NCBI GenBank assembly: GCA_963705595.1
Contig: CAVPKD010000004.1
Location: forward strand, 381,819-445,818
Direction: 5' to 3'
Length of the DNA stretch: 64,000 nucleotides
Origin: Nitrospirota bacterium
GTDB lineage: Bacteria; Nitrospirota; UBA9217
Part shown: positions 1 through 64,000 of the stretch, piece after piece
Position numbering within the stretch: position 1 is the first letter of the stretch
Layout of the letters: the number at the start of each line of letters is the position of its first letter
Translations under genes and position numbers: made by a program
Notes under the pieces: model-generated
Told to the model about the DNA's origin: nothing
What the model saw: only the letters and a program-made list of their open reading frames with translations
Database searches by the model: none

Positions 1-367
1 GGCGAGAACCATCGACGTCCTTATCGTGGACACCGCCGGCAGGCTCCACACAAAATCAAACCTCATGGAAGAGCTGAAGAAGGTGCAACGCATCCTTTCG
101 CGCGAGCTCCCCGGGGCGCCCCATGAAACCCTGCTCGTCCTCGACGGAAACACGGGCCAGAACGCCCTCGTTCAGGCGAAGATGTTCCATGAGGCAGTGG
201 GAGTAACCGGCATCGTGCTTACCAAGCTGGACGGAACATCCAGGGGTGGCATCGTATTCGCGATTAACAAGGAACTCTCCATCCCGGTCAAGTTTATCGG
301 CATCGGAGAGGCGATTGAAGACCTGCGGGAATTTAATTCGAGAGAGTTCGTAGATGCGCTGTTGTGA
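1..367 (+). CDS. ftsY: Signal recognition particle receptor FtsY, 3' part (truncated by window start)
   Basis: SRP GTPase motifs [33 protein letters not shown]. Confidence 0.95.
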
Positions 368-454
368 GAGCAGATCGCATAGGGCAAAGAGGATAAGGAT
401 AGGGAACACTCTGTTGTGCTCCACCCGATGCTCTCTGCAGGACGGCGGAGGACC

Positions 455-745
455 ATGGAGAGCGTAAAGGTCGAGATATTTGGTCAAGTGTACAGCATCA
501 GGGGCAAGGATGACCAAGACTATATCCGAGAACTTGCAGCGTTTGTTGACGCAAAGATGAAGGATGTACAGAAGGGGACGGGCACAGCTGATCCTCACCG
601 GGTTGCCATCCTCACGGCACTCACGATTTCCGACGAACTCTTCCGCGTGCGCCGGCAGCACGGCGCCCTAGAAAAGACGGCAGAGACTGCAGCTCAACGG
701 TTGCTTTCTATAACAGAAACCAAAAGCGGGGAAGAAAAAAAATAG
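455..745 (+). CDS. zapA: Cell division protein ZapA
   Basis: [39 protein letters not shown]; GGAGG RBS before ATG 455; upstream of 6S RNA as in the usual synteny. Confidence 0.9.
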
Positions 746-858
746 CAGACAACTCCGATGCAGGGCTTTCTTAGGACAGAGAACGAGAAGATCGGTTTAA
801 CCTGTTGAAATTAAATATGTTTTATCTGTAGCATTCAAACAGCGTATTATTTTTCCTC

Positions 859-889
859 TTGCCATTTTTTGATGATTCTGGTATATAGT
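859..889 (+). promoter_or_regulatory. Putative sigma70 promoter for 6S RNA
   Basis: TTGCCA (859) N17 TATATA with upstream TG, about 30 nt before the 6S stem. Confidence 0.45.
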
Positions 890-916
890 ATATAGTTGAT
901 GAAGGAACTTGAAAAC

Positions 917-1097
917 AGTCCCCTGCTTTGCGCGTGATTGATATAACTTGTTCCTCGTGAAAAAAAATTAAAGGGAGCTGTCCCCGCGAAAGGGTGTGCA
1001 TGCCCAGACAAGACTGGGAAGCCTAAACTTTCCGAAATGGCGCCCACCTGGTTACTACCAGGAATCAAGTTTATCTACACGGCAAAAGCGGGGGATT
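917..1097 (+). ncRNA. ssrS: 6S RNA (SsrS)
   Basis: About 180 nt; 5' TCCCCTGCTTTGCGCGTG pairs with 3' CACGGCAAAAGCGGGGGA; internal GGGAGC/CGCCCACC elements; located downstream of zapA and upstream of rny. Confidence 0.85.
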
Positions 1098-1560
1098 TTT
1101 TATATTCCGGTAAAAAGGCATCATAACTAGCTGTTAATTAATACAAACGTGTGATCAGCGCATATTGAAAGGGGCGGTAAGTAAGGAAGGCTCCGGCGCT
1201 TGTGATAGTATCGATGTATCAGCGGCTTACTGAGAAAGAAAGATACCAACCATGAGTTTTCAGGTTTCCTGGTCTATTCTCGGTTCCGCACAAAGATTGT
1301 ATTTGCCAGCAGGGTAACAAACTTATTGAACATGGGGATATTCGTTCATACATATACACATCGAGAGGCAGTATCGACGATGGACTTTCCGGGAAGTATG
1401 CAAGGTATAAACACACAGAACAGATATACTGCATTCTCCCGTAGAGAGGATGTTTCTTAACACATACCCGGTATATCCCCTGTAAGATGCTATCCTGATC
1501 CGGCCAATCTGGTTTTCTCGCTATCACTTGCCCGTGTAGGCCCTCCTGAAGTATTTCACG

Positions 1561-2908
1561 TTGGGTCTCAAGAATCTCAAAAAACAGGCGCATTCTTTGC
1601 CCTTGACCGCAGAGCCGTTCGAACCGCCTCTGGCGTGGCGGATGCGGCCCCATGACCTGTCCGAGTTCGCAGGACAGGAGCATATCCTCGGCGCAGGGCA
1701 AACTCCTTCGCAGGGCCATCGAGACCGATCGGTTCATGTCGCTCATCCTCTACGGTCCGCCCGGTGTAGGCAAGACCGCTCTTGCGCATCTGATCGCCGA
1801 GCGCAGCAAGGCCCACTTTGTCTCCCTCAATGCCGTTACGGCAGGCGTGGCCGACATCCGGAAAGTGACGCAGGAGGCTGCGCTGGAACGGGATCAAAGC
1901 GGCAAGAGGACCATCCTCTTCATCGACGAGATCCACCGGTTCACACGCGTGCAGCAGGACGCGCTGCTGCCCGACGTGGAACGGGGAAATATCACCCTCA
2001 TCGGCGCTTCGACGCAGAACCCGTTTTTCGCGATCATCCCCGCGCTCTCATCCCGCTCGCAGATCTTCGAATTCAAACCGCTTAAGAACGAGGACATCAG
2101 GGCACTTATCATGCGCGCGCTTGTCGGATAAGGAACGGGGGTTCGGAAATCTGTCCGTGACCCTGACCCCGGATGCCCTCGAACTCATCATCGCGAAATC
2201 CAACGGAGACGCGCGGCGCGCATTGAATGCGCTCGAGCTCGGGGTGCTCTCGACTCGCTCCCGGCCCGCAGGGAGCCATCCTCTATGATCTCCACACGGC
2301 CGAGGAATCCATCCAGAAGAAGGCGCTGGTCTATGATGAGGACGAACATTACGATACGATCTCGGCGTTCATTAAGAGCATGCGCGGGAGCGATCCCGAT
2401 GCGGCGCTCTATTGGATGGCCAAGATGATCTACGCGGGTGAAGACCCGCTGTTCATCGCGCGCAGGATCGTGATCGCGGCGAGCGAGGATGTGGGGAACG
2501 CGGATCCCGCGGGCGCTCTTCGTCGCAACTGCCGCATACCAGGCCGTGGAGCGCATCGGCATGCCCGAGGGCGCGATCCCGCTGGCGCAGGCGGCTGTAT
2601 ACGTGGCCTCGGCGCCCAAGAGCAATGCTTCGTACCTCGGCATCAAGGAAGCGATGAAGGATATTGAGGAAGGAAATCTCCTGCCCGTGCCGGACCATCT
2701 GAAGGACGCCAATTACAAGGGCGCCGCGCGGCTCGGCAGGGGCAAGGGATACAAGTATCCACACGATTACCCGGGCCATTATACGGCCCAGGATTACCTC
2801 CCGCAGAAGCGGGAATATTACCGGCCCACGGAGCAGGGCGAAGAGAAAAGGATCAAGGAGCGTCTTGCCGGGCTGAAGAAGAGGTATCAGGAGGAAAAGA
2901 ATGATTGA
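1561..2908 (+). CDS. rarA: Replication-associated recombination protein RarA/MgsA (AAA+), split by about 4 single-base indels; start uncertain
   Basis: [57 protein letters not shown] distributed across ORFs 1561, 1652, 2227 and 2489. Confidence 0.9.
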
Positions 2909-4457
2909 ATATATTGTTGTGTTGATTGTCGGGCTTGCCGGAGGATTCGGCCTCGGTCTGCTGATCAAAGGCAGGGTCGCGGCAGGCAAGATCAAGGACG
3001 CCGAAACTGAGGCTGCGACGGATCGTTGCGAACGCCGAGCGCGAGGCAGAGACCAAACGCAAGGAAGCCGTGCTCGAGGTCAAGGACAAGTTCTATCAGG
3101 CCCGGGCTGATTTCGAAAAGGAGAATCGCGATAAGCGCCAGGAACTCCAGAACCAGGAACGGCGGCTCACCCAGAAGGAAGAGAGCCTTGAAAAGAAGAT
3201 CGACCTTATCGAGAAGCGGGAAGCCGATGCTGTGCGGCGCGAGCGCGAGCTGACGGCACGGGAGAAGGTCGCGATCGAGAAGGAAGACCGTTTCGAGAAG
3301 GGCCTTCGTGAACAGCGGCAGATGCTCGAGAAGATCGCGAACATGACCGCCGAAGAGGCCAAGCGCCAGCTCATGCTCTCGATGGAAGACGAGGCCAAGT
3401 ACGAGGCGGCCAAGACCATCAAGCGGATCGAGGACGAGGCCAAGGAGGAGGCCGACAAGAAGGCCAAGAACATCATCAGCCTGGCCATCCAGCGGTACGC
3501 AAGCGACTATGTGGCTGAGGCAACGGTCTCGGTGGTGAACCTGCCGAACGATGAGATGAAGGGCAGGATCATCGGCCGCGAGGGTAGGAACATCCGTGCG
3601 CTCGAGGCCGCAACCGGTATCGACCTCATCATCGACGATACACCGGAGGCGGTGATCCTTTCGTGCTATGATCCGCTCCGGAGAGAGATCGCCCGCTGAC
3701 CATCGAGCGTCTGATCCAGGACGGTCGCATCCATCCGGCCCGGATCGAGGAGATCGCGGAGAAGGTCAAGAAGGACCTGGATATCACCATGAAGGAAGAG
3801 GGCGAGAAGGCGGCCTTTGACCTTGGCATCCACAACATGCACCCCGAGATCATCAAGCTCATCGGGAGGCTCAAATACCGGACGAGCTACGGCCAGAACG
3901 TGCTTATGCATTCGCGCGAGGTGGCCTATTTCGCGGGCATCATGGCTGCGGAGTGCGGTGTGGACCAGAAGCTCGCACGGCGTGCGGGACTGCTCCATGA
4001 CCTGGGCAAGGCCATCGACCATGAGGTGGAGGGGACCCATCCGCAGATCGGCGGAGACCTGGCCAAGAAGTACGGCGAGAATCCCAAGGTGATCAACGCG
4101 ATCCTGACCCACCACGGCGACGGTGAGCCGAACTGCGTCGAGTCCGTGCTCGTGGCGGCCGCGGACGCGCTCTCGGCGGGCAGGCCCGGCGTGCGGCGCG
4201 AGACCCTCGAGAGCTACCTCAAGCGGCTTGAACAGCTCGAGACGGCGGCCAATTCCTTCAAGGGCGTGGAAAAGTCCTATGCCATCCAGGCAGGCCGCGA
4301 GATCAGGATCATCGTGAAACCCGAAGACCTCTCGGACGCGCATTCTGCCCAGCTTTCGCGCGATATCGCCAAGAAGATCGAGCAGGAGATGTCCTACCCC
4401 GGCCAGATCAAGGTGACGGTGGTGCGCGAGAGCAGGTATGTGGAGTACGCGAAGTAG
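2901..4457 (+). CDS. rny: Ribonuclease Y (TM, coiled coil, KH, HD), two frameshifts near 3018 and 3695
   Basis: N-terminal [18 protein letters not shown] motif, [23 protein letters not shown]. Confidence 0.93.
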
Positions 4458-4542
4458 TTACGGCAAAGGGCAAAGATTTTAAATCCATGCTCCATGCCTC
4501 GTGTGCTAAACCGACAGAGCAAATCGTTCAAAGGAGCACTGA

Positions 4543-5321
4543 TTGAAGGTTCTTTTCATCGGAGACATCATCGGCGAGCCGGGCAGGAAGATGGTACGGG
4601 CGAATATGCGCGGTCTCGCCGAGAACACATCACCCGGACCTCGTGATCGCCAACGGGGAGAACGCCGCCGGAGGGTTCGGGATTACATCCGAGATCGCCG
4701 AAGAGCTTTTTTCCCTCGGCATCCACGTCCTGACCTCGGGCAACCACGTCTGGGACAAGAAGGAGATCGAGCCCTATCTTACCAAGCAGGACCGGCTCAT
4801 CAGGCCGGCCAACTATCCCGCTGGCAATCCCGGATACGGCAGTGTGGTCATCTCTACCGGAAGCGGGCAAGGCGGCGGTCCTGAACCTTGAAGGAAGGGT
4901 CTTCATGTCCAACCTGGAAGACCCGTTCCGGGTCGCTGAGCGCGAGATAGAAAAACTAAAAAAGGAAACCCCGGTCGTGATTATTGACTTTCATGCCGAG
5001 GCCACGTCCGAAAAGATGGCCCTTGCCTGGCATCTGGACGGCAAGGCGAGCGCCGTGATCGGGACCCATACGCATGTGCAGACCGCTGACGAACGTATCC
5101 TGCCCGCGGGAACAGCTTTTATCACCGATGCGGGCATGACCGGGCCCACGGATTCGGTCATCGGCGTGAAGAAGGAGCAGGCCATCGCCCGGTTTCTGTA
5201 CCAAACGCCGCACCGGTTCGAGATACCCAAAGGGCCGGTCCACCTGAGTGCAGTGCTTCTCGATATTGACGGCAAGACGGGGAAGGCGAACGCCATCGAG
5301 AGAATCCACATTAAATCCTAA
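4543..5321 (+). CDS. ymdB: YmdB/TIGR00282 metallophosphoesterase, two frameshifts
   Basis: LFIGDIIG, NGENAAGG, TSGNHVWD, DFHAEATSEK, GTHTHVQTAD; follows rny. Confidence 0.9.
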
Positions 5322-5472
5322 TGCAGATTTTTCTACCGCAGAGGCCGCAGAGAGTAAATTCTAAATTCGAAGCTCTGAACTCCAACAATATCGAATCTTC
5401 AAAATTTTGACGTGAGATATTTGAACTCCGCGTTTATCTAGGTTTTCATGCTGGGGATGTAGTGCTTGTCTT

Positions 5473-6678
5473 ATGAAGACCCATATTTTAACCGTCACTC
5501 AGCTCACCATAGAGATCAAGAACCTGCTTGAAGGGAACTTTCCCGATATCTGGGTAGAAGGCGAGATCTCGAACCTCAGTATTCCCCAATCAGGCCATGC
5601 CTATTTTACATTAAAGGACGAACAGAGCCAGATCCGCTCCGTCCTGTTCCGCTCGTCCCAGCGGTTTCTCAAGTTCACGCTTCAGCACGGGATGCAGGTA
5701 ATCTGCCGCGGGAGGGTCAGCGTGTACGAGCCGCGGGGCGAATACCAGCTTATCGTCGATTATATCGAGCCCAAGGGAATCGGCGCGCTTCAGTTGGCGT
5801 TCGAGCAGCTTAAGGCAAAGCTCGAAAAAGAAGGTCTGTTCGACCTCGACCACAAGAGGCCGCTCCCCCTCCTGCCGCAGAGGATCGGCATGATCACCTC
5901 ACCCACAGGAGCTGCCATCCGTGATATGCTGCGGGTGATAAAGCGCCGCCACCCCAAGATGCATATCCTTATTTACCCTGTCCCGGTTCAGGGAATCGAA
6001 GCGGCACCGGGCATCGTTGAGGCAATCCAATATTTCAACCAGGGCCAGAACGTAGACGTGATGATCGTCGGCCGCGGCGGCGGTTCTCTCGAGGACCTCT
6101 GGGCCTTCAACGAAGAAGCCGTCGCGCGAGCCATCTATGCGTCGAAGATCCCGGTCATCTCTGCCGTGGGGCACGAGACGGACTATACGATAGCGGATTT
6201 TGTGGCCGATCTCCGGGCTCCGACTCCGTCAGCGGCCGCCGAAATGGTGGTCAAGAGCGAAGAAAGTTTCCGTGAATTCATCAGCTCTCTTGAGTCAGGC
6301 CTCATCAAAAGCATCCGGCAGCAAATCGACCTCACGCGCGCATCCCTCCGTGAATTCACGAGACTGCTTGGGGATCCAAGGAGATTGCTGGAGCAGTACG
6401 TGCAGCGTGTCGATGAACTCACCGGCAGGCTTGCCACGGGGCTCAGGCATCATGTGCGAAGGGACCGGGCGCTTCTCACAGCACTGACCGCCGGACTCGA
6501 CCATCTGAACCCACTTGGCATCCTTTCACGGGGGTACAGCGTCACCAGGAAACTGCCCGAAGGAGCGATTCTGAAGGACGCATCGAACGTCAGGCCGGGT
6601 GATCTGCTCAATACGAAGCTTCATAACGGTGAAATTGTCTCCCGGGTGGAGAAGAGCGACACAGAGGCCGGAATTTGA
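5473..6678 (+). CDS. xseA: Exodeoxyribonuclease VII large subunit
   Basis: WVEGEISN, SGHAYFTLKD, GRGGGSLEDLWAFNEE, AVGHETD, RAPTPSAAAE. Confidence 0.96.
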   Translation: MKTHILTVTQLTIEIKNLLEGNFPDIWVEGEISNLSIPQSGHAYFTLKDEQSQIRSVLFRSSQRFLKFTLQHGMQVICRGRVSVYEPRGEYQLIVDYIEPKGIGALQLAFEQLKAKLEKEGLFDLDHKRPLPLLPQRIGMITSPTGAAIRDMLRVIKRRHPKMHILIYPVPVQGIEAAPGIVEAIQYFNQGQNVDVMIVGRGGGSLEDLWAFNEEAVARAIYASKIPVISAVGHETDYTIADFVADLRAPTPSAAAEMVVKSEESFREFISSLESGLIKSIRQQIDLTRASLREFTRLLGDPRRLLEQYVQRVDELTGRLATGLRHHVRRDRALLTALTAGLDHLNPLGILSRGYSVTRKLPEGAILKDASNVRPGDLLNTKLHNGEIVSRVEKSDTEAGI

Positions 6679-6701
6679 ACGCGCTCATGTCGTCTTCGGC
6701 T

Positions 6702-6730
6702 TTGACACTGCGATATTCTTGTGATACCCT
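6702..6730 (+). promoter_or_regulatory. sigma70 promoter, probably giving a leaderless mRNA for the HEAT-repeat gene
   Basis: TTGACA (6702) N17 TACCCT with extended -10 TG; ATG 6738 lies 7 nt after the -10 with no SD. Confidence 0.5.
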
Positions 6731-6737
6731 CTAACGT

Positions 6738-8834
6738 ATGCAGGAAGAAGCAAAGCACATCGAATCACTTTCCCCTGAAGTCCAAGACGTAATGCGGAAC
6801 CTGGTCTCGGCGATCCGGGCCGTGAAACTCTATCCGCCCAACAACCCTGTCTACTCCCAGTCTGTCAAAAAGTCATATGAAGCGCTTGATCATTTTCTGG
6901 AGACCACGCCGGAATACCATGTCGGTGTGCAAAAAACCTATTTCTCCTACTTGCATACTCCGGTCGGAAAAGACACTCAGCTCAACAGGGCCATTGCCCA
7001 GGACCTGTTCGCGAAGGGGATACGGGAGATCGTCTTCAGCGACGGCGTGACCGAGGATGAACTGCTGGAGTTCTATCGAGCACTTGCCCTGTCATTAGAG
7101 GAGATGGCGATGAAGAGCGGGATCGCTTCGATCCTCTGGGAAAAGAGCGCGTCGCATATCAGGGTTACCGAAGCAGGTCTCGACGAGATCATTACGGCAA
7201 AAGCAGCAGGTGGTCGGGAGGACAAACCCCTTGCCAAAACGCCTTCCGGCGCACCGGTGCTATCCACGGCTAAGAAAGACATGCAGTTTTCACGTCGCAC
7301 CCTGGTTCTTGGCGATCTCATGGCCGATCCTGCGGCGTTCGGCGCCGGGATGATCGAACGTGCGATGCAGACCCGCGCCGAGAACGAAAGCGTGGAAGAC
7401 CGCCTCTTTGCGCTGTATCAGGACGCAGGGCGCAAGATCCAGGAAGAACACCCGGACCAGAGCGATACCCTGTTTGAAGGACTCGCAAAGTCCATCATCT
7501 CACTCGAACCTCCCTACCGTGACGGCCTTGTTGCCGGCAAGCTGTACGGGGGACTGGATTCGGAAACCGTGAGAGAACAGAAGGACGAATTCGAGAAACA
7601 GGTGCCTAATGAAATTCATGAAATCCTCGCTGGACGTTTTTCCAATGCATGGAACGTGAAGCAGGTGGCAGCGCTCCTGAAAAAATCATCGACAAAAAAG
7701 ACCGCGTCACCACCTCCCCCGCCAACCGCTCCCGCTGATCTCGAAGTCACCCCCATTTCCCAGGACATCATCGAGATCGCACGGGACATGGCAGACTATA
7801 CATCGGAAGAGCTGGAAGCGATCAAGATCATGGGCCAGGTCGGCATGGAGCCTGATATTATCGAGGCCGCGGTGCGGACCCTCATCTTCCTTCTTTCCCT
7901 GGTGAAGAATCCCCGCCGCTCCGCGCTGGAGGAAAAGGAGCTCAATTTCTTTTCCGGTGTCGTCCGCCAGCTCGAAGACTTGCTGAGCTATGTTCTGGTG
8001 AAAAAAGATTATGATCTTGCCACGCTCATTATCCGCGCTTTTCATATGCCCGTGGATCCCGCATTTAAGCCGCGGATGACGGAAGCCCTTAAGAGGAACT
8101 CATCAAAGCCCATCATTGCCGCTACGATATCCGAAATGCGGAACCACCACAAGGAGTCTCCTGAATATCAATCGGCCTATGCTTATTTGTCTAATCTGGA
8201 GCGAGAGGCGACGGAAACCCTGCTGGAACTCCTTGCAGAAGAGAACGACCGGACGGCAAGGATATTCCTTCTTGATCTAGTGAAAGGCCTGGGGAAAAAC
8301 CAGCTCACGTTGCTTGCCGAGCATCTTTCAGACGACCGCTGGTTCGTTGTGCGCAACATTGTTAGCATCCTTGGAGAAAGCCACGCCGACCAGGCCCTTG
8401 GATACCTCTTTAAGGTGATGAACCATAAGGATGTACGGATACGGCAAGAAGTTATCAAGGGGCTGATCACCATCGGCGGGAAGAAGTCGGCCGGTCTCCT
8501 GACGAAGTTCCTGAGAGACAAGGACATTGATACCCAGATGATGGCGGTCCGCGGTTTTGCCGAACTCAAGGGCATCGATGCCGAGGAGGCAAAACCTCTG
8601 GTGGAATTCCTACAGGACCGCTCCCTCAACAAGAAGGACCAGGCGCTCACGCTGGAGGCGATCAAGACACTGGGGATGATTGGAGGCCCCGAGGCAGCCG
8701 GATTTCTGAAGAGATATACCCGCATACGGTGGTGGAGATCGCGGAAGCTCCAGAAGGAACTCCGCGCCGCAGCTCTTGGGGCAATGGAGAAAATCGAGAG
8801 GAGACAGGACGATGGCGGAAGTGGAACGAGATAG
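6738..8834 (+). CDS. HEAT-repeat protein with an uncharacterised N-terminal domain
   Basis: C-terminal HEAT repeats (LSDDRWFVVRNIVSILG, HKDVRIRQEVIKGL); overlaps the next gene. Confidence 0.8.
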   Translation: MQEEAKHIESLSPEVQDVMRNLVSAIRAVKLYPPNNPVYSQSVKKSYEALDHFLETTPEYHVGVQKTYFSYLHTPVGKDTQLNRAIAQDLFAKGIREIVFSDGVTEDELLEFYRALALSLEEMAMKSGIASILWEKSASHIRVTEAGLDEIITAKAAGGREDKPLAKTPSGAPVLSTAKKDMQFSRRTLVLGDLMADPAAFGAGMIERAMQTRAENESVEDRLFALYQDAGRKIQEEHPDQSDTLFEGLAKSIISLEPPYRDGLVAGKLYGGLDSETVREQKDEFEKQVPNEIHEILAGRFSNAWNVKQVAALLKKSSTKKTASPPPPPTAPADLEVTPISQDIIEIARDMADYTSEELEAIKIMGQVGMEPDIIEAAVRTLIFLLSLVKNPRRSALEEKELNFFSGVVRQLEDLLSYVLVKKDYDLATLIIRAFHMPVDPAFKPRMTEALKRNSSKPIIAATISEMRNHHKESPEYQSAYAYLSNLEREATETLLELLAEENDRTARIFLLDLVKGLGKNQLTLLAEHLSDDRWFVVRNIVSILGESHADQALGYLFKVMNHKDVRIRQEVIKGLITIGGKKSAGLLTKFLRDKDIDTQMMAVRGFAELKGIDAEEAKPLVEFLQDRSLNKKDQALTLEAIKTLGMIGGPEAAGFLKRYTRIRWWRSRKLQKELRAAALGAMEKIERRQDDGGSGTR

Positions 8835-10245
8835 CCGGGGTGAGGCGAAACAGTCCTTTTTCGCGAAACAACAGCTGATTGGTTCGGCCAAAACCGCGTT
8901 CCAGCAATTGTCGGCCGTCTTGAAGAACTCGACCCTCTATCCCGAAGCACATCCCTTCCTGCTTTCATCCGCTGAAAAGCTCTTGAGCACGATCGAGGCG
9001 CTGCTGGTAGACCGGAAGGAAGTGGCATTCTATCTTGTCGCGGGAGAACTGTTTTTCGAGACACTCTCCGTGCCCATAGACCAGAGCCTTGTTCTGCTCA
9101 TGGAGCACTTTGCCAGCCGGGATGTGGGCGGGATCATCTTCAAACCCGGCCTCACGGCACATGAGCTCGTCAGGTTTGCGAGTCTGATGAGCAAAGAGCC
9201 CGGGTTTTTTTCCACCCAGGGAGACATCGCAGGAGTGATCGCGAAAGAACAGATTGATCATATCGAGCTTCACCGGGTGCTTATCGTCGACAAGAAGGTA
9301 ATGGGCACCATCAAAGAAGAAAAGAAACAGGTTTCTGCGGTCTTCATGGACGCGGTCGATGCGGTGAAAGAAATGGCCCATGCCGTGCATATCGACAAAG
9401 CTGCCAGCATGCGCAAAATGAACACGATCGTCCAGACTCTCGTCGATAACATCCTTGACAACCGAGATGCCCTGTTGGGCCTGACCAGCCTTAAGATGTA
9501 TGACGAGTATACCTTTACCCACTCGGTAAACACGTCTATCCTCGCCGTCAGTCTCGGAACGTTCCTGTCCTTCGCGAAGCCCCAGCTCGCCGCCCTGGGT
9601 GTCGCCGGGCTCATGCACGACATCGGCAAGATGAACGTCCCGCTCGAGATCATTAATAAGCCGGGCAAACTCACCGATGAGGAATGGGAAGAAGTCAAGC
9701 GCCATCCTATCGAAGGGGCACTGATCCTTGCGGACATCCCGGGAGTGTCCAAGATGGCCATGGTGGCGGCCTTCGAGCATCATCAGCACGGCGATGTCCG
9801 CGGGTACCCGCGGATCGACGAGTCCCTGCAGCAGCATCCCTTCTCGCAGATTATCTCCATCGCCGATGCTTACGAAGCCCTTACGGCCGCCCGGGTGTAC
9901 TATAAGATCCAGATGCCCGCTGAAAAGGCCATGCAGATCCTATTGAGTAAACGCGGGACCGCCTTCAACTCGATACTCGTCAAGGCTTTCGTCAACATGA
10001 TCGGCATCTTTCCCATCGGGACGATCCTCAAGCTGGACACAGGAGAGGCCGGGCTGGTCGTGCATCAGACCCGGGACCTGATGCGACCACGGGTCCTGCT
10101 TCTCAGCAAGTTTGACGGCTCGGAAAAAGAATCAGGGACCGAGGCCAGCCTCCTCGAGACCGCTGGAGGAAACTATAAGCGCACGGCCGTCGGGACCATC
10201 GATCCCTATGTCGCCAACATCGATATTAAGAAATATCTGGCATAG
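8812..10245 (+). CDS. HD-GYP domain protein (cyclic dinucleotide phosphodiesterase family)
   Basis: YTFTHSVN, LMHDIGK, INKPGKLTDEEW, HHQHGDVRGYP, IADAYEALT. Confidence 0.88.
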   Translation: MAEVERDSRGEAKQSFFAKQQLIGSAKTAFQQLSAVLKNSTLYPEAHPFLLSSAEKLLSTIEALLVDRKEVAFYLVAGELFFETLSVPIDQSLVLLMEHFASRDVGGIIFKPGLTAHELVRFASLMSKEPGFFSTQGDIAGVIAKEQIDHIELHRVLIVDKKVMGTIKEEKKQVSAVFMDAVDAVKEMAHAVHIDKAASMRKMNTIVQTLVDNILDNRDALLGLTSLKMYDEYTFTHSVNTSILAVSLGTFLSFAKPQLAALGVAGLMHDIGKMNVPLEIINKPGKLTDEEWEEVKRHPIEGALILADIPGVSKMAMVAAFEHHQHGDVRGYPRIDESLQQHPFSQIISIADAYEALTAARVYYKIQMPAEKAMQILLSKRGTAFNSILVKAFVNMIGIFPIGTILKLDTGEAGLVVHQTRDLMRPRVLLLSKFDGSEKESGTEASLLETAGGNYKRTAVGTIDPYVANIDIKKYLA

Positions 10246-10285
10246 CGATCATTGTGATGCATCCCCGCGATCTGTTCGGTACGAA

Positions 10286-11536
10286 ATGCTTCTACACTCG
10301 CTCTCCATACACCGCGTGAAACACGTCTCTCTGCTTTGGGCCGCTGCGCTCGCGGTCGGCCTTCTCGCCGCCTGCAGCAGCTCTGACTCGCCGCCCACTC
10401 AGACCCCACTTGCGTGCGCAGGAAAGGCAGTGCCGGGGCTGGCCTCGCACCTTCTCGTGGGGTTCTCTGGCTCGGACGTGACAGCCGCGAAGCCTGGCTT
10501 TGACCTTCGCTACCAGTACCTCGCGGGCAGCATTCCCGCGGACGTGAGCTGCACGCCCTGCTCGAATTGCGGAGTAGGAAGCAATTGGTGGGGCTGCTGG
10601 CAGGAGATGAACAGGGAACCGGGCCTCTTTGTGCAGCGGTTCATCGCCACGGCAGAGCAGAACAGCCTCATCCCCATGTTCACCTATTACCTCATCCTGC
10701 CCGCGAGCGGAGTGGCAGAAGGTGCGTCCGAAGTGACGTCCGCGGCGCGCGATACGACCTTCATGGCCCGCTACTTTAACGACTTCCGTTTTTTCCTCCA
10801 GCAGATCGGGACCCACAAGGCCATCGTCCATATCGAGCCTGATTTTTGGGGCTATGCTCAGCAGGCAGCTCGCGCTGCTGCGACGGACGCACACGGACTC
10901 CTTGCTGCGGTCGCGACAGCGAACCCGGCGGACTGCGCCACGCAGGAAAATTCGATCGCAGGCTTGGGCCGGTGCATGGTCGCCATGGTCCGCAAATACG
11001 CACCGAACGCCAATGTCGGCCTCCACGCGTCTCCCTGGGGCGCCGGATACGACGTGGTAGCGAACGCTGATCCAACTCTTGATGTTGCCGGCCAAGGGCA
11101 GAGCACGGCTATCTTCCTCGCAGCATGCGGTGCTTCGCAGAGCGATGTTGTGGTCGCAGACATTTCTGATCGCGATGCTGGCTATTACCAGTCCATCGGT
11201 CGGAACACCTGGCTCGACCCCACGGACCAGCAGATCCCCACCTTTGCCCAGACATTCGCGTGGTCCCGCGCCGTTTCGAACGGTGTCGGCAGACCCATTC
11301 TCTGGTGGCAGATCCCGGTTGGTAACATGGGCCTGCCGAACATCACGAACGCCTGGAAAGACAACAAAGTGGACTACTTCTTCGACCACACTGATCGCGT
11401 TGTTGCGAGCGGCGCGCTCGGCATGGCCTTCGGTTCAGGCGCCTCGGGCCAGACCACGACTGAGACGGACAACGGCAACCTTATTGGACGGGCAGCGGTG
11501 CTCAAGGCCGGCGGCAGCCAGCCTCTTTGCCCGTAA
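10286..11536 (+). CDS. Secreted lipoprotein, possible glycoside-hydrolase-like TIM barrel
   Basis: Lipobox LLAAC; aromatic-rich; HIEPDFWG and WWQIPVGN motifs; Cys cluster CTPCSNC. Confidence 0.6.
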   Translation: MLLHSLSIHRVKHVSLLWAAALAVGLLAACSSSDSPPTQTPLACAGKAVPGLASHLLVGFSGSDVTAAKPGFDLRYQYLAGSIPADVSCTPCSNCGVGSNWWGCWQEMNREPGLFVQRFIATAEQNSLIPMFTYYLILPASGVAEGASEVTSAARDTTFMARYFNDFRFFLQQIGTHKAIVHIEPDFWGYAQQAARAAATDAHGLLAAVATANPADCATQENSIAGLGRCMVAMVRKYAPNANVGLHASPWGAGYDVVANADPTLDVAGQGQSTAIFLAACGASQSDVVVADISDRDAGYYQSIGRNTWLDPTDQQIPTFAQTFAWSRAVSNGVGRPILWWQIPVGNMGLPNITNAWKDNKVDYFFDHTDRVVASGALGMAFGSGASGQTTTETDNGNLIGRAAVLKAGGSQPLCP

Positions 11537-11599
11537 ACAAGTCCCACGACTCGTCGTTGGGCCGCGGTTAGTAATCCGGTTCAGAGGAGACAATAAATC

Positions 11600-11983
11600 A
11601 TGACCGAGAGGGTCTCTTATTGTGGTTTAACCTGCCAAACCTGTCCGATCTATTTGGCAACAAGGCAGGAGGACAAAGAAGAACGAGCAAGAATGAGGAC
11701 TGAGATTGTTAAACTGTGTAAAAACCATTACGGGATAAATTATAAGGTGGAAGACATCACTGACTGTGACGGTTGTCACACAGAAGGAGAGAGACGATTT
11801 TCAGCAAGCAAGAACTGCCCCATTCGGAAGTGCGCGAGGGAGAAGGAGCTTGAAAACTGTGCATATTGCACTGAATATGCCTGTGGTAAGCTTGAAGCAT
11901 TCATCAAAACGGATCCAACGGCCAAGGCACGCCTGGACGCAGTAAGGGATAGCATTCTGCGGAACGATGAAAAGGCATTGTAA
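11600..11983 (+). CDS. DUF3795-type Cys-rich protein
   Basis: YCGLTCQTCP, CDGC, CPIRKCA, CAYCTEYAC; AGGAG RBS. Confidence 0.8.
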   Translation: MTERVSYCGLTCQTCPIYLATRQEDKEERARMRTEIVKLCKNHYGINYKVEDITDCDGCHTEGERRFSASKNCPIRKCAREKELENCAYCTEYACGKLEAFIKTDPTAKARLDAVRDSILRNDEKAL

Positions 11984-12137
11984 TATTGGCTGTTGCTGCC
12001 ATACCTTCGCATGACGGCTGACCGGTGCCTCGCACCATAGGATATGCTGGCCGCGCCAGCGAAGTCATGGGCCGGCCTCATTTCCAGCCCCGCACCTGCT
12101 GCTCGTACGGAGTGTCCTTCCGTCTTTTTTCATCCCA

Positions 12138-13517
12138 TCAGGCCATCAACTCCTTGATGTGTTTGATCACGTCGCTGATGACCTGCTGCGCACTGCCGTA
12201 GAGCATGCGCGTGTTGTCGGCGTAGAAGAGCGCGTTCTCGATGCCTGAATAGCCGGCGCCTTTGCCGCGTTTGATCACGATCACGGTATGCGCACGGTCA
12301 GCATTGAGGATCGGCATGCCGTAGATCGGGCTCGCTTTTTCAGTTCTCGCGGCCGGGTTTACCACGTCGTTGGCTCCGATGACCAGCGCCACGTCGGTCT
12401 GAGCAAACTCTTCATTAATCTCCTCCAGATCAAAGATCCTGTCGTACGGCACGCCGGCCTCGGCGAGCAGTACATTCATATGCCCCGGCATCCGCCCTGC
12501 GACGGGATGAATGGCGAATTTGACCCTGACACCCGCCTCCTCCAACAGCTCACTCATCTCCTTGACCTTGTGTTGGGCCTGGCCCACGGCCATGCCGTAG
12601 CCCGGCACGATGATCACCTTCTGCGCATAGCGAAGAACAGACGCTGCGTCCAGGGCGGAGACTTCCTTCAGCGTCCCGACGATGCCTGGCCCACCTGTTT
12701 GGGCCTCGCCGGTTATCGGCTTGAACAGGATGTTGGTCAGCGGCCGGTTCATGGCCCTGGCCATCAGCTGGGTGAGAAGCGTACCTGCCGAGCCGACCAC
12801 AATGCCGGCGATGATAAGCGCAGGATTGTTCAGCACGTAGCCCTCGAAGCCCACTGCGAGGCCCGTTAACGCGTTAAAGAGCGATATCACCACGGGCATG
12901 TCTGCGCCGCCGATCGGCATGGTGATGACCGCCCCGAGCACTAGTGCGAGTGCGAAGAAGATGAAAATCTGCAGCGTCGTGGCAGGACTCGCTGCGACGA
13001 TCCCGATGCCGCTCAAGATCGTCAGCGCGACCAAAATTATATTCATGGCGTTCTGGGCAGGCAAACGGAAAGCCTTCCGCATAATGCTCTGCAGCTTGGC
13101 AAAGGCAACCAGGGAGCCTGAGAACGATATTGTCCCGATCAGGCCGCCCAGGGTCGCAAGCGCCGCGACCAGCGGAACGTGCGTTTCTCCTTTGGCGAGC
13201 TCGATTGCTGCAATCGCCGCAGCAGCGCCGCCGCCCATGCCGTTGTAAAGGGCGACCATCTGAGGCATGTCGGTCATCCTGACAACCTTACCTGACCACC
13301 ACGAAAGGCTACCGCCCAGAGCGAGGGCGATCACCATCAGCGCATAGTTGCCCATGCCGGGCCAGGCGAAGGTGACTAGGGTCGCCAGCACCATGCCTAC
13401 GCCCGACCACATGATGCCGCGCCGTGCCGTCACGGGCGACGACATGCCTTTGAGACCCAGGATGAATAAGAGCGCCACGACGAAGTAGCACGCACTGATC
13501 ATGATTTTCGCGTTCAT
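12138..13517 (-). CDS. pntB: NAD(P) transhydrogenase subunit beta
   Basis: VPGYGMAVGQAQ, HPVAGRMPGHMNVLLAEA, GANDVVNPAA; ATGA overlap with the upstream gene. Confidence 0.95.
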   Translation of the reverse strand: MNAKIMISACYFVVALLFILGLKGMSSPVTARRGIMWSGVGMVLATLVTFAWPGMGNYALMVIALALGGSLSWWSGKVVRMTDMPQMVALYNGMGGGAAAAIAAIELAKGETHVPLVAALATLGGLIGTISFSGSLVAFAKLQSIMRKAFRLPAQNAMNIILVALTILSGIGIVAASPATTLQIFIFFALALVLGAVITMPIGGADMPVVISLFNALTGLAVGFEGYVLNNPALIIAGIVVGSAGTLLTQLMARAMNRPLTNILFKPITGEAQTGGPGIVGTLKEVSALDAASVLRYAQKVIIVPGYGMAVGQAQHKVKEMSELLEEAGVRVKFAIHPVAGRMPGHMNVLLAEAGVPYDRIFDLEEINEEFAQTDVALVIGANDVVNPAARTEKASPIYGMPILNADRAHTVIVIKRGKGAGYSGIENALFYADNTRMLYGSAQQVISDVIKHIKELMA

Positions 13518-13801
13518 TTGGTGTCCTTCTTGCTCTTGAACATGGCGAGCATGCGTTCTGTGACCACGTAGCCGCCAGCGGCGTTGGCCGCGCCAAGCAG
13601 CACGGCGATGAAGCCGATCGTCTGCTCGAGGGGGGTCTGCGCCTGGCCCAGAGCGACCATGGCGCCCACCAGAACTACACCGTGCACGAAGTTCGAGCCG
13701 GACATGAGCGGCGTGTGCAGGATCACGGGTACGCGCGAGATTACTTCGTAGCCGGTAAATGCCGCCAGCATGAAAATGTAGAGCGCAGCGAAACCTTCCA
13801 T
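13514..13801 (-). CDS. pntAb: NAD(P) transhydrogenase subunit alpha part 2 (membrane)
   Basis: VISRVPVILHTPLMSGSN, GGYVVTERMLAMFK. Confidence 0.93.
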   Translation of the reverse strand: MEGFAALYIFMLAAFTGYEVISRVPVILHTPLMSGSNFVHGVVLVGAMVALGQAQTPLEQTIGFIAVLLGAANAAGGYVVTERMLAMFKSKKDTK

Positions 13802-13958
13802 CAGGCACCTCCCAGACTCAAATAAGCCGGAATCAGAAAGACTCGAACCGCGAAGACGCACAGTAGGCGAATGTTTTACAAGCATCGAGATGATATTTTA
13901 GGATTTTCTTAGCGACCATGGCGCCTTTGCGTAAATTTTCTTTTTTTTGAAAACAAAT

Positions 13959-15086
13959 TCAAAGTTGTTCCAATGCTTTCCTCACGCCTTCGTGGCGGAC
14001 CAGTCCTTCGTGAGTAAAGACGCTTGCCGCGATGACCTCGTCGCTCCAGTCGAGTGCGAGCTCGCCATCCTTGATGATGGGCGAGAGGAAGTTGAACAGG
14101 TTCCTCGCGTACATCTCCGAGGCATGCACCGGCATGCGCGACGCAAGATTGATGGTACCCACGATGCTGACGCCTCCCTTGACCACGGTCTCACCGGGAC
14201 GCGTGCCGACAACGTTGCCGCCGACATCCGCGGCCATGTCCACGATGACCGCACCCGGCTTCATGCGCGCGACCATGTCCTCGGTGATGATGATGGGGCT
14301 CCTCTTGCCGGGGACCGCCGCGGTGGTGATCAGCACGTCCACCTGCGAGACAGCTTTTGTCAGCCTTTCCTGTTGAAACATCCGTTCATCCTCTGTCAGT
14401 TCCCGCGCATAGCCGCCTGTACCTACCACGGCCACGCCCGTGTCGACGAACCGCGCGCCGAGGGATTCGACCTGTTCCTTGGTCTCGGGGCGCACGTCAT
14501 AGGCCTCGACGATAGCGCCGAGGCGGTGGGCGGTCGCGATGGCCTGGAGCCCCGCGACTCCTGCGCCGATCACCAGCACCCGCGCAGGGCGCAGCGTGCC
14601 AGCGGCATAGGTTATCATGGGGAAAAATTTCGGGGATATTACGCCAGCGATCAGTGCGCACTGGTAGCCTGCCACCGTGGCCTGGGTGGATAGGGCGTCC
14701 ATACTCTGGGCACGGGAGATGCGCGGGATCAACTCGACGGCGAAGCTCGTGATGTTGCGTTCACACAACAGGTTTGCCCGCTCCCGGTCCTGGTAGGGAT
14801 GCAGGAAACCGATGAGCACCGTGCCGGGCTGCACGAGCCGGACCTCGTCCAGTGTCGGCGGCTGCACCCTCAAGATGATCCGGGACCGGGCGGACACCTC
14901 AGCGCTGCTCACGGCGATGCTTGCGGCGCCGAAGTCCTCGTCGCGGAAATAGCTGCCCGTGCCGGCACTGCGCTCCATGCAGACATCGACTCCGAGGGAC
15001 TTGAACTTTTTGACCACATCCGGCACGACGGCCACACGCCGCTCGCCCGGGGCCGTCTCCTTTGGCACGCCAATCACAAGAGGCAC
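13959..15086 (-). CDS. pntAa: NAD(P) transhydrogenase subunit alpha part 1 (NAD-binding)
   Basis: GVPKET..ERRVA, PRISRAQSMDALS, GAGVAGLQAIATA. Confidence 0.95.
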   Translation of the reverse strand: MPLVIGVPKETAPGERRVAVVPDVVKKFKSLGVDVCMERSAGTGSYFRDEDFGAASIAVSSAEVSARSRIILRVQPPTLDEVRLVQPGTVLIGFLHPYQDRERANLLCERNITSFAVELIPRISRAQSMDALSTQATVAGYQCALIAGVISPKFFPMITYAAGTLRPARVLVIGAGVAGLQAIATAHRLGAIVEAYDVRPETKEQVESLGARFVDTGVAVVGTGGYARELTEDERMFQQERLTKAVSQVDVLITTAAVPGKRSPIIITEDMVARMKPGAVIVDMAADVGGNVVGTRPGETVVKGGVSIVGTINLASRMPVHASEMYARNLFNFLSPIIKDGELALDWSDEVIAASVFTHEGLVRHEGVRKALEQL

Positions 15087-15274
15087 GACACCCTCCCTTT
15101 CCTTTATTGTATCTTCAGGGGATTGAAATTATTTAAAACCTGTGGAATCGCAAATCCTCTTTTATTATATCATTGTTCCATTCAATTGCTACAGTCCAGC
15201 GCCGTTCTCAAGCGATTTCTCCCCCTTGCTTTTTCTTCCGTCCTGCACTATGTTTTCTATAGAGGAAGCTGATC

Positions 15275-18200
15275 ATGACAGCAACCAGCCTCGCATTTTA
15301 TCATCCCCTCATCCAACAGTGGTTTTCGGAAAAAGTGGGGACTCCCACCGACATCCAGACGAAGGCCTGGCCGGAGATCATGCAGGGGAGGCATGTGCTT
15401 GTGACGGCACCCACGGGAAGCGGCAAGACCCTCGCGGCTTTTCTGTGGGGTCTAAATCAGCTTATCGTGGGCGCCTGGCCTCAGGGAAAGGTGCGCGTGC
15501 TCTATGTCTCTCCGCTCAAGGCCCTGAACAATGACGTCCAGCATAACCTTCTTCAGCCCTTGAGGGAGCTGCGGGATCATTTCTTCCGGGCTGGGGTCCC
15601 TTTCCCCGGAATCAATGTGCAGACGCGGAGCGGAGATACGCCAGGGGAAGAACGCCGAAAGATGGTCCGGAGACCGCCGGAGATCCTTATCACCACGCCT
15701 GAGTCGCTCAATCTCCTCCTCAGTTCACGGAGCGGCCGCAGCATGCTCACCGGACTTGCAATGGTCATTCTCGATGAAATCCACGCTGTTGTCGGCACCA
15801 AGCGGGGGACGCATCTCATAACTGCCGTAGACCGTCTCGTGCCGCTCTCCGGCGAATTTCAGCGCATTGCGCTATCGGCCACGGTCAACCCTCCGGAAAG
15901 GGTTGCGGAGTTTGTCGGAGGGTACCGACAGATCGGGAAGGGCAAGGATAGCCACTACGAAAAGCGTCCTGTCTCGATCATCAGGTCCCGCGAGGCGAAG
16001 GCTTATGAGCTGCGCGTGTCTTACCCCTCCGAAGAATTCGAGACAGTCACCGGCGGTTCCGTGTGGCCGGCGCTGATCCATGCATTCAAGAAAATCATTC
16101 ATGAGCACAGCTCCACGCTCTTTTTTGCCAACAGCCGCAGAACCACGGAGAAAGTGACGCGCCTCATCAATGAAACAGAAACGGAAGAGCTCGCCTATGC
16201 GCACCACGGCTCGCTGTCTCGCGAGATACGGCTTGCCGTGGAGAAGAAGCTCAAGAACGGTGAGCTCAGGGCAATCGTCGCCACGAACTCGCTCGAGCTC
16301 GGCATCGACATCGGAAGCCTGGATCAGGTTGTGCTTATCCAGACACCGCGGGCCGTTTCCTCGACTCTGCAGCGCATCGGACGTTCCGGCCATTCGGTGG
16401 GGGAGACGAGCAGCGGCCTGCTCTTCCCGACGCACGGCCGGGACTTTGTGGACGCGGCGGTGATGGCGCGGGCGGTCCTGGACCAGGATATTGAAGAGGC
16501 CCGGCAGGTGGAGGCGCCGCTCGACGTGCTGGCGCAGGTCATTCTCTCGATGACCGCGATGGAACGATGGGTCATTGACGACCTGTATGCGTTCCTCAAA
16601 GCCAGCTATCCGTACCGGGAGCTCCCTCGGAAACATTTCGACCTGGTGATCGAGATGCTCGCCGGCAGGTACGCGGACACGCGGCTCCGGGAGTTGAAAG
16701 CACGCGTCTCTCTCGACCGGATTGACAATACAATCCAGGCGCACAGCGAGGCGGCCTATCTCATCTATACCTCAGGCGGGACCATCCCGGAGCGGGGCTA
16801 CTTCGATCTGCGGCTCAAGGACACCCATGCCAAGATCGGCGATCTGGACGAGGAATTCGTGTGGGAACGTTCGATCGGCGAGACCTTCACCCTCGGTTCC
16901 CAGCTCTGGCGCATCGAAAAGATCACGCATAACGATGTGGAAGTAGTGCCTGCGCGCTCTGCCACCGGCATTTTCCCGTTCTGGAGTGCTGAAGAACAGG
17001 ACCGCGATTTTCATCTTTCCGAAAAGATCGGCCTCTTTCTTGAGCGGGCGGACAGGCGCATTGATCTTCCCGATTTCAAACAAGAGCTGATGAACGCGCA
17101 CGCTATGCAAGAGACGGCTGCCGACGAGCTCATCGGGTTCCTGAAAATGCAGAAAGAGGCCACCGGCAGCAGTCTTCCTCACCGCCATCATCTTCTGATC
17201 GAGCATGTCGAAGATCCCGTGGGCCGGGGTGACTTCAAGCAGGTGATCCTGCACACGTTCTGGGGGGGCAGGGTGAACCGGCCTTTCGCGCTGGCATTGG
17301 CCGAGGCATGGGAAGAAAAGGAGCGAAAGCCGCTCCAGGTCATCGAGGATGACGACGCTGTTTTTCTTATGCTTCCCCACGAGTTCCGATCTCAGGACCT
17401 CTTATCTCTTGTCAGGCCGGAGAACGTCGAGACATTGCTCCGCAGAAAGCTGGAGAAGACCGGGTTCTTCGGCGCCCGGTTCCGGGAGAACGCGGAGCGG
17501 GCACTCCTGCTTCCGAAATCGAGCTTCAAGCGCAGAATGCCGCTCTGGCTCATCCGCCTCCGGTCCAAGGAACTGCTCGAAGCCGTGCGGCGCTATGAGG
17601 ACTTTCCGCTCCTCCTCGAAACGTGGCGAACATGCCTTGAGGATGAGTTCGATCTCAAAAACCTGAAATCGGTGCTCGAAGAGGTCCGAAATCGAGTCAT
17701 CCATGTAAGCGAGACCGTGACCCGCTCCGCCTCGCCGTTTGCCGGCCATCTCGTCTGGAAACAGACGAACAAGTACATGTATGAGGACGATACGCCGCTT
17801 CTTGCCAAGGAATCGGCGCTCCGACCCGACCTGATCAAGGAGCTCTTGTTCTCCTCACACCTGCGTCCGAAAATTCCAACGGAACTGATGCGAGTTCTTG
17901 ACGAAAAGCTGAAGCGTACGGCCCCTGGATATCCGCCGGGCTCGGCGCTGGAGCTTCTCGACTGGGTGAAGGAACGGGTACTCATCCCCGAGCCGGAGTG
18001 GAAAGAGCTCGCTGCTGCGATCCGCAGGGACTACGATGCGGACGCTCCAGAGTGGCTCAGGCAGAACGGAAAGAAGCTTGCCTGGATCTCCTGGCCGGGC
18101 GTCAGGCATCCGCTTCTCAGCGGTCTGGAAATGCTCCCCAAAGTGCTTGTTGCTTTCCGCCTGCTCCTTGACGATATCTCTATGGAGCCGGTTTCTCGCG

Positions 18201-19747
18201 AGGAGAATGCAGAGACCCTTAAGCGCCGCATCAGGACCTTTCTCCGTGAGACGCCCGAGGCCATTGCGCCGCCTGAGGAGTACGATCTTCCCGCATTTCT
18301 CTCTGCTTGGCTGGCCTTCTACGGCCCAGTGGACAAAGAAAGCGTGAAGCACCTCCTGGGCGTCACCGCGGAGCGTTTCGATGAGGCGATCGAACCGCTT
18401 ATAGAGGCGCAGGACCTGGTCATGGACCGGTTCGGCGAAGAGAGCACATGGATCGAGATCTGCGACAGCGAAAATCTCGAAATGCTTTTGCGGATGGCGC
18501 GCAGGTATCGCCAGCCTTCTTTCCATGCGCTCCCCGTGGAGCAGCTCCCCTTGTTTTTATCGTCCTTCCAGGGTATCACGCCCCGGGGAGAATCAATGGA
18601 TGATCTTCAGCAGCGGCTGGAGCAGCTTTTTGGATGGCCTGCCCGCGTGGAAGCGTGGGAAGAATATCTTCTTCCTGCCCGGCTGCAGCCTTACCGGAGC
18701 TCGTGGCTTGACAGCCTCATGGCATCCAGTGATCTTGTCTGGTTCGGCTGCGGTGAGCGGCGCATCAGCCTGTCCTTCAATCAGGACCTCGAGCTCTTCC
18801 GGCCGTCCGATGAGGTTGAACGTTCCGAGGCGACATCCGAACTGGACCATTTGATCCCCGACCGGCGGGGCAGGTACAGCTTTCTGGAGATCGCTGATTT
18901 TTCGCATCTGGACAGTGTTACGGCGACGGAGCGGCTCTGGAAACAGGCGTGGAAGGGGAGCGTCACGAGCGATACGTTCCGGACGATCAGAAAAGGTGTC
19001 ATGACCCGGTTCACGGCACAGGCATTTGCCGGGGATGAACGATTGACCTCCCGCCGGTCCGGGTTCGACCGCTGGAAGGTCTCGCGGCCCCTGGAAGGGC
19101 ACTGGCGCCGAATAGACTCGCACGTCGAAGGGCGGGACATTCTGGGAGAAGAGGAACTGGTGAAGGACCGTATCCGGCAGCTTCTCAGGCGGTATGGCAT
19201 CCTGTTCCGCGAGCTGCTGGTGAATGAGCTGCCACCCCTTCAGTGGCGCGCAGTTTTCAGGTCCCTCCGTTTGATGGAACTTTCGGGCGAGGTTCTGTCC
19301 GGTTATTTTTTCCAGGGTATTTCGGGTCCCCAATTCATCTCTCACGAGGCCTTCCGAGTGCTCCAGGACCCCCTTCCACAGGACGCTGTCTTCTGGGTCA
19401 ATGCAGCCGACACCGCGTCCCTCTGCGGTCTTACGCTCGAATCATTGCAGGGCCTTCCTCCACGCATCCCCTCCACCCACCTGGTCTATCACGGGAGCAG
19501 GCTGGTGATGATTTCAAAGCGCCTCGGAAAAAATCTGGAAATCCTCGAAGCACCTGACAATGCCCACCTTCCAGGTTACTTCATGCTGTTCAAGGATCTG
19601 CTCAGTCGTGAGTTCAATCCGGTGCAGAAGATCAGCGTCGAAACAATTAACGGAGCGCCTGCTTTCCGAAGCCCATATGCGGAGGCGCTGAAACAAATCG
19701 GATTCCGTTCCTCAAGAACGGGACTGGAGCTTTGGAAACAATTTTAA
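15275..19747 (+). CDS. lhr: Lhr-family long SF2 helicase with C-terminal winged-helix/glycosylase-like region
   Basis: APTGSGKT, DEIH, SAT, HHGSLS, SLELGIDIG, QRIGRSGH, GGTIPERG, LDEEFVWE, QLLRRYGILFRE; 1490 aa. Confidence 0.9.
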   Translation: MTATSLAFYHPLIQQWFSEKVGTPTDIQTKAWPEIMQGRHVLVTAPTGSGKTLAAFLWGLNQLIVGAWPQGKVRVLYVSPLKALNNDVQHNLLQPLRELRDHFFRAGVPFPGINVQTRSGDTPGEERRKMVRRPPEILITTPESLNLLLSSRSGRSMLTGLAMVILDEIHAVVGTKRGTHLITAVDRLVPLSGEFQRIALSATVNPPERVAEFVGGYRQIGKGKDSHYEKRPVSIIRSREAKAYELRVSYPSEEFETVTGGSVWPALIHAFKKIIHEHSSTLFFANSRRTTEKVTRLINETETEELAYAHHGSLSREIRLAVEKKLKNGELRAIVATNSLELGIDIGSLDQVVLIQTPRAVSSTLQRIGRSGHSVGETSSGLLFPTHGRDFVDAAVMARAVLDQDIEEARQVEAPLDVLAQVILSMTAMERWVIDDLYAFLKASYPYRELPRKHFDLVIEMLAGRYADTRLRELKARVSLDRIDNTIQAHSEAAYLIYTSGGTIPERGYFDLRLKDTHAKIGDLDEEFVWERSIGETFTLGSQLWRIEKITHNDVEVVPARSATGIFPFWSAEEQDRDFHLSEKIGLFLERADRRIDLPDFKQELMNAHAMQETAADELIGFLKMQKEATGSSLPHRHHLLIEHVEDPVGRGDFKQVILHTFWGGRVNRPFALALAEAWEEKERKPLQVIEDDDAVFLMLPHEFRSQDLLSLVRPENVETLLRRKLEKTGFFGARFRENAERALLLPKSSFKRRMPLWLIRLRSKELLEAVRRYEDFPLLLETWRTCLEDEFDLKNLKSVLEEVRNRVIHVSETVTRSASPFAGHLVWKQTNKYMYEDDTPLLAKESALRPDLIKELLFSSHLRPKIPTELMRVLDEKLKRTAPGYPPGSALELLDWVKERVLIPEPEWKELAAAIRRDYDADAPEWLRQNGKKLAWISWPGVRHPLLSGLEMLPKVLVAFRLLLDDISMEPVSREENAETLKRRIRTFLRETPEAIAPPEEYDLPAFLSAWLAFYGPVDKESVKHLLGVTAERFDEAIEPLIEAQDLVMDRFGEESTWIEICDSENLEMLLRMARRYRQPSFHALPVEQLPLFLSSFQGITPRGESMDDLQQRLEQLFGWPARVEAWEEYLLPARLQPYRSSWLDSLMASSDLVWFGCGERRISLSFNQDLELFRPSDEVERSEATSELDHLIPDRRGRYSFLEIADFSHLDSVTATERLWKQAWKGSVTSDTFRTIRKGVMTRFTAQAFAGDERLTSRRSGFDRWKVSRPLEGHWRRIDSHVEGRDILGEEELVKDRIRQLLRRYGILFRELLVNELPPLQWRAVFRSLRLMELSGEVLSGYFFQGISGPQFISHEAFRVLQDPLPQDAVFWVNAADTASLCGLTLESLQGLPPRIPSTHLVYHGSRLVMISKRLGKNLEILEAPDNAHLPGYFMLFKDLLSREFNPVQKISVETINGAPAFRSPYAEALKQIGFRSSRTGLELWKQF

Positions 19748-19917
19748 TCTATTCTAAGCCCTTCTCCGTGCATCTGTGTCTCCGTGGTGAAGAATGTAGG
19801 CTTCGATTTGTGTGGTATCCCCCCGCATTTCCCTTGATTTGCCGCTATGTTCCGGATATAATTAGATTTAGTTTCAACTTCTCCCAACCTGCCTAAACAT
19901 TTGGAGCAGTTAACCTT

Positions 19918-20151
19918 ATGGCGGAAAAAAAATTCGAGGCCGCACTTGCCCGGCTTGAAGATATCGTGAAAGAACTTGAGACAGGCGACCTCCCACTGGA
20001 GAAGTCGCTCAAACTCTTCGAAGAAGGCATAAAGCTTTCCCGTCTCTGCAATAAGCGGCTGGAAGATGCTGAACGACGGGTGGAAATACTTTTAAAAAAC
20101 AAGAACGGCACGGTCACGGCGCAGCCCTTTGAAGACCAGGAAGGGGAGTAG
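19918..20151 (+). CDS. xseB: Exodeoxyribonuclease VII small subunit
   Basis: FEAALARLEDIVKELE..LEKSLKLFEEG..C..RLEDAERRVEIL. Confidence 0.95.
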   Translation: MAEKKFEAALARLEDIVKELETGDLPLEKSLKLFEEGIKLSRLCNKRLEDAERRVEILLKNKNGTVTAQPFEDQEGE

Positions 20152-20163
20152 GTCCCTAAACTT

Positions 20164-21054
20164 ATGGACATCACATCATATCTTTCCAGGAAAAAGAACA
20201 GCGTTGACAAGACGCTTGAAAAGCTTGTGCCGCCTGCGAAGATCTTTCCATCGTCGGTCCATGAGGCCATGCGCTACAGCCTGTTTGCAGGCGGCAAGCG
20301 GGTGCGGCCAATTCTGGCCATTGCTGCTGCTGAAGCGCTTGGCGCGAAGACAGCCGGTCTGCTTCCCCTCGCGGGGACGCTGGAGCTTATCCATACGTAT
20401 TCCCTGATCCATGACGACCTTCCTGCCATGGATGACGACGACTTCAGGCGGGGGAGACCTACCTGTCACAAGGTATATGGCGAGGCCATTGCCATCCTTG
20501 CAGGCGACGGTTTATTGAACATGGCCTTCGAAGTTCTGTCCGATCCCCGTCGGCTGAAGTCTGTTCCTGCGAAAAGGCTCATTGCCATCATCAAGGAGAT
20601 TTCAACCGCATCCGGTGTATTCGGCATGGTGGGCGGACAGGTGGTGGATATGGAGTCCGAGGGCAAGGACATTGACTTCCCCACGCTCGAGTACATCCAT
20701 ACGCACAAGACCGGGGCGCTCATCCGCGCGTCTGTCCGGGTCGGGGCGCTCTATGCCAGGGCGGGGAAACGTCACTTTACGGCATTGACCCACTACGGAG
20801 AGATGGTGGGCCTCGCGTTCCAGATCGCTGACGACATCCTTGACATCACGGGCAAGCAGGAAGAGATCGGAAAAGACGTGGGTAGCGACATGAAAAAAGG
20901 CAAGAAGACCTTCCCGAGCTTCTACGGTCTCGAAGAATCACGGCGGAGGGCCGCGGAGGTCGTGGACAAGGCCATCACCGCCCTGAAGGATTTTGACCGG
21001 AAGGCCGACCCGCTCAGGGAGCTGGCGAAGTATATTATAAACAGGGTAAATTGA
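20164..21054 (+). CDS. ispA: Farnesyl/geranylgeranyl diphosphate synthase
   Basis: GGKRVRP, DDLPAMDDDDFRRGRPT, FQIADDILD. Confidence 0.95.
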   Translation: MDITSYLSRKKNSVDKTLEKLVPPAKIFPSSVHEAMRYSLFAGGKRVRPILAIAAAEALGAKTAGLLPLAGTLELIHTYSLIHDDLPAMDDDDFRRGRPTCHKVYGEAIAILAGDGLLNMAFEVLSDPRRLKSVPAKRLIAIIKEISTASGVFGMVGGQVVDMESEGKDIDFPTLEYIHTHKTGALIRASVRVGALYARAGKRHFTALTHYGEMVGLAFQIADDILDITGKQEEIGKDVGSDMKKGKKTFPSFYGLEESRRRAAEVVDKAITALKDFDRKADPLRELAKYIINRVN

Positions 21055-21151
21055 GTACCAAAATCCAAGGATCCAGCAAAATTGGAATTTGAACCTTGAA
21101 AATGAATTGGCGTTTGGAATTTGTTATTTGGTATTTCCAGTGAGGTATGCC

Positions 21152-23071
21152 ATGATACTCGACAAAATAGAATCCATCAAAGACCTGCGGGAACTTCCCC
21201 AGGAGGAACTGCCGGTGCTTGCGGCCGAGCTCCGGGAGGAGATCATCGATGTCGTGTCAAGACCGGCGGGCATCTTGCACCGAGTCTCGGCGTCGTCGAT
21301 CTGACCATCGCGCTCCACTATGCCTTTGATACGCCGAACGACCGTATCGTGTGGGACGTGGGGCACCAGGCCTATGCGCACAAGATCCTGACGGGCAGGC
21401 GCACGCAGTTCCCCACGCTCCGCCAGCACGGCGGTATCAGCGGTTTCCCGAAGCGGGAAGAGAGCCCCTTCGACCATTTCGATGTGGGACATGCGAGCAC
21501 CTCGATCTCGGCCGCGTTCGGGATGATAGCGGCTCGGGACATCAAGGGCGAGGACTACCGCGTGATCGCCGTGATCGGAGACGGCTCCATCTCGGCAGGG
21601 CTTGCCTTCGAAGGGATGAACCAGGCCGGCCACCTGAAAAAAAATCTGGTGGTGATCCTGAACGATAACGAGATGTCGATCTCGCCGAACGTGGGCGCGC
21701 TTTCGTCGTACTTGAGCAGGCTCATGACCGGAAATTTTTATACCAGGCTGCGGAAGGAGACCAAGCATTTCCTCCAGGGCATCCCCAAGGTCGGCGAATC
21801 AATGTTCAACCTCGCGAAAAAGGCGGAGGATTCCATCAAGGGCCTGATGGTCCCGGGCATGCTGTTCGAAGACCTTGGGTTCCAGTACATTGGACCGATA
21901 GACGGCCATAATATCGACCATCTGCTCGAGACCTTCCAGAACATCAAGGATTACACCTGGCCGGTCCTGGTGCATGTGATCACCCAGAAAGGGAAAGGCT
22001 GCGAGTTCGCTGAATGCAATCCGTCGCAGTACCACGGCACGCCCCCATTTGAGCGGCAGACAGGCAAGGTCGTCAAAGAAATCATCGGTGCTGAGCTATA
22101 CGGAGGTCTTCGGCCAGACCATGATCAAGCTGGCAACGGACAACGACAAGATCGTCGCCATCTCCGCGGCCATGTCCGACGGCACGGGTCTCGACAAGTT
22201 CGCCGAACAGTTCCCCGACCGGTTCTTCGACGTGGGCATCGCCGAGTCCCACGGCGTCACGTTCGCGTGCGGGCTCGCCGTGGAAGGGCTCCACCCGGTG
22301 GCCGCCATCTATTCCACGTTCACGCAGCGCGCCTACGACCAGGTAGTGCACGACCTCTGCCTCCAGAACCTCCCGGTGACGCTTGCCCTTGACCGGGCGG
22401 GACTTGTGGGAGAGGACGGACCTACGCACCACGGCGTGTTCGATATCGCGTACCTGCGTCATGTGCCGAACATGGTCATGATGGCGCCCAAGGACGAGAA
22501 CGAGCTTCAGCACATGATCAAGACTGCAGTTGAGCATCCGGGGCCGACGGCGGTGCGCTATCCGCGCGGCACCGGCTACGGCGTTCCCATGGACCAGGAA
22601 TTGAAGAACCTGGAGATCGGCAAGGCCGAACTGCTCAGGGACGGGAGCGATGTTGCGATCATCGCCATCGGGAACATGGTCTGTCCGTCACTCGAAGCGG
22701 CGAAGCGGCTTGCGGCTGAAGGGATCTCCGTGGCGGTCGTGAATGCACGGTTCGTGAAGCCTCTCGATGACGAACTGATCCTTGCTCTGGCGAAGAAAAC
22801 AGGCAGGGTCGTGACGGTAGAGGAGCACGCGCTCCTCGGCGGGTTCGGCAGCGCCGTGCTCGAGTGTCTGGATGCTTCCCGTGTGACCGGCGTTAAGACA
22901 TTGCGCATCGGCCTTCCCGATGCGTATATCGAACATGGCTCACAAAATGTGCTCAGGCAGCGGTACGGTCTGGATGTGGACGGCATCTATGCAAAGGTAA
23001 GGGAATTCGTGATGCAGTCCCGGCTCAAAGCCGTGGCGCCAGTCGTGGTGCTCAAGAAGATGGATGCCTAA
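21152..23071 (+). CDS. dxs: 1-deoxy-D-xylulose-5-phosphate synthase, two frameshifts (near 21260 and 22078)
   Basis: [43 protein letters not shown]. Confidence 0.95.
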
Positions 23072-23333
23072 GCGTGCTTGTTGTGATCTGTAAAGGGCAC
23101 TAAGCTTAAAAATATTCGGGGTAAAGACTGTAACAATTTAGTCAAGGCAACTTTAGTGCTGCATAGCTTCACGGATTCGATAAACGGTGTCGGGTCACCC
23201 GTGAAAAGTTGCGGTTGAGAAAAAAACTTCCTCCCAGTCCAGACACGAAAGAAATTCACGCCACGCTCAGTGGAGCATTGCTTTTCGGGGTACGATTCAG
23301 CTATACTTATTTCTTATCCTGAGAAAGCGCATA

Positions 23334-24095
23334 ATGTCTGGGAACAAACCAAGCAAAACAAGAAAACTCCGTCTTGACCGTCTCCTCGCGGGCCGCGGAC
23401 TATCTGAGAGCCGTGAACGTGCACAGGCCATGATCATTGCTGGCCAAGTCCTGGTGAGCGGTCAGAAAATCGTCAAGGCAGGGGCTCTCGTACCAGAGGA
23501 TGCAGAGATTCGAGTCCTCGGTGAATCTCTCCCTTATGTGAGCAGGGGAGGCCTCAAACTTGAAGCGGCAATAAAAGAGTTTCGGATCGTCGCGGAAGGC
23601 AAGGTCGCTCTGGACGTGGGAGCCTCGACCGGCGGATTCACCGACTGTCTGCTCCAGTCCGGAGTCAAAAAAGTCTATGCCGTGGACGTGGGCTACGGCC
23701 AGATGGCGTGGAAACTCCGGCAAGATGCCCGTGTTGTTACGATCGAGCGTACGAACATCCGCGAGATCGACCCCTCGCTGCTGCCTGAGCTGATTGATAT
23801 CGTGGTTGCTGACGTTTCGTTCATATCCCTCGAAAAGGTCGTTCCGGGTATCCTGAAATTTCTGAAGACCGATGCAGAGATCATTGCGCTCATCAAGCCA
23901 CAGTTCGAAGTGGGCAAAGGGCAGGTGGGCAAGGGAGGGATCGTGCGCGATGATGCAGCGAGGACCGCTGTGGTGAACAGGATCACCGATAACTTCAGGG
24001 GACTCGGCCTTGAGGTGAAGGGCGTTATCCCTTCTCCCATCACGGGCCAGGACGGGAACGTGGAGTATCTGATTTATGCAGCGAAGCGCGAGTAA
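23334..24095 (+). CDS. tlyA: TlyA-family rRNA 2'-O-methyltransferase
   Basis: S4 domain RLDRLL, YVSRGGLKL, LDVGASTGGFTD, LIKPQFE, GNVEYL. Confidence 0.95.
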   Translation: MSGNKPSKTRKLRLDRLLAGRGLSESRERAQAMIIAGQVLVSGQKIVKAGALVPEDAEIRVLGESLPYVSRGGLKLEAAIKEFRIVAEGKVALDVGASTGGFTDCLLQSGVKKVYAVDVGYGQMAWKLRQDARVVTIERTNIREIDPSLLPELIDIVVADVSFISLEKVVPGILKFLKTDAEIIALIKPQFEVGKGQVGKGGIVRDDAARTAVVNRITDNFRGLGLEVKGVIPSPITGQDGNVEYLIYAAKRE

Positions 24096-24474
24096 GCGTA
24101 TTTGATATTCTGAAGGCCTTCGCTTGTCATCCTGAGCCTTAGCGTAGAATCTCGTATTCTCCTCGCGTACTAATCCGGTCAGTGTGTCTGGACCGATATG
24201 GATTTTTGTCGCCTTGCTCCTGCAGAACGCCAATTATTAAGGATATCGTTCTTTACTTATTGAAATCATAAGGAGATTGCCAAACGTTATGTAGTATTTT
24301 TGCTACAATTATGATAGAGGAGTGTTGTGAGGATCGCATGGTGCTGCCGTGCGGATAGATGCAGGCTGGAGCGTGCGTGAGAAGATAATCCCCGAGTACA
24401 GTGAATGCGTAAACAGAGATCCTCAAGCGGATATCCCTGTTCATAGCGGAACAGCTTAATGCCGGGATGAGACC

Positions 24475-26361
24475 ATGATAGCCAGAATGTCGAAGGTCGA
24501 GATCGTCGGGCCGAAAGGCTTGCTGCAGGATATACTTATCCTTCTGCAGAAACTGAACGTGCTTCAGATCGAATCGGAGACCGCGGAGCTTATCGAAGGG
24601 GAGACAGGCGGGGAGGAGATCAGGCCCTTTCTTCACGATGAACGGGAGCGAACCCTTTTTGAACGTCTTTTCCTCGATGATCTACGCCGCAAAATCGATG
24701 AGCTCTTCACCTATCTTCCCAAGATATCAGAGAGGACATGCTATATCCAGCCGCAGTCGATCATCGGGACCATTCTCTACACCGTTGAGAAGCACCTCAA
24801 GGTCGCCAAGGCGCTCCATAAAAGAAAGTTCGGCCTAAAAAAGGAAGTGACGGAGCTCGGGCGCTTTGAAGATTTCCTGAACACCCTGGACTCTCTTTTT
24901 AAAGAGGCCCATACTCCACCTCAATTCGACATTATCGGGCTCACCATCAAGGACCCGAGCGCGGTAGACACCATTCGCGCGCTGGTATCGAAGTTGACAC
25001 AAGGGAACTATAAGCTTTTCACTGTGCCGGCCGGAGACGGCACGCTTGCAGGGATGATCACCATAGAAAAGAGCATCGCCGATTCCGTGAGCAAGGCGTT
25101 AACGCATGAGCATGTCCCGGAACTAAGTTTACCTCTCGACTTCGCCAACCTCTCCCTCTCTGAGAAAATCACCTATCTGGAAGCTCAATCCCTTAAGCTA
25201 TCGTTGGAGATTGAAGCAATCGACAGGGTGCTTACGGACCTGGGCCGGCGCTGGATGCCGCTCTACCATCGCGTGAAGGAATGGATCGATGAACGCATCT
25301 CGCTTCTCAACGCGACGGCTTCGGTTTACCATACGCAGATGTGCTTCTATATCCGTGGATGGATGCCCTCAGACGACGTAGGAAGGCTGAAGGCGCAGCT
25401 GGAAGCGTCGTTCGGCATGCAGGTAGTGATGGAGGAAAAGCATGTACGTGAAGAGGACCTCGAACACGCTCCGACTGTTCTGACGAACCCGCCCTACTTC
25501 AAGCCCTTCGAGCTCTTCGGCCGTCTGCTTCCGCTTCCAGCATATACGTCCCTTGACCCGACGCCGTATATCGGCATATTCTTTCCCGTATTTTTCGGCA
25601 TGATCCTCGGTGATGCGGGATACGGCGTGCTCCTTGCGGTTCTGTCGTTTATTCTCATCAAACGGTTTGCGAAAAGCAAGGACGTGGCCGATGCGTCCAG
25701 GATACTTCTTGTGTCATCACTGTACACTATATTATTCGGCCTCCTCTATGGAGAGCTGTTCGGCGATCTCGGCACGAGGCTCTTCGGCCTTAAGCCACTG
25801 TTGATCGAGCGGCGTACGTCGGTGGTGCCCATGATGATATTCGCGCTCTCCGCCGGGGTGGTACACATCCTCCTGGGACTGCTGCTGGGCGTCATAACCG
25901 CCTTCAGGAAGCATGTACGGAAGGCGGCCGTCTACAAGCTTCTGAACATCGTCGTCATTCTCTGTCTGATCGCGGTGTTCGCGTCTTTTTCCGGGTTTTT
26001 CCCCGCGGTGCTCTCGAGGCCCATCATCATCGTGATCCTAATAGCCACACCGTTCCTGTTTTTTACCGGCGGTCTCCTGGCGCCGCTTGAACTCCTTAAA
26101 AGCATCGGGAACATCATCTCCTATGTCAGGATCATGGCGATCGGATTGACGTCAGTCCTGCTCGCTTATGTGGCGAATAGGCTTGCAGGAGAGATGGGGG
26201 ACATCGTGATCGGAGTGGCGGTGGCCGCACTGCTCCATATCCTCAATATCGTCCTCGGTGTGTTCTCTCCTACGATACACTCGCTCAGACTGCATTACGT
26301 CGAGTTCTTCAGCAAGTTCGTCGAAAGCGGAGGAAAAAAGTTCAAGCCGCTGGGGAAATAG
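24475..26361 (+). CDS. V/A-type ATP synthase subunit I (a); no other subunits in the window
   Basis: MSKVEIVG, DPTP..FFGMILGDAGYG, ISYVRIMAIGL (essential Arg), HSLRLHYVEFFSKF. Confidence 0.9.
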   Translation: MIARMSKVEIVGPKGLLQDILILLQKLNVLQIESETAELIEGETGGEEIRPFLHDERERTLFERLFLDDLRRKIDELFTYLPKISERTCYIQPQSIIGTILYTVEKHLKVAKALHKRKFGLKKEVTELGRFEDFLNTLDSLFKEAHTPPQFDIIGLTIKDPSAVDTIRALVSKLTQGNYKLFTVPAGDGTLAGMITIEKSIADSVSKALTHEHVPELSLPLDFANLSLSEKITYLEAQSLKLSLEIEAIDRVLTDLGRRWMPLYHRVKEWIDERISLLNATASVYHTQMCFYIRGWMPSDDVGRLKAQLEASFGMQVVMEEKHVREEDLEHAPTVLTNPPYFKPFELFGRLLPLPAYTSLDPTPYIGIFFPVFFGMILGDAGYGVLLAVLSFILIKRFAKSKDVADASRILLVSSLYTILFGLLYGELFGDLGTRLFGLKPLLIERRTSVVPMMIFALSAGVVHILLGLLLGVITAFRKHVRKAAVYKLLNIVVILCLIAVFASFSGFFPAVLSRPIIIVILIATPFLFFTGGLLAPLELLKSIGNIISYVRIMAIGLTSVLLAYVANRLAGEMGDIVIGVAVAALLHILNIVLGVFSPTIHSLRLHYVEFFSKFVESGGKKFKPLGK

Positions 26362-26530
26362 AAGGCGATAGCAGGCTTCGTTGATCTCTGCCGTAACCGG
26401 AGTGGGCGTTGAGGCAAGCGAGGGGAACATAAGCAAGAGAGTATGTTTCTCGCAGAGTTCAGAGAGGGAAAAGGGTGATTTTTTTTGATTATTTTGCAGC
26501 CTTTGCGTCAGCGAGAGATGCTTTCGTTCT

Positions 26531-26599
26531 TTAGCTTTCCGTCAATCTTCCCGCGAATTCCTCCCCGAGCACTACGATGGACTCATAGTCCCAATAGCA
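26531..26599 (-). pseudogene. Isolated duplicate of the DUF3786 gene 3' end
   Basis: Translates CYWDYESIVVLGEEFAGRLTES*, versus YYLDIESIVVLGEEFAGRLTAC* at 28103-28171. Confidence 0.75.
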
Positions 26600-26783
26600 C
26601 AGCTCGTTTGTATCCATCGGCAGTGCCCGGGTTCTCTCCAATGGTGTTCCCGGAACTATACCGAGCGTTATCCTGCGAAGGTGCGTAAGTAAATCCGTCG
26701 TTCTCAGTGCTATACTTAAAGCATGGTCGGAATCATCAGGGAAATGCAGCGAGTAGAGAAAATGTCAGTTTTGAGACGAAGGT

Positions 26784-27989
26784 GTGGCAATGACTGTTCA
26801 GAAATGGCGATTGCTAGTTCGTTCCTTCATCCTGGGACTACTCCTTTGTGCAACAATTCCCATCGCTTTTAACGCTTGCAGAGGGCACCGGTCTTCTTCC
26901 ACAACACCAGCGATTCCCCAACTGTCCCTCGTTCCTACCGCCGGAGGTTTCACCCATCCAGTCCACATAACCCATGCAGGAGACGGGAGTGGCCGCCTGT
27001 TCATCGTTGAGCAGGGGGGACTCATAAAGATCATAAAGAACGGGGCTGTACTGCCAAAGCCTTTTCTCGACATATCCTCGCTGTTGATATCGAGTGCGGG
27101 AGAGCAGGGGCTTCTCAGTGTCGCCTTCCCGCCGGGTTACGGTGCGGGCAAGCAATACTTTTACATAGACTATACCGGCACCCAGGGAGTCGGCGACACC
27201 GTCATCGCCCGCTATCACACGACGGCCGATCCCGACATCGCGGATCCTGCAAGCGGGCAAACGCTCCTCGTGGTCGTCCAACCCTTTACGAACCACAACG
27301 GCGGACAACTCGCTTTCGGACCCGACGGGTACCTCTATATCGGCATGGGGGACGGCGGCAGCGGAGGAGACCCGCTGAACAATGCGCAGAACACGCTTTC
27401 TTTGCTCGGGAAGATCCTGCGCATAGATGTGGAGTCTCAGCTCGACCAGTATAGTTCTCCCCCCAGCAATCCCTTCAGCGGAAATGCGGGCTATCGCCCC
27501 GAGATCTGGGCCCTTGGGCTCCGGAACCCATGGCGGTTTTCCTTTGACCGGCAAACGGGAGACCTCTACATCGCTGATGTGGGCCAAAATCTGTACGAGG
27601 AAGTGAACATCCAGCCCGCAGCGAGCGTCGGAGGGGAGAATTACGGATGGAACATCATGGAAGGATTTCACTGCTACAACTCTGCTTCCTGCAATCAAAC
27701 AGGACTGACGCTGCCTGTCGCGGAATACGGGCATTCACTGGGAGACTGTTCCATCACCGGAGGGTTCGTATACCGCGGCCTGGAATTTCCTCCCTTGCAA
27801 GGGGTTTACCTCTATGGCGATTATTGCAGCGGACGGATCCGGGGATTGAAGCGCACCGGTGGAACCGTGAGCGTCACGCTCATGCTGGAGAGCAATCTGT
27901 CCATTTCCACGTTCGGTGAAGATGAGGCCGCGAATCTTTATGTCGGTGATCATGCCGCTGGGAAAATTTTTAGAATTACGGCCCCGTAA
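26784..27989 (+). CDS. PQQ-dependent sugar dehydrogenase (GSDH/YliI-like beta-propeller), exported
   Basis: Signal/lipobox-like N-terminus; GEQGLLSVAF, NHNGGQLAFGPDGYLY, GLRNPWRFSFD. Confidence 0.88.
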   Translation: MAMTVQKWRLLVRSFILGLLLCATIPIAFNACRGHRSSSTTPAIPQLSLVPTAGGFTHPVHITHAGDGSGRLFIVEQGGLIKIIKNGAVLPKPFLDISSLLISSAGEQGLLSVAFPPGYGAGKQYFYIDYTGTQGVGDTVIARYHTTADPDIADPASGQTLLVVVQPFTNHNGGQLAFGPDGYLYIGMGDGGSGGDPLNNAQNTLSLLGKILRIDVESQLDQYSSPPSNPFSGNAGYRPEIWALGLRNPWRFSFDRQTGDLYIADVGQNLYEEVNIQPAASVGGENYGWNIMEGFHCYNSASCNQTGLTLPVAEYGHSLGDCSITGGFVYRGLEFPPLQGVYLYGDYCSGRIRGLKRTGGTVSVTLMLESNLSISTFGEDEAANLYVGDHAAGKIFRITAP

Positions 27990-28102
27990 GTCGTCCCCTT
28001 GCCGATACTCAGGCAGGCCGAGGATATCGAATAACTGATGCATGTAAAGGGCAGGGCGCAGGGAAACATTACTCCATGTGTCATGCTCTCTGCACCTTGC
28101 CT

Positions 28103-28894
28103 TCAGCACGCAGTTAATCTTCCCGCGAATTCCTCCCCCAGCACCACGATGGATTCGATGTCCAGGTAATAAGGAACGTTGCGGTCCAACAGGAGCTTGC
28201 ACTGGGAAGGGAAATTCTCGTCCGGAACAGTATCATAGAACAGGAGTAAGACGGGATAGTGGGGGAATAAAAGAAATTCATACGCCGCGTCCTGGTTTCC
28301 CTTTACCTCCGTCTGTACTCCTCCCAACCGCTCGCAAGCAGTTTTTAATCCCGTAACATTTCCCGCATAATGCTTCGCAATCACTTCTTCAACGTGGCCC
28401 GCCCATGCCTTGTCCTTTGCGTGAGATGCCGGAACCGAACTGAAGGTGATCCATTCCCCGGAAGGCGCAGGCGGGTTGGGCATGCAGAGGTGGTTGTAGA
28501 TGAGGATTGATATCCACGGCCTCGGTTCCGTACCTGATGCGTCCAGAATCTTTTCCTTGGTGACTGCATATTTCTCGTTCAGGAACATGATCCCCAGGCT
28601 GTCCGGACCGGTGAGTATCGCGCCGAAAAGAGTTGCCACTTTCGGAAAATCCAATGTCCGGATTTTAGGTCGCAGAGACTCCAGCGCCTGCTCGTAGACC
28701 GTGCCGGGAGAATGGTGCCGTTCCATGTCCGCCTCGCGAAGGGCCTCACGCGCTCCCTGCGTCATCGTGGGGCAATCGTCGGGCGAGGCCTGGTGTGTGG
28801 CCAGTTTCGCGGCAAAGCCGAAACAGCTCGTAGTCCCGCACTTGCCGCAGTTTGTCTTGGGCAGGAGCTTGTATATCTCGACGGCGGTCTTCAC
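28103..28894 (-). CDS. Fe-S cluster domain plus DUF3786 protein
   Basis: LPKTNCGKCGTTSCFGFA..CP Fe-S motif followed by a DUF3786-like region (GEWITF, D-ENFPSQCKLLLD); GTG start assumed. Confidence 0.8.
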   Translation of the reverse strand: MKTAVEIYKLLPKTNCGKCGTTSCFGFAAKLATHQASPDDCPTMTQGAREALREADMERHHSPGTVYEQALESLRPKIRTLDFPKVATLFGAILTGPDSLGIMFLNEKYAVTKEKILDASGTEPRPWISILIYNHLCMPNPPAPSGEWITFSSVPASHAKDKAWAGHVEEVIAKHYAGNVTGLKTACERLGGVQTEVKGNQDAAYEFLLFPHYPVLLLFYDTVPDENFPSQCKLLLDRNVPYYLDIESIVVLGEEFAGRLTAC

Positions 28895-28977
28895 AATTAT
28901 AAAATTAACCTTTTTAACGGCGGGTGTCAAATTTTATTGGACGATTCCGCTGTGGTTGCACGCAGGTAGATCCCGCC

Positions 28978-29006
28978 TTGACATATCACGTCGTGCTTGT
29001 TAATAT
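28978..29006 (+). promoter_or_regulatory. sigma70 promoter of the hemerythrin gene
   Basis: TTGACA N17 TAATAT with extended -10 TG. Confidence 0.55.
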
Positions 29007-29039
29007 CGGTCATAACAAGACCATCGTAGGAGACCTGCC

Positions 29040-29453
29040 ATGGAGTGGACGGAGAAATTATCGGTCGGCGTCGCCACGATCGACAGCCAGCATAAAGAAC
29101 TGTTCAAGAGGATCAACAATCTTGTTCTTGCCATAAAACAGCATCGGTGCAAGGAAGAGATCGACAGTACGATCAAATTCCTTGATGACTACGCACGGGT
29201 CCATTTTTCCGAGGAAGAAAAACACATGCGGGAGACCCGGTATCCCGGGTTAGAACAGCAACGGGAAGACCATAAAAAATACCTTGCCGCCCTTGCCAGG
29301 CTCAAGGAGCAGGCGTCGCTCCCGCGCGTGCAGGGCAGCACGTATGACCTTTCGGCGACCACAAACCAGGTTGTCGTGGACTGGATCGTCGACCATATCG
29401 TGAAAATCGATATGAAATTCGGGGAGTTTCTCAGGAGCAAGGGACATACATGA
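29040..29453 (+). CDS. Single-domain bacteriohemerythrin
   Basis: W..LSVGVATIDSQHKELF, HFSEEE, YP, WIVDHIVKIDMKF. Confidence 0.9.
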   Translation: MEWTEKLSVGVATIDSQHKELFKRINNLVLAIKQHRCKEEIDSTIKFLDDYARVHFSEEEKHMRETRYPGLEQQREDHKKYLAALARLKEQASLPRVQGSTYDLSATTNQVVVDWIVDHIVKIDMKFGEFLRSKGHT

Positions 29454-29504
29454 TGGATGATTCACGATGCAGGGTTCATGCGGAATCGAGTGTCAAGGAC
29501 CTCT

Positions 29505-30025
29505 CTATCCTGTATGTTGCATCGTGTACTTGTATCCGGACTCGATTCGGCGTTCGCAGGTGTCCAGAAGTTTTTTGCATGATCCGGTGTTCAAGAGGCT
29601 TTGCGGGGACCCGGCGATTATCTTGGCTATGTGTTCCGTCACCGCATGCCGGACGTATTTGTAGATAAGTTGATACCACAGGTCTGGATCGACGTCATAC
29701 TCTTCCGCCGCGTAGTCGGTCATGGTAATGCACCCAGGCCCGTGGGGCGTGCCATAAGGATGCGGTTTTCAAATCGTACCGCATAGAGGTAGTCGGTCGA
29801 CGACTCGACGAACCTTTCATACCGTCTTTCACTCTCCTTTAGTGTTGTTATAGCCTGCTTACGTTTTTCCTCTACTCCGATAGCGGAGGCGATGATCCCC
29901 AGCAGCATCACATCGTCCTTACTAGGGACACGGTCTTCCTGATAGACGACGCAGAGCGATCCGACGAAGATAGCACCGGAAGATATTACCTTGCCGATAT
30001 AGGTGCCTAGCCCGTAGTGCCACAC
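29505..30025 (-). pseudogene. Decayed GAF/PAS sensor gene fragment; boundaries approximate
   Basis: GSLCVVYQED..LKESERRYERFVESSTDYLY, then in another frame HGPGCITMTDYAAEEYDVDPDLWYQLI; broken by frameshifts. Confidence 0.65.
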
Positions 30026-30242
30026 GTTGGGGCCCGTTTGAGCATTGGGTGTGCTGAAGATACCGAATGTATGGACATCATCATCTCCGCGGAGGATGAT
30101 TTCGTGCTAGATATGACCGTCGGGCCTGTCTACGGTGCTGCCAGACTGTATCAAACGGGTCCCTGCTTGTCAATGGATTGCCACAAAAAACTATTATTTA
30201 TTGAGATGTTGGCGTGAGGTAAGGGATCTGTGGTGTTCCCTC

Positions 30243-30271
30243 TTGACAAGTGAACAAATGTTCACTATACT
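30243..30271 (+). promoter_or_regulatory. sigma70 promoter with a LexA (SOS) box in the spacer
   Basis: TTGACA (30243) - AGTGAACAAATGTTCAC - TATACT (30266); GAAC-N4-GTTC palindrome; lexA is at the end of the cassette. Confidence 0.85.
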
Positions 30272-30283
30272 AGATAGTGTCCT

Positions 30284-31125
30284 ATGGGAGTCGAGATCAA
30301 TGAATTAATAAGCGTGGGGGCGGTTTTTCCCCGCGGCAGGATCAAGCCGGTCTGGTTTGTCTGGAAGGGAAGACAGATCCGGATGCAGGAGATCACCTTC
30401 ACATGAAGGGCGCGGGCATGCAGTGCGGGCATCCTCCACTTCTCGGTGACGGACGGGCAGGGACTGTATGAGATCTGCTTTGACATCCTCCCCGGCCTGA
30501 AGGCCGAGGATTCCCGCATCAGGCTCTACATCTACTGAGAGCCAATGCAGATTCTGTTCGCAGGTGCGGCAGAGATGTTTACCGCTTCCCCGATTCATGG
30601 GCTGATACAGATGACCTGGTGTTTCTCCAGGCGAACCGGTTGACTGCAGGCTGTGCCAAACAGCCACTACTCCAAAAACCACCTGCTGGTTTCAGGAGAT
30701 ACCTTTTACGGATACCCGTTGATTATGGCACCGAATGTTTTGCTTCATCTATTATTCTTAAGGTTCCCAACGTTGATCGTTGGGTTACCGCGAGCGTATG
30801 CATCGCGAACAATTGATTCAGCGAAACTATTGAGTCGGCGTCGTAATCTTCTTTGTAGGCAAAAGTTTTACCCGGTGACCTTCTCACCGGAACCCCATAC
30901 TTCTGGTTTCAAAGAACAAAACAGGGATGGTTCTCCCTTGTAGTGTTGCTTATTAAAATGTATCGAATGAACTGTTATTTGTCAACAGTAAATCATTGGC
31001 CCAATTTGGCTTCGAACCATATTAGGCCGGCGCCTTATATCCCCGTCCTGAAGAGACGGGGTTTTACTGCGCAAATGGATAATGCCGAGAGTTTCAACTG
31101 GAGACTAACGAAAGCAGAGACTTAA
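30284..31125 (+). pseudogene. About 80-aa small SOS-cassette protein (DUF6504-like), interrupted by an IS element and carrying an in-frame TGA (30404)
   Basis: Removing 30480-31078 restores MGVEINELISVGAVFPRGRIKPVWFVWKGRQIRMQEITFT*RARACSAGILHFSVTDGQGLYEICYNAESFNWRLTKAET*. Confidence 0.8.
30480..31078 (-). mobile_element. Non-autonomous IS200/IS605-family element (599 bp, internally deleted tnpB)
   Basis: Minus strand: TTAT|CCATTTGCGCAGTAAAACCCCGTCTCTTCAGGACGGGG (left end hairpin); GAATCCTCGGCCTTCAGGCCGGGGAGGATGTCAA| (right end); TnpB-like remnants SIVRDAYARGNPTINVGNLKN and IRKRYL..WSSGCLAQPAVNRFAWR; no target duplication. Confidence 0.88.
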
Positions 31126-31347
31126 ATCTATGTTTTACCGCAGAGATCGCAGAGAGGAAACTAAATGGTAGCGCAAGAGCTTTGGTATAAATGTTGCTGG
31201 TTAAAAATCATATCTGAAGCTGACCGGATGCAACGTCGGATTGCTAATCAACTGTAATGCAAAATATTTTGAAAGATGGCATTAAGCGCGCAGTGAATAG
31301 CTTCTAAGAGTTCTCTGCGTTCTTAGCGAGCTCTGCGATAAGAAAAC

Positions 31348-32565
31348 ATGAAAACAATCCTTCATATCGATATGAACGCCTTCTTCGCTTCGGTGGAGCA
31401 GCGTGCGGACCCGGCGCTCCGGGGCAAGGCCATGGCTGTGGTTGGGTCCGAGCACCGGGGCGTCATTCTTTCTCCGTCGTACGAAGCGCGGGCGTTCGGC
31501 GTGAAGACAGGGATGATGTACTGGGAGGCGCGGCAGAAGTGCCCGGAGATCGTCCTCGTCCCCGCGGAGTCGGCCAAGTATTCCTATGCCTGTGAGCAGC
31601 TGATCGAAATATGGAAAGCTTTTACGCCGATTGTCGAGCTGTTCTCTATCGATGAGGCCTTCCTGGACGTGACCGGATGCCATGCGCTCTTTGGTGATCC
31701 CGTACGGATCGCTATCCAGATAAAAGAGCGGATCTGGCACGAGACCGGCTTGACCTGTTCCATCGGCATCGCGTCCAATAAACTCCTCGCGAAGCTCGGG
31801 AGCGATCTGCAGAAACCCGATGGCCTCGTGCTCATCTCCCCGGACGACGTGAGTGATGTGCTCGAAAACCTGCCGGTGAAGGAATTGTGCGGTATCGGAC
31901 CAAATATTACCCGGCATCTTGCTGCCATGGGAATTCATACCTGTGGAAAGCTCGGCCGTGCTCCGCTCCAGCAGCTCATATCCCGGTTTGGGATCATCGG
32001 TGAGCGGCTCCGCAACATGGGGCTGGGCGTGGACGACGATCCCGTGGAGCCGCTGGAGTCGCAGGAAGAGGGAGAGGCGAAGTCCATGGGGCACAGCATG
32101 ACCCTTGACGAGGACTGCTCGGATATCACCATGATTGAGCGCCATATCCTTCAGCTTTCGGAGAAGGTGGGGCGCAGGCTGAGGCGAGGGCTGTACGGCG
32201 GACGGACCGTATCCCTGATTATTCGGTACGCGGATTTCCATACGTTCTCGAAGCAGCGGCAGCTTCGCCATTCTGTCAACCATGGACTGGACATTTATGC
32301 TGCGGCCCAGGGTCTGTTCCGCGAGACCAAGCTCCTGCAGCCGGTGAGGCTTGTGGGCGTGAGCGTATCGAGCCTGGAGCGGAGGATGGTGGAGATACCG
32401 CTCTTCGTGGGTGAGCGGAAACGGAAGTTCGTCGCAGAGGCCATGGACGAGATCAATGACCGGTATGGTGAATTCACGGTCACCTGGGGAACGCTCGCCG
32501 AACGGCATCGGCATGAGCGGGTCATTTCCCCCGCATGGAGGCCGACAGGGGACCGGCAATATTGA
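31348..32565 (+). CDS. dinB: DNA polymerase IV (Y family)
   Basis: HIDMNAFFASVEQ, SYEARAFGV, SIDEAFLD, NKLLAKLGSDLQKPDG. Confidence 0.95.
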   Translation: MKTILHIDMNAFFASVEQRADPALRGKAMAVVGSEHRGVILSPSYEARAFGVKTGMMYWEARQKCPEIVLVPAESAKYSYACEQLIEIWKAFTPIVELFSIDEAFLDVTGCHALFGDPVRIAIQIKERIWHETGLTCSIGIASNKLLAKLGSDLQKPDGLVLISPDDVSDVLENLPVKELCGIGPNITRHLAAMGIHTCGKLGRAPLQQLISRFGIIGERLRNMGLGVDDDPVEPLESQEEGEAKSMGHSMTLDEDCSDITMIERHILQLSEKVGRRLRRGLYGGRTVSLIIRYADFHTFSKQRQLRHSVNHGLDIYAAAQGLFRETKLLQPVRLVGVSVSSLERRMVEIPLFVGERKRKFVAEAMDEINDRYGEFTVTWGTLAERHRHERVISPAWRPTGDRQY

Positions 32566-32680
32566 TTGAAGCATAGTTATCGTCGCGAGCGCTGAGACCA
32601 TAGAGAACTTCAGGAAGATAAAAGATTGAGAGGTCGTGAGGACATTGCGCGCTCTGCGGTAAGCAGAAAGAGAGAGCTCT

Positions 32681-33295
32681 ATGAAAAAAAGAATCACCGA
32701 CCGCCAGCGGGAGATTTACGAGTTCATCCGAACCAGCATCGAGGGGCGGAGCATTCCTCCTACCATAAGGGAGATCGGGGAAGCATTCGGGATCCGTTCC
32801 ACGAATGGCGTGGAGAAACACCTTGCAGCGCTTGAGCGGAGCGGGTTCGTGATGCGGGAACGCGGAAAATCTCGCGGTATTTCGCTGCGTGCTGACGGGA
32901 AAAGACCGCTGGCAACGGTTCCCCTCCTTGGGAGGGTGGCGGCCGGTATGCCTGTGCTCTCGCCGGAAAACAATGAAGGAGAGTTCGCGGTGGACATTTC
33001 CCTGTTCAAGCTCAGATCTACCCATAATCTGTTCGCCCTCAAAGTAAAAGGCGAGAGTATGGTCGATGCGCATATCGTTGATGGCGATATGGTCATTGTC
33101 CGTGTCCAGTCAGCGGCGCAGAACGGAGACATCGTCGTTGCCCTGGTGAATGGCGAAGCCACGGTCAAACGTCTATTTGTCGAGAAGAGCCGTGTCCGTC
33201 TGCAGCCCGAGAACAGCAGCATGAAGCCCCTCATTATAGACCGTGGAGATTTTCGTATTGTTGGCAGGGTGGTGGGCGTGGTCAGAAGAATATAA
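32681..33295 (+). CDS. lexA: SOS repressor LexA
   Basis: PPTIREIG..STNGVEKHL wHTH, VAAG cleavage site, GESM (Ser), TVKR (Lys). Confidence 0.95.
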   Translation: MKKRITDRQREIYEFIRTSIEGRSIPPTIREIGEAFGIRSTNGVEKHLAALERSGFVMRERGKSRGISLRADGKRPLATVPLLGRVAAGMPVLSPENNEGEFAVDISLFKLRSTHNLFALKVKGESMVDAHIVDGDMVIVRVQSAAQNGDIVVALVNGEATVKRLFVEKSRVRLQPENSSMKPLIIDRGDFRIVGRVVGVVRRI

Positions 33296-33348
33296 TTATT
33301 TGGCTCGGCTATCTTTCTTGGTAGTCCCTGAAGAGTCTGGATGAATTG

Positions 33349-33377
33349 TTGACAAGCATGGTGCTGATGTATAAAAT
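33349..33377 (+). promoter_or_regulatory. sigma70 promoter
   Basis: TTGACA N17 TAAAAT upstream of the cation transporter. Confidence 0.55.
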
Positions 33378-33409
33378 AAAAAAAGTCTGATGCACAAAGG
33401 GGGTAACGC

Positions 33410-34075
33410 GTGGCCACAGGCCAAGATACGGACAAATCAGATCTTCTTAAAAAAGGCGTTCAGCTTGAGTATCTTACGATCGGATGGAATATGATCGGGG
33501 CGCTTGTGGCCGGAGTAACAGGCATTACAGCAGGTTCGATCGTGCTCATTTCCTTTGGTCTGGTCAGTATCATCGGGGTCGTTATGGCCGGCATGATGCT
33601 GCTGGGGCTACGTAATGAACTTCAAGGACAGAAGAGCAAGGAAGCGCACAGTGCAATGGAGCGAAAGGTACTGTTCACCGTCGGCGTTGCGTTCTTTCTC
33701 CTGGCGCTATATATTATGAATGAGTCCGGATCACGGCTCTATTATGGTGAGAAGCCGGAAACAAGTACCATCGGCCTCGTCCTCTCCGTACTGTCCCTTG
33801 TCGGCATGCCGATACTCGCGGTCATGAAGTTCCGTACAGCACGAGGTCTCGAGAGCAGGGCTCTCCGGATTGATGCCCGGGAGACTGCAGTCTGCACGTA
33901 CTTAGCGCTTACCCTCTTTCTGGGAATGAGCTTGAATTTGTGGCTTGGGTGGTGGTGGGCGGACTCTGTGGCTGCACTTCTTATGCTACCGCTCATAGTC
34001 CGTGAAGGATGGGAAGCTGTTGAGGCAAGCAAGAGAGCATACTATGAATCCAGTTCCACGAGGATGAGCCCCTGA
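33410..34075 (+). CDS. Short cation-efflux (CDF-like) membrane protein
   Basis: LEYLTIGWN, AGSIVLISFG, SRALRIDARET, GWWWADSVAAL, EGWEA. Confidence 0.75.
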   Translation: MATGQDTDKSDLLKKGVQLEYLTIGWNMIGALVAGVTGITAGSIVLISFGLVSIIGVVMAGMMLLGLRNELQGQKSKEAHSAMERKVLFTVGVAFFLLALYIMNESGSRLYYGEKPETSTIGLVLSVLSLVGMPILAVMKFRTARGLESRALRIDARETAVCTYLALTLFLGMSLNLWLGWWWADSVAALLMLPLIVREGWEAVEASKRAYYESSSTRMSP

Positions 34076-34170
34076 TGAGGATTGATTTCGGATGCCGAAT
34101 TCCTGATAAACGGCAAAAGCAATATCGCAGTGATCATCAGGAATCTCGTATCCTTTTCCCCGGAGGGACT

Positions 34171-34755
34171 ATGCCGAAAAAAAGTCTTAAGCCGTCAACC
34201 TATCTATACCCTGTACCAGTGATGCTCATCAGTGCACAGGGCAGGTCAGGGAAGCCGAACATTGCCACCATATCGTGGGGAGGCGTGCTCTGCTCCGATC
34301 CTCCCTTGGTCGGCATATCCATTCGGCCAACGCGTCATACCCACGAGCTGGTAAAGGAATCCATGGAATTCGTCCTGAATCTTCCATCACAGAGATGGCT
34401 CAAGGAGACGGACTATTGCGGTTCGGTTTCGGGCAAGGATATTGATAAATTCCTTACTGTCGGTTTTACCACCGCCGATTCCGATATGGTGAAGGTCCCG
34501 CTGATCAATGAGTGTCCCCTGAATCTCGAGTGCAAAGTGAAACAGATCCTCTATCTTGGCACTCACGACCTTTTCATCGCAGAGGTGGTGGCCGTTCATG
34601 CTGATGATGATATCCTTGACGGCGATAAGATTATCATCGATAAACTCGCTCCAGTCTCGTTCTATCCGAATGTGCATGAGTACCGGGCGACAGGAGAGAA
34701 GATCGGGACCTACGGATTCAGCCAGAAAGGCAAAGAATTAGGACGTTCGGCGTAA
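34171..34755 (+). CDS. Flavin reductase-like / flavoredoxin family protein
   Basis: YPVPVMLIS, EFVLNLP, DYCGSVSGKDIDKF, ECPLNLECKV, GTHDLFIAEV. Confidence 0.85.
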   Translation: MPKKSLKPSTYLYPVPVMLISAQGRSGKPNIATISWGGVLCSDPPLVGISIRPTRHTHELVKESMEFVLNLPSQRWLKETDYCGSVSGKDIDKFLTVGFTTADSDMVKVPLINECPLNLECKVKQILYLGTHDLFIAEVVAVHADDDILDGDKIIIDKLAPVSFYPNVHEYRATGEKIGTYGFSQKGKELGRSA

Positions 34756-34799
34756 AGTCGGTATCATCTTGCAGCAGAAAAAGATCTAGTAGGGATAAT

Positions 34800-35051
34800 C
34801 GGATCTCTCTTTTAGTTAGATCAAAAGAAAGAAGTCGCATTGTTTGCAGGTTTCGTTTTTAGGTGTGCTTGATACGTAGCTACCCGTCGAACAGGTGTTT
34901 GCAACGAGCCATCAGGCCCTTCCTCCTTCGGTGCCCCATGTATGCATCGAGCATCTTCTCTATTGTAGCCGGGCAGACACACTCGTAACATGCCGTTAAC
35001 TTCCCAGCTTACGCTGCACTGTTAAAACTCCCAGCAATTCAGTTTTGCCAT
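34800..35051 (-). pseudogene. Decayed two-CW-domain (Cys-Trp) small protein
   Basis: MAKLNCWEF*QC..VCPATIEKMLD..IHG..A*WLVANT..TCKQCDFFLLI*, with stops and frameshifts. Confidence 0.65.
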
Positions 35052-35378
35052 GATTTCCCGCTGCACACGTCCTCATTGCTGTTACGCTTTAGACTATCCG
35101 GATCCGTTGCCATGCTCATTATGGTTGTCGCACGTTGATTCAAAGGAAATATGAGTGCGGGATCGAAGCAACTCCTGCATTTTTACCTCGTAGGTTATTT
35201 ATGCCTTGTTAACAGTCCGGTATTTGACTAACTGTCCGAATTCAGTCCCTTGCCTGTAACATAAATACTTGTCAAATAAAGTTTTTCGTATGGCAAAGAG
35301 TTTGCAATATTTAAGACTGACAGAGTAATAAGTTTGTTGTACAAAAAACACATAATAACAGAAAGAGAGGAAACTCTC

Positions 35379-36566
35379 ATGAAAAAAGCCATCGCAATGG
35401 CTGCTGTTTGTCTGACATGCATATTCTTCCTCGTTGCATCGCCAGGATTTGCAGAGAGCGGGGTGACAGACGCGCAGATTACGGTCGGGATGTCGACGGT
35501 GCTGACCGGTCCGGCCTCTTTTCTGGGAACCAGTTTCAAGGCTGGCGCAGAAGCTTATCTGAAGATGGTGAATGAGAGCGGAGGTGTGCAAGGAAGAAAG
35601 ATAAAGCTGATCGTGTATGATGACGGATATGAGCCGGGCAGGGCGGTGCCGAATGTTATAAAACTTATAAACGAGGACAAGGTGTTCTGTCTCCTCGGAA
35701 ATGTCGGGACACCGACGACCATGGCGATCAAGCCGATCATTACGCAGGAAAAGGTGCCCCTCTTTGCTCCCTTTACCGGGGCGGAGCCACTCAGGCACCC
35801 TATTGTCAAATATATCCTGAACTACCGGGCCAGTTATAACCAGGAAGCGGAAGAATTCATCAAGGGGATGGTTGATGTGCTCGGCTTCAAAAATATCGGA
35901 GTATTTTTCCAGGATGACGCCTACGGCAGGGTTGTGCTGGAATCGACAAGAATTGCCCTTGAAAAAAGGGGACTGAAACCCATTGTCACGGGGATGTACA
36001 AGAGGAATACGGAAGATATCGGAGAGGGACTTGCGGCGATCATGGCAGGAAAGCCAGAGGCCGTCGTGATGGTAGGGACATACGGGGCATGCGGAAAGTT
36101 CATCCGGGAAGGGAAGCAGAAGGGTTTCAACCCAGTTTACATGAACGTTTCCTTTGTCGGGCCCGATAAGCTTGCGGAACTTCTGGGGAAGGACGGTGAA
36201 GGTGTGGTCGTGACCAACGTGGTGCCGCCGTTCTACGGTGAGACCGGGCAACAATATGCGGGCGCGAAGGAATACGTTGAGTCTTTAAAAAAACATTTTC
36301 CGGGGACGAAACCCAGTTTTGTCGGCTTAGAGGGTTTCCTTGCCACCAAAGTGTTCGTTGAAGGTCTCAAGAGAGCCGGCAGGAACGTGACCCGCGACTC
36401 ATTCATCAGAGCGGTAGAAGGGATCACGGACCTGGACATCGGTGCGGGGAACAGGATAGGCTTTTCGGACGATAACCACCAGGGCTCCCAGAAGATCTAC
36501 CCTACAGTCATAAAAAACGGGAAATATCAATTGATCAAGGATTGGAGTGCTTTGAAACAGCATTAG
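35379..36566 (+). CDS. Periplasmic ligand-binding protein (LivJ-like, type I), no permease nearby
   Basis: Signal peptide; NESGGVQGRKIKLIVYDDGYEP, GNVGTPT, RASYNQE. Confidence 0.85.
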   Translation: MKKAIAMAAVCLTCIFFLVASPGFAESGVTDAQITVGMSTVLTGPASFLGTSFKAGAEAYLKMVNESGGVQGRKIKLIVYDDGYEPGRAVPNVIKLINEDKVFCLLGNVGTPTTMAIKPIITQEKVPLFAPFTGAEPLRHPIVKYILNYRASYNQEAEEFIKGMVDVLGFKNIGVFFQDDAYGRVVLESTRIALEKRGLKPIVTGMYKRNTEDIGEGLAAIMAGKPEAVVMVGTYGACGKFIREGKQKGFNPVYMNVSFVGPDKLAELLGKDGEGVVVTNVVPPFYGETGQQYAGAKEYVESLKKHFPGTKPSFVGLEGFLATKVFVEGLKRAGRNVTRDSFIRAVEGITDLDIGAGNRIGFSDDNHQGSQKIYPTVIKNGKYQLIKDWSALKQH

Positions 36567-36586
36567 CATTCGTGTGGAGGGGGACA

Positions 36587-38521
36587 ATGACGATCCAATA
36601 TAAATTCAAGGCCGTCGGATGGCTCATTGGAGGTGTGCTGTTTGCCGTGACCTTCATTTCCTTACTTACAAACATCTTTCTTGTAAATGCCAACAAGGAG
36701 ATCTATGAGGAATCCACGCGGGGGATTGAAGATATCAGTGTCATCCAGAACCTCCTGAACGATGCGCGCAACAAAGAGGTCCTTGCGGTAAGCTATGCGG
36801 CAGTGGCCAATATGGATAAGTTGGCCAATCTGGAAAAGGAAATTTCCCACCAGCGGGGAGTCCTCTTAGAAAAGCTGTTCGACGTGAACATCGATGCCAA
36901 GTCAAAAGATGATATCAAGAACCTCATAACTAAGTATTTAGAGAGCGCTGCACTGACCTTTGAACACGCAAAGCATTACGTCACCGACGAGGCTGCCAGA
37001 AACATAACCGAGAACTCACGGGTCCCCTTCGATAAGCTGGAAGAGCAGTTCGACCGGTTTATGAACGCTAAGGTCAAATTGGCCGCGGATCAGAATAAAA
37101 AGGCGATCGCCTTTGCGATGATCAGCAAGGTGCTGCTGTTGCTGGCGATGCTCACAGCCGCAGGTCTGGTCGTATTCCTGGTTGTCTTCAGCAGGTCTAT
37201 CCTACAGCCGATTAACACCATGTCCAGATTTGTCAGGGGCATAGCCGAAGGCGATGTGAACAATACCATTAAAATAGATTCCAAGGATGAACTCGGTGCC
37301 ATGGGAAGCGCCCTGATGGATATGAGCTCATATCTTCGTGATATGGCGAGAACGGCAGAGGAGATCGCCGAAGGAGACCTCCGGTCCGGCGTAATGCCGA
37401 AATCCGAAAAGGACGTGCTCGGGAGTTCCTTTCAAAAAATGGTGATTGGCCTGCGGGGCCTGATCGCAGAGATACGGGGAGGTGCGGAGCGGCTGGCAGC
37501 AGCCTCGACACAGATCGCAGCGTCCGCAGACCAAACCTCGAAGAACTCAGAAACATCTGCGAGCGCGGTGGAAGAGATGACGGCTACCATGCACGAAATG
37601 TCTGCGAATATGCAGAACGTTGCGGCAAACACCCAGAAGCAGGCGGCCACGGTAACGTCCACGTCGTCGTCCATTGAGCAGATGGTAGCATCCATCCAAC
37701 TGGTCGCGGAGCATGTAAGGCATCTTGTGTCCATCGCCGAAAAATCAAAGGATGCCGTTGCGGGCGGTGCCGCTGCCGTTGATCAGGCTTCCCAGGGCAT
37801 GAGCGGAATACACGCTGCCATTCAGCAGTCAGCCGAAACGATCACGAGCCTCGGCAGCAAAACGGAAGACATGTCGAAGATCGTTGAAGTGATAGATGAC
37901 ATCGCTGAGCAGACGAACCTCCTTGCCCTGAACGCGGCCATAGAGGCGGCCAAGGCAGGCGATCAGGGGCTCGGATTCGCGGTCGTCGCGGAAGAAGTGA
38001 GGAAACTCGCCGAGCGGTCCGCGCAATCGACGAGGGAGATCGCAGATCTCATCAAGTCCATTGCAAAAGAAGCCCAGAGCTCTGTCGATACTATGACAAA
38101 AAGCACTGGTCTTGTGCGGGAGGGCCTCCGGTTCAGCAAAGAGGTGACCCGTGCTCTTGAAGGCATTCAATCCGCCGTTGAGGACCTCTCGAGATACTCA
38201 AAAGAGATCGGGGCGGCGACCCAGGAGCAGTCAATTGGGTCCGAGCAGATCAGAAAAGCGGTGTCAAACCTGAACGAGATCATTCTGGAGATCAGCTCGG
38301 CATCAGAGCAGCAGTCGATGGGTTCCGGGCAGGTTGTGCAGGCCATCGAACGGGTGAAGGACATGGTCCAGCAGGGCTCTTCCAGCGCTGTTGAACTTGC
38401 AACGTCTGCCGATCAGCTAAGCAGGCAGGCCAGCAGCCTCCAGACACTAGTGGAACGATTTGCGCTGAATGGAAACGGGAAGGCATACCGCGACAGAGAA
38501 CCCCTAACCAGCGCGGCGTAA
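36587..38521 (+). CDS. Methyl-accepting chemotaxis protein (2 TM, 4HB-like sensor, HAMP)
   Basis: IAEQTNLLALNAAIEAAKAGDQGLGFAVVAEEVRKLAERS. Confidence 0.93.
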   Translation: MTIQYKFKAVGWLIGGVLFAVTFISLLTNIFLVNANKEIYEESTRGIEDISVIQNLLNDARNKEVLAVSYAAVANMDKLANLEKEISHQRGVLLEKLFDVNIDAKSKDDIKNLITKYLESAALTFEHAKHYVTDEAARNITENSRVPFDKLEEQFDRFMNAKVKLAADQNKKAIAFAMISKVLLLLAMLTAAGLVVFLVVFSRSILQPINTMSRFVRGIAEGDVNNTIKIDSKDELGAMGSALMDMSSYLRDMARTAEEIAEGDLRSGVMPKSEKDVLGSSFQKMVIGLRGLIAEIRGGAERLAAASTQIAASADQTSKNSETSASAVEEMTATMHEMSANMQNVAANTQKQAATVTSTSSSIEQMVASIQLVAEHVRHLVSIAEKSKDAVAGGAAAVDQASQGMSGIHAAIQQSAETITSLGSKTEDMSKIVEVIDDIAEQTNLLALNAAIEAAKAGDQGLGFAVVAEEVRKLAERSAQSTREIADLIKSIAKEAQSSVDTMTKSTGLVREGLRFSKEVTRALEGIQSAVEDLSRYSKEIGAATQEQSIGSEQIRKAVSNLNEIILEISSASEQQSMGSGQVVQAIERVKDMVQQGSSSAVELATSADQLSRQASSLQTLVERFALNGNGKAYRDREPLTSAA

Positions 38522-38543
38522 GCCGTACTGATACCCCCCCACA

Positions 38544-38583
38544 GAATGAATCTCCCCAAGATTTTTTTTGGGGAGATTCATTC
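38544..38583. terminator. Perfect 16-bp stem hairpin after the MCP gene
   Basis: GAATGAATCTCCCCAA..TTGGGGAGATTCATTC. Confidence 0.65.
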
Positions 38584-38713
38584 CCTCCTTGCAGCATATC
38601 TCAAGGCGCAATTCTCAATTAAGACCATACACCCCGTACTGCTTTCCGAGGCATGAAGCAGCAAAATAGTATTCTTGAAGCTGCTATAGTCTCTTTCTGT
38701 ACTTCCAAATCAT

Positions 38714-38862
38714 TGCCCATGTTTTAGTCAGGTGCCTAAAGACCTATCTGCAAAATATTCCATTCATCGTTTCACTGCACATCTTCTCTCTGAAAACAGA
38801 ACAATAAAATCAGCATGTTATCCTTTTTAGTCTGTCTGCACAAAAATGGCACACCCCTTGCT
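38714..38862 (+). promoter_or_regulatory. sigma54 promoter 1 with tandem NtrC-like boxes and IHF site (porin-amtB-glnK)
   Basis: TGCCCATGTTTTAGTCA (38714) + TGCCTAA (38733); AATCAGCATGTTA (38808); TGGCACACCCCTTGCT (38847). Confidence 0.8.
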
Positions 38863-38988
38863 CTACACTAATGCAGTGAAGTTGTTAAGAGACAGCTTTC
38901 GGAAAGCTTCGGAAGCTTTCATGCATTCAAGCAATACCTGCTCTTGGTTGGGCAGGCATCTCATAGGGGAAGGCATAAGGAGGAGAGA

Positions 38989-40218
38989 ATGAAAAAGATT
39001 GGTACGATTCTTGGTTTGAAACTTGGTCTGGCGATATTCTACGCTGTAGCGGCAATGAGCGCAGCGGCCTTCGCCGAAGATGCGAAGCCGGCCGCGCCGG
39101 CCATAAGCGCCGATGACCTGAAGAAGTCGCTCGGCTTGAGCATCTATCTGCAGGGCGGGTATACGTACAATGGCAATGCCGGCACCGTTGGAGGAGAGTC
39201 GGAGCAGAACGACCTGCGTGTCTTCGATCATAAGGCGAACAGCTTCACGCTGGACCTGGCACAGATCGTGTTCGTCAAGGACCCGGCACTGGGGAATGCC
39301 GGCTACAAGCTGAAGATTTCCGCCGGCGAAACCGCGAAGTGGATCCATTCGCGCGGGCTGAGCGGCGCGCCGCTTACCTCTCCTCAGGCCGGTGAAGGGA
39401 CAGACTCCTTTGACTTGACCGAAGCATACGTCAGCTATAACGGCGCAGTGGGCAAGGGACTGCGGTTCGACTTCGGGAAATTCGTCACCTACAATGGTGC
39501 TGAAGTGATAGAAGCAATAGACAACCCGAACTATTCACGGTCGTTCCTGTTCAACTATGCTATTCCGTTCACGCATACAGGCCTGAGAATGAGCTACGCT
39601 TTCTCTGACGCGGTAAATGCGAGCTTTCATATCGTGAACGGCTGGGACAACAGCACCGACAACAACAAAGCAAAGACCTACGGCTTGAGCATTGGATTTA
39701 CGCCGACAGAGGTTTTCTCTCTGACCGTGAATGGCATGACTGGCCCCGAGCAGGATGAGCAGGGCGCCAATGCTCCGACGGTCGGATCTTCAAGCAGCAA
39801 TACGCGGGCGCTGCTGGACCTTGTTGCTACAATAAAGCCGATAAAACCGCTCTCCATCATCTTGAACTATGATGACGGCAGGGAAGACAATATCCCCGGC
39901 ACGCTGCTCCCCTCGGGCACCTCAGGTGACGCGAAGTGGAGCGGTCTGGCCGGTATCATAAAGTATGATTTCAATGACACGTACAGCCTGGCAGTCCGAG
40001 GTGAGTACTTCGACGACAAGGACGGCTTCAGAACCGGAATGGTACAGAAGCTGAAGGAAGTCACGGTTACACCGGAGATCCGGCTGAACGGAGGCGTGAT
40101 CCTGCGGCCTGAATACCGCCATGATACATCGGACAAGACGTCCTTTGATATTGTGAATGGCGCTGCTACGAAGAAGTCTCAGGATACGCTTGCGCTCGGC
40201 GTGATGTATAGATGGTAA
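38989..40218 (+). CDS. Outer-membrane beta-barrel porin (BBP2/DUF1597-like)
   Basis: Signal peptide; GKFVTYNGAEVIEAIDNPNYSRSFLF..PFTHTG, NGWD, RPEYRHD; terminal YRW. Confidence 0.82.
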   Translation: MKKIGTILGLKLGLAIFYAVAAMSAAAFAEDAKPAAPAISADDLKKSLGLSIYLQGGYTYNGNAGTVGGESEQNDLRVFDHKANSFTLDLAQIVFVKDPALGNAGYKLKISAGETAKWIHSRGLSGAPLTSPQAGEGTDSFDLTEAYVSYNGAVGKGLRFDFGKFVTYNGAEVIEAIDNPNYSRSFLFNYAIPFTHTGLRMSYAFSDAVNASFHIVNGWDNSTDNNKAKTYGLSIGFTPTEVFSLTVNGMTGPEQDEQGANAPTVGSSSSNTRALLDLVATIKPIKPLSIILNYDDGREDNIPGTLLPSGTSGDAKWSGLAGIIKYDFNDTYSLAVRGEYFDDKDGFRTGMVQKLKEVTVTPEIRLNGGVILRPEYRHDTSDKTSFDIVNGAATKKSQDTLALGVMYRW

Positions 40219-40249
40219 GAATTATTCAAGTGAATATAGGAGGTTTATC

Positions 40250-42219
<1,970 letters not shown>

Positions 42220-42260
42220 GAGTCACCCCCATTATCCTCCCTGAATATGAGGGGTACAGC

Positions 42261-42298
42261 GGCGGGCCGGTATGGGTTTTCATGCCGGCCCGTTTTTT
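42261..42298 (+). terminator. Rho-independent terminator
   Basis: GCGGGCCGGTATG..CATGCCGGCCCGT followed by a T run. Confidence 0.85.
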
Positions 42299-42387
42299 AA
42301 CAGCTGCGAACGGATTCATACTTCAATACAAACATGAGTTTTGAATCGTAATTCGCCTCCGGATCTTTGCCCATACGGTATTTTAAG

Positions 42388-42711
42388 ATGACCTATCTCG
42401 CATGGCTTATATTCATCGGCGCGGCAATCCTGGAAGTCGGCGGCGATGCGGTTGTTCGCAAAGGACTTCGCGGAAGTGGCATGCTCGTCATTTTGTCCGG
42501 ATGCGCAATGCTGGGATTGTACGGCGTTGTCGTCAATATGGTGAAATGGGATTTTTCTAAATTGCTCGGGGTCTATGTCGCAGTCTTTGCACTTATCAGC
42601 ATTTTGTTCGGGCGATTCGTGTTTAAAGAGCATATGTCGAATGCGACCTGGCTAGGATTGACGGTTATAATTTGCGGGGCAATGATCATCCAGTTCGGGA
42701 ATAAATCGTAA
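42388..42711 (+). CDS. Small 4-TM SMR/YnfA-like membrane protein
   Basis: AAILEVGGD in TM1, LLGVYVAVF; 107 aa. Confidence 0.7.
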   Translation: MTYLAWLIFIGAAILEVGGDAVVRKGLRGSGMLVILSGCAMLGLYGVVVNMVKWDFSKLLGVYVAVFALISILFGRFVFKEHMSNATWLGLTVIICGAMIIQFGNKS

Positions 42712-42783
42712 TCAGATGACGCTCGAGCATTGAGGCTACGTGTAGCGCATAAGCATCACGGGGGTTTGTACAGGGGAACAATC

Positions 42784-43833
42784 ATGATCACGTATATTCT
42801 GATAGTTGTTTTTCTCATAATACTTCTCTTGCCGCTTCTCATGAAAAAGGTGGAGCATAACCTTGAATTATTCCTGCTTATTATCGGCGGCATTACACTT
42901 ATGCTTTCCCACCTGTTCGGACCTGAACCGTTGCTGAACCTGCGGCTTGTCGAGTCGGCGGCGCTGGAGCCAGTCAAGCTGACCATTGCCACGCTGCTCT
43001 TCGGGCTCATCTTCCGGGCGCTGCGCGAGCCATTGAGAGAAAAGATCGCTGCCGTCGAGATACGGCTCGGACCGCGGCTGTTCGCCTTCCTTCTCATAAT
43101 CGTTCTCGGCGTGATTTCGAGCGTGATCACGGCCATCATAGCAGCGTTGATCCTGTGCGAAGTGGTGGGCGCCATCAATCTCGACAAAAAATATGAGACA
43201 CGTCTCGTTATTTACGCATGCTTTTCGATCGGGATGGGCGCAGCCCTTACTCCCATCGGCGAGCCCCTTTCCACCATTGCCGTCGCCAAACTACGGGGAG
43301 GAGCTCTAGACGGAGATTTCCTGATGCTCCTGCGCATCTTCGGCATCTATATCCTGCCCGGGCTTATCCTCATCTCCCTTGTGGGCGGATTCTTCCGCGG
43401 TACGCAGGTCGAGCGGTCTGAGAGCCTCACCGAAGACATTGCAGAGCCGTTCGGGCATATTGCGCTCCGGGCGTTTAAAGTTTACATCTTCGTCATGGCG
43501 CTCGTGTTGCTGGGCGCGGGTTTTAAACCGCTGATCGACCTGTACATATCCCGTATGCCTGCAACCATTCTCTACTGGGTGAATATCACATCCGCTATCC
43601 TCGATAACGCTACTCTTGCTGCGGCCGAACTCGGCCCTACCATGTCAGCCGCGCAGGTCAAAGGGATCATTATGGGCATAATTATCTCGGGCGGAATGCT
43701 GATACCGGGGAACATTCCGAACATCATCGCCGCGAACAAACTGGGCATATCGAGCAGGGCATGGGCTGTGGTGGGGGTGCCGTTCGGTCTTTTCTTGATG
43801 TTTGTGTACTATGCAGTGCTGTATCTTTTATGA
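42784..43833 (+). CDS. DUF1646-family ion-transporter-like membrane protein
   Basis: VEHNLELFL, GAALTPIGEPLSTI, SAILDNATLAAAE, GGMLIPGNIPNII. Confidence 0.78.
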   Translation: MITYILIVVFLIILLLPLLMKKVEHNLELFLLIIGGITLMLSHLFGPEPLLNLRLVESAALEPVKLTIATLLFGLIFRALREPLREKIAAVEIRLGPRLFAFLLIIVLGVISSVITAIIAALILCEVVGAINLDKKYETRLVIYACFSIGMGAALTPIGEPLSTIAVAKLRGGALDGDFLMLLRIFGIYILPGLILISLVGGFFRGTQVERSESLTEDIAEPFGHIALRAFKVYIFVMALVLLGAGFKPLIDLYISRMPATILYWVNITSAILDNATLAAAELGPTMSAAQVKGIIMGIIISGGMLIPGNIPNIIAANKLGISSRAWAVVGVPFGLFLMFVYYAVLYLL

Positions 43834-43842
43834 TGCCTTCCA

Positions 43843-43989
43843 TGCTTATTTTTCGTTCACATGCCTAAAATAGCATCTCCTGCACAAGTCAAGGCAGCAG
43901 CTCATCCCATGAACGCCTTTAAGATAACCTAATAAAATCAAGAAATTTTGTGAAAAGATCTCCGTCCGAATAGTGGCATGTACATTGCT
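43843..43989 (+). promoter_or_regulatory. sigma54 promoter 2 with NtrC-like boxes and IHF site
   Basis: TGCTTATTTTTCGTTCA (43843) + TGCCTAA (43862); AATCAAGAAATTT (43936); TGGCATGTACATTGCT (43974). Confidence 0.8.
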
Positions 43990-43992
43990 TAA

Positions 43993-44376
<384 letters not shown>

Positions 44377-44418
44377 CGGTACTGATAAAAGATATTCAAT
44401 GATAGGGAGGAATAAGAT

Positions 44419-45765
44419 ATGAAAAAGATGGCTAAGGGAATCGTAGTTATTCTGGTGCTGCTTATAGGAGTGGCAGTGCTTTTGGCGCCGGCCCTGGTAT
44501 CGGCCGAAGAAGCCGCTGCCCCTGCTGCGGCCGCACCTGCACTGGCGCCGAAGATCGACACGGGGGACACGGCATGGATGATCGTGGCCACGGCGATGGT
44601 CATGCTCATGTCCTTGCCTGGGCTTGCTCTCTTCTACGGCGGACTGGCAAAGAGGAAGGATTCGCTCAACACCATGGCCATGACCTTTGTCACGTTCTGC
44701 ATCGTAAGCGTGCTCTGGGTCATCTACGGCTACACCTTTTCGTTCGATACGGACATCAAGGGCATTATCGGAGGAGCATCGAAACTGTTCCTGAAGGGGG
44801 TGGGGCCGAACAGCATCTCCGATCTGGCTAAGACGATCCCTGAGTTTATTTTTATTGTGTATCAACTTACCTTTGCCGCAATTACCGTGGCTCTCGCCAG
44901 CGGCGCATATATCGAGCGCATGAAGTTCTCCGCCTGGATCCTCTTCTCCGTGCTCTGGATGACGATCGTTTATCTTCCAGTGGCACACTGGGTCTGGGGT
45001 AACGGTTTCCTTGCAAAGGCGGGAGCGCTGGACTTTGCAGGCGGTACGGTAGTGCACATCAACGCGGGTATTGCTGCGCTTGTGGGGGCCCTCTTGCTCG
45101 GCAAGCGCCGGGAAAAGGCGATCATACCCAGCAATCTGACGCTCGTCATTACCGGGGCGGGTCTTCTCTGGTTCGGCTGGTTCGGGTTCAACGCTGGTTC
45201 GGCCCTTGCGGCGAGCGGCCTGGCAGGTGCTGCCTTCATCAACACGAACACGGCAACGGCAGTGGCGGCTATTTCGTGGATGATCGTTGAATGGATGCAC
45301 TCCGGCAAGCCGACGGTGCTCGGGCTCGCATCGGGTGCAGTCGGTGGTCTTGTGGCCATTACCCCGGCGGCCGGGTTTGTGAACATCAGCGGCGCTATCA
45401 TTATCGGCATTGCGGCAGGCGTGGTACCTTTCTTTGCCGTGGCCAAGATGAAGCCCATGTTCGGCTATGATGACACGCTCGATGCCTTCGGCATCCACGG
45501 CATCGGCGGGACCATTGGTGCCATCCTGACCGGCGTCTTTGCCGATCCGGCAATCAACGAAGCCGGCAAAGGCCTTTTGTATGGAAATCCGATACAGGTC
45601 TGGATCCAGATCAAAGCAGTTGCAGTCACACTGCTGTATAGTGGCGTGATGACCTTCATCATCTTCATGGTCCTGAAAGCTGTTGTCGGCATACGGGCCG
45701 ATGCCGAGGAAGAATATGTCGGGCTCGATGAAAGCCAGCATGGTGAAAAAGCGTACAATATGTGA
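44419..45765 (+). CDS. amtB: Ammonium transporter copy 2
   Basis: GDTAW, PGLALFYGG, DFAGGTVVH, WFGWFGFN, DDTLDAFGIHG. Confidence 0.95.
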   Translation: MKKMAKGIVVILVLLIGVAVLLAPALVSAEEAAAPAAAAPALAPKIDTGDTAWMIVATAMVMLMSLPGLALFYGGLAKRKDSLNTMAMTFVTFCIVSVLWVIYGYTFSFDTDIKGIIGGASKLFLKGVGPNSISDLAKTIPEFIFIVYQLTFAAITVALASGAYIERMKFSAWILFSVLWMTIVYLPVAHWVWGNGFLAKAGALDFAGGTVVHINAGIAALVGALLLGKRREKAIIPSNLTLVITGAGLLWFGWFGFNAGSALAASGLAGAAFINTNTATAVAAISWMIVEWMHSGKPTVLGLASGAVGGLVAITPAAGFVNISGAIIIGIAAGVVPFFAVAKMKPMFGYDDTLDAFGIHGIGGTIGAILTGVFADPAINEAGKGLLYGNPIQVWIQIKAVAVTLLYSGVMTFIIFMVLKAVVGIRADAEEEYVGLDESQHGEKAYNM

Positions 45766-45844
45766 GAAGTTTGCTGGGAATTTTATCAATGTTATTTTCG
45801 ATGATTCTTTAACGTTTTGATAAAATCAGTCATGCGATGAATTC

Positions 45845-45891
45845 GTGGACAGGCAGATAAATAAGCTGCCTGTCCACTCCTCTTTCTTTTC
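45845..45891 (+). terminator. Terminator after amtB copy 2
   Basis: GTGGACAGGCAG..CTGCCTGTCCAC followed by a pyrimidine/T run. Confidence 0.75.
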
Positions 45892-45918
45892 TGCAAATTC
45901 TCTTCACCTTATAAGTCA

Positions 45919-46066
45919 TGCTCAATTCCTATACACTTGCCTAATATATAATCACAAAACAAACCTCCAAATAACATATGCTCTTTTTTAGCAGACAATT
46001 ATATTAATTAAATCAACAATTTTCATTCAAGGAGAATTATCAATTCCCGGTGGCATATACATTGCT
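45919..46066 (+). promoter_or_regulatory. sigma54 promoter 3 with NtrC-like boxes and IHF site
   Basis: TGCTCAATTCCTATACA (45919) + TGCCTAATATATAATCA (45938); AATCAACAATTTT (46011); TGGCATATACATTGCT (46051). Confidence 0.8.
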
Positions 46067-46126
46067 TATAAAATGTTCACATGCATAAGAGATATGCAAA
46101 GAACATTTCGAATGGAGGTGATAATC

Positions 46127-46465
46127 GTGAAACTGGTCAAGTGCATTATCCAACCGTACCGGCTTGACGAAGTCAAGGAGGCGCTTGCAGGCATCAAGAT
46201 CCAGGGCATGACCGTCTCCGAGGTGAAAGGTTTCGGCAGGCAAAAGGGGCATAAGGAACTCTACCGCGGAGCAGAGTATACCGTGGATTTCGTGCCAAAG
46301 GTCGAGATCGAACTCGTGGTTCAGGACAATCTGGTAAAACAGGTCCTGGACGCAGTAGTTAAAGCGGCCCGGTCCGGCAAAGTAGGCGATGGCAAGATAT
46401 TCGTCATGAACGTGGAGGAGGCAATCCGAATCAGGACTGGCGAGGCCGGAGATGCGGCTTTGTAA
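46127..46465 (+). CDS. glnK: PII nitrogen regulatory protein 3
   Basis: GTG start after GGAGG; highly similar to copy 2; YRGAEY. Confidence 0.95.
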   Translation: MKLVKCIIQPYRLDEVKEALAGIKIQGMTVSEVKGFGRQKGHKELYRGAEYTVDFVPKVEIELVVQDNLVKQVLDAVVKAARSGKVGDGKIFVMNVEEAIRIRTGEAGDAAL

Positions 46466-46605
46466 GGAATATGTTTTACTGCAGGGATCGCTGAGAAGGC
46501 CGAGAGAAAAATTCAAGATTTAAAATTTGAGATTCGAACTCTGCACCCTCCGCGGTGAAAAAATATATATGGGTTTGTCGATAATGATTTAGGGAGAAAT
46601 TCAAT

Positions 46606-47934
46606 ATGATGATCGGCATGAAAAAAATTTTGATGTTCGCTCTGCTGTTGCTCATCGCGGCCGGGTTCCTTCCGGACGTGATCATGGCTGCGGACGCACC
46701 TTCGGCGCTCAAGGTTGATACAGGTGATACGGCATGGATACTGGTTTCGGCAGCACTCGTGATGCTCATGACCCCTGGGCTAGCCATGTTCTACGGCGGT
46801 ATGGTGCGGAGCAAGAACGTGCTCGGCACCATCATGCATAGTTTCATCGCGATTGCGCTGGTGAGCCTCCAGTGGATCCTGTTCGGCTACTCGCTTTCCT
46901 TTGGCCCGGACATCAGGGGGATCATCGGCAGCCTCTCCTGGGCCGGCCTTTCGGGCGTGGGTCTTGCGCCCAACGGGGATTACGCGGCGACGGTTCCACA
47001 TCTCGCGTTCATGGCCTACCAGATGATGTTCGCAGTTATTACCCCTGCACTCATCAGCGGCGCTTTCGCCGAGCGGATGAAGTTCTCGTCCTACCTTCTG
47101 TATATCCTGGCTTGGACGACGGTGGTATATGACCCCGTGGCACACTGGGTCTGGGGAAGCGGTGGGTGGCTCAAGCAGATGGGCGTCCTCGATTTCGCCG
47201 GCGGCATCGTCGTCCATGCCACATCAGGGTTTTCAGCCTTGGCGGCCGCGCTCTACATCGGCAAACGGAAAGGGTTCCTTCAGGAACCTATGCCACCCCA
47301 TGACCTTCCAATGACGGTGCTCGGCGCGGGCCTTCTGTGGTTCGGATGGTTCGGCTTCAACGCGGGGAGCGCTTTATCGTCAGGCGGGCTTGCCACCATG
47401 GCATTCGTCACGACGCATACAGCAGCAGCTTCGGCGACCATCACCTGGATCGCGGTCGAGTGGTATCATCGGGGAAAAGCGACGATGTTCGGCGCAGCGA
47501 CGGGCGCCATTGCCGGTCTTGCCACCATTACGCCGGCAGCAGGCTTCGTAGGGCCGATGCCAGCTCTCCTGATCGGTGTTGCTGCGGGACTGTTGTGCTA
47601 TACTGCGCTGAACGCAAAGACCAAGTTCGGCTACGACGATTCTCTTGACGCCTTCGGCGTGCATGGCGTCGGCGGCAGCCTCGGGACGATCATGGTAGGG
47701 GTCTTCGCTTCCGTTGCGATCAATGCGGGCGGGGCAAACGGTCTGGTCTTCGGAAACTCCCATCAGTTGGCAGTGCAGGCGGGATCGGTTCTCCTGATCG
47801 CGGCGTATTCCTTTGCTGTCAGTATGGTGATCTTCAAGGTCATTGACGCAACGATCGGGCTGCGGGTCAATAAAGATGAAGAGACAGAGGGCCTCGATAT
47901 TAGCCAGCACGGAGAGGCGGGGTATACGCATTAA
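46606..47934 (+). CDS. amtB: Ammonium transporter copy 3
   Basis: GDTAW, PGLAMFYGG, DFAGGIVVH, WFGWFGFN, DDSLDAFGVHG. Confidence 0.95.
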   Translation: MMIGMKKILMFALLLLIAAGFLPDVIMAADAPSALKVDTGDTAWILVSAALVMLMTPGLAMFYGGMVRSKNVLGTIMHSFIAIALVSLQWILFGYSLSFGPDIRGIIGSLSWAGLSGVGLAPNGDYAATVPHLAFMAYQMMFAVITPALISGAFAERMKFSSYLLYILAWTTVVYDPVAHWVWGSGGWLKQMGVLDFAGGIVVHATSGFSALAAALYIGKRKGFLQEPMPPHDLPMTVLGAGLLWFGWFGFNAGSALSSGGLATMAFVTTHTAAASATITWIAVEWYHRGKATMFGAATGAIAGLATITPAAGFVGPMPALLIGVAAGLLCYTALNAKTKFGYDDSLDAFGVHGVGGSLGTIMVGVFASVAINAGGANGLVFGNSHQLAVQAGSVLLIAAYSFAVSMVIFKVIDATIGLRVNKDEETEGLDISQHGEAGYTH

Positions 47935-47968
47935 GAAAATGATGAAACACTGAACAGATAAAGTGGAC

Positions 47969-48001
47969 GGATAGGCAGCATAGGGGCTGTCTATCCTTTT
48001 T
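47969..48001 (+). terminator. Terminator after amtB copy 3
   Basis: GGATAGGCAGC..GCTGTCTATCC followed by TTTTT. Confidence 0.8.
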
Positions 48002-48004
48002 CCC

Positions 48005-48148
48005 TGTTCAGTTGTTAATCACATGCCTAACAATGCGCCAGTAACATTATCCGCAGAGAGAATATTCCTCCCGTATTAATTGTGATCACGAAGGGAATCA
48101 ATTGGTTATCAGATTTCATGCTGCAATTAATATGGCATATGCCTTGCT
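48005..48148 (+). promoter_or_regulatory. sigma54 promoter 4 (complete architecture, no adjacent sense gene)
   Basis: TGTTCAGTTGTTAATCA (48005) + TGCCTAACAATGCGCCA (48024); AATCAATTGGTTA (48096); TGGCATATGCCTTGCT (48133). Confidence 0.72.
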
Positions 48149-48193
48149 TTATAAGTGATGTACAGTCTCCTAATAGCTGGGAATAAAACGGCT

Positions 48194-49069
48194 CTATGGA
48201 TTGTTTTGTGTATTCTGAACGAGTGCGACGCCGGCCAGTATGCCGATGCCCCCGATGATCTGTACAATGGATATTCGCTCTCCGAGAAACAGGGCAGCGA
48301 AGACAACCGCTACGAACGGCACGAAATAATGATAGACGACCGTACGGGTGACGCCGAGCCGCTGCACCCCCTGGTACCAGAGGCTGAAGGCGATGCCCCC
48401 GGAAACGAATGTTGAAAACCCAAATGCCGCCCATGCCTGGACAGACACTCCGCTCCATGATTGGCGGGCCAGTTCACCCAGGCTCATGGGCAGAAGCAGC
48501 AAGCTACCCGTGGCCATGCTGTAGGCAGTGACTTTCACGGCAGAATATTCCTGGAGGAGCGGTTTTGACTTTATGGTGTAGAGCGCCCAGCACACCGATG
48601 CACAGACGGTCAGCAGGTCGCCCGAAAGGTCATGGCGGCTGAAACTGATATCACCAAGGCTGCTCTGTATGATCAGAAAGACCCCGAGAGATGACAGGAG
48701 AATGCCCAGTCCGCTTCGGAATACGATCCGTTCCTTTTTCAATATCCCCTGGATCAAGGCAGCGAAAAGGGGTGACAGAGAGATCAAAAGCGCGGAGTTC
48801 GTGGCGCTCGTAAGCTTGAGTCCGTACATGAACAGGATATTATAGAGCGTGATACCAATAAGGCCGAGCCTAATGAGGGGGCTGATGTCCTTGCGTTCTA
48901 TCCTGAGTGACTCGCCCGTCATGATCAGGACGCAGACAAGGAACAGCGCCGCGAGTGAGAACCGGACAATGGTAAAGCTCAATGGGTAAAAGTCGCGGAG
49001 CGCGTACTTCACAAACGAGAAGTTCACTCCCCAGATAAGGGAGACGAGTATGAGACGGGGGTCGAGCAT
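48194..49069 (-). CDS. EamA/DMT family transporter
   Basis: 10 TM pattern; IWGVNF, SPLFAAL, GDLL, W..GV..LG, FLGE. Confidence 0.88.
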   Translation of the reverse strand: MLDPRLILVSLIWGVNFSFVKYALRDFYPLSFTIVRFSLAALFLVCVLIMTGESLRIERKDISPLIRLGLIGITLYNILFMYGLKLTSATNSALLISLSPLFAALIQGILKKERIVFRSGLGILLSSLGVFLIIQSSLGDISFSRHDLSGDLLTVCASVCWALYTIKSKPLLQEYSAVKVTAYSMATGSLLLLPMSLGELARQSWSGVSVQAWAAFGFSTFVSGGIAFSLWYQGVQRLGVTRTVVYHYFVPFVAVVFAALFLGERISIVQIIGGIGILAGVALVQNTQNNP

Positions 49070-49229
49070 GGCGGTTTGAACTGCAAAGGTCAGAGCGCAA
49101 AGAGCAGAGAGGAGAGCGTGTTAGCTACTCCATGCTCTGTCCCTTTGACCATGCACTATGCCAAGAGTAGCAGTCGCACTATATCATAAATTGACTTGAA
49201 TCATCAAATATATTGTGCTATCAATAAGC

Positions 49230-50350
49230 ATGGACTCTCTTGTGACGAGGATACACGACCTTACCGCGGATATTCTGACCGGTATTGTGGACGGCGTGGT
49301 CGTGACGGATGCACAAGGACTGATTCTCATCTGGAACAGGGCCGCTGAAGAAATGATCGGCATCGCCGCTGCCGAAGCGCTCGGCAAGCATTTCGGTGCC
49401 GTATTTTCCGAGAACACGGCCGTCGTGCGACAGATCGAAAAGACCTTTTCCTCGGGGAGGTCCTATTCCGATTACGAGACAGAACTCGTATCAAAACACC
49501 GGCAGCCGCATCCGGTGGGGCTGGTCACGAGCGTACTCCTTGACAACGGCGGACAGCTGACAGGCGTGATCCTGACGATCCGCGACCAGGCCGGAGTACG
49601 AGACCTCAAGGAACGCATGAGGAGGTCCGACCGTCTCGCGACACTCGGCATGATCGCAGCGGGTATCGCTCACGAGGTTAAGAATCCGCTCGTAGGCATA
49701 CGCGGCGCAGCGCAGCTCATGAAATCCGAGCTAAGCTCGGAGGATGAGGCTGGATCGGCCAAAGGCAGGAGCCTGATAGAATATCTCGACGTGATCCTGA
49801 AGGAAGCGGACCGGCTGAACAAGGTTCTTGAGGGAATTCTCGACTTCACGCGGGTAAAGCCGCGTGAGATGAAGGCGTTCAATATTCACAGCATCCTGGA
49901 CCGCGCTGCTGCTCCTGAACGAGGAGAGCGCGCGGCAGAGCGGCGTCGTCCTCTCGCGGTTGTATGACCCGAGTCTGCCGGACGTGATCGGGAACCAGGA
50001 CCAGCTTATTCAGGTTTTCCTGAACATCATCAAGAACGCGGTCGAGGCCATGCCCGGCGGGGGAAAGCTTACGGTGATCACGAGGATGTCGGATCTGTTC
50101 ACGAGCGTGCAGGCAGACGGCAAGAAACACCGGCTCATGGTCGTGAAGATCAGCGATACCGGCCCAGGCATCAAGCAGGAACATCTTCAGGATATTTTCA
50201 CTCCCTTTTTTACGACCAAGGACCGGGGGGTGGGTCTCGGCCTGGCGCTTTCGTACCAGATCGTGCAGGAACACCTGGGGACGATCCGGGTCGAGAGCCA
50301 GCGAGAACGAAGGCACGACGTTCAGCGTGTATCTTCCGCTGGCGGCGTGA
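49230..50350 (+). CDS. ntrB: PAS sensor histidine kinase NtrB/GlnL-like, frameshifts near 49905 and 50300
   Basis: PAS domain; AHEVKNPLVGIRGAAQL; QVFLNIIKNA, DTGPGI, PFFTTK, GLGL. Confidence 0.85.
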
Positions 50351-50473
50351 AGCGGCATGGAGCATGGCGCAAAGGGCATGGAGCTGGGAGTATGGGATTT
50401 CGGGAATCGAACCAGTGACATCCCGCACTTTGAGCTCTGCCCCATGCTCCGCAAAACGACGAGTGTATCAATT

Positions 50474-51928
<1,455 letters not shown>

Positions 51929-51966
51929 CGTTGTGTGCCACCGTCTCGATTTCATCATATAGCAGG

Positions 51967-51996
51967 TTGGGCTATGCGCATCAGCCCAAATTTTCT
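51967..51996 (+). terminator. Possible terminator after ntrC
   Basis: TTGGGCT..AGCCCAA followed by ATTTT. Confidence 0.5.
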
Positions 51997-52499
51997 CTTG
52001 GCATTCGAGCAAGGTAAGGGATATTGGCTAAGCTACGAATTGTGGATAACACCTGCAAGTGTGCACTCGTAGATAATCCAGATTACTCATAAATGCAGGT
52101 TGAAACATGAAATAGGACGAATTTAATAGCGGGGACGGGTTAAAGCCGTAACGTTCGGGTTAAGAGAGCCAAAAGATAAGCATCTGCAAACCATTGATGG
52201 CGGCTGGTCTCCCCAATATTAAATCTCTTTCAACAAATCTGCGCTTTCTATCTTTCCCAGCAAACAAAGATCTCCTCTTGTCTCTCCTCATGAGGTGAGC
52301 GCATAAAGGGGCACAGCCCCAGTCAGTCCATTCGGTTGTGCATGACCCGCTTCTTCGAAGTGTGGTCTTGACTACCCTTGTGTTATTGTTTATACTTGAT
52401 ATCGTTGAAGCGTGGACCGTCAAGCTATTTCGGTATCATCTAGATATTGGTGGATTAGGTTTGTCTTGTCCAAATATAAAAGACGAAGGGAGACAATGA

Positions 52500-52682
52500 A
52501 TGATTAACAAAAATAACATGCCTATTTGTGAAGCAGCAAATTATTTTAAGGAAGAGATTCTTCAAATTATGCCAGATATACCTGTAAGCCAACTCGCTGA
52601 CATGGTGTCATTATATATTTATTATCAATATGGCATTACCAAAGAAGAAGCGAAGAAAGTTATTGAAACAACCTGTTTATGA
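52500..52682 (+). CDS. Hypothetical 60-aa low-GC protein
   Basis: Purine-rich RBS (GAAGGGGAG); plausible helical composition; no family recognised. Confidence 0.5.
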   Translation: MINKNNMPICEAANYFKEEILQIMPDIPVSQLADMVSLYIYYQYGITKEEAKKVIETTCL

Positions 52683-52977
52683 GAACCTAGATTGGCCAAA
52701 CTTCATGGTATCTCAGCATGGCATTTTTGAATGACATTTTCAAGGTCGAAGCCGACAACTCTGGCATGAAACATTGGTGTTTCAAGGACTGAAAACTGCT
52801 TGAGTTTTAAGCAGAAGCTGACATTCCATGTTTCAATCAAGAGTCTCCACTTCTGTTTGATGCTGGCCTCAGTGCAGTACATCTACATTTCTGCAATGTC
52901 AATTATATGACAGATGTAGCGGAGAAAACCAACGATCAGAATCGAGATGCAACTCTGAGTGCTCCGCCCTCCGCGAG

Positions 52978-54216
52978 TCACTTTCTATCCGTTTTTATAT
53001 CCCACATCTCACCTGAATACATATCGCCGAAGGCGTCTTCATAGAGCTTGATAAGCTCGGCGCGGTATCCCTCGTCGATCTTGACCGCCTTCTTGGCGTA
53101 CGAGGCGCACCAGCCGCAGGTGCCGCAGTCGGTAGAGCGACAGTCCCTATCCTTGAAGCCGGGAATGAAACCGGTCAATTTACTGTTGTCGATATAGACG
53201 GGCTCGCCCTCAAGGGGTGCAAGCATCCCGCGTCTTGTTGCGAGCTTCTTGAGCTTCATGAATTTTGACAATCGGACCATGCGCGGTCTGAACAGATACT
53301 TCCACTTGTTGAACAGGCCTTCCGAAAGGGACGCATCGCTTTTCTCTTTGTACCCGAAGGGTTGTATGAGATCAAGGAGGTTCCCGTCGTACCGACCCTC
53401 GGAGTAGGCTTTTACCCTCCTGGTCAATACCGGTGTGGGTGCGCCCCTTTCCAATACTTTGAAGGAGTCGTAGCCCATGTCGAGGTAAAGACCCAAATCC
53501 TCCGGTCTAATGAAATCAGAGCGAAGGTAATGAACAGGGTCTTTCAGCTTGTCGTACGAACACCTCATCACGCACCAGTCTATCATGAAACCCCGCGTTG
53601 GGTGCCCCTTCTGCGAGGCATGCGAAAGGTTCACCATGTGCTGGCCGGAAAGCGGGCAGAAAAGCTGGCAATTGGCGTTCACGATGAGCTGCAGCTCTAT
53701 CTTGAGTGCCTTCCGCAGAGCCGTGAGAAGTCCGAAGTCACGGTTCACGCTGAGCGGCTCAAGGGTTATGCAATCAGCCCCGCCGTCCTCCCAGAACCTT
53801 GCTTTGGCTATCCCGTCAACCCTGGCGTAGACGCCCACCCTCACCTTTAGCCCCGGATGGCGTCTCTTTATAATGGGCAACAGAAAGGGGAGCGATATCG
53901 TGACCGCACTCACCCCGGCGCTCTCGATGTACTCCAAGAGCGCCTCGATCTCCCTCTGTCCCTGCTTGGCGTACTCACGGTTGTCCATACATGCAGCGTT
54001 CAGGAGATAGTTGAAACCCATGCCCTTTGATCTGGCCGCTTGTACGTGGCGCTCGAACCAACTGCGCGAGAGCGGTGGCAGAGTAAAAGAGGCCCTGCCT
54101 CCGCCCACCGGATCAGCGGACAGTTTGCCGAAGACTTCTGTGACCGGATATGCCGCAATGTCGTCTAGGAGGCCGTTATCGAAATTGGTCGCGACCGACA
54201 AGCTGAATTTCTTCAC
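52978..54216 (-). CDS. Peptidase U32-family (UbiU/UbiV/RlhA-like Fe-S) protein
   Basis: GGGRAS, FNYLLNAAC, NRDF, NANCQLFCP..H, WCVMRC, FIRPED, FKVLER; C-terminal CRSTDCGTCGWC. Confidence 0.85.
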   Translation of the reverse strand: MKKFSLSVATNFDNGLLDDIAAYPVTEVFGKLSADPVGGGRASFTLPPLSRSWFERHVQAARSKGMGFNYLLNAACMDNREYAKQGQREIEALLEYIESAGVSAVTISLPFLLPIIKRRHPGLKVRVGVYARVDGIAKARFWEDGGADCITLEPLSVNRDFGLLTALRKALKIELQLIVNANCQLFCPLSGQHMVNLSHASQKGHPTRGFMIDWCVMRCSYDKLKDPVHYLRSDFIRPEDLGLYLDMGYDSFKVLERGAPTPVLTRRVKAYSEGRYDGNLLDLIQPFGYKEKSDASLSEGLFNKWKYLFRPRMVRLSKFMKLKKLATRRGMLAPLEGEPVYIDNSKLTGFIPGFKDRDCRSTDCGTCGWCASYAKKAVKIDEGYRAELIKLYEDAFGDMYSGEMWDIKTDRK

Positions 54217-54355
54217 AGTAACCCTTTCTCCTCGATACCACTATCTGCCAGAACGGTTCCTTTACCACCCTGCGACCGGCGAGACCAGCTTTTTCGGCCA
54301 AGCCGTCCAACTCGGGAACGGTGTATGAACGGAGTACCGACATCGGTCCGTCGTG
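54176..54355 (-). pseudogene. C-terminal remnant of a class I SAM methyltransferase overlapping the U32 start
   Basis: HDGPMSVLRSYTVPELDGLAEKAGLAGRRVVKEPFWQIVV. Confidence 0.6.
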
Positions 54356-54744
54356 TACGGGAATAAACCTTGTTAATATTCATGTCTTGTTGCCAAGGTA
54401 GTGGCGGGAATTCGCTACTCCATGCTGGGCATTCATACACGATCAGATCATACATTGCATGGGGGTTCGATGATGCTTGCCATTTGAGTACGGGCTGAGG
54501 ATCCTGTACTTGAACTACGTGATAATCGGGATGGCCGACATCAGGATAAATTGGTTTTACTCCAAAGATATCACCAGCGTACAAAGTTGGTTCATTGTTG
54601 CCTACTTGAGGCGTTCCAATAGACAATATTTATTAAATTATACAACATGCATAGCCTGCGTATCCTACTGATTGCATGTTACAGGAAGTAAAGCAACATC
54701 GGAACGATTTCGAATGCCTACGGATTTCAAAAAAGTACCCATGT

Positions 54745-55152
54745 TTATCTCTTCTCTATCGGGTACTTCGCCTTTTCCCATTCTGTCCACCCACCTTTCA
54801 GTGCATAAACGCTGGGATAGCCCATCCCTATAAGTTTAAGCGCCACACGGGCACTAGTCGTCTCATTATGTCACGCGCAGTATAGAACTATCGTTTTTTC
54901 TTTGGTGTATTTCTTGGTCCAGGTTGCGGCATCCTGCGGATCCTCCCGAACCGCGCCTCTGATCTTGGAGTCGCTCTTGTCCCAATCATACCCAGTTCGA
55001 ACATCTATAATGACAGTATCTTTATCACCAAGTCGACTCTTAAGTTCCTCTTTTGACATTCTGGGCGCATCAGCCGATGCAACTGCGAAAGCCAAAAGCG
55101 AGATAAAAGATAAGAAGACCATAAGAAAACTAAATATGTATTTTTTGTTCAT
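54745..55152 (-). CDS. Exported rhodanese-like selenoprotein (in-frame UGA = Sec94)
   Basis: IIDVR..IRGA..IVLYCA-TGA-HNETTSARVALKLIGMGYPSVYALKGGWTEWEKAKYPIEKR*; hairpin AGTGCC-CGTGT-GGCGCT starting 16 nt after the UGA; GAGGAGG RBS. Confidence 0.88.
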
Positions 55153-55375
55153 GCATACCTCCTCGTGAATGTTCCCAGAATACTCATCTTGGGCAGTCAT
55201 ATCTACATGTTCAAGTCGTAACTTATTATATTGATGATAATAGCATAGGTGCAATGCATAGGAAGTACTCCGCATGATCATAGATATATTGTCCGGCTTT
55301 GCGCTGCTCTACCACTTGCCGACTCACGTTGATTGCACAGTTTTTTTGCGCATAGTATATGTAAGGTTCCATGAA

Positions 55376-55582
55376 CTAGTATCTTATGAAATAGGGGAAG
55401 GCCATCAGCACAATGCCGATGAGAACAATTAAAAGCCCGCTCGATACAAAATAGGGGAATGCCATCAGCGCGATGCCGGATAATAGCGCTACGCCGCGCC
55501 CCTGTCTCTTCCCATATACGAAGTAGCCCATGCCGATTGAGCCGAACAAAAGCCCCCACAGTAATGATGCCGAGCTATCCAT
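55376..55582 (-). CDS. Small membrane protein (68 aa)
   Basis: LLFGSIGMGYFVYGKRQ..LMAFPYFV; recurrent small-protein pattern. Confidence 0.7.
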   Translation of the reverse strand: MDSSASLLWGLLFGSIGMGYFVYGKRQGRGVALLSGIALMAFPYFVSSGLLIVLIGIVLMAFPYFIRY

Positions 55583-55677
55583 TGTGTTTTCCCAAAAGTA
55601 ACAATTTAGAATTGAAACATACATTCTGGCCAGCAGTTGATTGTGCTACCAGGTTCAGAGGAAGCAACCTTCATTCA

Positions 55678-55977
55678 TTATAGCTGTTTATTGAAATATA
55701 GCAAGAACAGGGGGTAACCAATTGTATAGCTCGGTATGGCCGTAATAAAAAATGTCGCTATCAACTGCAACGCCATTGCCACCGCAGCCGGGTTCGACAG
55801 CATGTAAGAATTTTCAAGCGGAAGCGGACTAAATATGAATTCAAATGTCTCGGTCAATTGATCAAACACACAGGCGATAGAGCCAGATGGCATGTGCCAG
55901 GCAATAGCAGCAAAGAACACTGCCAGATGAACGATTATGCAGAACTTAAAACCAGGGTTAATTATTTTCAATCTCAT
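55678..55977 (-). CDS. Hypothetical membrane protein
   Basis: Two hydrophobic segments; same orientation as its neighbours. Confidence 0.4.
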   Translation of the reverse strand: MRLKIINPGFKFCIIVHLAVFFAAIAWHMPSGSIACVFDQLTETFEFIFSPLPLENSYMLSNPAAVAMALQLIATFFITAIPSYTIGYPLFLLYFNKQL

Positions 55978-56107
55978 CTTGCTTTAAGCAGTCAATCATG
56001 CTGCATAGTTCGACGTGAAAGTTGCTCCTCCGTCAAAATCGGCCTTCGAGCAGACTACCTGGAAGAAACTTACAGGACCAAACACAAATCATTTTCCTTA
56101 GGTATTT

Positions 56108-56236
56108 TCAAATACCATAAAAAATGGATTTTCTGCGGTCGTTCCCAGATCTTCTCTCTTTCCCCCTTCTGCGTTCAGGACCTTTGTAATTTGGATCATT
56201 TGATTTTCTTCGATTCTGACCTGATCGTCGATCCAT
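56108..56236 (-). CDS. 42-aa Arg-rich micro-protein with (D/E/N)RR repeats and YKGPERR
   Basis: MDRRSGQNRRKSNDPNYKGPERRRGKERRSGNDRRKSIFYGI*; GAGG RBS upstream. Confidence 0.65.
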   Translation of the reverse strand: MDRRSGQNRRKSNDPNYKGPERRRGKERRSGNDRRKSIFYGI

Positions 56237-56302
56237 ATTAAGCCCTCGCTATTGTTTATTTATATCCTTGAATTTGTCCAGGATCCGATATGGCCCATAT
56301 GC

Positions 56303-56692
56303 TTATCTTAACCCCTTTTCATCCCGTTCTCTAAAGACTTCCCTCGCTGCAAATATACCATTCAGTGCAGCAGGAAAACCGGCATAAACCGCCATCTGAA
56401 TGATAATTTCGACTATTTCTTCCCGCGAACATCCGACATTTAGCGCTCCATGAATATGGACCTTCAACTGAGGGGCAGCATTTCCCAATGCCGTTAGCGC
56501 CGCTACCGTGGCAATCTCTCTGGATTTCAGATCAAGTCCAGGGCGGCTGTAAACGTCCCCGAATGGAAATTCAATGACATACCGGGCTAAGTCGGGGGCG
56601 ACATCTTTCAAGCTTTGAATAACCCTTTCACCTGCTTCACCATCGATTTCCTTGAGCTTTTCCAGGCCCCGAGTATATCTGTCCTTATCCAT
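56303..56692 (-). CDS. Carboxymuconolactone decarboxylase (CMD/AhpD-like) family protein
   Basis: [45 protein letters not shown]. Confidence 0.9.
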
Positions 56693-57083
56693 ATTATCTC
56701 CGTTTTTCGAATTGACCTATCTGCCCTCAATGCTTGTTGTCGACGCTTCTGCCTTCATCACCTTGTAGAATTTCATGATCTGATTAAGAATAGGCTCACG
56801 ATTTCCACTTGAACTCTTCACCGTCGTTCAGTTTATCCTAGGTGCGTGCTATAGAAAGAGCTAAACGCTGCACACCTCGCTCGTTACGTTTAACTCCTCA
56901 AAATAACGGATGATGTTATGAAGTACTACTTCGTAGTTTTCAATATGTGCAAAGAATAGGCTTTTGCCTGTGAAATTGTGAAGTCGTTCGGATTAGAGAA
57001 GTCGGCAGGCACGTTCCCTAATGATATGAGTACGAAGCCTGCCGTTTTTTTAGATGGGTGTTGAATAAATTGAGAATGCTCTT

Positions 57084-57284
57084 TTATGCCTTTTTTTCTT
57101 CTTTTTGTTCAATGGACATGTGCTCATCTTTTAAATCGTCTTTTTCTGTCATGGCTTTCTTAAATGACCTTATACTTTTCCCCAGGCCTTCACCAATCTC
57201 TGGCAATCTTCCAGGGCCAAATATAATTAAGACGATAAAAAGTATTACGAGCAAGTGCATCGGTCGAAAAAGTCCTTCAAACAT
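57084..57284 (-). CDS. tatA: Twin-arginine translocase TatA/TatE
   Basis: LIIFGPGRLPEIGEGLGKSIRSFKKAM; AGGAGG RBS. Confidence 0.92.
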   Translation of the reverse strand: MFEGLFRPMHLLVILFIVLIIFGPGRLPEIGEGLGKSIRSFKKAMTEKDDLKDEHMSIEQKEEKKA

Positions 57285-57494
57285 AAAATTCCTCCTTAGT
57301 AGTAGAAAAAAGTTCAGGGAACCAGCGAATTCCAGTATGAAATCTCCAATGTAAATATAGAGCATCTACATTATAGCATAAATGCGGGCTACAGCAGCAC
57401 TACAACCCTACGACTTTAACAGATCGTCTTTATAAAAAATTGGCAACTCCTTAGAAAAGGAAGAAGCAAATGATTCATATTCTGCCCACAGCAA

Positions 57495-57647
57495 TCAAGA
57501 TCTCTTCTCACGAGGAGTCACGCTTATGCGTCCGTTATTCTCGAGAACTGCGACGTGCACATCCTCTATGTTGTCACATCCAGCCCCGCGAAGCGCAGCC
57601 ATTAACTCATGCCGCGACAATTTCTCCCGTTTTAAGACATCATCAAA
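57495..57647 (-). pseudogene. DUF421/YetF C-terminal remnant
   Basis: FDDVLKREKLSRHELMAALRGAGCDNIEDVHVAVLENNGRISVTPREKRS*; N-terminal TM part absent. Confidence 0.7.
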
Positions 57648-57694
57648 TGGATAATTTGTAATATTCTACCTTTTTAATGTCACGGTAAGTCCCT

Positions 57695-58558
57695 TCAAAA
57701 AACACTTCTATAAGGCAGAAACACAACGACAGCGGCAGCACATAAACAATATATTCCGAATAGATGCCAGCGGCCGCGCTCCAGCCACAGGGAAAGCCAC
57801 TTAAGAGCTAAAATTCCAGAAGCAAAGCTTAGTACCATACCCAACAGACTGGGATAAAAGAGACTTACCATGCTTGACATATCAACTGAAGACGCATGGC
57901 GTGCCTTCAGTAATCTTAAGACTTCTCGGACGATTACAGGTGGGGTAAGAACAACGGCAAGGGCGAAACTAAACTCCTCAACTCTTTGTTTGGCTATCCC
58001 TAAAAGAAGTCCGGTGGATATAGTTGCCCCGGAACGCGATAATCCTCGAAACGGTAGACAGATACCCTGTACTGCTCCGATCCAGCAAGATTCCTTTAAG
58101 CCCAAAGTGACTTTCTCGCCGGTACGACGACTTTTCCAACCTGCGAAAATGATTAAAAGACCTGCTGCTGCAAGAGCTGCTGAGATCAAAACCATGTTAC
58201 CAAAGAGAAGCTCAATCTCCGCATGTGGGACATCCCCTAATATAAATTTCTCAATAAAATATTTCAGCAATAAGCCTATAATACCCGTCAAAAACGTAGC
58301 TACTGTAATAAGCTTTACTGAATTCCAAATGATTTTTCGTGAAGGGGAAAAGGTTTCTTTCCACGATTTCCAAAAAAAGAAGATGACCGCAAACATGGTG
58401 CCCGTGTGAAGCATCACCAGAAGAAGCGTCATCTCCGGACTGGTGGGGTCGAGTCCCATCAATTTTTCTGCCACGATAACATGCGCTGAGCTTGAGACCG
58501 GCAATAGTTCGGCGGCTCCTTGAATTATCGCTAGAATAAGAATTTTTAACCAAATCAT
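57695..58558 (-). CDS. uppP: Undecaprenyl-diphosphate phosphatase UppP/BacA
   Basis: QGAAELLPVSSSAH, HTGT, GLSRSGATI, EFSF. Confidence 0.9.
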   Translation of the reverse strand: MIWLKILILAIIQGAAELLPVSSSAHVIVAEKLMGLDPTSPEMTLLLVMLHTGTMFAVIFFFWKSWKETFSPSRKIIWNSVKLITVATFLTGIIGLLLKYFIEKFILGDVPHAEIELLFGNMVLISAALAAAGLLIIFAGWKSRRTGEKVTLGLKESCWIGAVQGICLPFRGLSRSGATISTGLLLGIAKQRVEEFSFALAVVLTPPVIVREVLRLLKARHASSVDMSSMVSLFYPSLLGMVLSFASGILALKWLSLWLERGRWHLFGIYCLCAAAVVVFLPYRSVF

Positions 58559-58934
58559 TAAAATTAACCTCGATTAATTCCCGTGAGATTTGTTGGCCCT
58601 TTTTGTCAACATTGCTCCGCCTTGACTCGAACGATCAGATAATGGTTACTACTTGAAACCTGCATATTTCAAACGACGCAACTACCGTTTATTTCAGGAA
58701 GTACGCCGACAAAAAGGTACGATCGATATTCTTCACTTCAATCAAATCCTGATCCTGTCATGAGCACCTACGAGCTTGCACACGTGATCGAGCAAAACAA
58801 TCGACAAGTTCAGATTGTGACAATCGCTGCACGCTTCAAGCGATCGTTCTCGTTTCTATTCAGAATATATTGGCCCGGTTAGTTTTGCGCTCTATGTTCA
58901 ATAACAAAGAGAAAACCGTCAAGGGGTGGGTTCT

Positions 58935-59336
58935 TCATGCGGTTTCGTCCCCGTTGTCTACGTGGAGGACACCGGGTTTTGAGCAGGGTGAGACGTTCTT
59001 GGCGGCAATGAAAACCCCAAACGACAGTATGAAGGCTATGCCGGCCACGATGAATGAGAGCGATTTTCCATGCCATAGGCCGGTAAACCAGCGCATGAAC
59101 TCATCCGCAAGCACAGCCGCATTTCCTCCATATAGCTGCAAATCATGGATATATTTCTTTGTATATCCACCCGCACCCGGGTACACATATCCACCAACGA
59201 TTTCATAGCTCAAATCGCTGGTCGAATCATTCATGGCTGCCCGGTAGATCAGGGCAGAACTGCTTAAACCAACCAACAGGATAACGGCGCTGGTGAGGTA
59301 TAAGAATGTTCGCAGGCGCGTGATTTTCAATTTCAT
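58935..59336 (-). CDS. Hypothetical 2-TM membrane protein
   Basis: TM..KKYIHDLQLYGGNAAVLADEFMRWF..HGKSL..TM; start uncertain. Confidence 0.65.
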   Translation of the reverse strand: MKLKITRLRTFLYLTSAVILLVGLSSSALIYRAAMNDSTSDLSYEIVGGYVYPGAGGYTKKYIHDLQLYGGNAAVLADEFMRWFTGLWHGKSLSFIVAGIAFILSFGVFIAAKNVSPCSKPGVLHVDNGDETA

Positions 59337-59622
59337 ATGGTGCATTCCATTTACCGTTTTACTTCTCAGCACAGCGGCTCATGCCAGCGAAAAGTCATCG
59401 CTGGAAAGGATGATTGTACTGCTCGGGGATAGCATTCGTCAAGGACGATCTGCGCCGCGCATAGACCGCCCGCCACGTCGGAGCTGATTTCCGCATGTAA
59501 CCTTCATATTCTACAGGAAGCAACTCCTGTGTCGTGCAGGAAGTAAACATACTCAGCACGTTTCTGTTGGGAATCTCTTTTATGTTCCTTCGGATTTCTA
59601 TTCTCTAGATGTAAGCGACCTG

Positions 59623-60594
59623 TCATTCCTTAACCGGGGTCCAGGTCTCGTCTGGATCGTACGATTGCATCTCCTGAGCGATCTTCAAGGTGTCCGGTCC
59701 GAGGTTTTTTTGAAAAACCTTGCCCTGGTGATTGACGATAAAGGTCATTACTCCCGACTTGCCCCAGTTTGAGGGGAATGCGGCCAAACCGAAGCCGCCG
59801 ACCATGTTGCCATTGATGATGTAATTGTATTTTCCGCCAGGCGCATGCCCTCCCTGTTTTGTCAGTATCTTGAAATAGTAGCCATGAAACGGTACCGGCT
59901 TTTCCTTGAACAGAGAATTTGCCTTCTTATAGCCCTCTATTCTAGCCTGTGCCACCAGTTCACCCAAGGGGCTCACTGCTTCGCCTGGCTTGTGTCTCCA
60001 GAAGAGACCGTTCTTCTTGTCGGGATCACTCCGGAGTTTCTGCGCATACGCAAGGATTCCGTCGCCATCCCAGTCCTTCAGGACATACTCGCGCTGTGCC
60101 TTGACGTATGAGCGACAGACCAGTATGGCAGTGAGTTCGTCTTCTCCGATCCTGCGGTTCAGGATCTCTTCTTTGCCTGCTTCGGTATCAAAGAACCATT
60201 GGCCATTCGTTTTTACCAGGGGAATCGGGAATGGCCAGTTCTCATTGCCTATGTGAATGATCACCTTTGCATCATTCTCTTTCACGAGGTTGGTTTTCTC
60301 CTCTACGTGTTTGGTAAATTCCTCAAATTGAGCGTCGGCCTGCACCTCGTCACTGGAGCGAAGGTCTTTTGCGGAGGGCCCGAATATCTGATCGAGCGCA
60401 TCCTTATCGCGCATCTTGACAGCCTCAACGAGTGCCTTCAAGGCATCTTCAGGAGTAGAAAAAAGTTTTTGCGATGCTCCCGCCATTATCGGTATGCTCC
60501 AGACAAGGATAAACGCTATACCGATAAAAAGCGCAGCAATAAAAACCATGCCACGCGAAGGACAAAAGAGAGATTTTTTTCGCTTTGTCTCCAT
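59623..60594 (-). CDS. DUF2950 family exported protein
   Basis: WPFPIPLVK, EILNRRIG, AQREY, PFHGYYFKIL, SGVMTFIVN. Confidence 0.85.
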   Translation of the reverse strand: METKRKKSLFCPSRGMVFIAALFIGIAFILVWSIPIMAGASQKLFSTPEDALKALVEAVKMRDKDALDQIFGPSAKDLRSSDEVQADAQFEEFTKHVEEKTNLVKENDAKVIIHIGNENWPFPIPLVKTNGQWFFDTEAGKEEILNRRIGEDELTAILVCRSYVKAQREYVLKDWDGDGILAYAQKLRSDPDKKNGLFWRHKPGEAVSPLGELVAQARIEGYKKANSLFKEKPVPFHGYYFKILTKQGGHAPGGKYNYIINGNMVGGFGLAAFPSNWGKSGVMTFIVNHQGKVFQKNLGPDTLKIAQEMQSYDPDETWTPVKE

Positions 60595-60661
60595 GATTTT
60601 TTCCCTTTCTTAATTCAAAGTATTCCGTGATATAAAATCAGTTGAAGCAAACCCCTCTTTG

Positions 60662-62074
60662 CTACCGGTGTTGCCTGTCACCGGACGCATTCCTGCCCTT
60701 AGGAACACTGCCTCGACTTACCGGAGGAGCGGAAGGCCGTTCGTGTTCGCTGCTTTGACGGCTGGTCTGGCCACGAAGGCTCTGCGTCTGGGCTTCACTA
60801 GCTCCCCGGTAACCGCCAAAGCTAGCTGAGGGCGTTCTGGCAGGCTGCTGGCTCGCTCGCGCAGAACCGGGCTGAGTCGAGCCGCTGCTAATATGTGGAG
60901 TAACTGGCGTCGGCTGCTGACTGCTGCCTGGTGCCGGGATTGTCGGCCGTTGACTGACATCCGGGGTTGGCATTGTTCGTCGCTCGCTGGCACTTGGAGC
61001 CGGGATTGTCGGCCGTTGACTGACATCCGGGGTCGGCATTGTTCGTCGCTCGCTGGCACTTGGAGTCGGTATGGTCGGCCGTCGACTGATACTAGGAGCC
61101 AATGGCGCTGGCTGCTGATTGACAATACCACGGCTTTCCCGGCCGCGATTGCTGTATGCACGGGTGTCCTCTCCGTGGCCGTACATCCCTCCGGCGGGCT
61201 TGGGCTGCAGCGTAACGCTTCCTCTGGCTTCACCCATGCGTTCATACCTGTCGGCGTTCGGACCACTGGGTCGTGAGGCCAAGTACCTGGCGGGGTCACC
61301 GTGTGATCTATCATGTCTCCATGTCTGATTAATGAAGGGCCTGCTTCTGTTGATATAAACATTGCTCACGTGAACATATGGCCTTGCATGATTGACCCAG
61401 CCTGGGCGGTCCCAGCCATGATAGATCACGTGGTGGTGACCCCAGTCAAAGTCCATGCTCAACCAGCCCCCAATCACCAGGCCAAAGCCAAAGTTGATGA
61501 ACGGCGAGACGGTCGGAGCTTGGACATATACAACTGAAGTGTCATACTGAGGGACATACATATACTGAGGTTGAGCTGGAACAATCTGGATGTAGTCTCC
61601 TTCGATGATGACGCTTTGTTCAGCGTTACTGACCAGATTGCCGACGGCCCTCGCCCGCCATCTGAGCCGCTGGATCGAACTGGTCACGTCTTCCGGCTGG
61701 TTCAGAAAGGCATCTCCCAGGTTGGCAGTCCAATCCATATTCTCGGCCATCATTTGAAGAACTCTTGGATAGTGGGCAATTGCCCTGACGGACTCAGCCC
61801 AATCCTGCTCGTCAATGCGCGACACATCCCCTCCGCTCTTGAGCCACACTTCCGCATCGGCAACCTCTGTCGGATACGTCGAGGCCGGCAGTATCTGGGC
61901 CAGCAGAGGGTCCGGGTAGAGCGCGATGGGGGCGAGAAGGCTATCAAGCTCATCATCCGTGAAGGATACTGAGTATGTCAGGTCCGGGTCTTCGGCCCAG
62001 GCCTGGATGGACAGGAGAGCTAAAAGGCACACAATAAATACAAGCAGGAAGCCCTTTATTAAGGTCCTCTTCAT
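60662..62074 (-). CDS. DUF3300 domain protein with Pro/Ser-rich repetitive tail
   Basis: LDSLLAPIALYPDPLLAQILPASTYP, WTANLGDAF, YVPQYD; usual partner of DUF2950. Confidence 0.85.
   Translation of the reverse strand: MKRTLIKGFLLVFIVCLLALLSIQAWAEDPDLTYSVSFTDDELDSLLAPIALYPDPLLAQILPASTYPTEVADAEVWLKSGGDVSRIDEQDWAESVRAIAHYPRVLQMMAENMDWTANLGDAFLNQPEDVTSSIQRLRWRARAVGNLVSNAEQSVIIEGDYIQIVPAQPQYMYVPQYDTSVVYVQAPTVSPFINFGFGLVIGGWLSMDFDWGHHHVIYHGWDRPGWVNHARPYVHVSNVYINRSRPFINQTWRHDRSHGDPARYLASRPSGPNADRYERMGEARGSVTLQPKPAGGMYGHGEDTRAYSNRGRESRGIVNQQPAPLAPSISRRPTIPTPSASERRTMPTPDVSQRPTIPAPSASERRTMPTPDVSQRPTIPAPGSSQQPTPVTPHISSGSTQPGSARASQQPARTPSASFGGYRGASEAQTQSLRGQTSRQSSEHERPSAPPVSRGSVPKGRNASGDRQHR
60933..61088. 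repeat. 66-bp coding tandem repeat (about 2.3 copies)
   Basis: GCCGGGATTGTCGGCCGTTGACTGACATCC recurs at 60933 and 60999; encodes PTIP(T/A)PSASERRTMPTPDVSQR. Confidence 0.9.
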
Positions 62075-62563
62075 TAGCGCAGATCCTTCCTCTCTTCCCT
62101 TGTGGTCGCTGGCAGGCAGCAGATCATCGTCGAAAACTGCTTGAGCTTTTGCTTATGAGGCGCTTTCGTAACAAATGAGATTATCCAGGCTGTGCAGCGA
62201 CCTGTCATGTTTAGACGTAGTTGATAACCTGTAAGCACATGAATGTAATTTAGACACGACGTAAAGCAAAAAAGTTGCACTATTTTCTTCCTTTTTTAAA
62301 AAAAATATTAGAGCTTGCATTGCTGATTTTAAGATTAAATACGCAATTTCCAAAAGACGGAACTATCGTAAGTTCCAGGAAGAAACTTCGTATGCTAATA
62401 CTATAGTATAATATGCTTAATTCACATCGTAGATATCATACCTTCATAATTTATCTGTCAGGCGAACTGATAAATTTACAGTTTCTGGATGATCATTGTT
62501 GAACGGAATTGCGTGCTATGGCGATCGCCTATCACCGGAAGGATGACACGGGACACTTATCCC

Positions 62564-64000
62564 TTAAATTGGATATTTCTGCCCACGCATCCACGCATCT
62601 ATGTCACTAAATGCCATCGGACGGGCGAAGAGAAATCCCTGGCCGTAGCCGCAGTGAAGCTCCTGGATCTTGGATAATTGATGCTCCATTTCAACTCCTT
62701 CGGCAATCACGTCGCAATGCAGACTGTTGGCCAAAGAAATAATGGACGTGACGATTTCCCTGTTGGGGCCGTCAGCTGAAAGTTTGTTGATAAAGCTGCG
62801 GTCAATCTTGAGCGCGTCGACCGGGAAACGATGAAGGTAGCTGAGCGAAGAGTGCCCGGTGCCGAAGTCGTCGATTTGGAGATGTATCCCCATGTCTCGC
62901 AGCTGGTTCATCATCCCAATGGCGGCATCGACGTTTTCCATGATCATGCTCTCCGTGATTTCCAATGCCAGGGTGTGCGGATCAACACCGGTCTCCGTCA
63001 GAAAACCGGAAAGCTTGCTGACGAGGTCCTGCTGATTGAATTGTTTGCTTGAAATATTGATGCTCATGGTGAGCGGAGGTTGCACAGGATACCGCACCTG
63101 AAGCAATTTCAGCTCGCGGCAGGCCTCGTGAAGTATCCATTCTCCGATATGATAGATAAGTCCGGTCTCTTCGGCCAAGGGGATGAACTCCATAGGGTAG
63201 ATGAGGCCGCGCTTCGGATGTTTCCAGCGGACGAGCGCTTCAAATCCGGTCAACCGCTGCACATTCAGGTCGATGATGGGCTGATAGTAGAGAGTGAACT
63301 CCCTGTGGTCGACTGCGCCCCGCAGATCTGCCTCTAGTTGCAGCCGGTCCAGGATGTTGGCGTGCATCTTGGCATCGAAGACCTCATAGGATGCGGTCCC
63401 CCGCCCCTTTGCCTCGTACATCGCGATGTCAGCGTCGCGCAGGACCTGCTCCGGCCGTTCATAGCGTTCCATAGCCATTGCGATTCCGATGCTGACCGAT
63501 GTAAATACTTCGTGGCCCTTGACATCGAGGGGGGCAGCCAATTTCTTCTGGATCCGTTGAGCGACGTCTATGGCGCGAGCGAGCTCGCCGATGTTCTCCA
63601 GGAGAATAGCAAACTCATCACCTCCGAGCCTCGCGACGGTATCGCCGGGGCGGATGCAATCGGCCATCTTGCGACCAACCACGATGAGGAGCTGATCGCC
63701 GATGGTATGACCGAGGCTGTCGTTGATGGTCTTGAAGCGGTCCATGTCGAGGAAGAGTACCGCGTAGTAGGGAGTGCCAGGCCGTCGCTGAGAAGCGGTG
63801 ATGACGTGCTGGAGCCGATCCATGAAAAGTGCGCGGTTCGGGAGGCCCGTCAGGGCATCGTGGAAGGCATCATATATATGCTGTTCCTCCTCCTTTTTCC
63901 TCTCGGCGATTTCCTCCTTGAGCTCGGCATAGCCGTTCTTCAGCGACGTGCTCATGGCATTAAAATGGGAAGCGAGTTCGCCGAACTCGGTCTTATCCTG
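62564..64000 (-). CDS. HAMP-GGDEF-EAL protein, 5' part outside the window
   Basis: EFGELASHFNAM (HAMP), HDALTGLPNR, RLGGDEF, FEALVRW, DDFGTGHSS. Confidence 0.93.
   Translation of the reverse strand, partial: QDKTEFGELASHFNAMSTSLKNGYAELKEEIAERKKEEEQHIYDAFHDALTGLPNRALFMDRLQHVITASQRRPGTPYYAVLFLDMDRFKTINDSLGHTIGDQLLIVVGRKMADCIRPGDTVARLGGDEFAILLENIGELARAIDVAQRIQKKLAAPLDVKGHEVFTSVSIGIAMAMERYERPEQVLRDADIAMYEAKGRGTASYEVFDAKMHANILDRLQLEADLRGAVDHREFTLYYQPIIDLNVQRLTGFEALVRWKHPKRGLIYPMEFIPLAEETGLIYHIGEWILHEACRELKLLQVRYPVQPPLTMSINISSKQFNQQDLVSKLSGFLTETGVDPHTLALEITESMIMENVDAAIGMMNQLRDMGIHLQIDDFGTGHSSLSYLHRFPVDALKIDRSFINKLSADGPNREIVTSIISLANSLHCDVIAEGVEMEHQLSKIQELHCGYGQGFLFARPMAFSDIDAWMRGQKYPI

Follow-up and report, generated by a model that had tools for sequence, protein, structure and literature searches.

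The window analyzed here, a 64,000-nt stretch of a Nitrospirota contig (GCA_963705595.1, CAVPKD010000004.1), holds a small gene of 80 codons that precedes dinB and lexA and is interrupted by 599 bp of inserted DNA (Table 1). When the two flanks were joined by script (30284-30479 to 31079-31126), the translation ended in ...GLYEICYNAESFNWRLTKAET and a stop codon, next to ...GLYEICYNAESFKWGLTQAET and a stop codon in a same-genus orthologue, and the residues across the joint read ...YEICYNAES..., exactly as in the orthologues. The claim of the first-pass annotation that deleting the insert restores the host reading frame exactly is thus correct, the reconstructed junction being that of the orthologous genes. 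Same-genus orthologous loci have no insertion and an intact 80-codon gene, and the target site is uninterrupted in orthologues, reading TATAA or TACAA. A second lesion had been overlooked: the codon at 30404-30406, TGG in 10/10 orthologues, is TGA in the window, a nonsense mutation.

The host promoter, with its palindrome, recurs in all 12 loci compared (this one and 11 orthologous ones), nine of which have the exact form GAAC-N4-GTTC, presumably a site of the LexA type. In several of the orthologous loci, too, dinB comes after the small gene. That the host gene is SOS-regulated is plausible in view of its conserved palindrome, which resembles an operator, and of its neighbours dinB and lexA. 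For its protein, Pfam returned only DUF6504, below cut-off (best E 0.00097; 6 of 7 orthologues).

Table 1. Features of the interrupted locus, in coordinates of the window.
Feature	Position	Strand	Basis
Host promoter TTGACA-17-TATACT; spacer contains palindrome GTGAACAAATGTTCAC (LexA-box-like)	30243-30271	+	11/12 consensus matches
Host gene, 5' part (80-codon gene), with in-frame TGA	30284-30479	+	translation
Predicted 16-nt guide AGCAGATCTCATACAG / AGCAGAUCUCAUACAG, flank 3' of right end	30464-30479	-	read from sequence; length assumed by analogy with TnpB systems elsewhere
Non-autonomous IS200/IS605 element (PATE/MITE-like, tnpB internally deleted), 599 bp	30480-31078	-	boundaries common to 12 genome copies; same architecture in two sister species
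Right end: guide GAAT (30510-30513) directly 5' of hairpin (30490-30509), 10-nt tail with cleavage site TCAA (30480-30483) as its last letters	30480-30513	-	
Predicted omega-RNA (sotRNA-type) scaffold	30489-30704	-	Rfam match, RNA fold, covariation, conservation
Last ~64 tnpB codons, TnpB residues 378-441 (element nt 366-557), one internal stop	30522-30713	-	tblastn, 42/64 identical (66%)
tnpB RuvC-II region remnant, TnpB residues ~256-300 (element nt 224-349)	30730-30855	-	tblastn of full-length TnpB; out of frame with 3' remnant
Short-form-specific hairpin CCGGTGA-GAAGG-TCACCGG	30872-30890	-	pattern search
Predicted promoter-like site TTGACA-17-TACATT, directed toward omega-RNA region	30957-30985	-	10/12 consensus matches
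Left end: guide AAAA (31062-31065) directly 5' of subterminal hairpin CCCCGTC...GACGGGG (31041-31061)	31041-31065	-	AAAA directly 5' of hairpin
TTAT, target tetranucleotide / TAM, in the flank outside the element	31079-31082	-	adjoins left end in 10/12 short copies
Host gene, 3' part, codons 66-80 and stop	31079-31125	+	script join, orthologue comparison
dinB (Y-family DNA polymerase), downstream of interrupted gene	31348-32565	+	Pfam IMS 6e-49, IMS_C 2e-26
lexA, downstream of dinB	32681-33295	+	Pfam LexA_DNA_bind 4e-22, Peptidase_S24 4.5e-33

Ends, copies and parents of the 599-bp element

Read on the minus strand, the element runs from 31078 to 30480, with TTAT (plus-strand ATAA) directly before it and TCAA as its last letters. 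The same boundaries, as proposed in the first-pass annotation, emerged when the 12 genomic copies were aligned together with 40 nt of flanking sequence: the copies become alike immediately 3' of TTAT in 10 cases (TCAT and TAAT in the remaining two) and cease to be alike after ...GATGTCAA (...GGATGTCAA) in all 12. The flanks are unrelated, which argues against segmental duplication as the source of the copies. TTAT also adjoins most of the 23 left-end matches listed for this genome, in which TCAA closes 28 of 29 right-end matches.

Both ends carry subterminal imperfect hairpins, kept in 12/12 copies, and terminal inverted repeats are absent. The left-end motif is kept in 26 genomic matches and folds as DNA with -12.4 kcal/mol (z -2.5 versus shuffles); the right end by itself is energetically like its shuffles (z -0.9). 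In IS608, the guide tetranucleotides pair with their targets base by base, and read in this manner AAAA is predicted to match TTAT and GAAT to match TCAA. There is no target-site duplication, as evident from the joined flanks, which equal the orthologue sequence, and from one metagenome contig that skips exactly 599 bp. The two hairpins with adjacent AAAA and GAAT, described previously from the letters of this locus, recur in the copies, and the missing duplication, likewise described, is borne out by the orthologues. Outside this genome, a degenerate 35-nt right-end pattern matched 48 stretches in named genome records, the titles of which cover at least seven phylum-level groups, and the exact right end occurs in named records including Nitrospirota MAGs.

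This build closely follows IS608 of Helicobacter pylori as presented in PMC3201880 and PMC5934647, with subterminal hairpins, integration on the 3' side of a tetranucleotide that is not duplicated, the GAAT/TCAA combination, a TCAA end 10 nt past the hairpin foot and a left guide directly 5' of its hairpin. The IS608 rules given in these papers are TTAC/AAAG and TCAA/GAAT; compared with the former, the fourth position is changed in both partners here (TTAT with AAAA). In contrast to IS608, our element contains no tnpA, and 17 nt lie between the target and the foot of the left hairpin.

The short form, ~595-599 bp, is present in 12 copies in the genome, namely the window copy and 11 others at unrelated sites, and also occurs in two sister species. 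Eight tnpB-only elements of the same genome have both ends in common with it, seven of them 1,478-1,494 bp and one 1,089 bp long. Six of these eight longer elements have tnpB open frames of at least 413 residues, and the two checked for start codons encode 441-residue TnpBs; Pfam domains of the parent TnpB are OrfB_IS605 and Cas12f1-like_TNB. Relatives with the same ends, which the first-pass annotation had presupposed, do exist. As for autonomous versions carrying tnpA and tnpB between such ends, this search yielded the eight tnpB-only elements and no tnpA with these ends in the genome's own assembly.

The short form retains its left end and the promoter region of tnpB; of the tnpB frame itself, 45 residues of the RuvC-II region and the last ~64 codons, which carry the omega-RNA scaffold, are left. 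The two remnants were recovered by tblastn and are TnpB-like, bearing out the earlier statement that the 3' end of tnpB is retained with most of the gene gone. Apart from these remnant peptides, the element contains no transposase gene, and no conserved ORF was found in the short form; 2-nt and 1-nt indels among the copies break all middle frames. The label "minimal" given to it holds only in a relative sense, as shorter derivatives exist. Altogether, the 599-bp segment is almost certainly a deleted IS200/IS605 derivative.

Such a derivative could in principle have arisen on the spot, by a full-length tnpB element losing its interior locally, and two TnpB-derived peptides in different frames are what one would see after such decay. 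The short form would then be unique to this locus, an expectation contradicted by identical breakpoints in 11 other copies at unrelated sites and by the further copies in two sister species; we regard decay in place as barely conceivable. The short forms fall into three diverged lineages (window, core and C8 types), the window copy being 78-83% identical to the other 11. One candidate for a full-length parent of the window-type lineage (G001; nt 371-599, 91%) was rejected: it is an isolated block of scaffold and right end without tnpB upstream.

Retained promoter region and predicted omega-RNA

The 5' part of the element is homologous to the tnpB promoter region of the full-length elements, and its promoter-like site aligns with T[AG]GACA-17-TATAAT upstream of tnpB therein. 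Further inside lies a hairpin specific to the short form. In 13 of 16 pattern matches its arms are GGCAA/TTGCC; the window copy has GGTGA/TCACC, that is, two adjacent pairs are changed on both sides and the stem is intact.

At the opposite end, the scaffold region matched Rfam family RF02656 (sot0042) from end to end (model positions 1-174 of 174) with E 3.4e-12 and 53 bits, which falls short of the family's gathering score (88); RF00062 scored 25.5 bits. Folded as RNA, the scaffold reached a z of -4.0. A structure of seven helices and 49 pairs, built after the Rfam alignment and the MFE fold, left 96.2% of cells paired, compared with 34-59% when slid, and seven pairs (21 cells) showed double-sided changes, with a covariation score reached by 0 of 500 shuffles; these pairing and covariation counts are inflated by the relatedness of the rows and by deriving the structure from a single row. 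An RNAalifold consensus, which was set aside, folded differently in part, with the scaffold start paired to the region before the right hairpin; helices 3, 5 and 6 were common to it and the structure used.

Conservation is concentrated in the same region. In all three lineage pairs (window, core, C8), identity is 0.68-0.76 at nt 61-349 versus 0.89-0.91 at nt 372-560. Short and full-length forms are similar from element nt ~372 onward; this point, 30707 in the window, is 3 nt away from the start of the sot0042 match (30704). In the full-length relatives, ~42 nt separate the end of the tnpB frame from the right end, and exactly this 3' block is what the short form retains. Thus, the omega-RNA proposed in the first-pass annotation gains support from an end-to-end, albeit sub-threshold, family match, a covarying structure, preferential conservation of the scaffold and a kept promoter region. 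Once the flanks are joined, as in the empty allele, the predicted guide comes immediately 3' of TTAT. The omega-RNA would be produced and bound by a TnpB of the same cell.

Would the element's RNA, or its promoter and hairpins, rather serve the host, controlling the SOS cluster by antisense transcription into the small gene or by termination before dinB? The promoter-like site is directed antisense to the host operon, and the left end, read on the plus strand, is a hairpin followed by TTTT, resembling a terminator on the host sense strand. Given 11 other copies in unrelated contexts, same-genus orthologous loci with an intact 80-codon gene and no insertion, and a host gene that is decaying (TGA) and not being refined, domestication as a regulator is very improbable.

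Empty allele and proposed partners in trans

Contigs from four of four metagenome runs, belonging to four studies, bridge the filled site. In addition, one metagenome contig, from run X1 and with a depth of 6, passes straight from 30479 to 31079 and lacks exactly the 599 bp; this is the junction that the first-pass annotation had suggested looking for as a sign of excision. The evidence for an empty site is this one contig. Its shorter side measures 30 nt, it was matched at 90% likeness, and its source may be a related strain that the insertion never reached.

No tnpA with matching ends was found in the genome's own assembly (78% complete), which has 10 Y1 matches. Six of the Y1 matches belong to a 1,998-bp IS605-type family (four full copies and two deleted ones of 1,159 and 1,169 bp) with a different target and different hairpins, and the match at C2:447771 is bounded by ends of a further type, again differing in hairpins and target. 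The other three Y1 matches are C6:612729, C5:355700 and a second fragment near C10:57701; left- and right-end motifs of the 599-bp family were absent from the loci around the eight best of the 10 matches. In a sister species, by contrast, tnpA and tnpB together are framed by ends built in the same way, with TTAT, AAAA and a CCCCG...CGGGG hairpin on the left and GAAT, a hairpin with one compensated pair and AGGATGTCAA on the right. Judged by these ends, its TnpA is a candidate transposase for the 599-bp family; the best match of this protein in our genome has only 44% identity. We infer that the element is excisable by a TnpA present in the cell.

With respect to TnpB, the alignment places a glycine at the RuvC-II glutamate position of the full-length proteins (IVGDL, versus MEDL of Cas12f), and the parent TnpB has an NADxN RuvC-III motif. 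Both features recall the RIIr TnpB groups treated in PMC10691335, a likeness by motif and not by phylogeny. That paper proposes that TnpB clades with a rearranged RuvC-II site are active, a proposal it calls untested, and on this "rearranged site" argument the activity of the parent TnpB would rest, because of the glycine. The short-form scaffold differs by ~15% from the full-length scaffolds and has its own sequence type in helix 1, so its compatibility with the parent TnpBs is an assumption. Taken from sequence, the chance that a TnpB supplied in trans works on this element is about even.

The explanation we favor, with a probability of roughly 0.6 for the whole, is that of a derivative of a tnpB-only, IS1341-type IS200/IS605 element that depends on TnpA and TnpB acting in trans. 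Two internal deletions took most of tnpB, and the deleted form has multiplied in its own right. A Y1 TnpA provided in trans would have cut and joined it as single-stranded DNA directly 3' of a minus-strand TTAT, inside the 80-codon gene heading the LexA-box / dinB / lexA cluster; because no duplication was made, excision by TnpA would give back the exact gene sequence. The retained promoter would yield a precursor with the omega-RNA as its 3' part and the guide reading into the flank. The short-form omega-RNA would be loaded by the TnpB of a full-length relative, about six of which are intact; the loaded TnpB would cut the empty (excised) allele at TTAT plus AGCAGATCTCATACAG, and the element would be reinstated through recombination with a sister copy that is still occupied. 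In this manner, a protein-less element would borrow its mobility from TnpA and its retention from TnpB. The 17-22% divergence of the window copy from the other 11 and the second host lesion, the TGA codon, count against this explanation, as both would suit an old insertion that may have ceased to move.

A rather unlikely competitor is that the deleted derivative is inert here, a fossil lacking a cognate TnpA, with an omega-RNA that is not made or not used and a scaffold conserved through the right-end needs of copies that spread recently. It would explain the assembly without a fitting tnpA, the distance of the window copy from all others, the extra nonsense codon, as expected of a long-dead gene, and an insertion fixed in the contigs of all four runs. 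However, TnpA needs ~35-50 nt at the right end, and ~190 nt of scaffold are conserved, compensatory pair changes included; the promoter region has been kept too, and a contig with the exact empty site exists. Moreover, ~22% of the genome is missing from the assembly, and a sister species does have a matching tnpA.

Known relatives and a possible guide-only way of life

The element is of a kind that has already been described, and no new kind of system is revealed here. In the discussion of PMC10055086, PATEs are said to be frequent carriers of omega-RNAs for which TnpB has to come in trans. The Geobacillus stearothermophilus PATE-like elements of that paper resemble ours in having no protein genes, ends common to tnpB-bearing relatives, a kept omega-RNA and the same TAM/target motif, and in a dependence on TnpA and TnpB in trans that for our element is an inferred one. 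Compared with the account of them in PMC10055086, the present elements are ~600 bp long, have the tnpB promoter region, a RuvC-II fragment and a hairpin of their own, come from another phylum and have no matching TnpA found in their own assembly. A PATE-like element of Halanaerobium hydrogeniformans, as reported in PMC7290912, likewise combines a left-end hairpin, the last tnpB codons and a full right end without an ORF; it is a single 271-nt copy, as opposed to 12 copies of ~599 bp and three diverged lineages here.

Regarding the RNA, the sotRNA and HgcC RNAs (RF02656, RF00062), as described in PMC4615843, agree with ours in their position at the tnpB 3' end, in helix order and in a terminal GC-rich tetraloop hairpin followed by GAGGAxGTCA. 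The same paper also describes transcribed PATEs and a truncated pseudogene of tnpB that contains a sotRNA. Our scaffold differs from these RNAs in being bacterial and not haloarchaeal, in scoring 53 bits, under the Rfam gathering threshold of 88, and in having extra nucleotides in two internal loops. Literature searches returned no paper devoted to omega-RNA-only elements; supplements may contain PATE tables.

More tentatively, and with less confidence than we place in a TnpB working in trans, the short form could be a "guide-only" hyperparasite, selected for its promoter, full scaffold and own hairpin while shedding tnpB, which programs foreign TnpB to defend its site. If so, its 12 copies would outnumber the about six intact protein-coding parents by that route, and conservation of ~90% versus ~72% over three lineages would be the selection signature of RNA-guided retention in a protein-less element.

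That protein-less IS200/IS605 derivatives rely for RNA-guided homing on a TnpB produced elsewhere is an idea so far mentioned only in passing, and the present family offers a clean natural test case. Three diverged short-form lineages and about six open-frame tnpB parents that share their ends are available together with a defined TAM (TTAT) and guide and an empty allele known to the base, and a sister species supplies a candidate TnpA. On the host side, the insertion amounts to a knockout of the conserved small gene heading a LexA-box / dinB / lexA cluster.

Ends, copies and insertion site of the element

The first-pass annotation described a 599-bp IS200/IS605 element with intact ends and a deleted tnpB, and as a whole this observation was confirmed. 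A search with the element through its own genome, a 78%-complete assembly of 3.6 Mb in 10 contigs, returned 51 matching places, 12 of which, the window copy included, give near-complete coverage. When these 12 copies were aligned with 40-nt flanks, similarity set in right after TTAT in 10 (TCAT and TAAT in the other two) and stopped after ...GGATGTCAA in all 12, bearing out the proposed boundaries. As the flanks are unrelated, the copies represent independent insertions of one element, not duplicated segments. Of the 29 occurrences of a 30-nt right-end motif across the genome, 28 end in TCAA. Ten of the copies form a core with 91-97% mutual identity. Two stand apart: the window copy, which matches the core at 81-83%, and one on contig C8, which matches the core at 79-82% and the window copy at 78%. 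The search for relatives with the same ends also yielded eight longer elements, or parents, which carry tnpB only and have the first ~50 nt and last ~228 nt in common with the short form.

Very short derivatives were seen as well. At C6:~839530-839590 and C10:~139945-140005 of the same genome, the right-end tail GGAGGATGTCA follows the left-end linker and hairpin without a gap, giving fused mini-PATEs of ~50-60 nt, and a further deletion form of ~230 bp (C1:279499-279728) joins element nt 14-192 directly to nt 546-599, most of the scaffold being absent. In another genome compared, locus L108 (G001:C35:11400-13400, minus strand) holds the scaffold and right-end block alone, which shares 91% identity with nt 371-599 of the window element, with neither left end nor tnpB within ~1.5 kb upstream.

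Features of the element and its host gene (window positions; identities between the window copy, the core and the C8 copy)
Feature	Window position, strand	Element nt	Description	Window-core	C8-core	Window-C8
Element	31078-30480, minus		starts immediately 3′ of TTAT, ends in TCAA (sequence reading)			
Left end (retained)	minus		target TTAT, 13 nt, AAAA, hairpin CCCCGTC-loop-GACGGGG (sequence reading)			
tnpB promoter and first codons (retained)			homologue, plus extra ~49 bp			
Segment		61-223		0.74	0.73	0.68
TnpB residues ~256-300 (retained)		224-349		0.76	0.75	0.71
TnpB residues ~378-441 (retained)		366-557	other frame; stop in window copy			
Scaffold		372-560		0.91	0.89	0.89
Right end (retained)	minus	561-599	GAAT directly 5′ of hairpin CCTCGGCC-TTCA-GGCCGGGG; TCAA finishes 10 nt past hairpin foot (sequence reading)	0.93	0.88	0.90
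Promoter-like site	30985-30957, minus		TTGACA-17-TACATT			
Short-form hairpin	30872-30890, minus		7 bp, GAAGG loop			
sot0042 match	30489-30704, minus		whole model			
Terminator-like left end	31041-31070, plus		left-end hairpin, then TTTT			
Host promoter	30243-30271		TTGACA-17-TATACT			
Host frame	30284-30479, plus		resumes at 31079			
In-frame TGA	30404-30406					

Both subterminal hairpins, with adjoining AAAA on the left and GAAT on the right, are present as annotated. Folded as single-stranded DNA, the left end is more stable than its shuffled versions (z -2.5), unlike the short piece of the right end (z -0.9). Guide and cleavage site of IS608-type elements follow a base-by-base pairing rule. 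The overall end layout is that of IS608, in which the cleavage sites are TTAC and TCAA with AAAG and GAAT as guides, TCAA lying 10 nt 3′ of the hairpin foot (PMC3201880, PMC5934647). The right-end pair GAAT/TCAA is identical, whereas on the left, target and guide both depart from IS608 at the fourth base (T/A in place of C/G), a paired change that fits recognition by pairing. A degenerate 35-nt right-end pattern (GAAT, hairpin and AGGATGTCAA) matched 48 stretches in named genome records (loci L060-L107), whose titles include Nitrospirota, Syntrophobacteraceae, Gammaproteobacteria, Acidobacteriota, Dormiibacterota, Parafrankia and others; the end type is thus widespread and its cargo interchangeable. 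In one MAG, many matches lie at contig ends.

Joining the host frame across the element by script gives a product of 80 codons ending ...GLYEICYNAESFNWRLTKAET. Its N-terminal 40 residues have a counterpart in 16 of the 41 genomes searched (own genome counted), including all three other genomes of the genus, and the orthologues run uninterrupted (...YEICYNAES...; DNA GAGATCTG[CT] TA[TC]AA...). The joined flanks equal the orthologue sequence, so that both the absence of a target duplication and the restoration of the host frame hold, and the boundaries are confirmed independently of the repeat family. The host gene also carries an in-frame TGA at a codon that is TGG (Trp) in 10 of 10 orthologues, a second lesion independent of the insertion. 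On the host sense strand, the left-end hairpin followed by TTTT is terminator-like, and the insertion could be polar on dinB.

Part of a 1,251-bp stretch is present in 20 public runs, and for a population check we used Logan contigs of four DNA runs from four studies at 90% likeness. An element-flank boundary is bridged in all four (X1 record 6; X2 records 9 and 15; X4 record 24; X5 record 31). In one X1 contig (depth 6), position 30479 is followed directly by 31079, so that exactly the 599 bp of the element are missing; its shorter side measures 30 nt and the joint is unambiguous. An empty allele with the predicted excision junction therefore exists. It could stem from excision or from a strain in which the element never inserted, two origins that one contig at 90% likeness does not tell apart. 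X1 and X2 contigs covering the TGA show no difference from the window there, and hence the filled allele carries it in those samples too.

The host promoter encloses, between its -35 and -10 hexamers, the palindrome GTGAACAAATGTTCAC of GTGAAC-N4-GTTCAC form; GAAC-N4-GTTC is a LexA site type. Promoter plus palindrome precede the gene in 12 of 12 loci (exact GAAC-N4-GTTC in nine, one or two mismatches in three), ~30-40 nt upstream in loci L030-L040. In the window, dinB and lexA lie downstream, and the 80-codon gene precedes dinB across several genera. The conserved palindrome and these neighbours make the earlier label "SOS-regulated" a reasonable inference. With a sub-threshold DUF6504 match as its only Pfam hit, the 80-codon gene looks like an uncharacterised small SOS-box gene.

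The scaffold and its tnpB parents

Seven parents measure 1,478-1,494 bp and one 1,089 bp; tnpB is open over at least 413 residues in six, frameshifted in one and deleted in one. One 441-residue TnpB has Pfam OrfB_IS605 and Cas12f1-like_TNB domains. Aligned to Cas12f structures, it places IVGDL under MEDL, so that the canonical RuvC-II glutamate is a glycine, and its RuvC-III reads NADVN. Exactly this glutamate replacement marks large TnpB clades described in PMC10691335, which proposes a substitute glutamate and describes the consequences as still to be tested.

As annotated, the short form retains the 3′ part of tnpB through the right end, most of the gene being gone, and two remnant stretches match TnpB (table). 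In the alignment, the 12 short copies have no reading frame in common, as each one is interrupted by indels in the middle. The promoter-like site, directed toward the scaffold, aligns with a promoter-like site of tnpB in the full-length elements. The 7-bp hairpin is found in the short form only; compared with 13 other copies, two neighbouring base pairs of the window lineage carry changes on both arms of the stem.

The Rfam family sot0042 is a sense-overlapping transcript of IS1341-type tnpB. In the covariance-model search for an omega-RNA, it matched over its full length, but at 53 bits (E 3.4e-12) it stays below the curators' threshold of 88; HgcC matched weakly. Similarity between short and full-length forms begins at element nt ~372 (window 30707), at most 3 nt from the start of this match, indicating that the deletion spared the scaffold precisely. 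The 243-nt RNA folds with z -4.0. We aligned 24 scaffolds (12 own short copies, seven of the eight full-length elements, without the C5 copy, and five sister-species short copies) and examined in them a 7-helix structure modelled on the Rfam alignment. Paired cells amounted to 96.2%, against 34-59% with partners slid. Seven pairs (21 cells) change on both sides and 0 of 500 shuffles reached the covariation score, although the rows are related and one of them served as the basis of the structure. Helix 1 has two pairs that are A-U in the short forms and G-C in the full-length ones (7 and 4 of 23 distinct rows). The RNAalifold consensus is partly different.

The scaffold is no longer protein-coding in the short copies, and its excess conservation over the middle of the element (table) therefore points to the RNA or some other feature that is read from this DNA. 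The conserved stretch is well longer than the ~35-50 nt needed by a transposase.

Candidate transposase and comparison with known elements

Among 31 genomes, short-form DNA occurs in four, its own and all three others of the genus, matches in the sister-species genome G002 being end-sized only; the remaining 27 gave no match. The assembly holds 10 Y1-transposase matches. Six belong to a 1,998-bp autonomous IS605-type family with divergent tnpA and tnpB and a TTGA-like target, unrelated to the element and with different hairpins; its full copies (C4:218088-220084, C10:115923-117920, C3:109605-111602, C10:56170-58167) are 95-97% identical, and two are internally deleted (1,159 and 1,169 bp). Another match, C2:447771, has yet another pair of ends.

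An autonomous relative with the same ends was thus absent among the seven of 10 matches whose ends were compared, but in G002 an autonomous element (L048 1417-3167) has ends of the same build. They enclose tnpA (148 residues) and tnpB (399 residues, with the canonical LEDL motif). On the left, TTAT is followed by a linker of 13 nt, AAAA and the hairpin CCCCGTC...GGCGGGG; on the right, GAAT precedes a hairpin in which one pair is compensated, and AGGATGTCAA comes after it. This tnpB is of another lineage than the parents, yet shares their end type, and has tnpB-only relatives in the window's genome (C4:321085-322028, C10:302666-303251; 67-68% DNA identity). The closest relative of G002 TnpA there is 44% identical. 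Judged by its ends, G002 TnpA is a candidate transposase for the element.

The first-pass interpretation, a stand-alone omega-RNA cassette whose guide would target the excised allele if TnpB is supplied in trans, is the best-supported one, with RNA expression, TnpB loading, cleavage and mobility predicted. This kind of element is already in print. Published work describes PATE-like elements that share ends with tnpB elements and often encode omega-RNAs dependent on TnpB in trans (Meers et al., preprint, PMC10055086), PATE transcripts as well as a sotRNA encoded within a truncated tnpB pseudogene (Gomes-Filho et al., PMC4615843), and a 271-nt PATE-like element of the same layout as the short form (PMC7290912). 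The present locus adds unusually complete internal evidence (parents, three lineages, covariation and the contrast in conservation between scaffold and middle), together with the precise sequence of the empty site and a sister species that has a candidate TnpA.

Follow-up and report, generated by a model that had tools for sequence, protein, structure and literature searches.

In enterobacteria, NtrC autoactivates ntrBC from the sigma54 promoter glnAp2, and the glnALG operon also contains glnLp, an internal sigma70 promoter. Activation of glnALG by NtrBC is stated in a preprint (bioRxiv 10.1101/2022.07.25.501400). The excludon, described in Listeria, is a layout in which a long antisense RNA is also the mRNA of a neighbouring divergent gene (PMC12288877; PMC4591121). 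Sigma54 promoters of E. coli yield mRNAs with 5′ untranslated regions of 360–760 nt (Bonocora et al. 2015, PMC4591121), and the cited passages of that paper discuss antisense sigma54 cases as possible excludon-like regulators. For Nostoc sp. PCC 7120, antisense RNAs switched on by nitrogen deficiency are reported (PMC10287535). Our literature search found nothing on nitrogen regulation in Nitrospirota.

The window analyzed here is a 64,000-nt stretch from the genome of an uncultured Nitrospirota bacterium (G000), in which three sigma54 promoters (P1–P3) drive glnK/amt units. The original prediction described a fourth promoter (P4) with the same parts and spacing, and each element that it listed is present as stated (Table 1). 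Box 1 of P4 reads TGTTCAG (48005–48011) and box 2 reads TCACATGCCTAA (48019–48030), the latter including TGCCTAA at 48024–48030, 109 nt 5′ of the –24/–12 element. The first boxes of P1–P3 read TGCCCAT, TGCTTAT, and TGCTCAA, with the 19-nt offset found in P4; the first box of P4 therefore starts with TGT, not TGC. The IHF-like sites of P1–P3 agree with WATCAANNNNTTR at 8 of 9 specified positions, and an AATCAA site lies about 37–40 nt upstream in P4 as in P1–P3. The predicted activator boxes and AATCAA-N4-TTA sites upstream of P4 are common to P1–P3 and to relatives. A 12-mer, TCASRTGCYTAA, begins 114–119 nt before TGGCA in P1–P4 and in the promoters of 10 relatives, matching at 12/12 positions in P1, P2, and P4 and at 10/12 in P3. 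Counting C48147 as –12 puts the predicted start of P4 at about 48159; the eamA stop is 35 nt away and the ntrB ATG (49230) is 1071 nt away. The amtB3 terminator, kept in G002 and in metagenome loci of genus g1, shields P4 from the glnK-amtB3 unit that precedes it.

Motif counts were compared with chance. The window contains 9 copies of TGGC-N7-TTGC, where 3.04 are expected. By itself, TGCCTAA shows no enrichment (7 observed, 5.37 expected), but 4 of its 7 copies stand 109–114 nt before the four TGGCAY-N5-TTGCT sites. The 3.6-Mb genome contains 16 copies of the strict motif TGGCAY-N5-TTGCW, with about 6.8 expected from composition, and only P1–P4 among these 16 carry TGCYTAA 109–114 nt upstream. 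Within the genome, the sigma54 element with its upstream box is thus confined to P1–P4 at this locus. The genome encodes rpoN (TIGR02395, 443.7 bits, cut-off 277.35) and an IHF-alpha homologue (122.8 bits, cut-off 120.25). Matches to sigma54 activators number 33 with fragments counted, about 25 of them full-length, and NtrC is presumably the one among these that acts at P4.

Table 1. Features of the P4–eamA–ntrBC region (window coordinates)
Feature	Position	Strand	Basis
amtB3 intrinsic terminator	47969–47996	+	11 pairs (6 GC), then TTTTT
Upstream activator region of P4, presumed NtrC site	48005–48030	+	box 1 and box 2, TG starts 19 nt apart
IHF-like site AATCAATTGGTTA	48096–48108	+	9/9 specified positions of WATCAANNNNTTR
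P4 sigma54 –24/–12 element TGGCATATGCCTTGCT	48133–48148	+	11/11 specified positions of TGGCAC-N5-TTGCW; 0/200 shuffles equal
Predicted untranslated transcript, antisense to all of eamA, up to ntrB start	48159–49229	+	extent inferred
eamA, DMT-family transporter, 291 aa	48194–49069	–	Pfam EamA 1.6e-51; stop 48194–48196
Presumed eamA sigma70-type promoter	49178–49207	–	–35 TTGATG, 18-nt spacer, –10 TATAGT (49183–49178)
Presumed ntrB sigma70-type promoter	49196–49232	+	–35 TTGAAT (49196–49201), 17-nt spacer, TG-extended –10 TATCAA (49219–49224)
ntrB (PAS, HisKA, HATPase_c)	49230–50350	+	frame broken twice, by single-base insertions near 49908 and 50304
ntrC (REC, sigma54-interaction AAA+, HTH_8)	50474–51928	+	TIGR01818 equivalog, 567.3 bits, cut-off 558.6

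Between P4 and ntrBC lies the oppositely oriented eamA, whose best NCBIfam matches are 2A78 and YddG, all under cut-off. The eamA –10 (ACTATA on the plus strand) is found in 33 of 43 eamA-bearing loci versus none of 9 eamA-less loci. The ntrB promoter pattern, TTGAAT-17-TATMWA-5..7-ATG, is present in 50 of 52 loci. The two back-to-back sigma70-type promoters have a palindromic –35, TTGAATACTCAA, in common, and a sigma54 motif was found in the eamA–ntrB spacer of none of 43 loci. Since the ntrB ATG lies 6–7 nt past the –10 and lacks a Shine–Dalgarno sequence, ntrB is probably leaderless. The ntrB open frame in the window is 255 aa, and in relatives with the match inside the contig it is 354–427 aa. 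The two frameshifts in the window are probably an assembly error; if they are real, a feedback loop would be moot in this strain.

Relatives were drawn from a family of uncultured Nitrospirota, for which the order-level search returned the same 64 genomes as the family-level search. An EamA search of genome contigs gave 4 Nitrospirota loci, 3 of them full-length. Conservation in related genomes had been proposed as a check on the original prediction, and a sigma54 motif just past the eamA stop and aimed into eamA was found in 11 of 45 eamA-bearing genomes, spread over five genera (g1, g4, g6, g8, and g15). Ten of these carry the 11/11 motif with a predicted start 14–80 nt from the eamA stop; in the remaining one, G064, the motif matches at 10/11 with a predicted start 4 nt from the stop. 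Scores in the 34 remaining genomes are 6–9, as in shuffles, which is the chance level. The pattern recurs in metagenome contigs, a set in partial overlap with the genomes: the 11/11 motif is present in 15 of 45 eamA-bearing loci, and all loci lacking it score 9 or less. A sense gene at this place in relatives, lost from the present genome, had been named as evidence against the prediction; no relative carries one between promoter and eamA.

The regions around this promoter differ in how well they are kept. In five g1 lineages that are 66–90% identical to G000 here, the invariant parts are box 1, box 2, AATCAA..GTT, and the –24/–12 element. Comparison of G000 with G002 gives 30/39, 22/27 (the IHF-like block), and 24/27 identical columns in the blocks, against 21/51 in the spacer. 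The upstream box is poor in g4 and g6, matching at 8–10 of 12 positions in G006, G008, G023, and G064; that of G065 was left outside the score because its contig ends before the box. Upstream neighbours vary: superoxide dismutase and rubrerythrin genes without amt precede the promoter in G041, G043, and G044, and a 1-kb insert separates it from amt in G008. The promoter therefore stays with the eamA–ntrB side. Taken together, the comparison supports P4 as a real promoter under selection, as judged from sequence conservation.

Loci that have lost eamA point to the conserved partner. Among the nine such ntrB loci in the genomes, the same promoter stands 128–417 nt before the ntrB ATG in four: G074 (g11), G014 (g12), and G024 and G010 (both g8), the last with a 53-codon eamA remnant. 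Their upstream box matches at 12/12 in G074, G010, and G024 and at 10/12 in G014. Three of nine eamA-less metagenome loci likewise have the 11/11 motif beside ntrB. The suggestion in the original prediction that P4 serves ntrBC gains from these loci, where the promoter is directly upstream of ntrB, and the comparison supports ntrBC as the likely conserved partner of P4. G010 is closely related to G041, and the survival of its promoter after eamA loss may therefore be recent. The promoter is missing from 5 of 9 eamA-less loci as well as from 34 of 45 eamA-bearing ones; ntrBC therefore does not need it.

Our preferred reading, to which we assign a probability of roughly 0.55, is that P4 is a distal NtrC/sigma54 promoter of ntrBC, similar to glnAp2, with a transcript that runs antisense through eamA in the manner of an excludon. 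The layout agrees with both parts: the sigma54 promoter lies on the same strand as ntrBC, 1071 nt upstream, together with a proximal sigma70-type promoter, and the predicted P4 transcript is antisense to eamA, the divergent neighbour of ntrB. Under nitrogen limitation, phosphorylated NtrC would occupy the paired boxes at 48005–48030, IHF would bend the DNA at 48096–48108, and sigma54-RNA polymerase waiting at 48133–48148 would initiate at about 48159. Transcription would then traverse all of eamA in antisense, pass the back-to-back sigma70-type promoters (49178–49224), and continue into ntrB and ntrC. The expected outcome is positive autoregulation of ntrBC, as with glnAp2 for glnA-ntrBC in enterobacteria, with the proximal sigma70-type promoter of ntrB giving a basal level. 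Expression of eamA would be turned down, because both the antisense RNA and its synthesis would work against this gene. We infer the start site, the read-through to ntrBC, the translation of ntrB from the long RNA, and the repression of eamA; for co-transcription of ntrBC, indirect support comes from the absence of terminators after P4 and from the promoter being kept in relatives.

The conserved sigma70-type promoter of ntrB itself is a complication for read-through from P4. Because ntrB has this promoter and no Shine–Dalgarno sequence, most NtrB may come from a leaderless mRNA, with little translation from a long read-through RNA. An untranslated RNA of 1.07 kb is a likely target of Rho termination. 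Transcription from P4 would also meet eamA transcription head-on. Among the 22 runs listed, none with RNA contained the sequence, and two nanopore metatranscriptomes, X21 and X22, from the study of a DNA run that contains it (X21 from the same sample), gave 0 records.

A broader version of the preferred reading is offered only tentatively. Here a single NtrC/sigma54 transcript would both amplify ntrBC and silence eamA, forming a nitrogen excludon with feedback. The eamA and ntrB promoters share one palindromic –35, so only one of them would be usable at a time, giving an either/or choice. Where the promoter is missing, sigma54-driven convergent read-through from amtB would play the same part. 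If so, nitrogen-driven antisense transcription of eamA would be a trait of the whole family.

The proximity of P4 to eamA raises the alternative of a dedicated antisense or interference promoter that silences eamA only, with RNA ending before ntrB, for example through Rho. We consider this possible but doubtful. Predicted starts 4–80 nt from the eamA stop in the 11 of 45 genomes mean that a P4-type RNA would be fully antisense, and ntrB, with a conserved promoter to itself, has the look of a leaderless gene, as this alternative would have it. Moreover, co-oriented amt/glnK genes converge on eamA in 34 of 35 eamA-bearing genomes without the promoter, ending a median of 72 nt from the eamA stop; a rough scan gave a plus-strand terminator candidate in this gap in 9 of 34. 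Convergent transcription onto eamA, driven by nitrogen, may thus be the general theme. However, the promoter and its box are kept by ntrB in the eamA-less genome and metagenome loci given above, and a conserved terminator inside eamA was not found: plus-strand terminators antisense to eamA number 9 in 9.4 kb of promoter-bearing loci versus 40 in 33.9 kb of the others, with neither an excess nor a conserved position. P4 might also be a non-functional relic, the promoter of a glnK-amt unit that lost its coding part or was copied incompletely; we judge this unlikely. It is built like P1–P3, and its distribution in the family is patchy, with at least 4–5 gains or losses needed on the EamA tree (a quick tree from which five short or interrupted rows, G008, G042, G019, G053, and G058, were dropped). 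G057 is exactly such a deletion product: a sigma54 promoter and, after it, a decayed remnant of amt, 369 nt short of the eamA stop. Simple deletion can therefore leave an orphan promoter behind. Against a relic, the motif scores are bimodal (11/11 in ten genomes, 10/11 in one, 6–9 in 34) with no intermediate decay series, functional blocks are conserved where spacers diverge, the g8 promoter has a different upstream context, and the promoter remains intact beside a decayed eamA –10. The tandem-duplication relic offered as an alternative in the original prediction thus remains plausible as an origin, with G057 as a case of it, but not as a description of the present state.

Two further alternatives concern what the first part of the transcript might encode. 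Sigma54-dependent sRNAs occur in other bacteria, and P4 could drive a short trans-acting sRNA from the 35-nt spacer and the eamA 3′ end. In G000, TTTTGTGT follows a weak hairpin of –9.1 kcal/mol, the whole ending near 48205, which would suit such an RNA. The hairpin was not found in G002, G008, G065, or G017, an Rfam search over 36000–54000 at E ≤ 1 gave no match, and the transcribed spacer is poorly conserved (25/42 columns, G000 versus G002). TCTCCT, the anti-Shine–Dalgarno motif on which the earlier sRNA proposal drew, is seen only in g1-like sequences and is absent from other genera. With neither terminator, Rfam match, nor conserved motif, that proposal is not supported, and we regard a short sRNA as very unlikely. 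Least probable of all, and scarcely to be expected, is a leaderless or small ORF antisense over eamA. The frame is there in G000, running for 86 aa from GTG 48155 or ATG 48158 at the predicted start. G002, whose EamA is 80% identical, has no plus-strand ORF of at least 25 aa starting within about 75 nt of its predicted start, so the leaderless ORF proposed at ATG 48158 is not conserved in the nearest relative. Among the 11 promoter-bearing genomes, no conserved plus-strand ORF follows the promoter; the only frame in common is one of 27–29 aa derived from conserved eamA coding sequence and lacking a Shine–Dalgarno sequence.

If the distal ntrBC promoter reading is correct, the locus would be a clear natural case of an enhancer-dependent sigma54 promoter feeding back on its activator operon across an opposing gene. 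It would join glnAp2-type autoregulation and an excludon in one system. Relatives that have lost the intervening gene might then reveal the distant targets of sigma54 promoters that genome annotation leaves as orphans. An uncharacterized DMT transporter would be linked to nitrogen status, and this link hints at its substrate, possibly a nitrogen-rich metabolite that starving cells stop exporting. A second regulatory device would be the ntrB start, conserved and probably leaderless, with its shared palindromic –35.

The closest described system is glnAp2/glnALG of E. coli and Salmonella, which likewise has a distal NtrC-activated sigma54 promoter and a proximal sigma70-type promoter before ntrB; co-transcription at the present locus is a prediction. 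In glnALG, the intervening glnA is sense-oriented and itself the main product, whereas here the intervening gene is an oppositely oriented DMT transporter, so that the predicted leader is a 1.07-kb antisense RNA. As in the Listeria excludon, one transcript would be antisense to one gene and the mRNA of its divergent neighbour, and mutually exclusive expression is expected. The present case differs in its enhancer-dependent sigma54 promoter, controlled by the regulator that it would express, and in its occurrence in uncultured Nitrospirota. The "outside antisense" and intragenic sigma54 sites of E. coli, as presented in the cited passages, resemble P4 in being distant from, or antisense to, the nearest gene. 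Compared with them, P4 has complete activator and IHF sites in common with the glnK/amt promoters, its predicted leader is longer and wholly antisense, and the arrangement is conserved across genera. The nitrogen-deficiency antisense RNAs of Nostoc sp. PCC 7120 belong to a cyanobacterium without sigma54, and the cited passages indicate no feedback on the regulator's own operon, which is the outcome predicted for P4.

Pfam matches and reading of the sequence placed a nitrogen locus in the window (table). The sigma54-type element TGGCAY-N5-TTGCT occurs there four times: in P1–P3, the promoters of the three glnK/amt units, and in P4, which has no gene of its own. All four carry TGCCTAA 109–114 nt upstream, the 12-mer TCASRTGCYTAA starting 114–119 nt upstream of the -24 element, a first TGY box 19 nt ahead of the TGC of this 12-mer, and an AATCAA site 37–40 nt upstream of the -24 element. 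The strict sigma54 motif occurs 16 times in the whole 3.6-Mb genome, against about 6.8 expected, and only these four occurrences have the 12-mer box upstream. The genome also encodes rpoN, an IHF-alpha homologue and an NtrC above the TIGR01818 cut-off. The shared elements, the exclusivity of the box and these genes together bear out the original prediction of a fourth NtrC/sigma54-type promoter, whose anatomy was correct in every detail with one nuance, the first box of P4 being TGT, not TGC. Taking C48147 as -12, the predicted start is about 48159, 35 nt ahead of the eamA stop codon (48194–48196, minus strand).

The first nitrogen unit (38847–42219) is led by a BBP2 (OmpL-like) porin gene ahead of amt-glnK, and genes for YnfA/UPF0060 and a DUF1646 membrane protein separate it from the second. 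In the glnK ORF annotated at 46073–46465 (130 aa, ATG 46073), the P-II profile match begins only at residue 20; the true start is probably a GTG near 46127, behind GGAGGTG.

Features of the nitrogen locus and of related loci
Genome	Feature	Position	Remarks
Window (G000)	TGGCAY-N5-TTGCT	38847, 43974, 46051, 48133	motif scan; last is P4
Window	BBP2 porin, amt, glnK	38944-42219	first unit; Pfam
Window	YnfA, DUF1646	42367-43833	Pfam
Window	glnK-amt	44038-45765	Pfam
Window	glnK-amt	46073-47934	Pfam
Window	strong terminator	47969-47996	between glnK-amt and P4
Window	eamA	48194-49069	minus strand
Window	ntrB	from 49230	Pfam
Window	ntrC	50474-51928	Pfam
G000	fragmented sigma54-activator genes	C1:151605-152106; C8:46353-46849	2-3 adjacent pieces each; Pfam
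G000, G002 (g1); G006 (g4); G008, G023, G065 (g6); G041, G043, G044 (g8); G017 (g15)	11/11 motif	past eamA stop	
G074 (g11)	motif, no eamA	200 nt ahead of ntrB ATG	box 12/12
G014 (g12)	motif, no eamA	128 nt ahead of ntrB ATG	box 10/12; directly 3' of amtB3 orthologue
G024 (g8)	motif, no eamA	159 nt ahead of ntrB ATG	box 12/12
G010 (g8)	motif, no eamA	417 nt ahead of ntrB ATG	box 12/12; 53-codon remnant of eamA 3' end between
G050, G052	no motif, no eamA		amt continues directly to ntrB
G016, G011	no motif, no eamA		terminator behind amt
G067	no motif, no eamA		other neighbour gene

Metagenome-assembled genomes are all that is known of the family of uncultured Nitrospirota in which the genome is placed; family and order contain the same 64 genomes. 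Orthologues of eamA were found in 45 of them, nearly always in the convergent order amt→ ←eamA ntrB→. The promoter itself is at the same place in 11 of these 45 genomes (ten matching 11/11 specified motif positions and G064, of genus g6, 10/11); the other 34 score 6–9 of 11, the same as shuffled sequence. Where present, it aims into eamA, with a predicted start 4–80 nt from the stop codon. Three genomes (G041, G043, G044) have minus-strand SOD and rubrerythrin genes upstream of it and no amt, and in G008 a 1-kb insert separates it from amt; the promoter therefore stays with the eamA-ntrB side rather than with amt. Footprints point the same way. Between the window's genome and its nearest relative, G002, identity is 30/39 columns in the boxes, 22/27 in the IHF-like site and 24/27 in the -24/-12 block, with 21/51 in the spacer, and the same three blocks are invariant among five distinct lineages of the window's genus in metagenomes. 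Searches with the window's proteins gave no match to eamA (E <= 1e-40) or to ntrB (E <= 1e-45) in two congeners, G001 (rated 99% complete) and G003, which may lack the locus or have a very different one.

We regard the relatives without eamA as the deciding evidence on what P4 serves. Matches to ntrB occur in 54 of the 64 genomes, ten of them without an eamA match, and the upstream region is readable in nine (G020, with ntrB at a contig start, was left out). Four of the nine have a perfect sigma54 motif aimed at ntrB, and five lack one. An intact eamA -10 element (TATAGT; plus-strand ACTATA) is retained by 33/43 eamA-bearing loci versus 0/9 eamA-less loci. By this comparison the eamA -10 decays after gene loss, whereas the sigma54 promoter and box stay perfect in four loci. 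Metagenome contigs scanned with NtrB, a sample that is not independent because part of it duplicates DNA of the genomes (L082 equals L003, for example), agree with this: an 11/11 motif lies past the eamA stop in 15 of 45 classifiable eamA-bearing loci and 128–202 nt ahead of ntrB in 3 of 9 eamA-less ones; all others score <=9, and eighteen were left unclassified by an intervening contig end.

Ahead of ntrB, all family genomes have the element ACTATAYCATRAATT-NN-CTTGAATACTCAAATATATTGTGCTATCAAT-N5-ATG, which can be read as sigma70-type promoters of eamA and ntrB placed back to back (49178–49232) and is 82–90% identical between genera. The ntrB promoter consists of TTGAAT, a 17-nt spacer and a TG-extended TATCAA, with the ATG 6–7 nt past the -10 and no Shine-Dalgarno sequence (50/52 loci); the ntrB mRNA is therefore probably leaderless. 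On the opposite strand, 18 nt separate the eamA -35, TTGAGT (in the window TTGATG), from its -10, TATAGT. In 47/52 loci the -35 hexamers of the two promoters overlap as a palindrome, which is TTGAATACTCAA in most relatives. No sigma54 motif lies within the eamA-ntrB spacer in any of 43 loci. The ntrC start (ATG 50474) likewise has no Shine-Dalgarno sequence and is preceded by TGTATCAATT (50460–50476), resembling the -10 region before ntrB. Heptamer-like repeats run through intergenic DNA: GCATGGR/GCGCATGG in the ntrB-ntrC spacer (50351–50473) forms an inverted repeat, and in many relatives (AATCCGC/AATCCGA)n separates the start of eamA from the shared promoter, giving repeated GGA motifs in the eamA mRNA sense. 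Similar repeats flank terminators.

The window's ntrB is split over two ORFs (49215–49967 and 49960–50418), its last part lying in a third frame. Its open frame is 255 aa, versus 354–427 aa in relatives with the match inside a contig. Contigs of a strain about 98.5% identical, from two studies, have one base fewer at 49908 and at 50304, so that two 1-base insertions break ntrB relative to this strain and all relatives; in the same contigs the ntrB-ntrC spacer has an inserted CT after 50450. Other sigma54-activator genes of the genome are fragmented, and the assembly has 10 contigs yet 77.9% estimated completeness. Given these features and the intact ntrB of relatives, the frameshifts, like the CT difference, are most likely assembly errors; the fragmented activators fit widespread indel errors. 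If the frameshifts were real, the feedback loop would be broken in this strain.

The best-supported reading, to which we give a probability of about 0.55, is that P4 is a distal NtrC-activated sigma54 promoter of ntrBC. Transcription from P4 would feed ntrBC under NtrC control, the sigma70-type promoter at 49196–49224 would supply a basal level, and where eamA is kept the transcript would have to cross it antisense, an excludon geometry. The main rival, that the P4 RNA solely interferes with eamA and ends before ntrB, seems to us rather unlikely. Plus-strand terminator-like sites antisense to eamA show no excess in promoter-bearing genomes (9 in 9.4 kb, versus 40 in 33.9 kb in promoter-less ones), and none lies within eamA at a conserved position. 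Rfam gave no match downstream of P4. The suggested leaderless ORF at 48158 is not supported by conservation: an 86-aa plus-strand ORF begins at 48155/48158, but none of the plus-strand ORFs of >=25 aa in G002, whose EamA is 80% identical, begins near the predicted start, and no ORF is common to the promoter-bearing genomes.

Several points count against the ntrBC reading. The promoter is missing from 34/45 eamA-bearing and 5/9 eamA-less loci, and its distribution on a quick EamA tree needs at least 4–5 gains or losses. An untranslated RNA of 1 kb is prone to Rho termination, and its synthesis to head-on collisions, and NtrB, if normally leaderless, may be poorly translated from it. The eamA loss in G010 may be recent. 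In G057 (locus L048, ~1117–1486, window orientation), a Shine-Dalgarno sequence, a decayed amt remnant (54% identity over about 39 residues) and then the eamA stop come after a sigma54 promoter that has the upstream box; this locus shows that deleting most of an amt gene is enough to leave an orphan promoter behind. In promoter-less genomes, a co-oriented amt or glnK ends a median of 72 nt (range 12–492; 34 loci) from the eamA stop, and this unit has its own sigma54 motif in the four loci with a visible upstream region; read-through from amt could therefore substitute for P4 there.

Textbooks describe a sigma54 promoter through which ntrBC is positively autoregulated (glnALG). On the ntrBC reading, P4 would resemble glnAp2, which stands before glnA-ntrBC in enterobacteria, as a distal NtrC-activated sigma54 promoter from which ntrBC is co-transcribed. 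Our literature search brought up no work on control by NtrC or sigma54 in Nitrospirota. From comparative genomics alone, in uncultured organisms, the P4-eamA-ntrBC arrangement appears as a variation on known themes. Sections of an E. coli study document sigma54 promoters distant from or antisense to genes, with long 5' UTRs, and propose for the antisense ones an excludon-like role, undemonstrated in those sections (PMC4591121). Excludons have been described in Listeria, and antisense RNAs under nitrogen regulation in Nostoc (PMC10287535).
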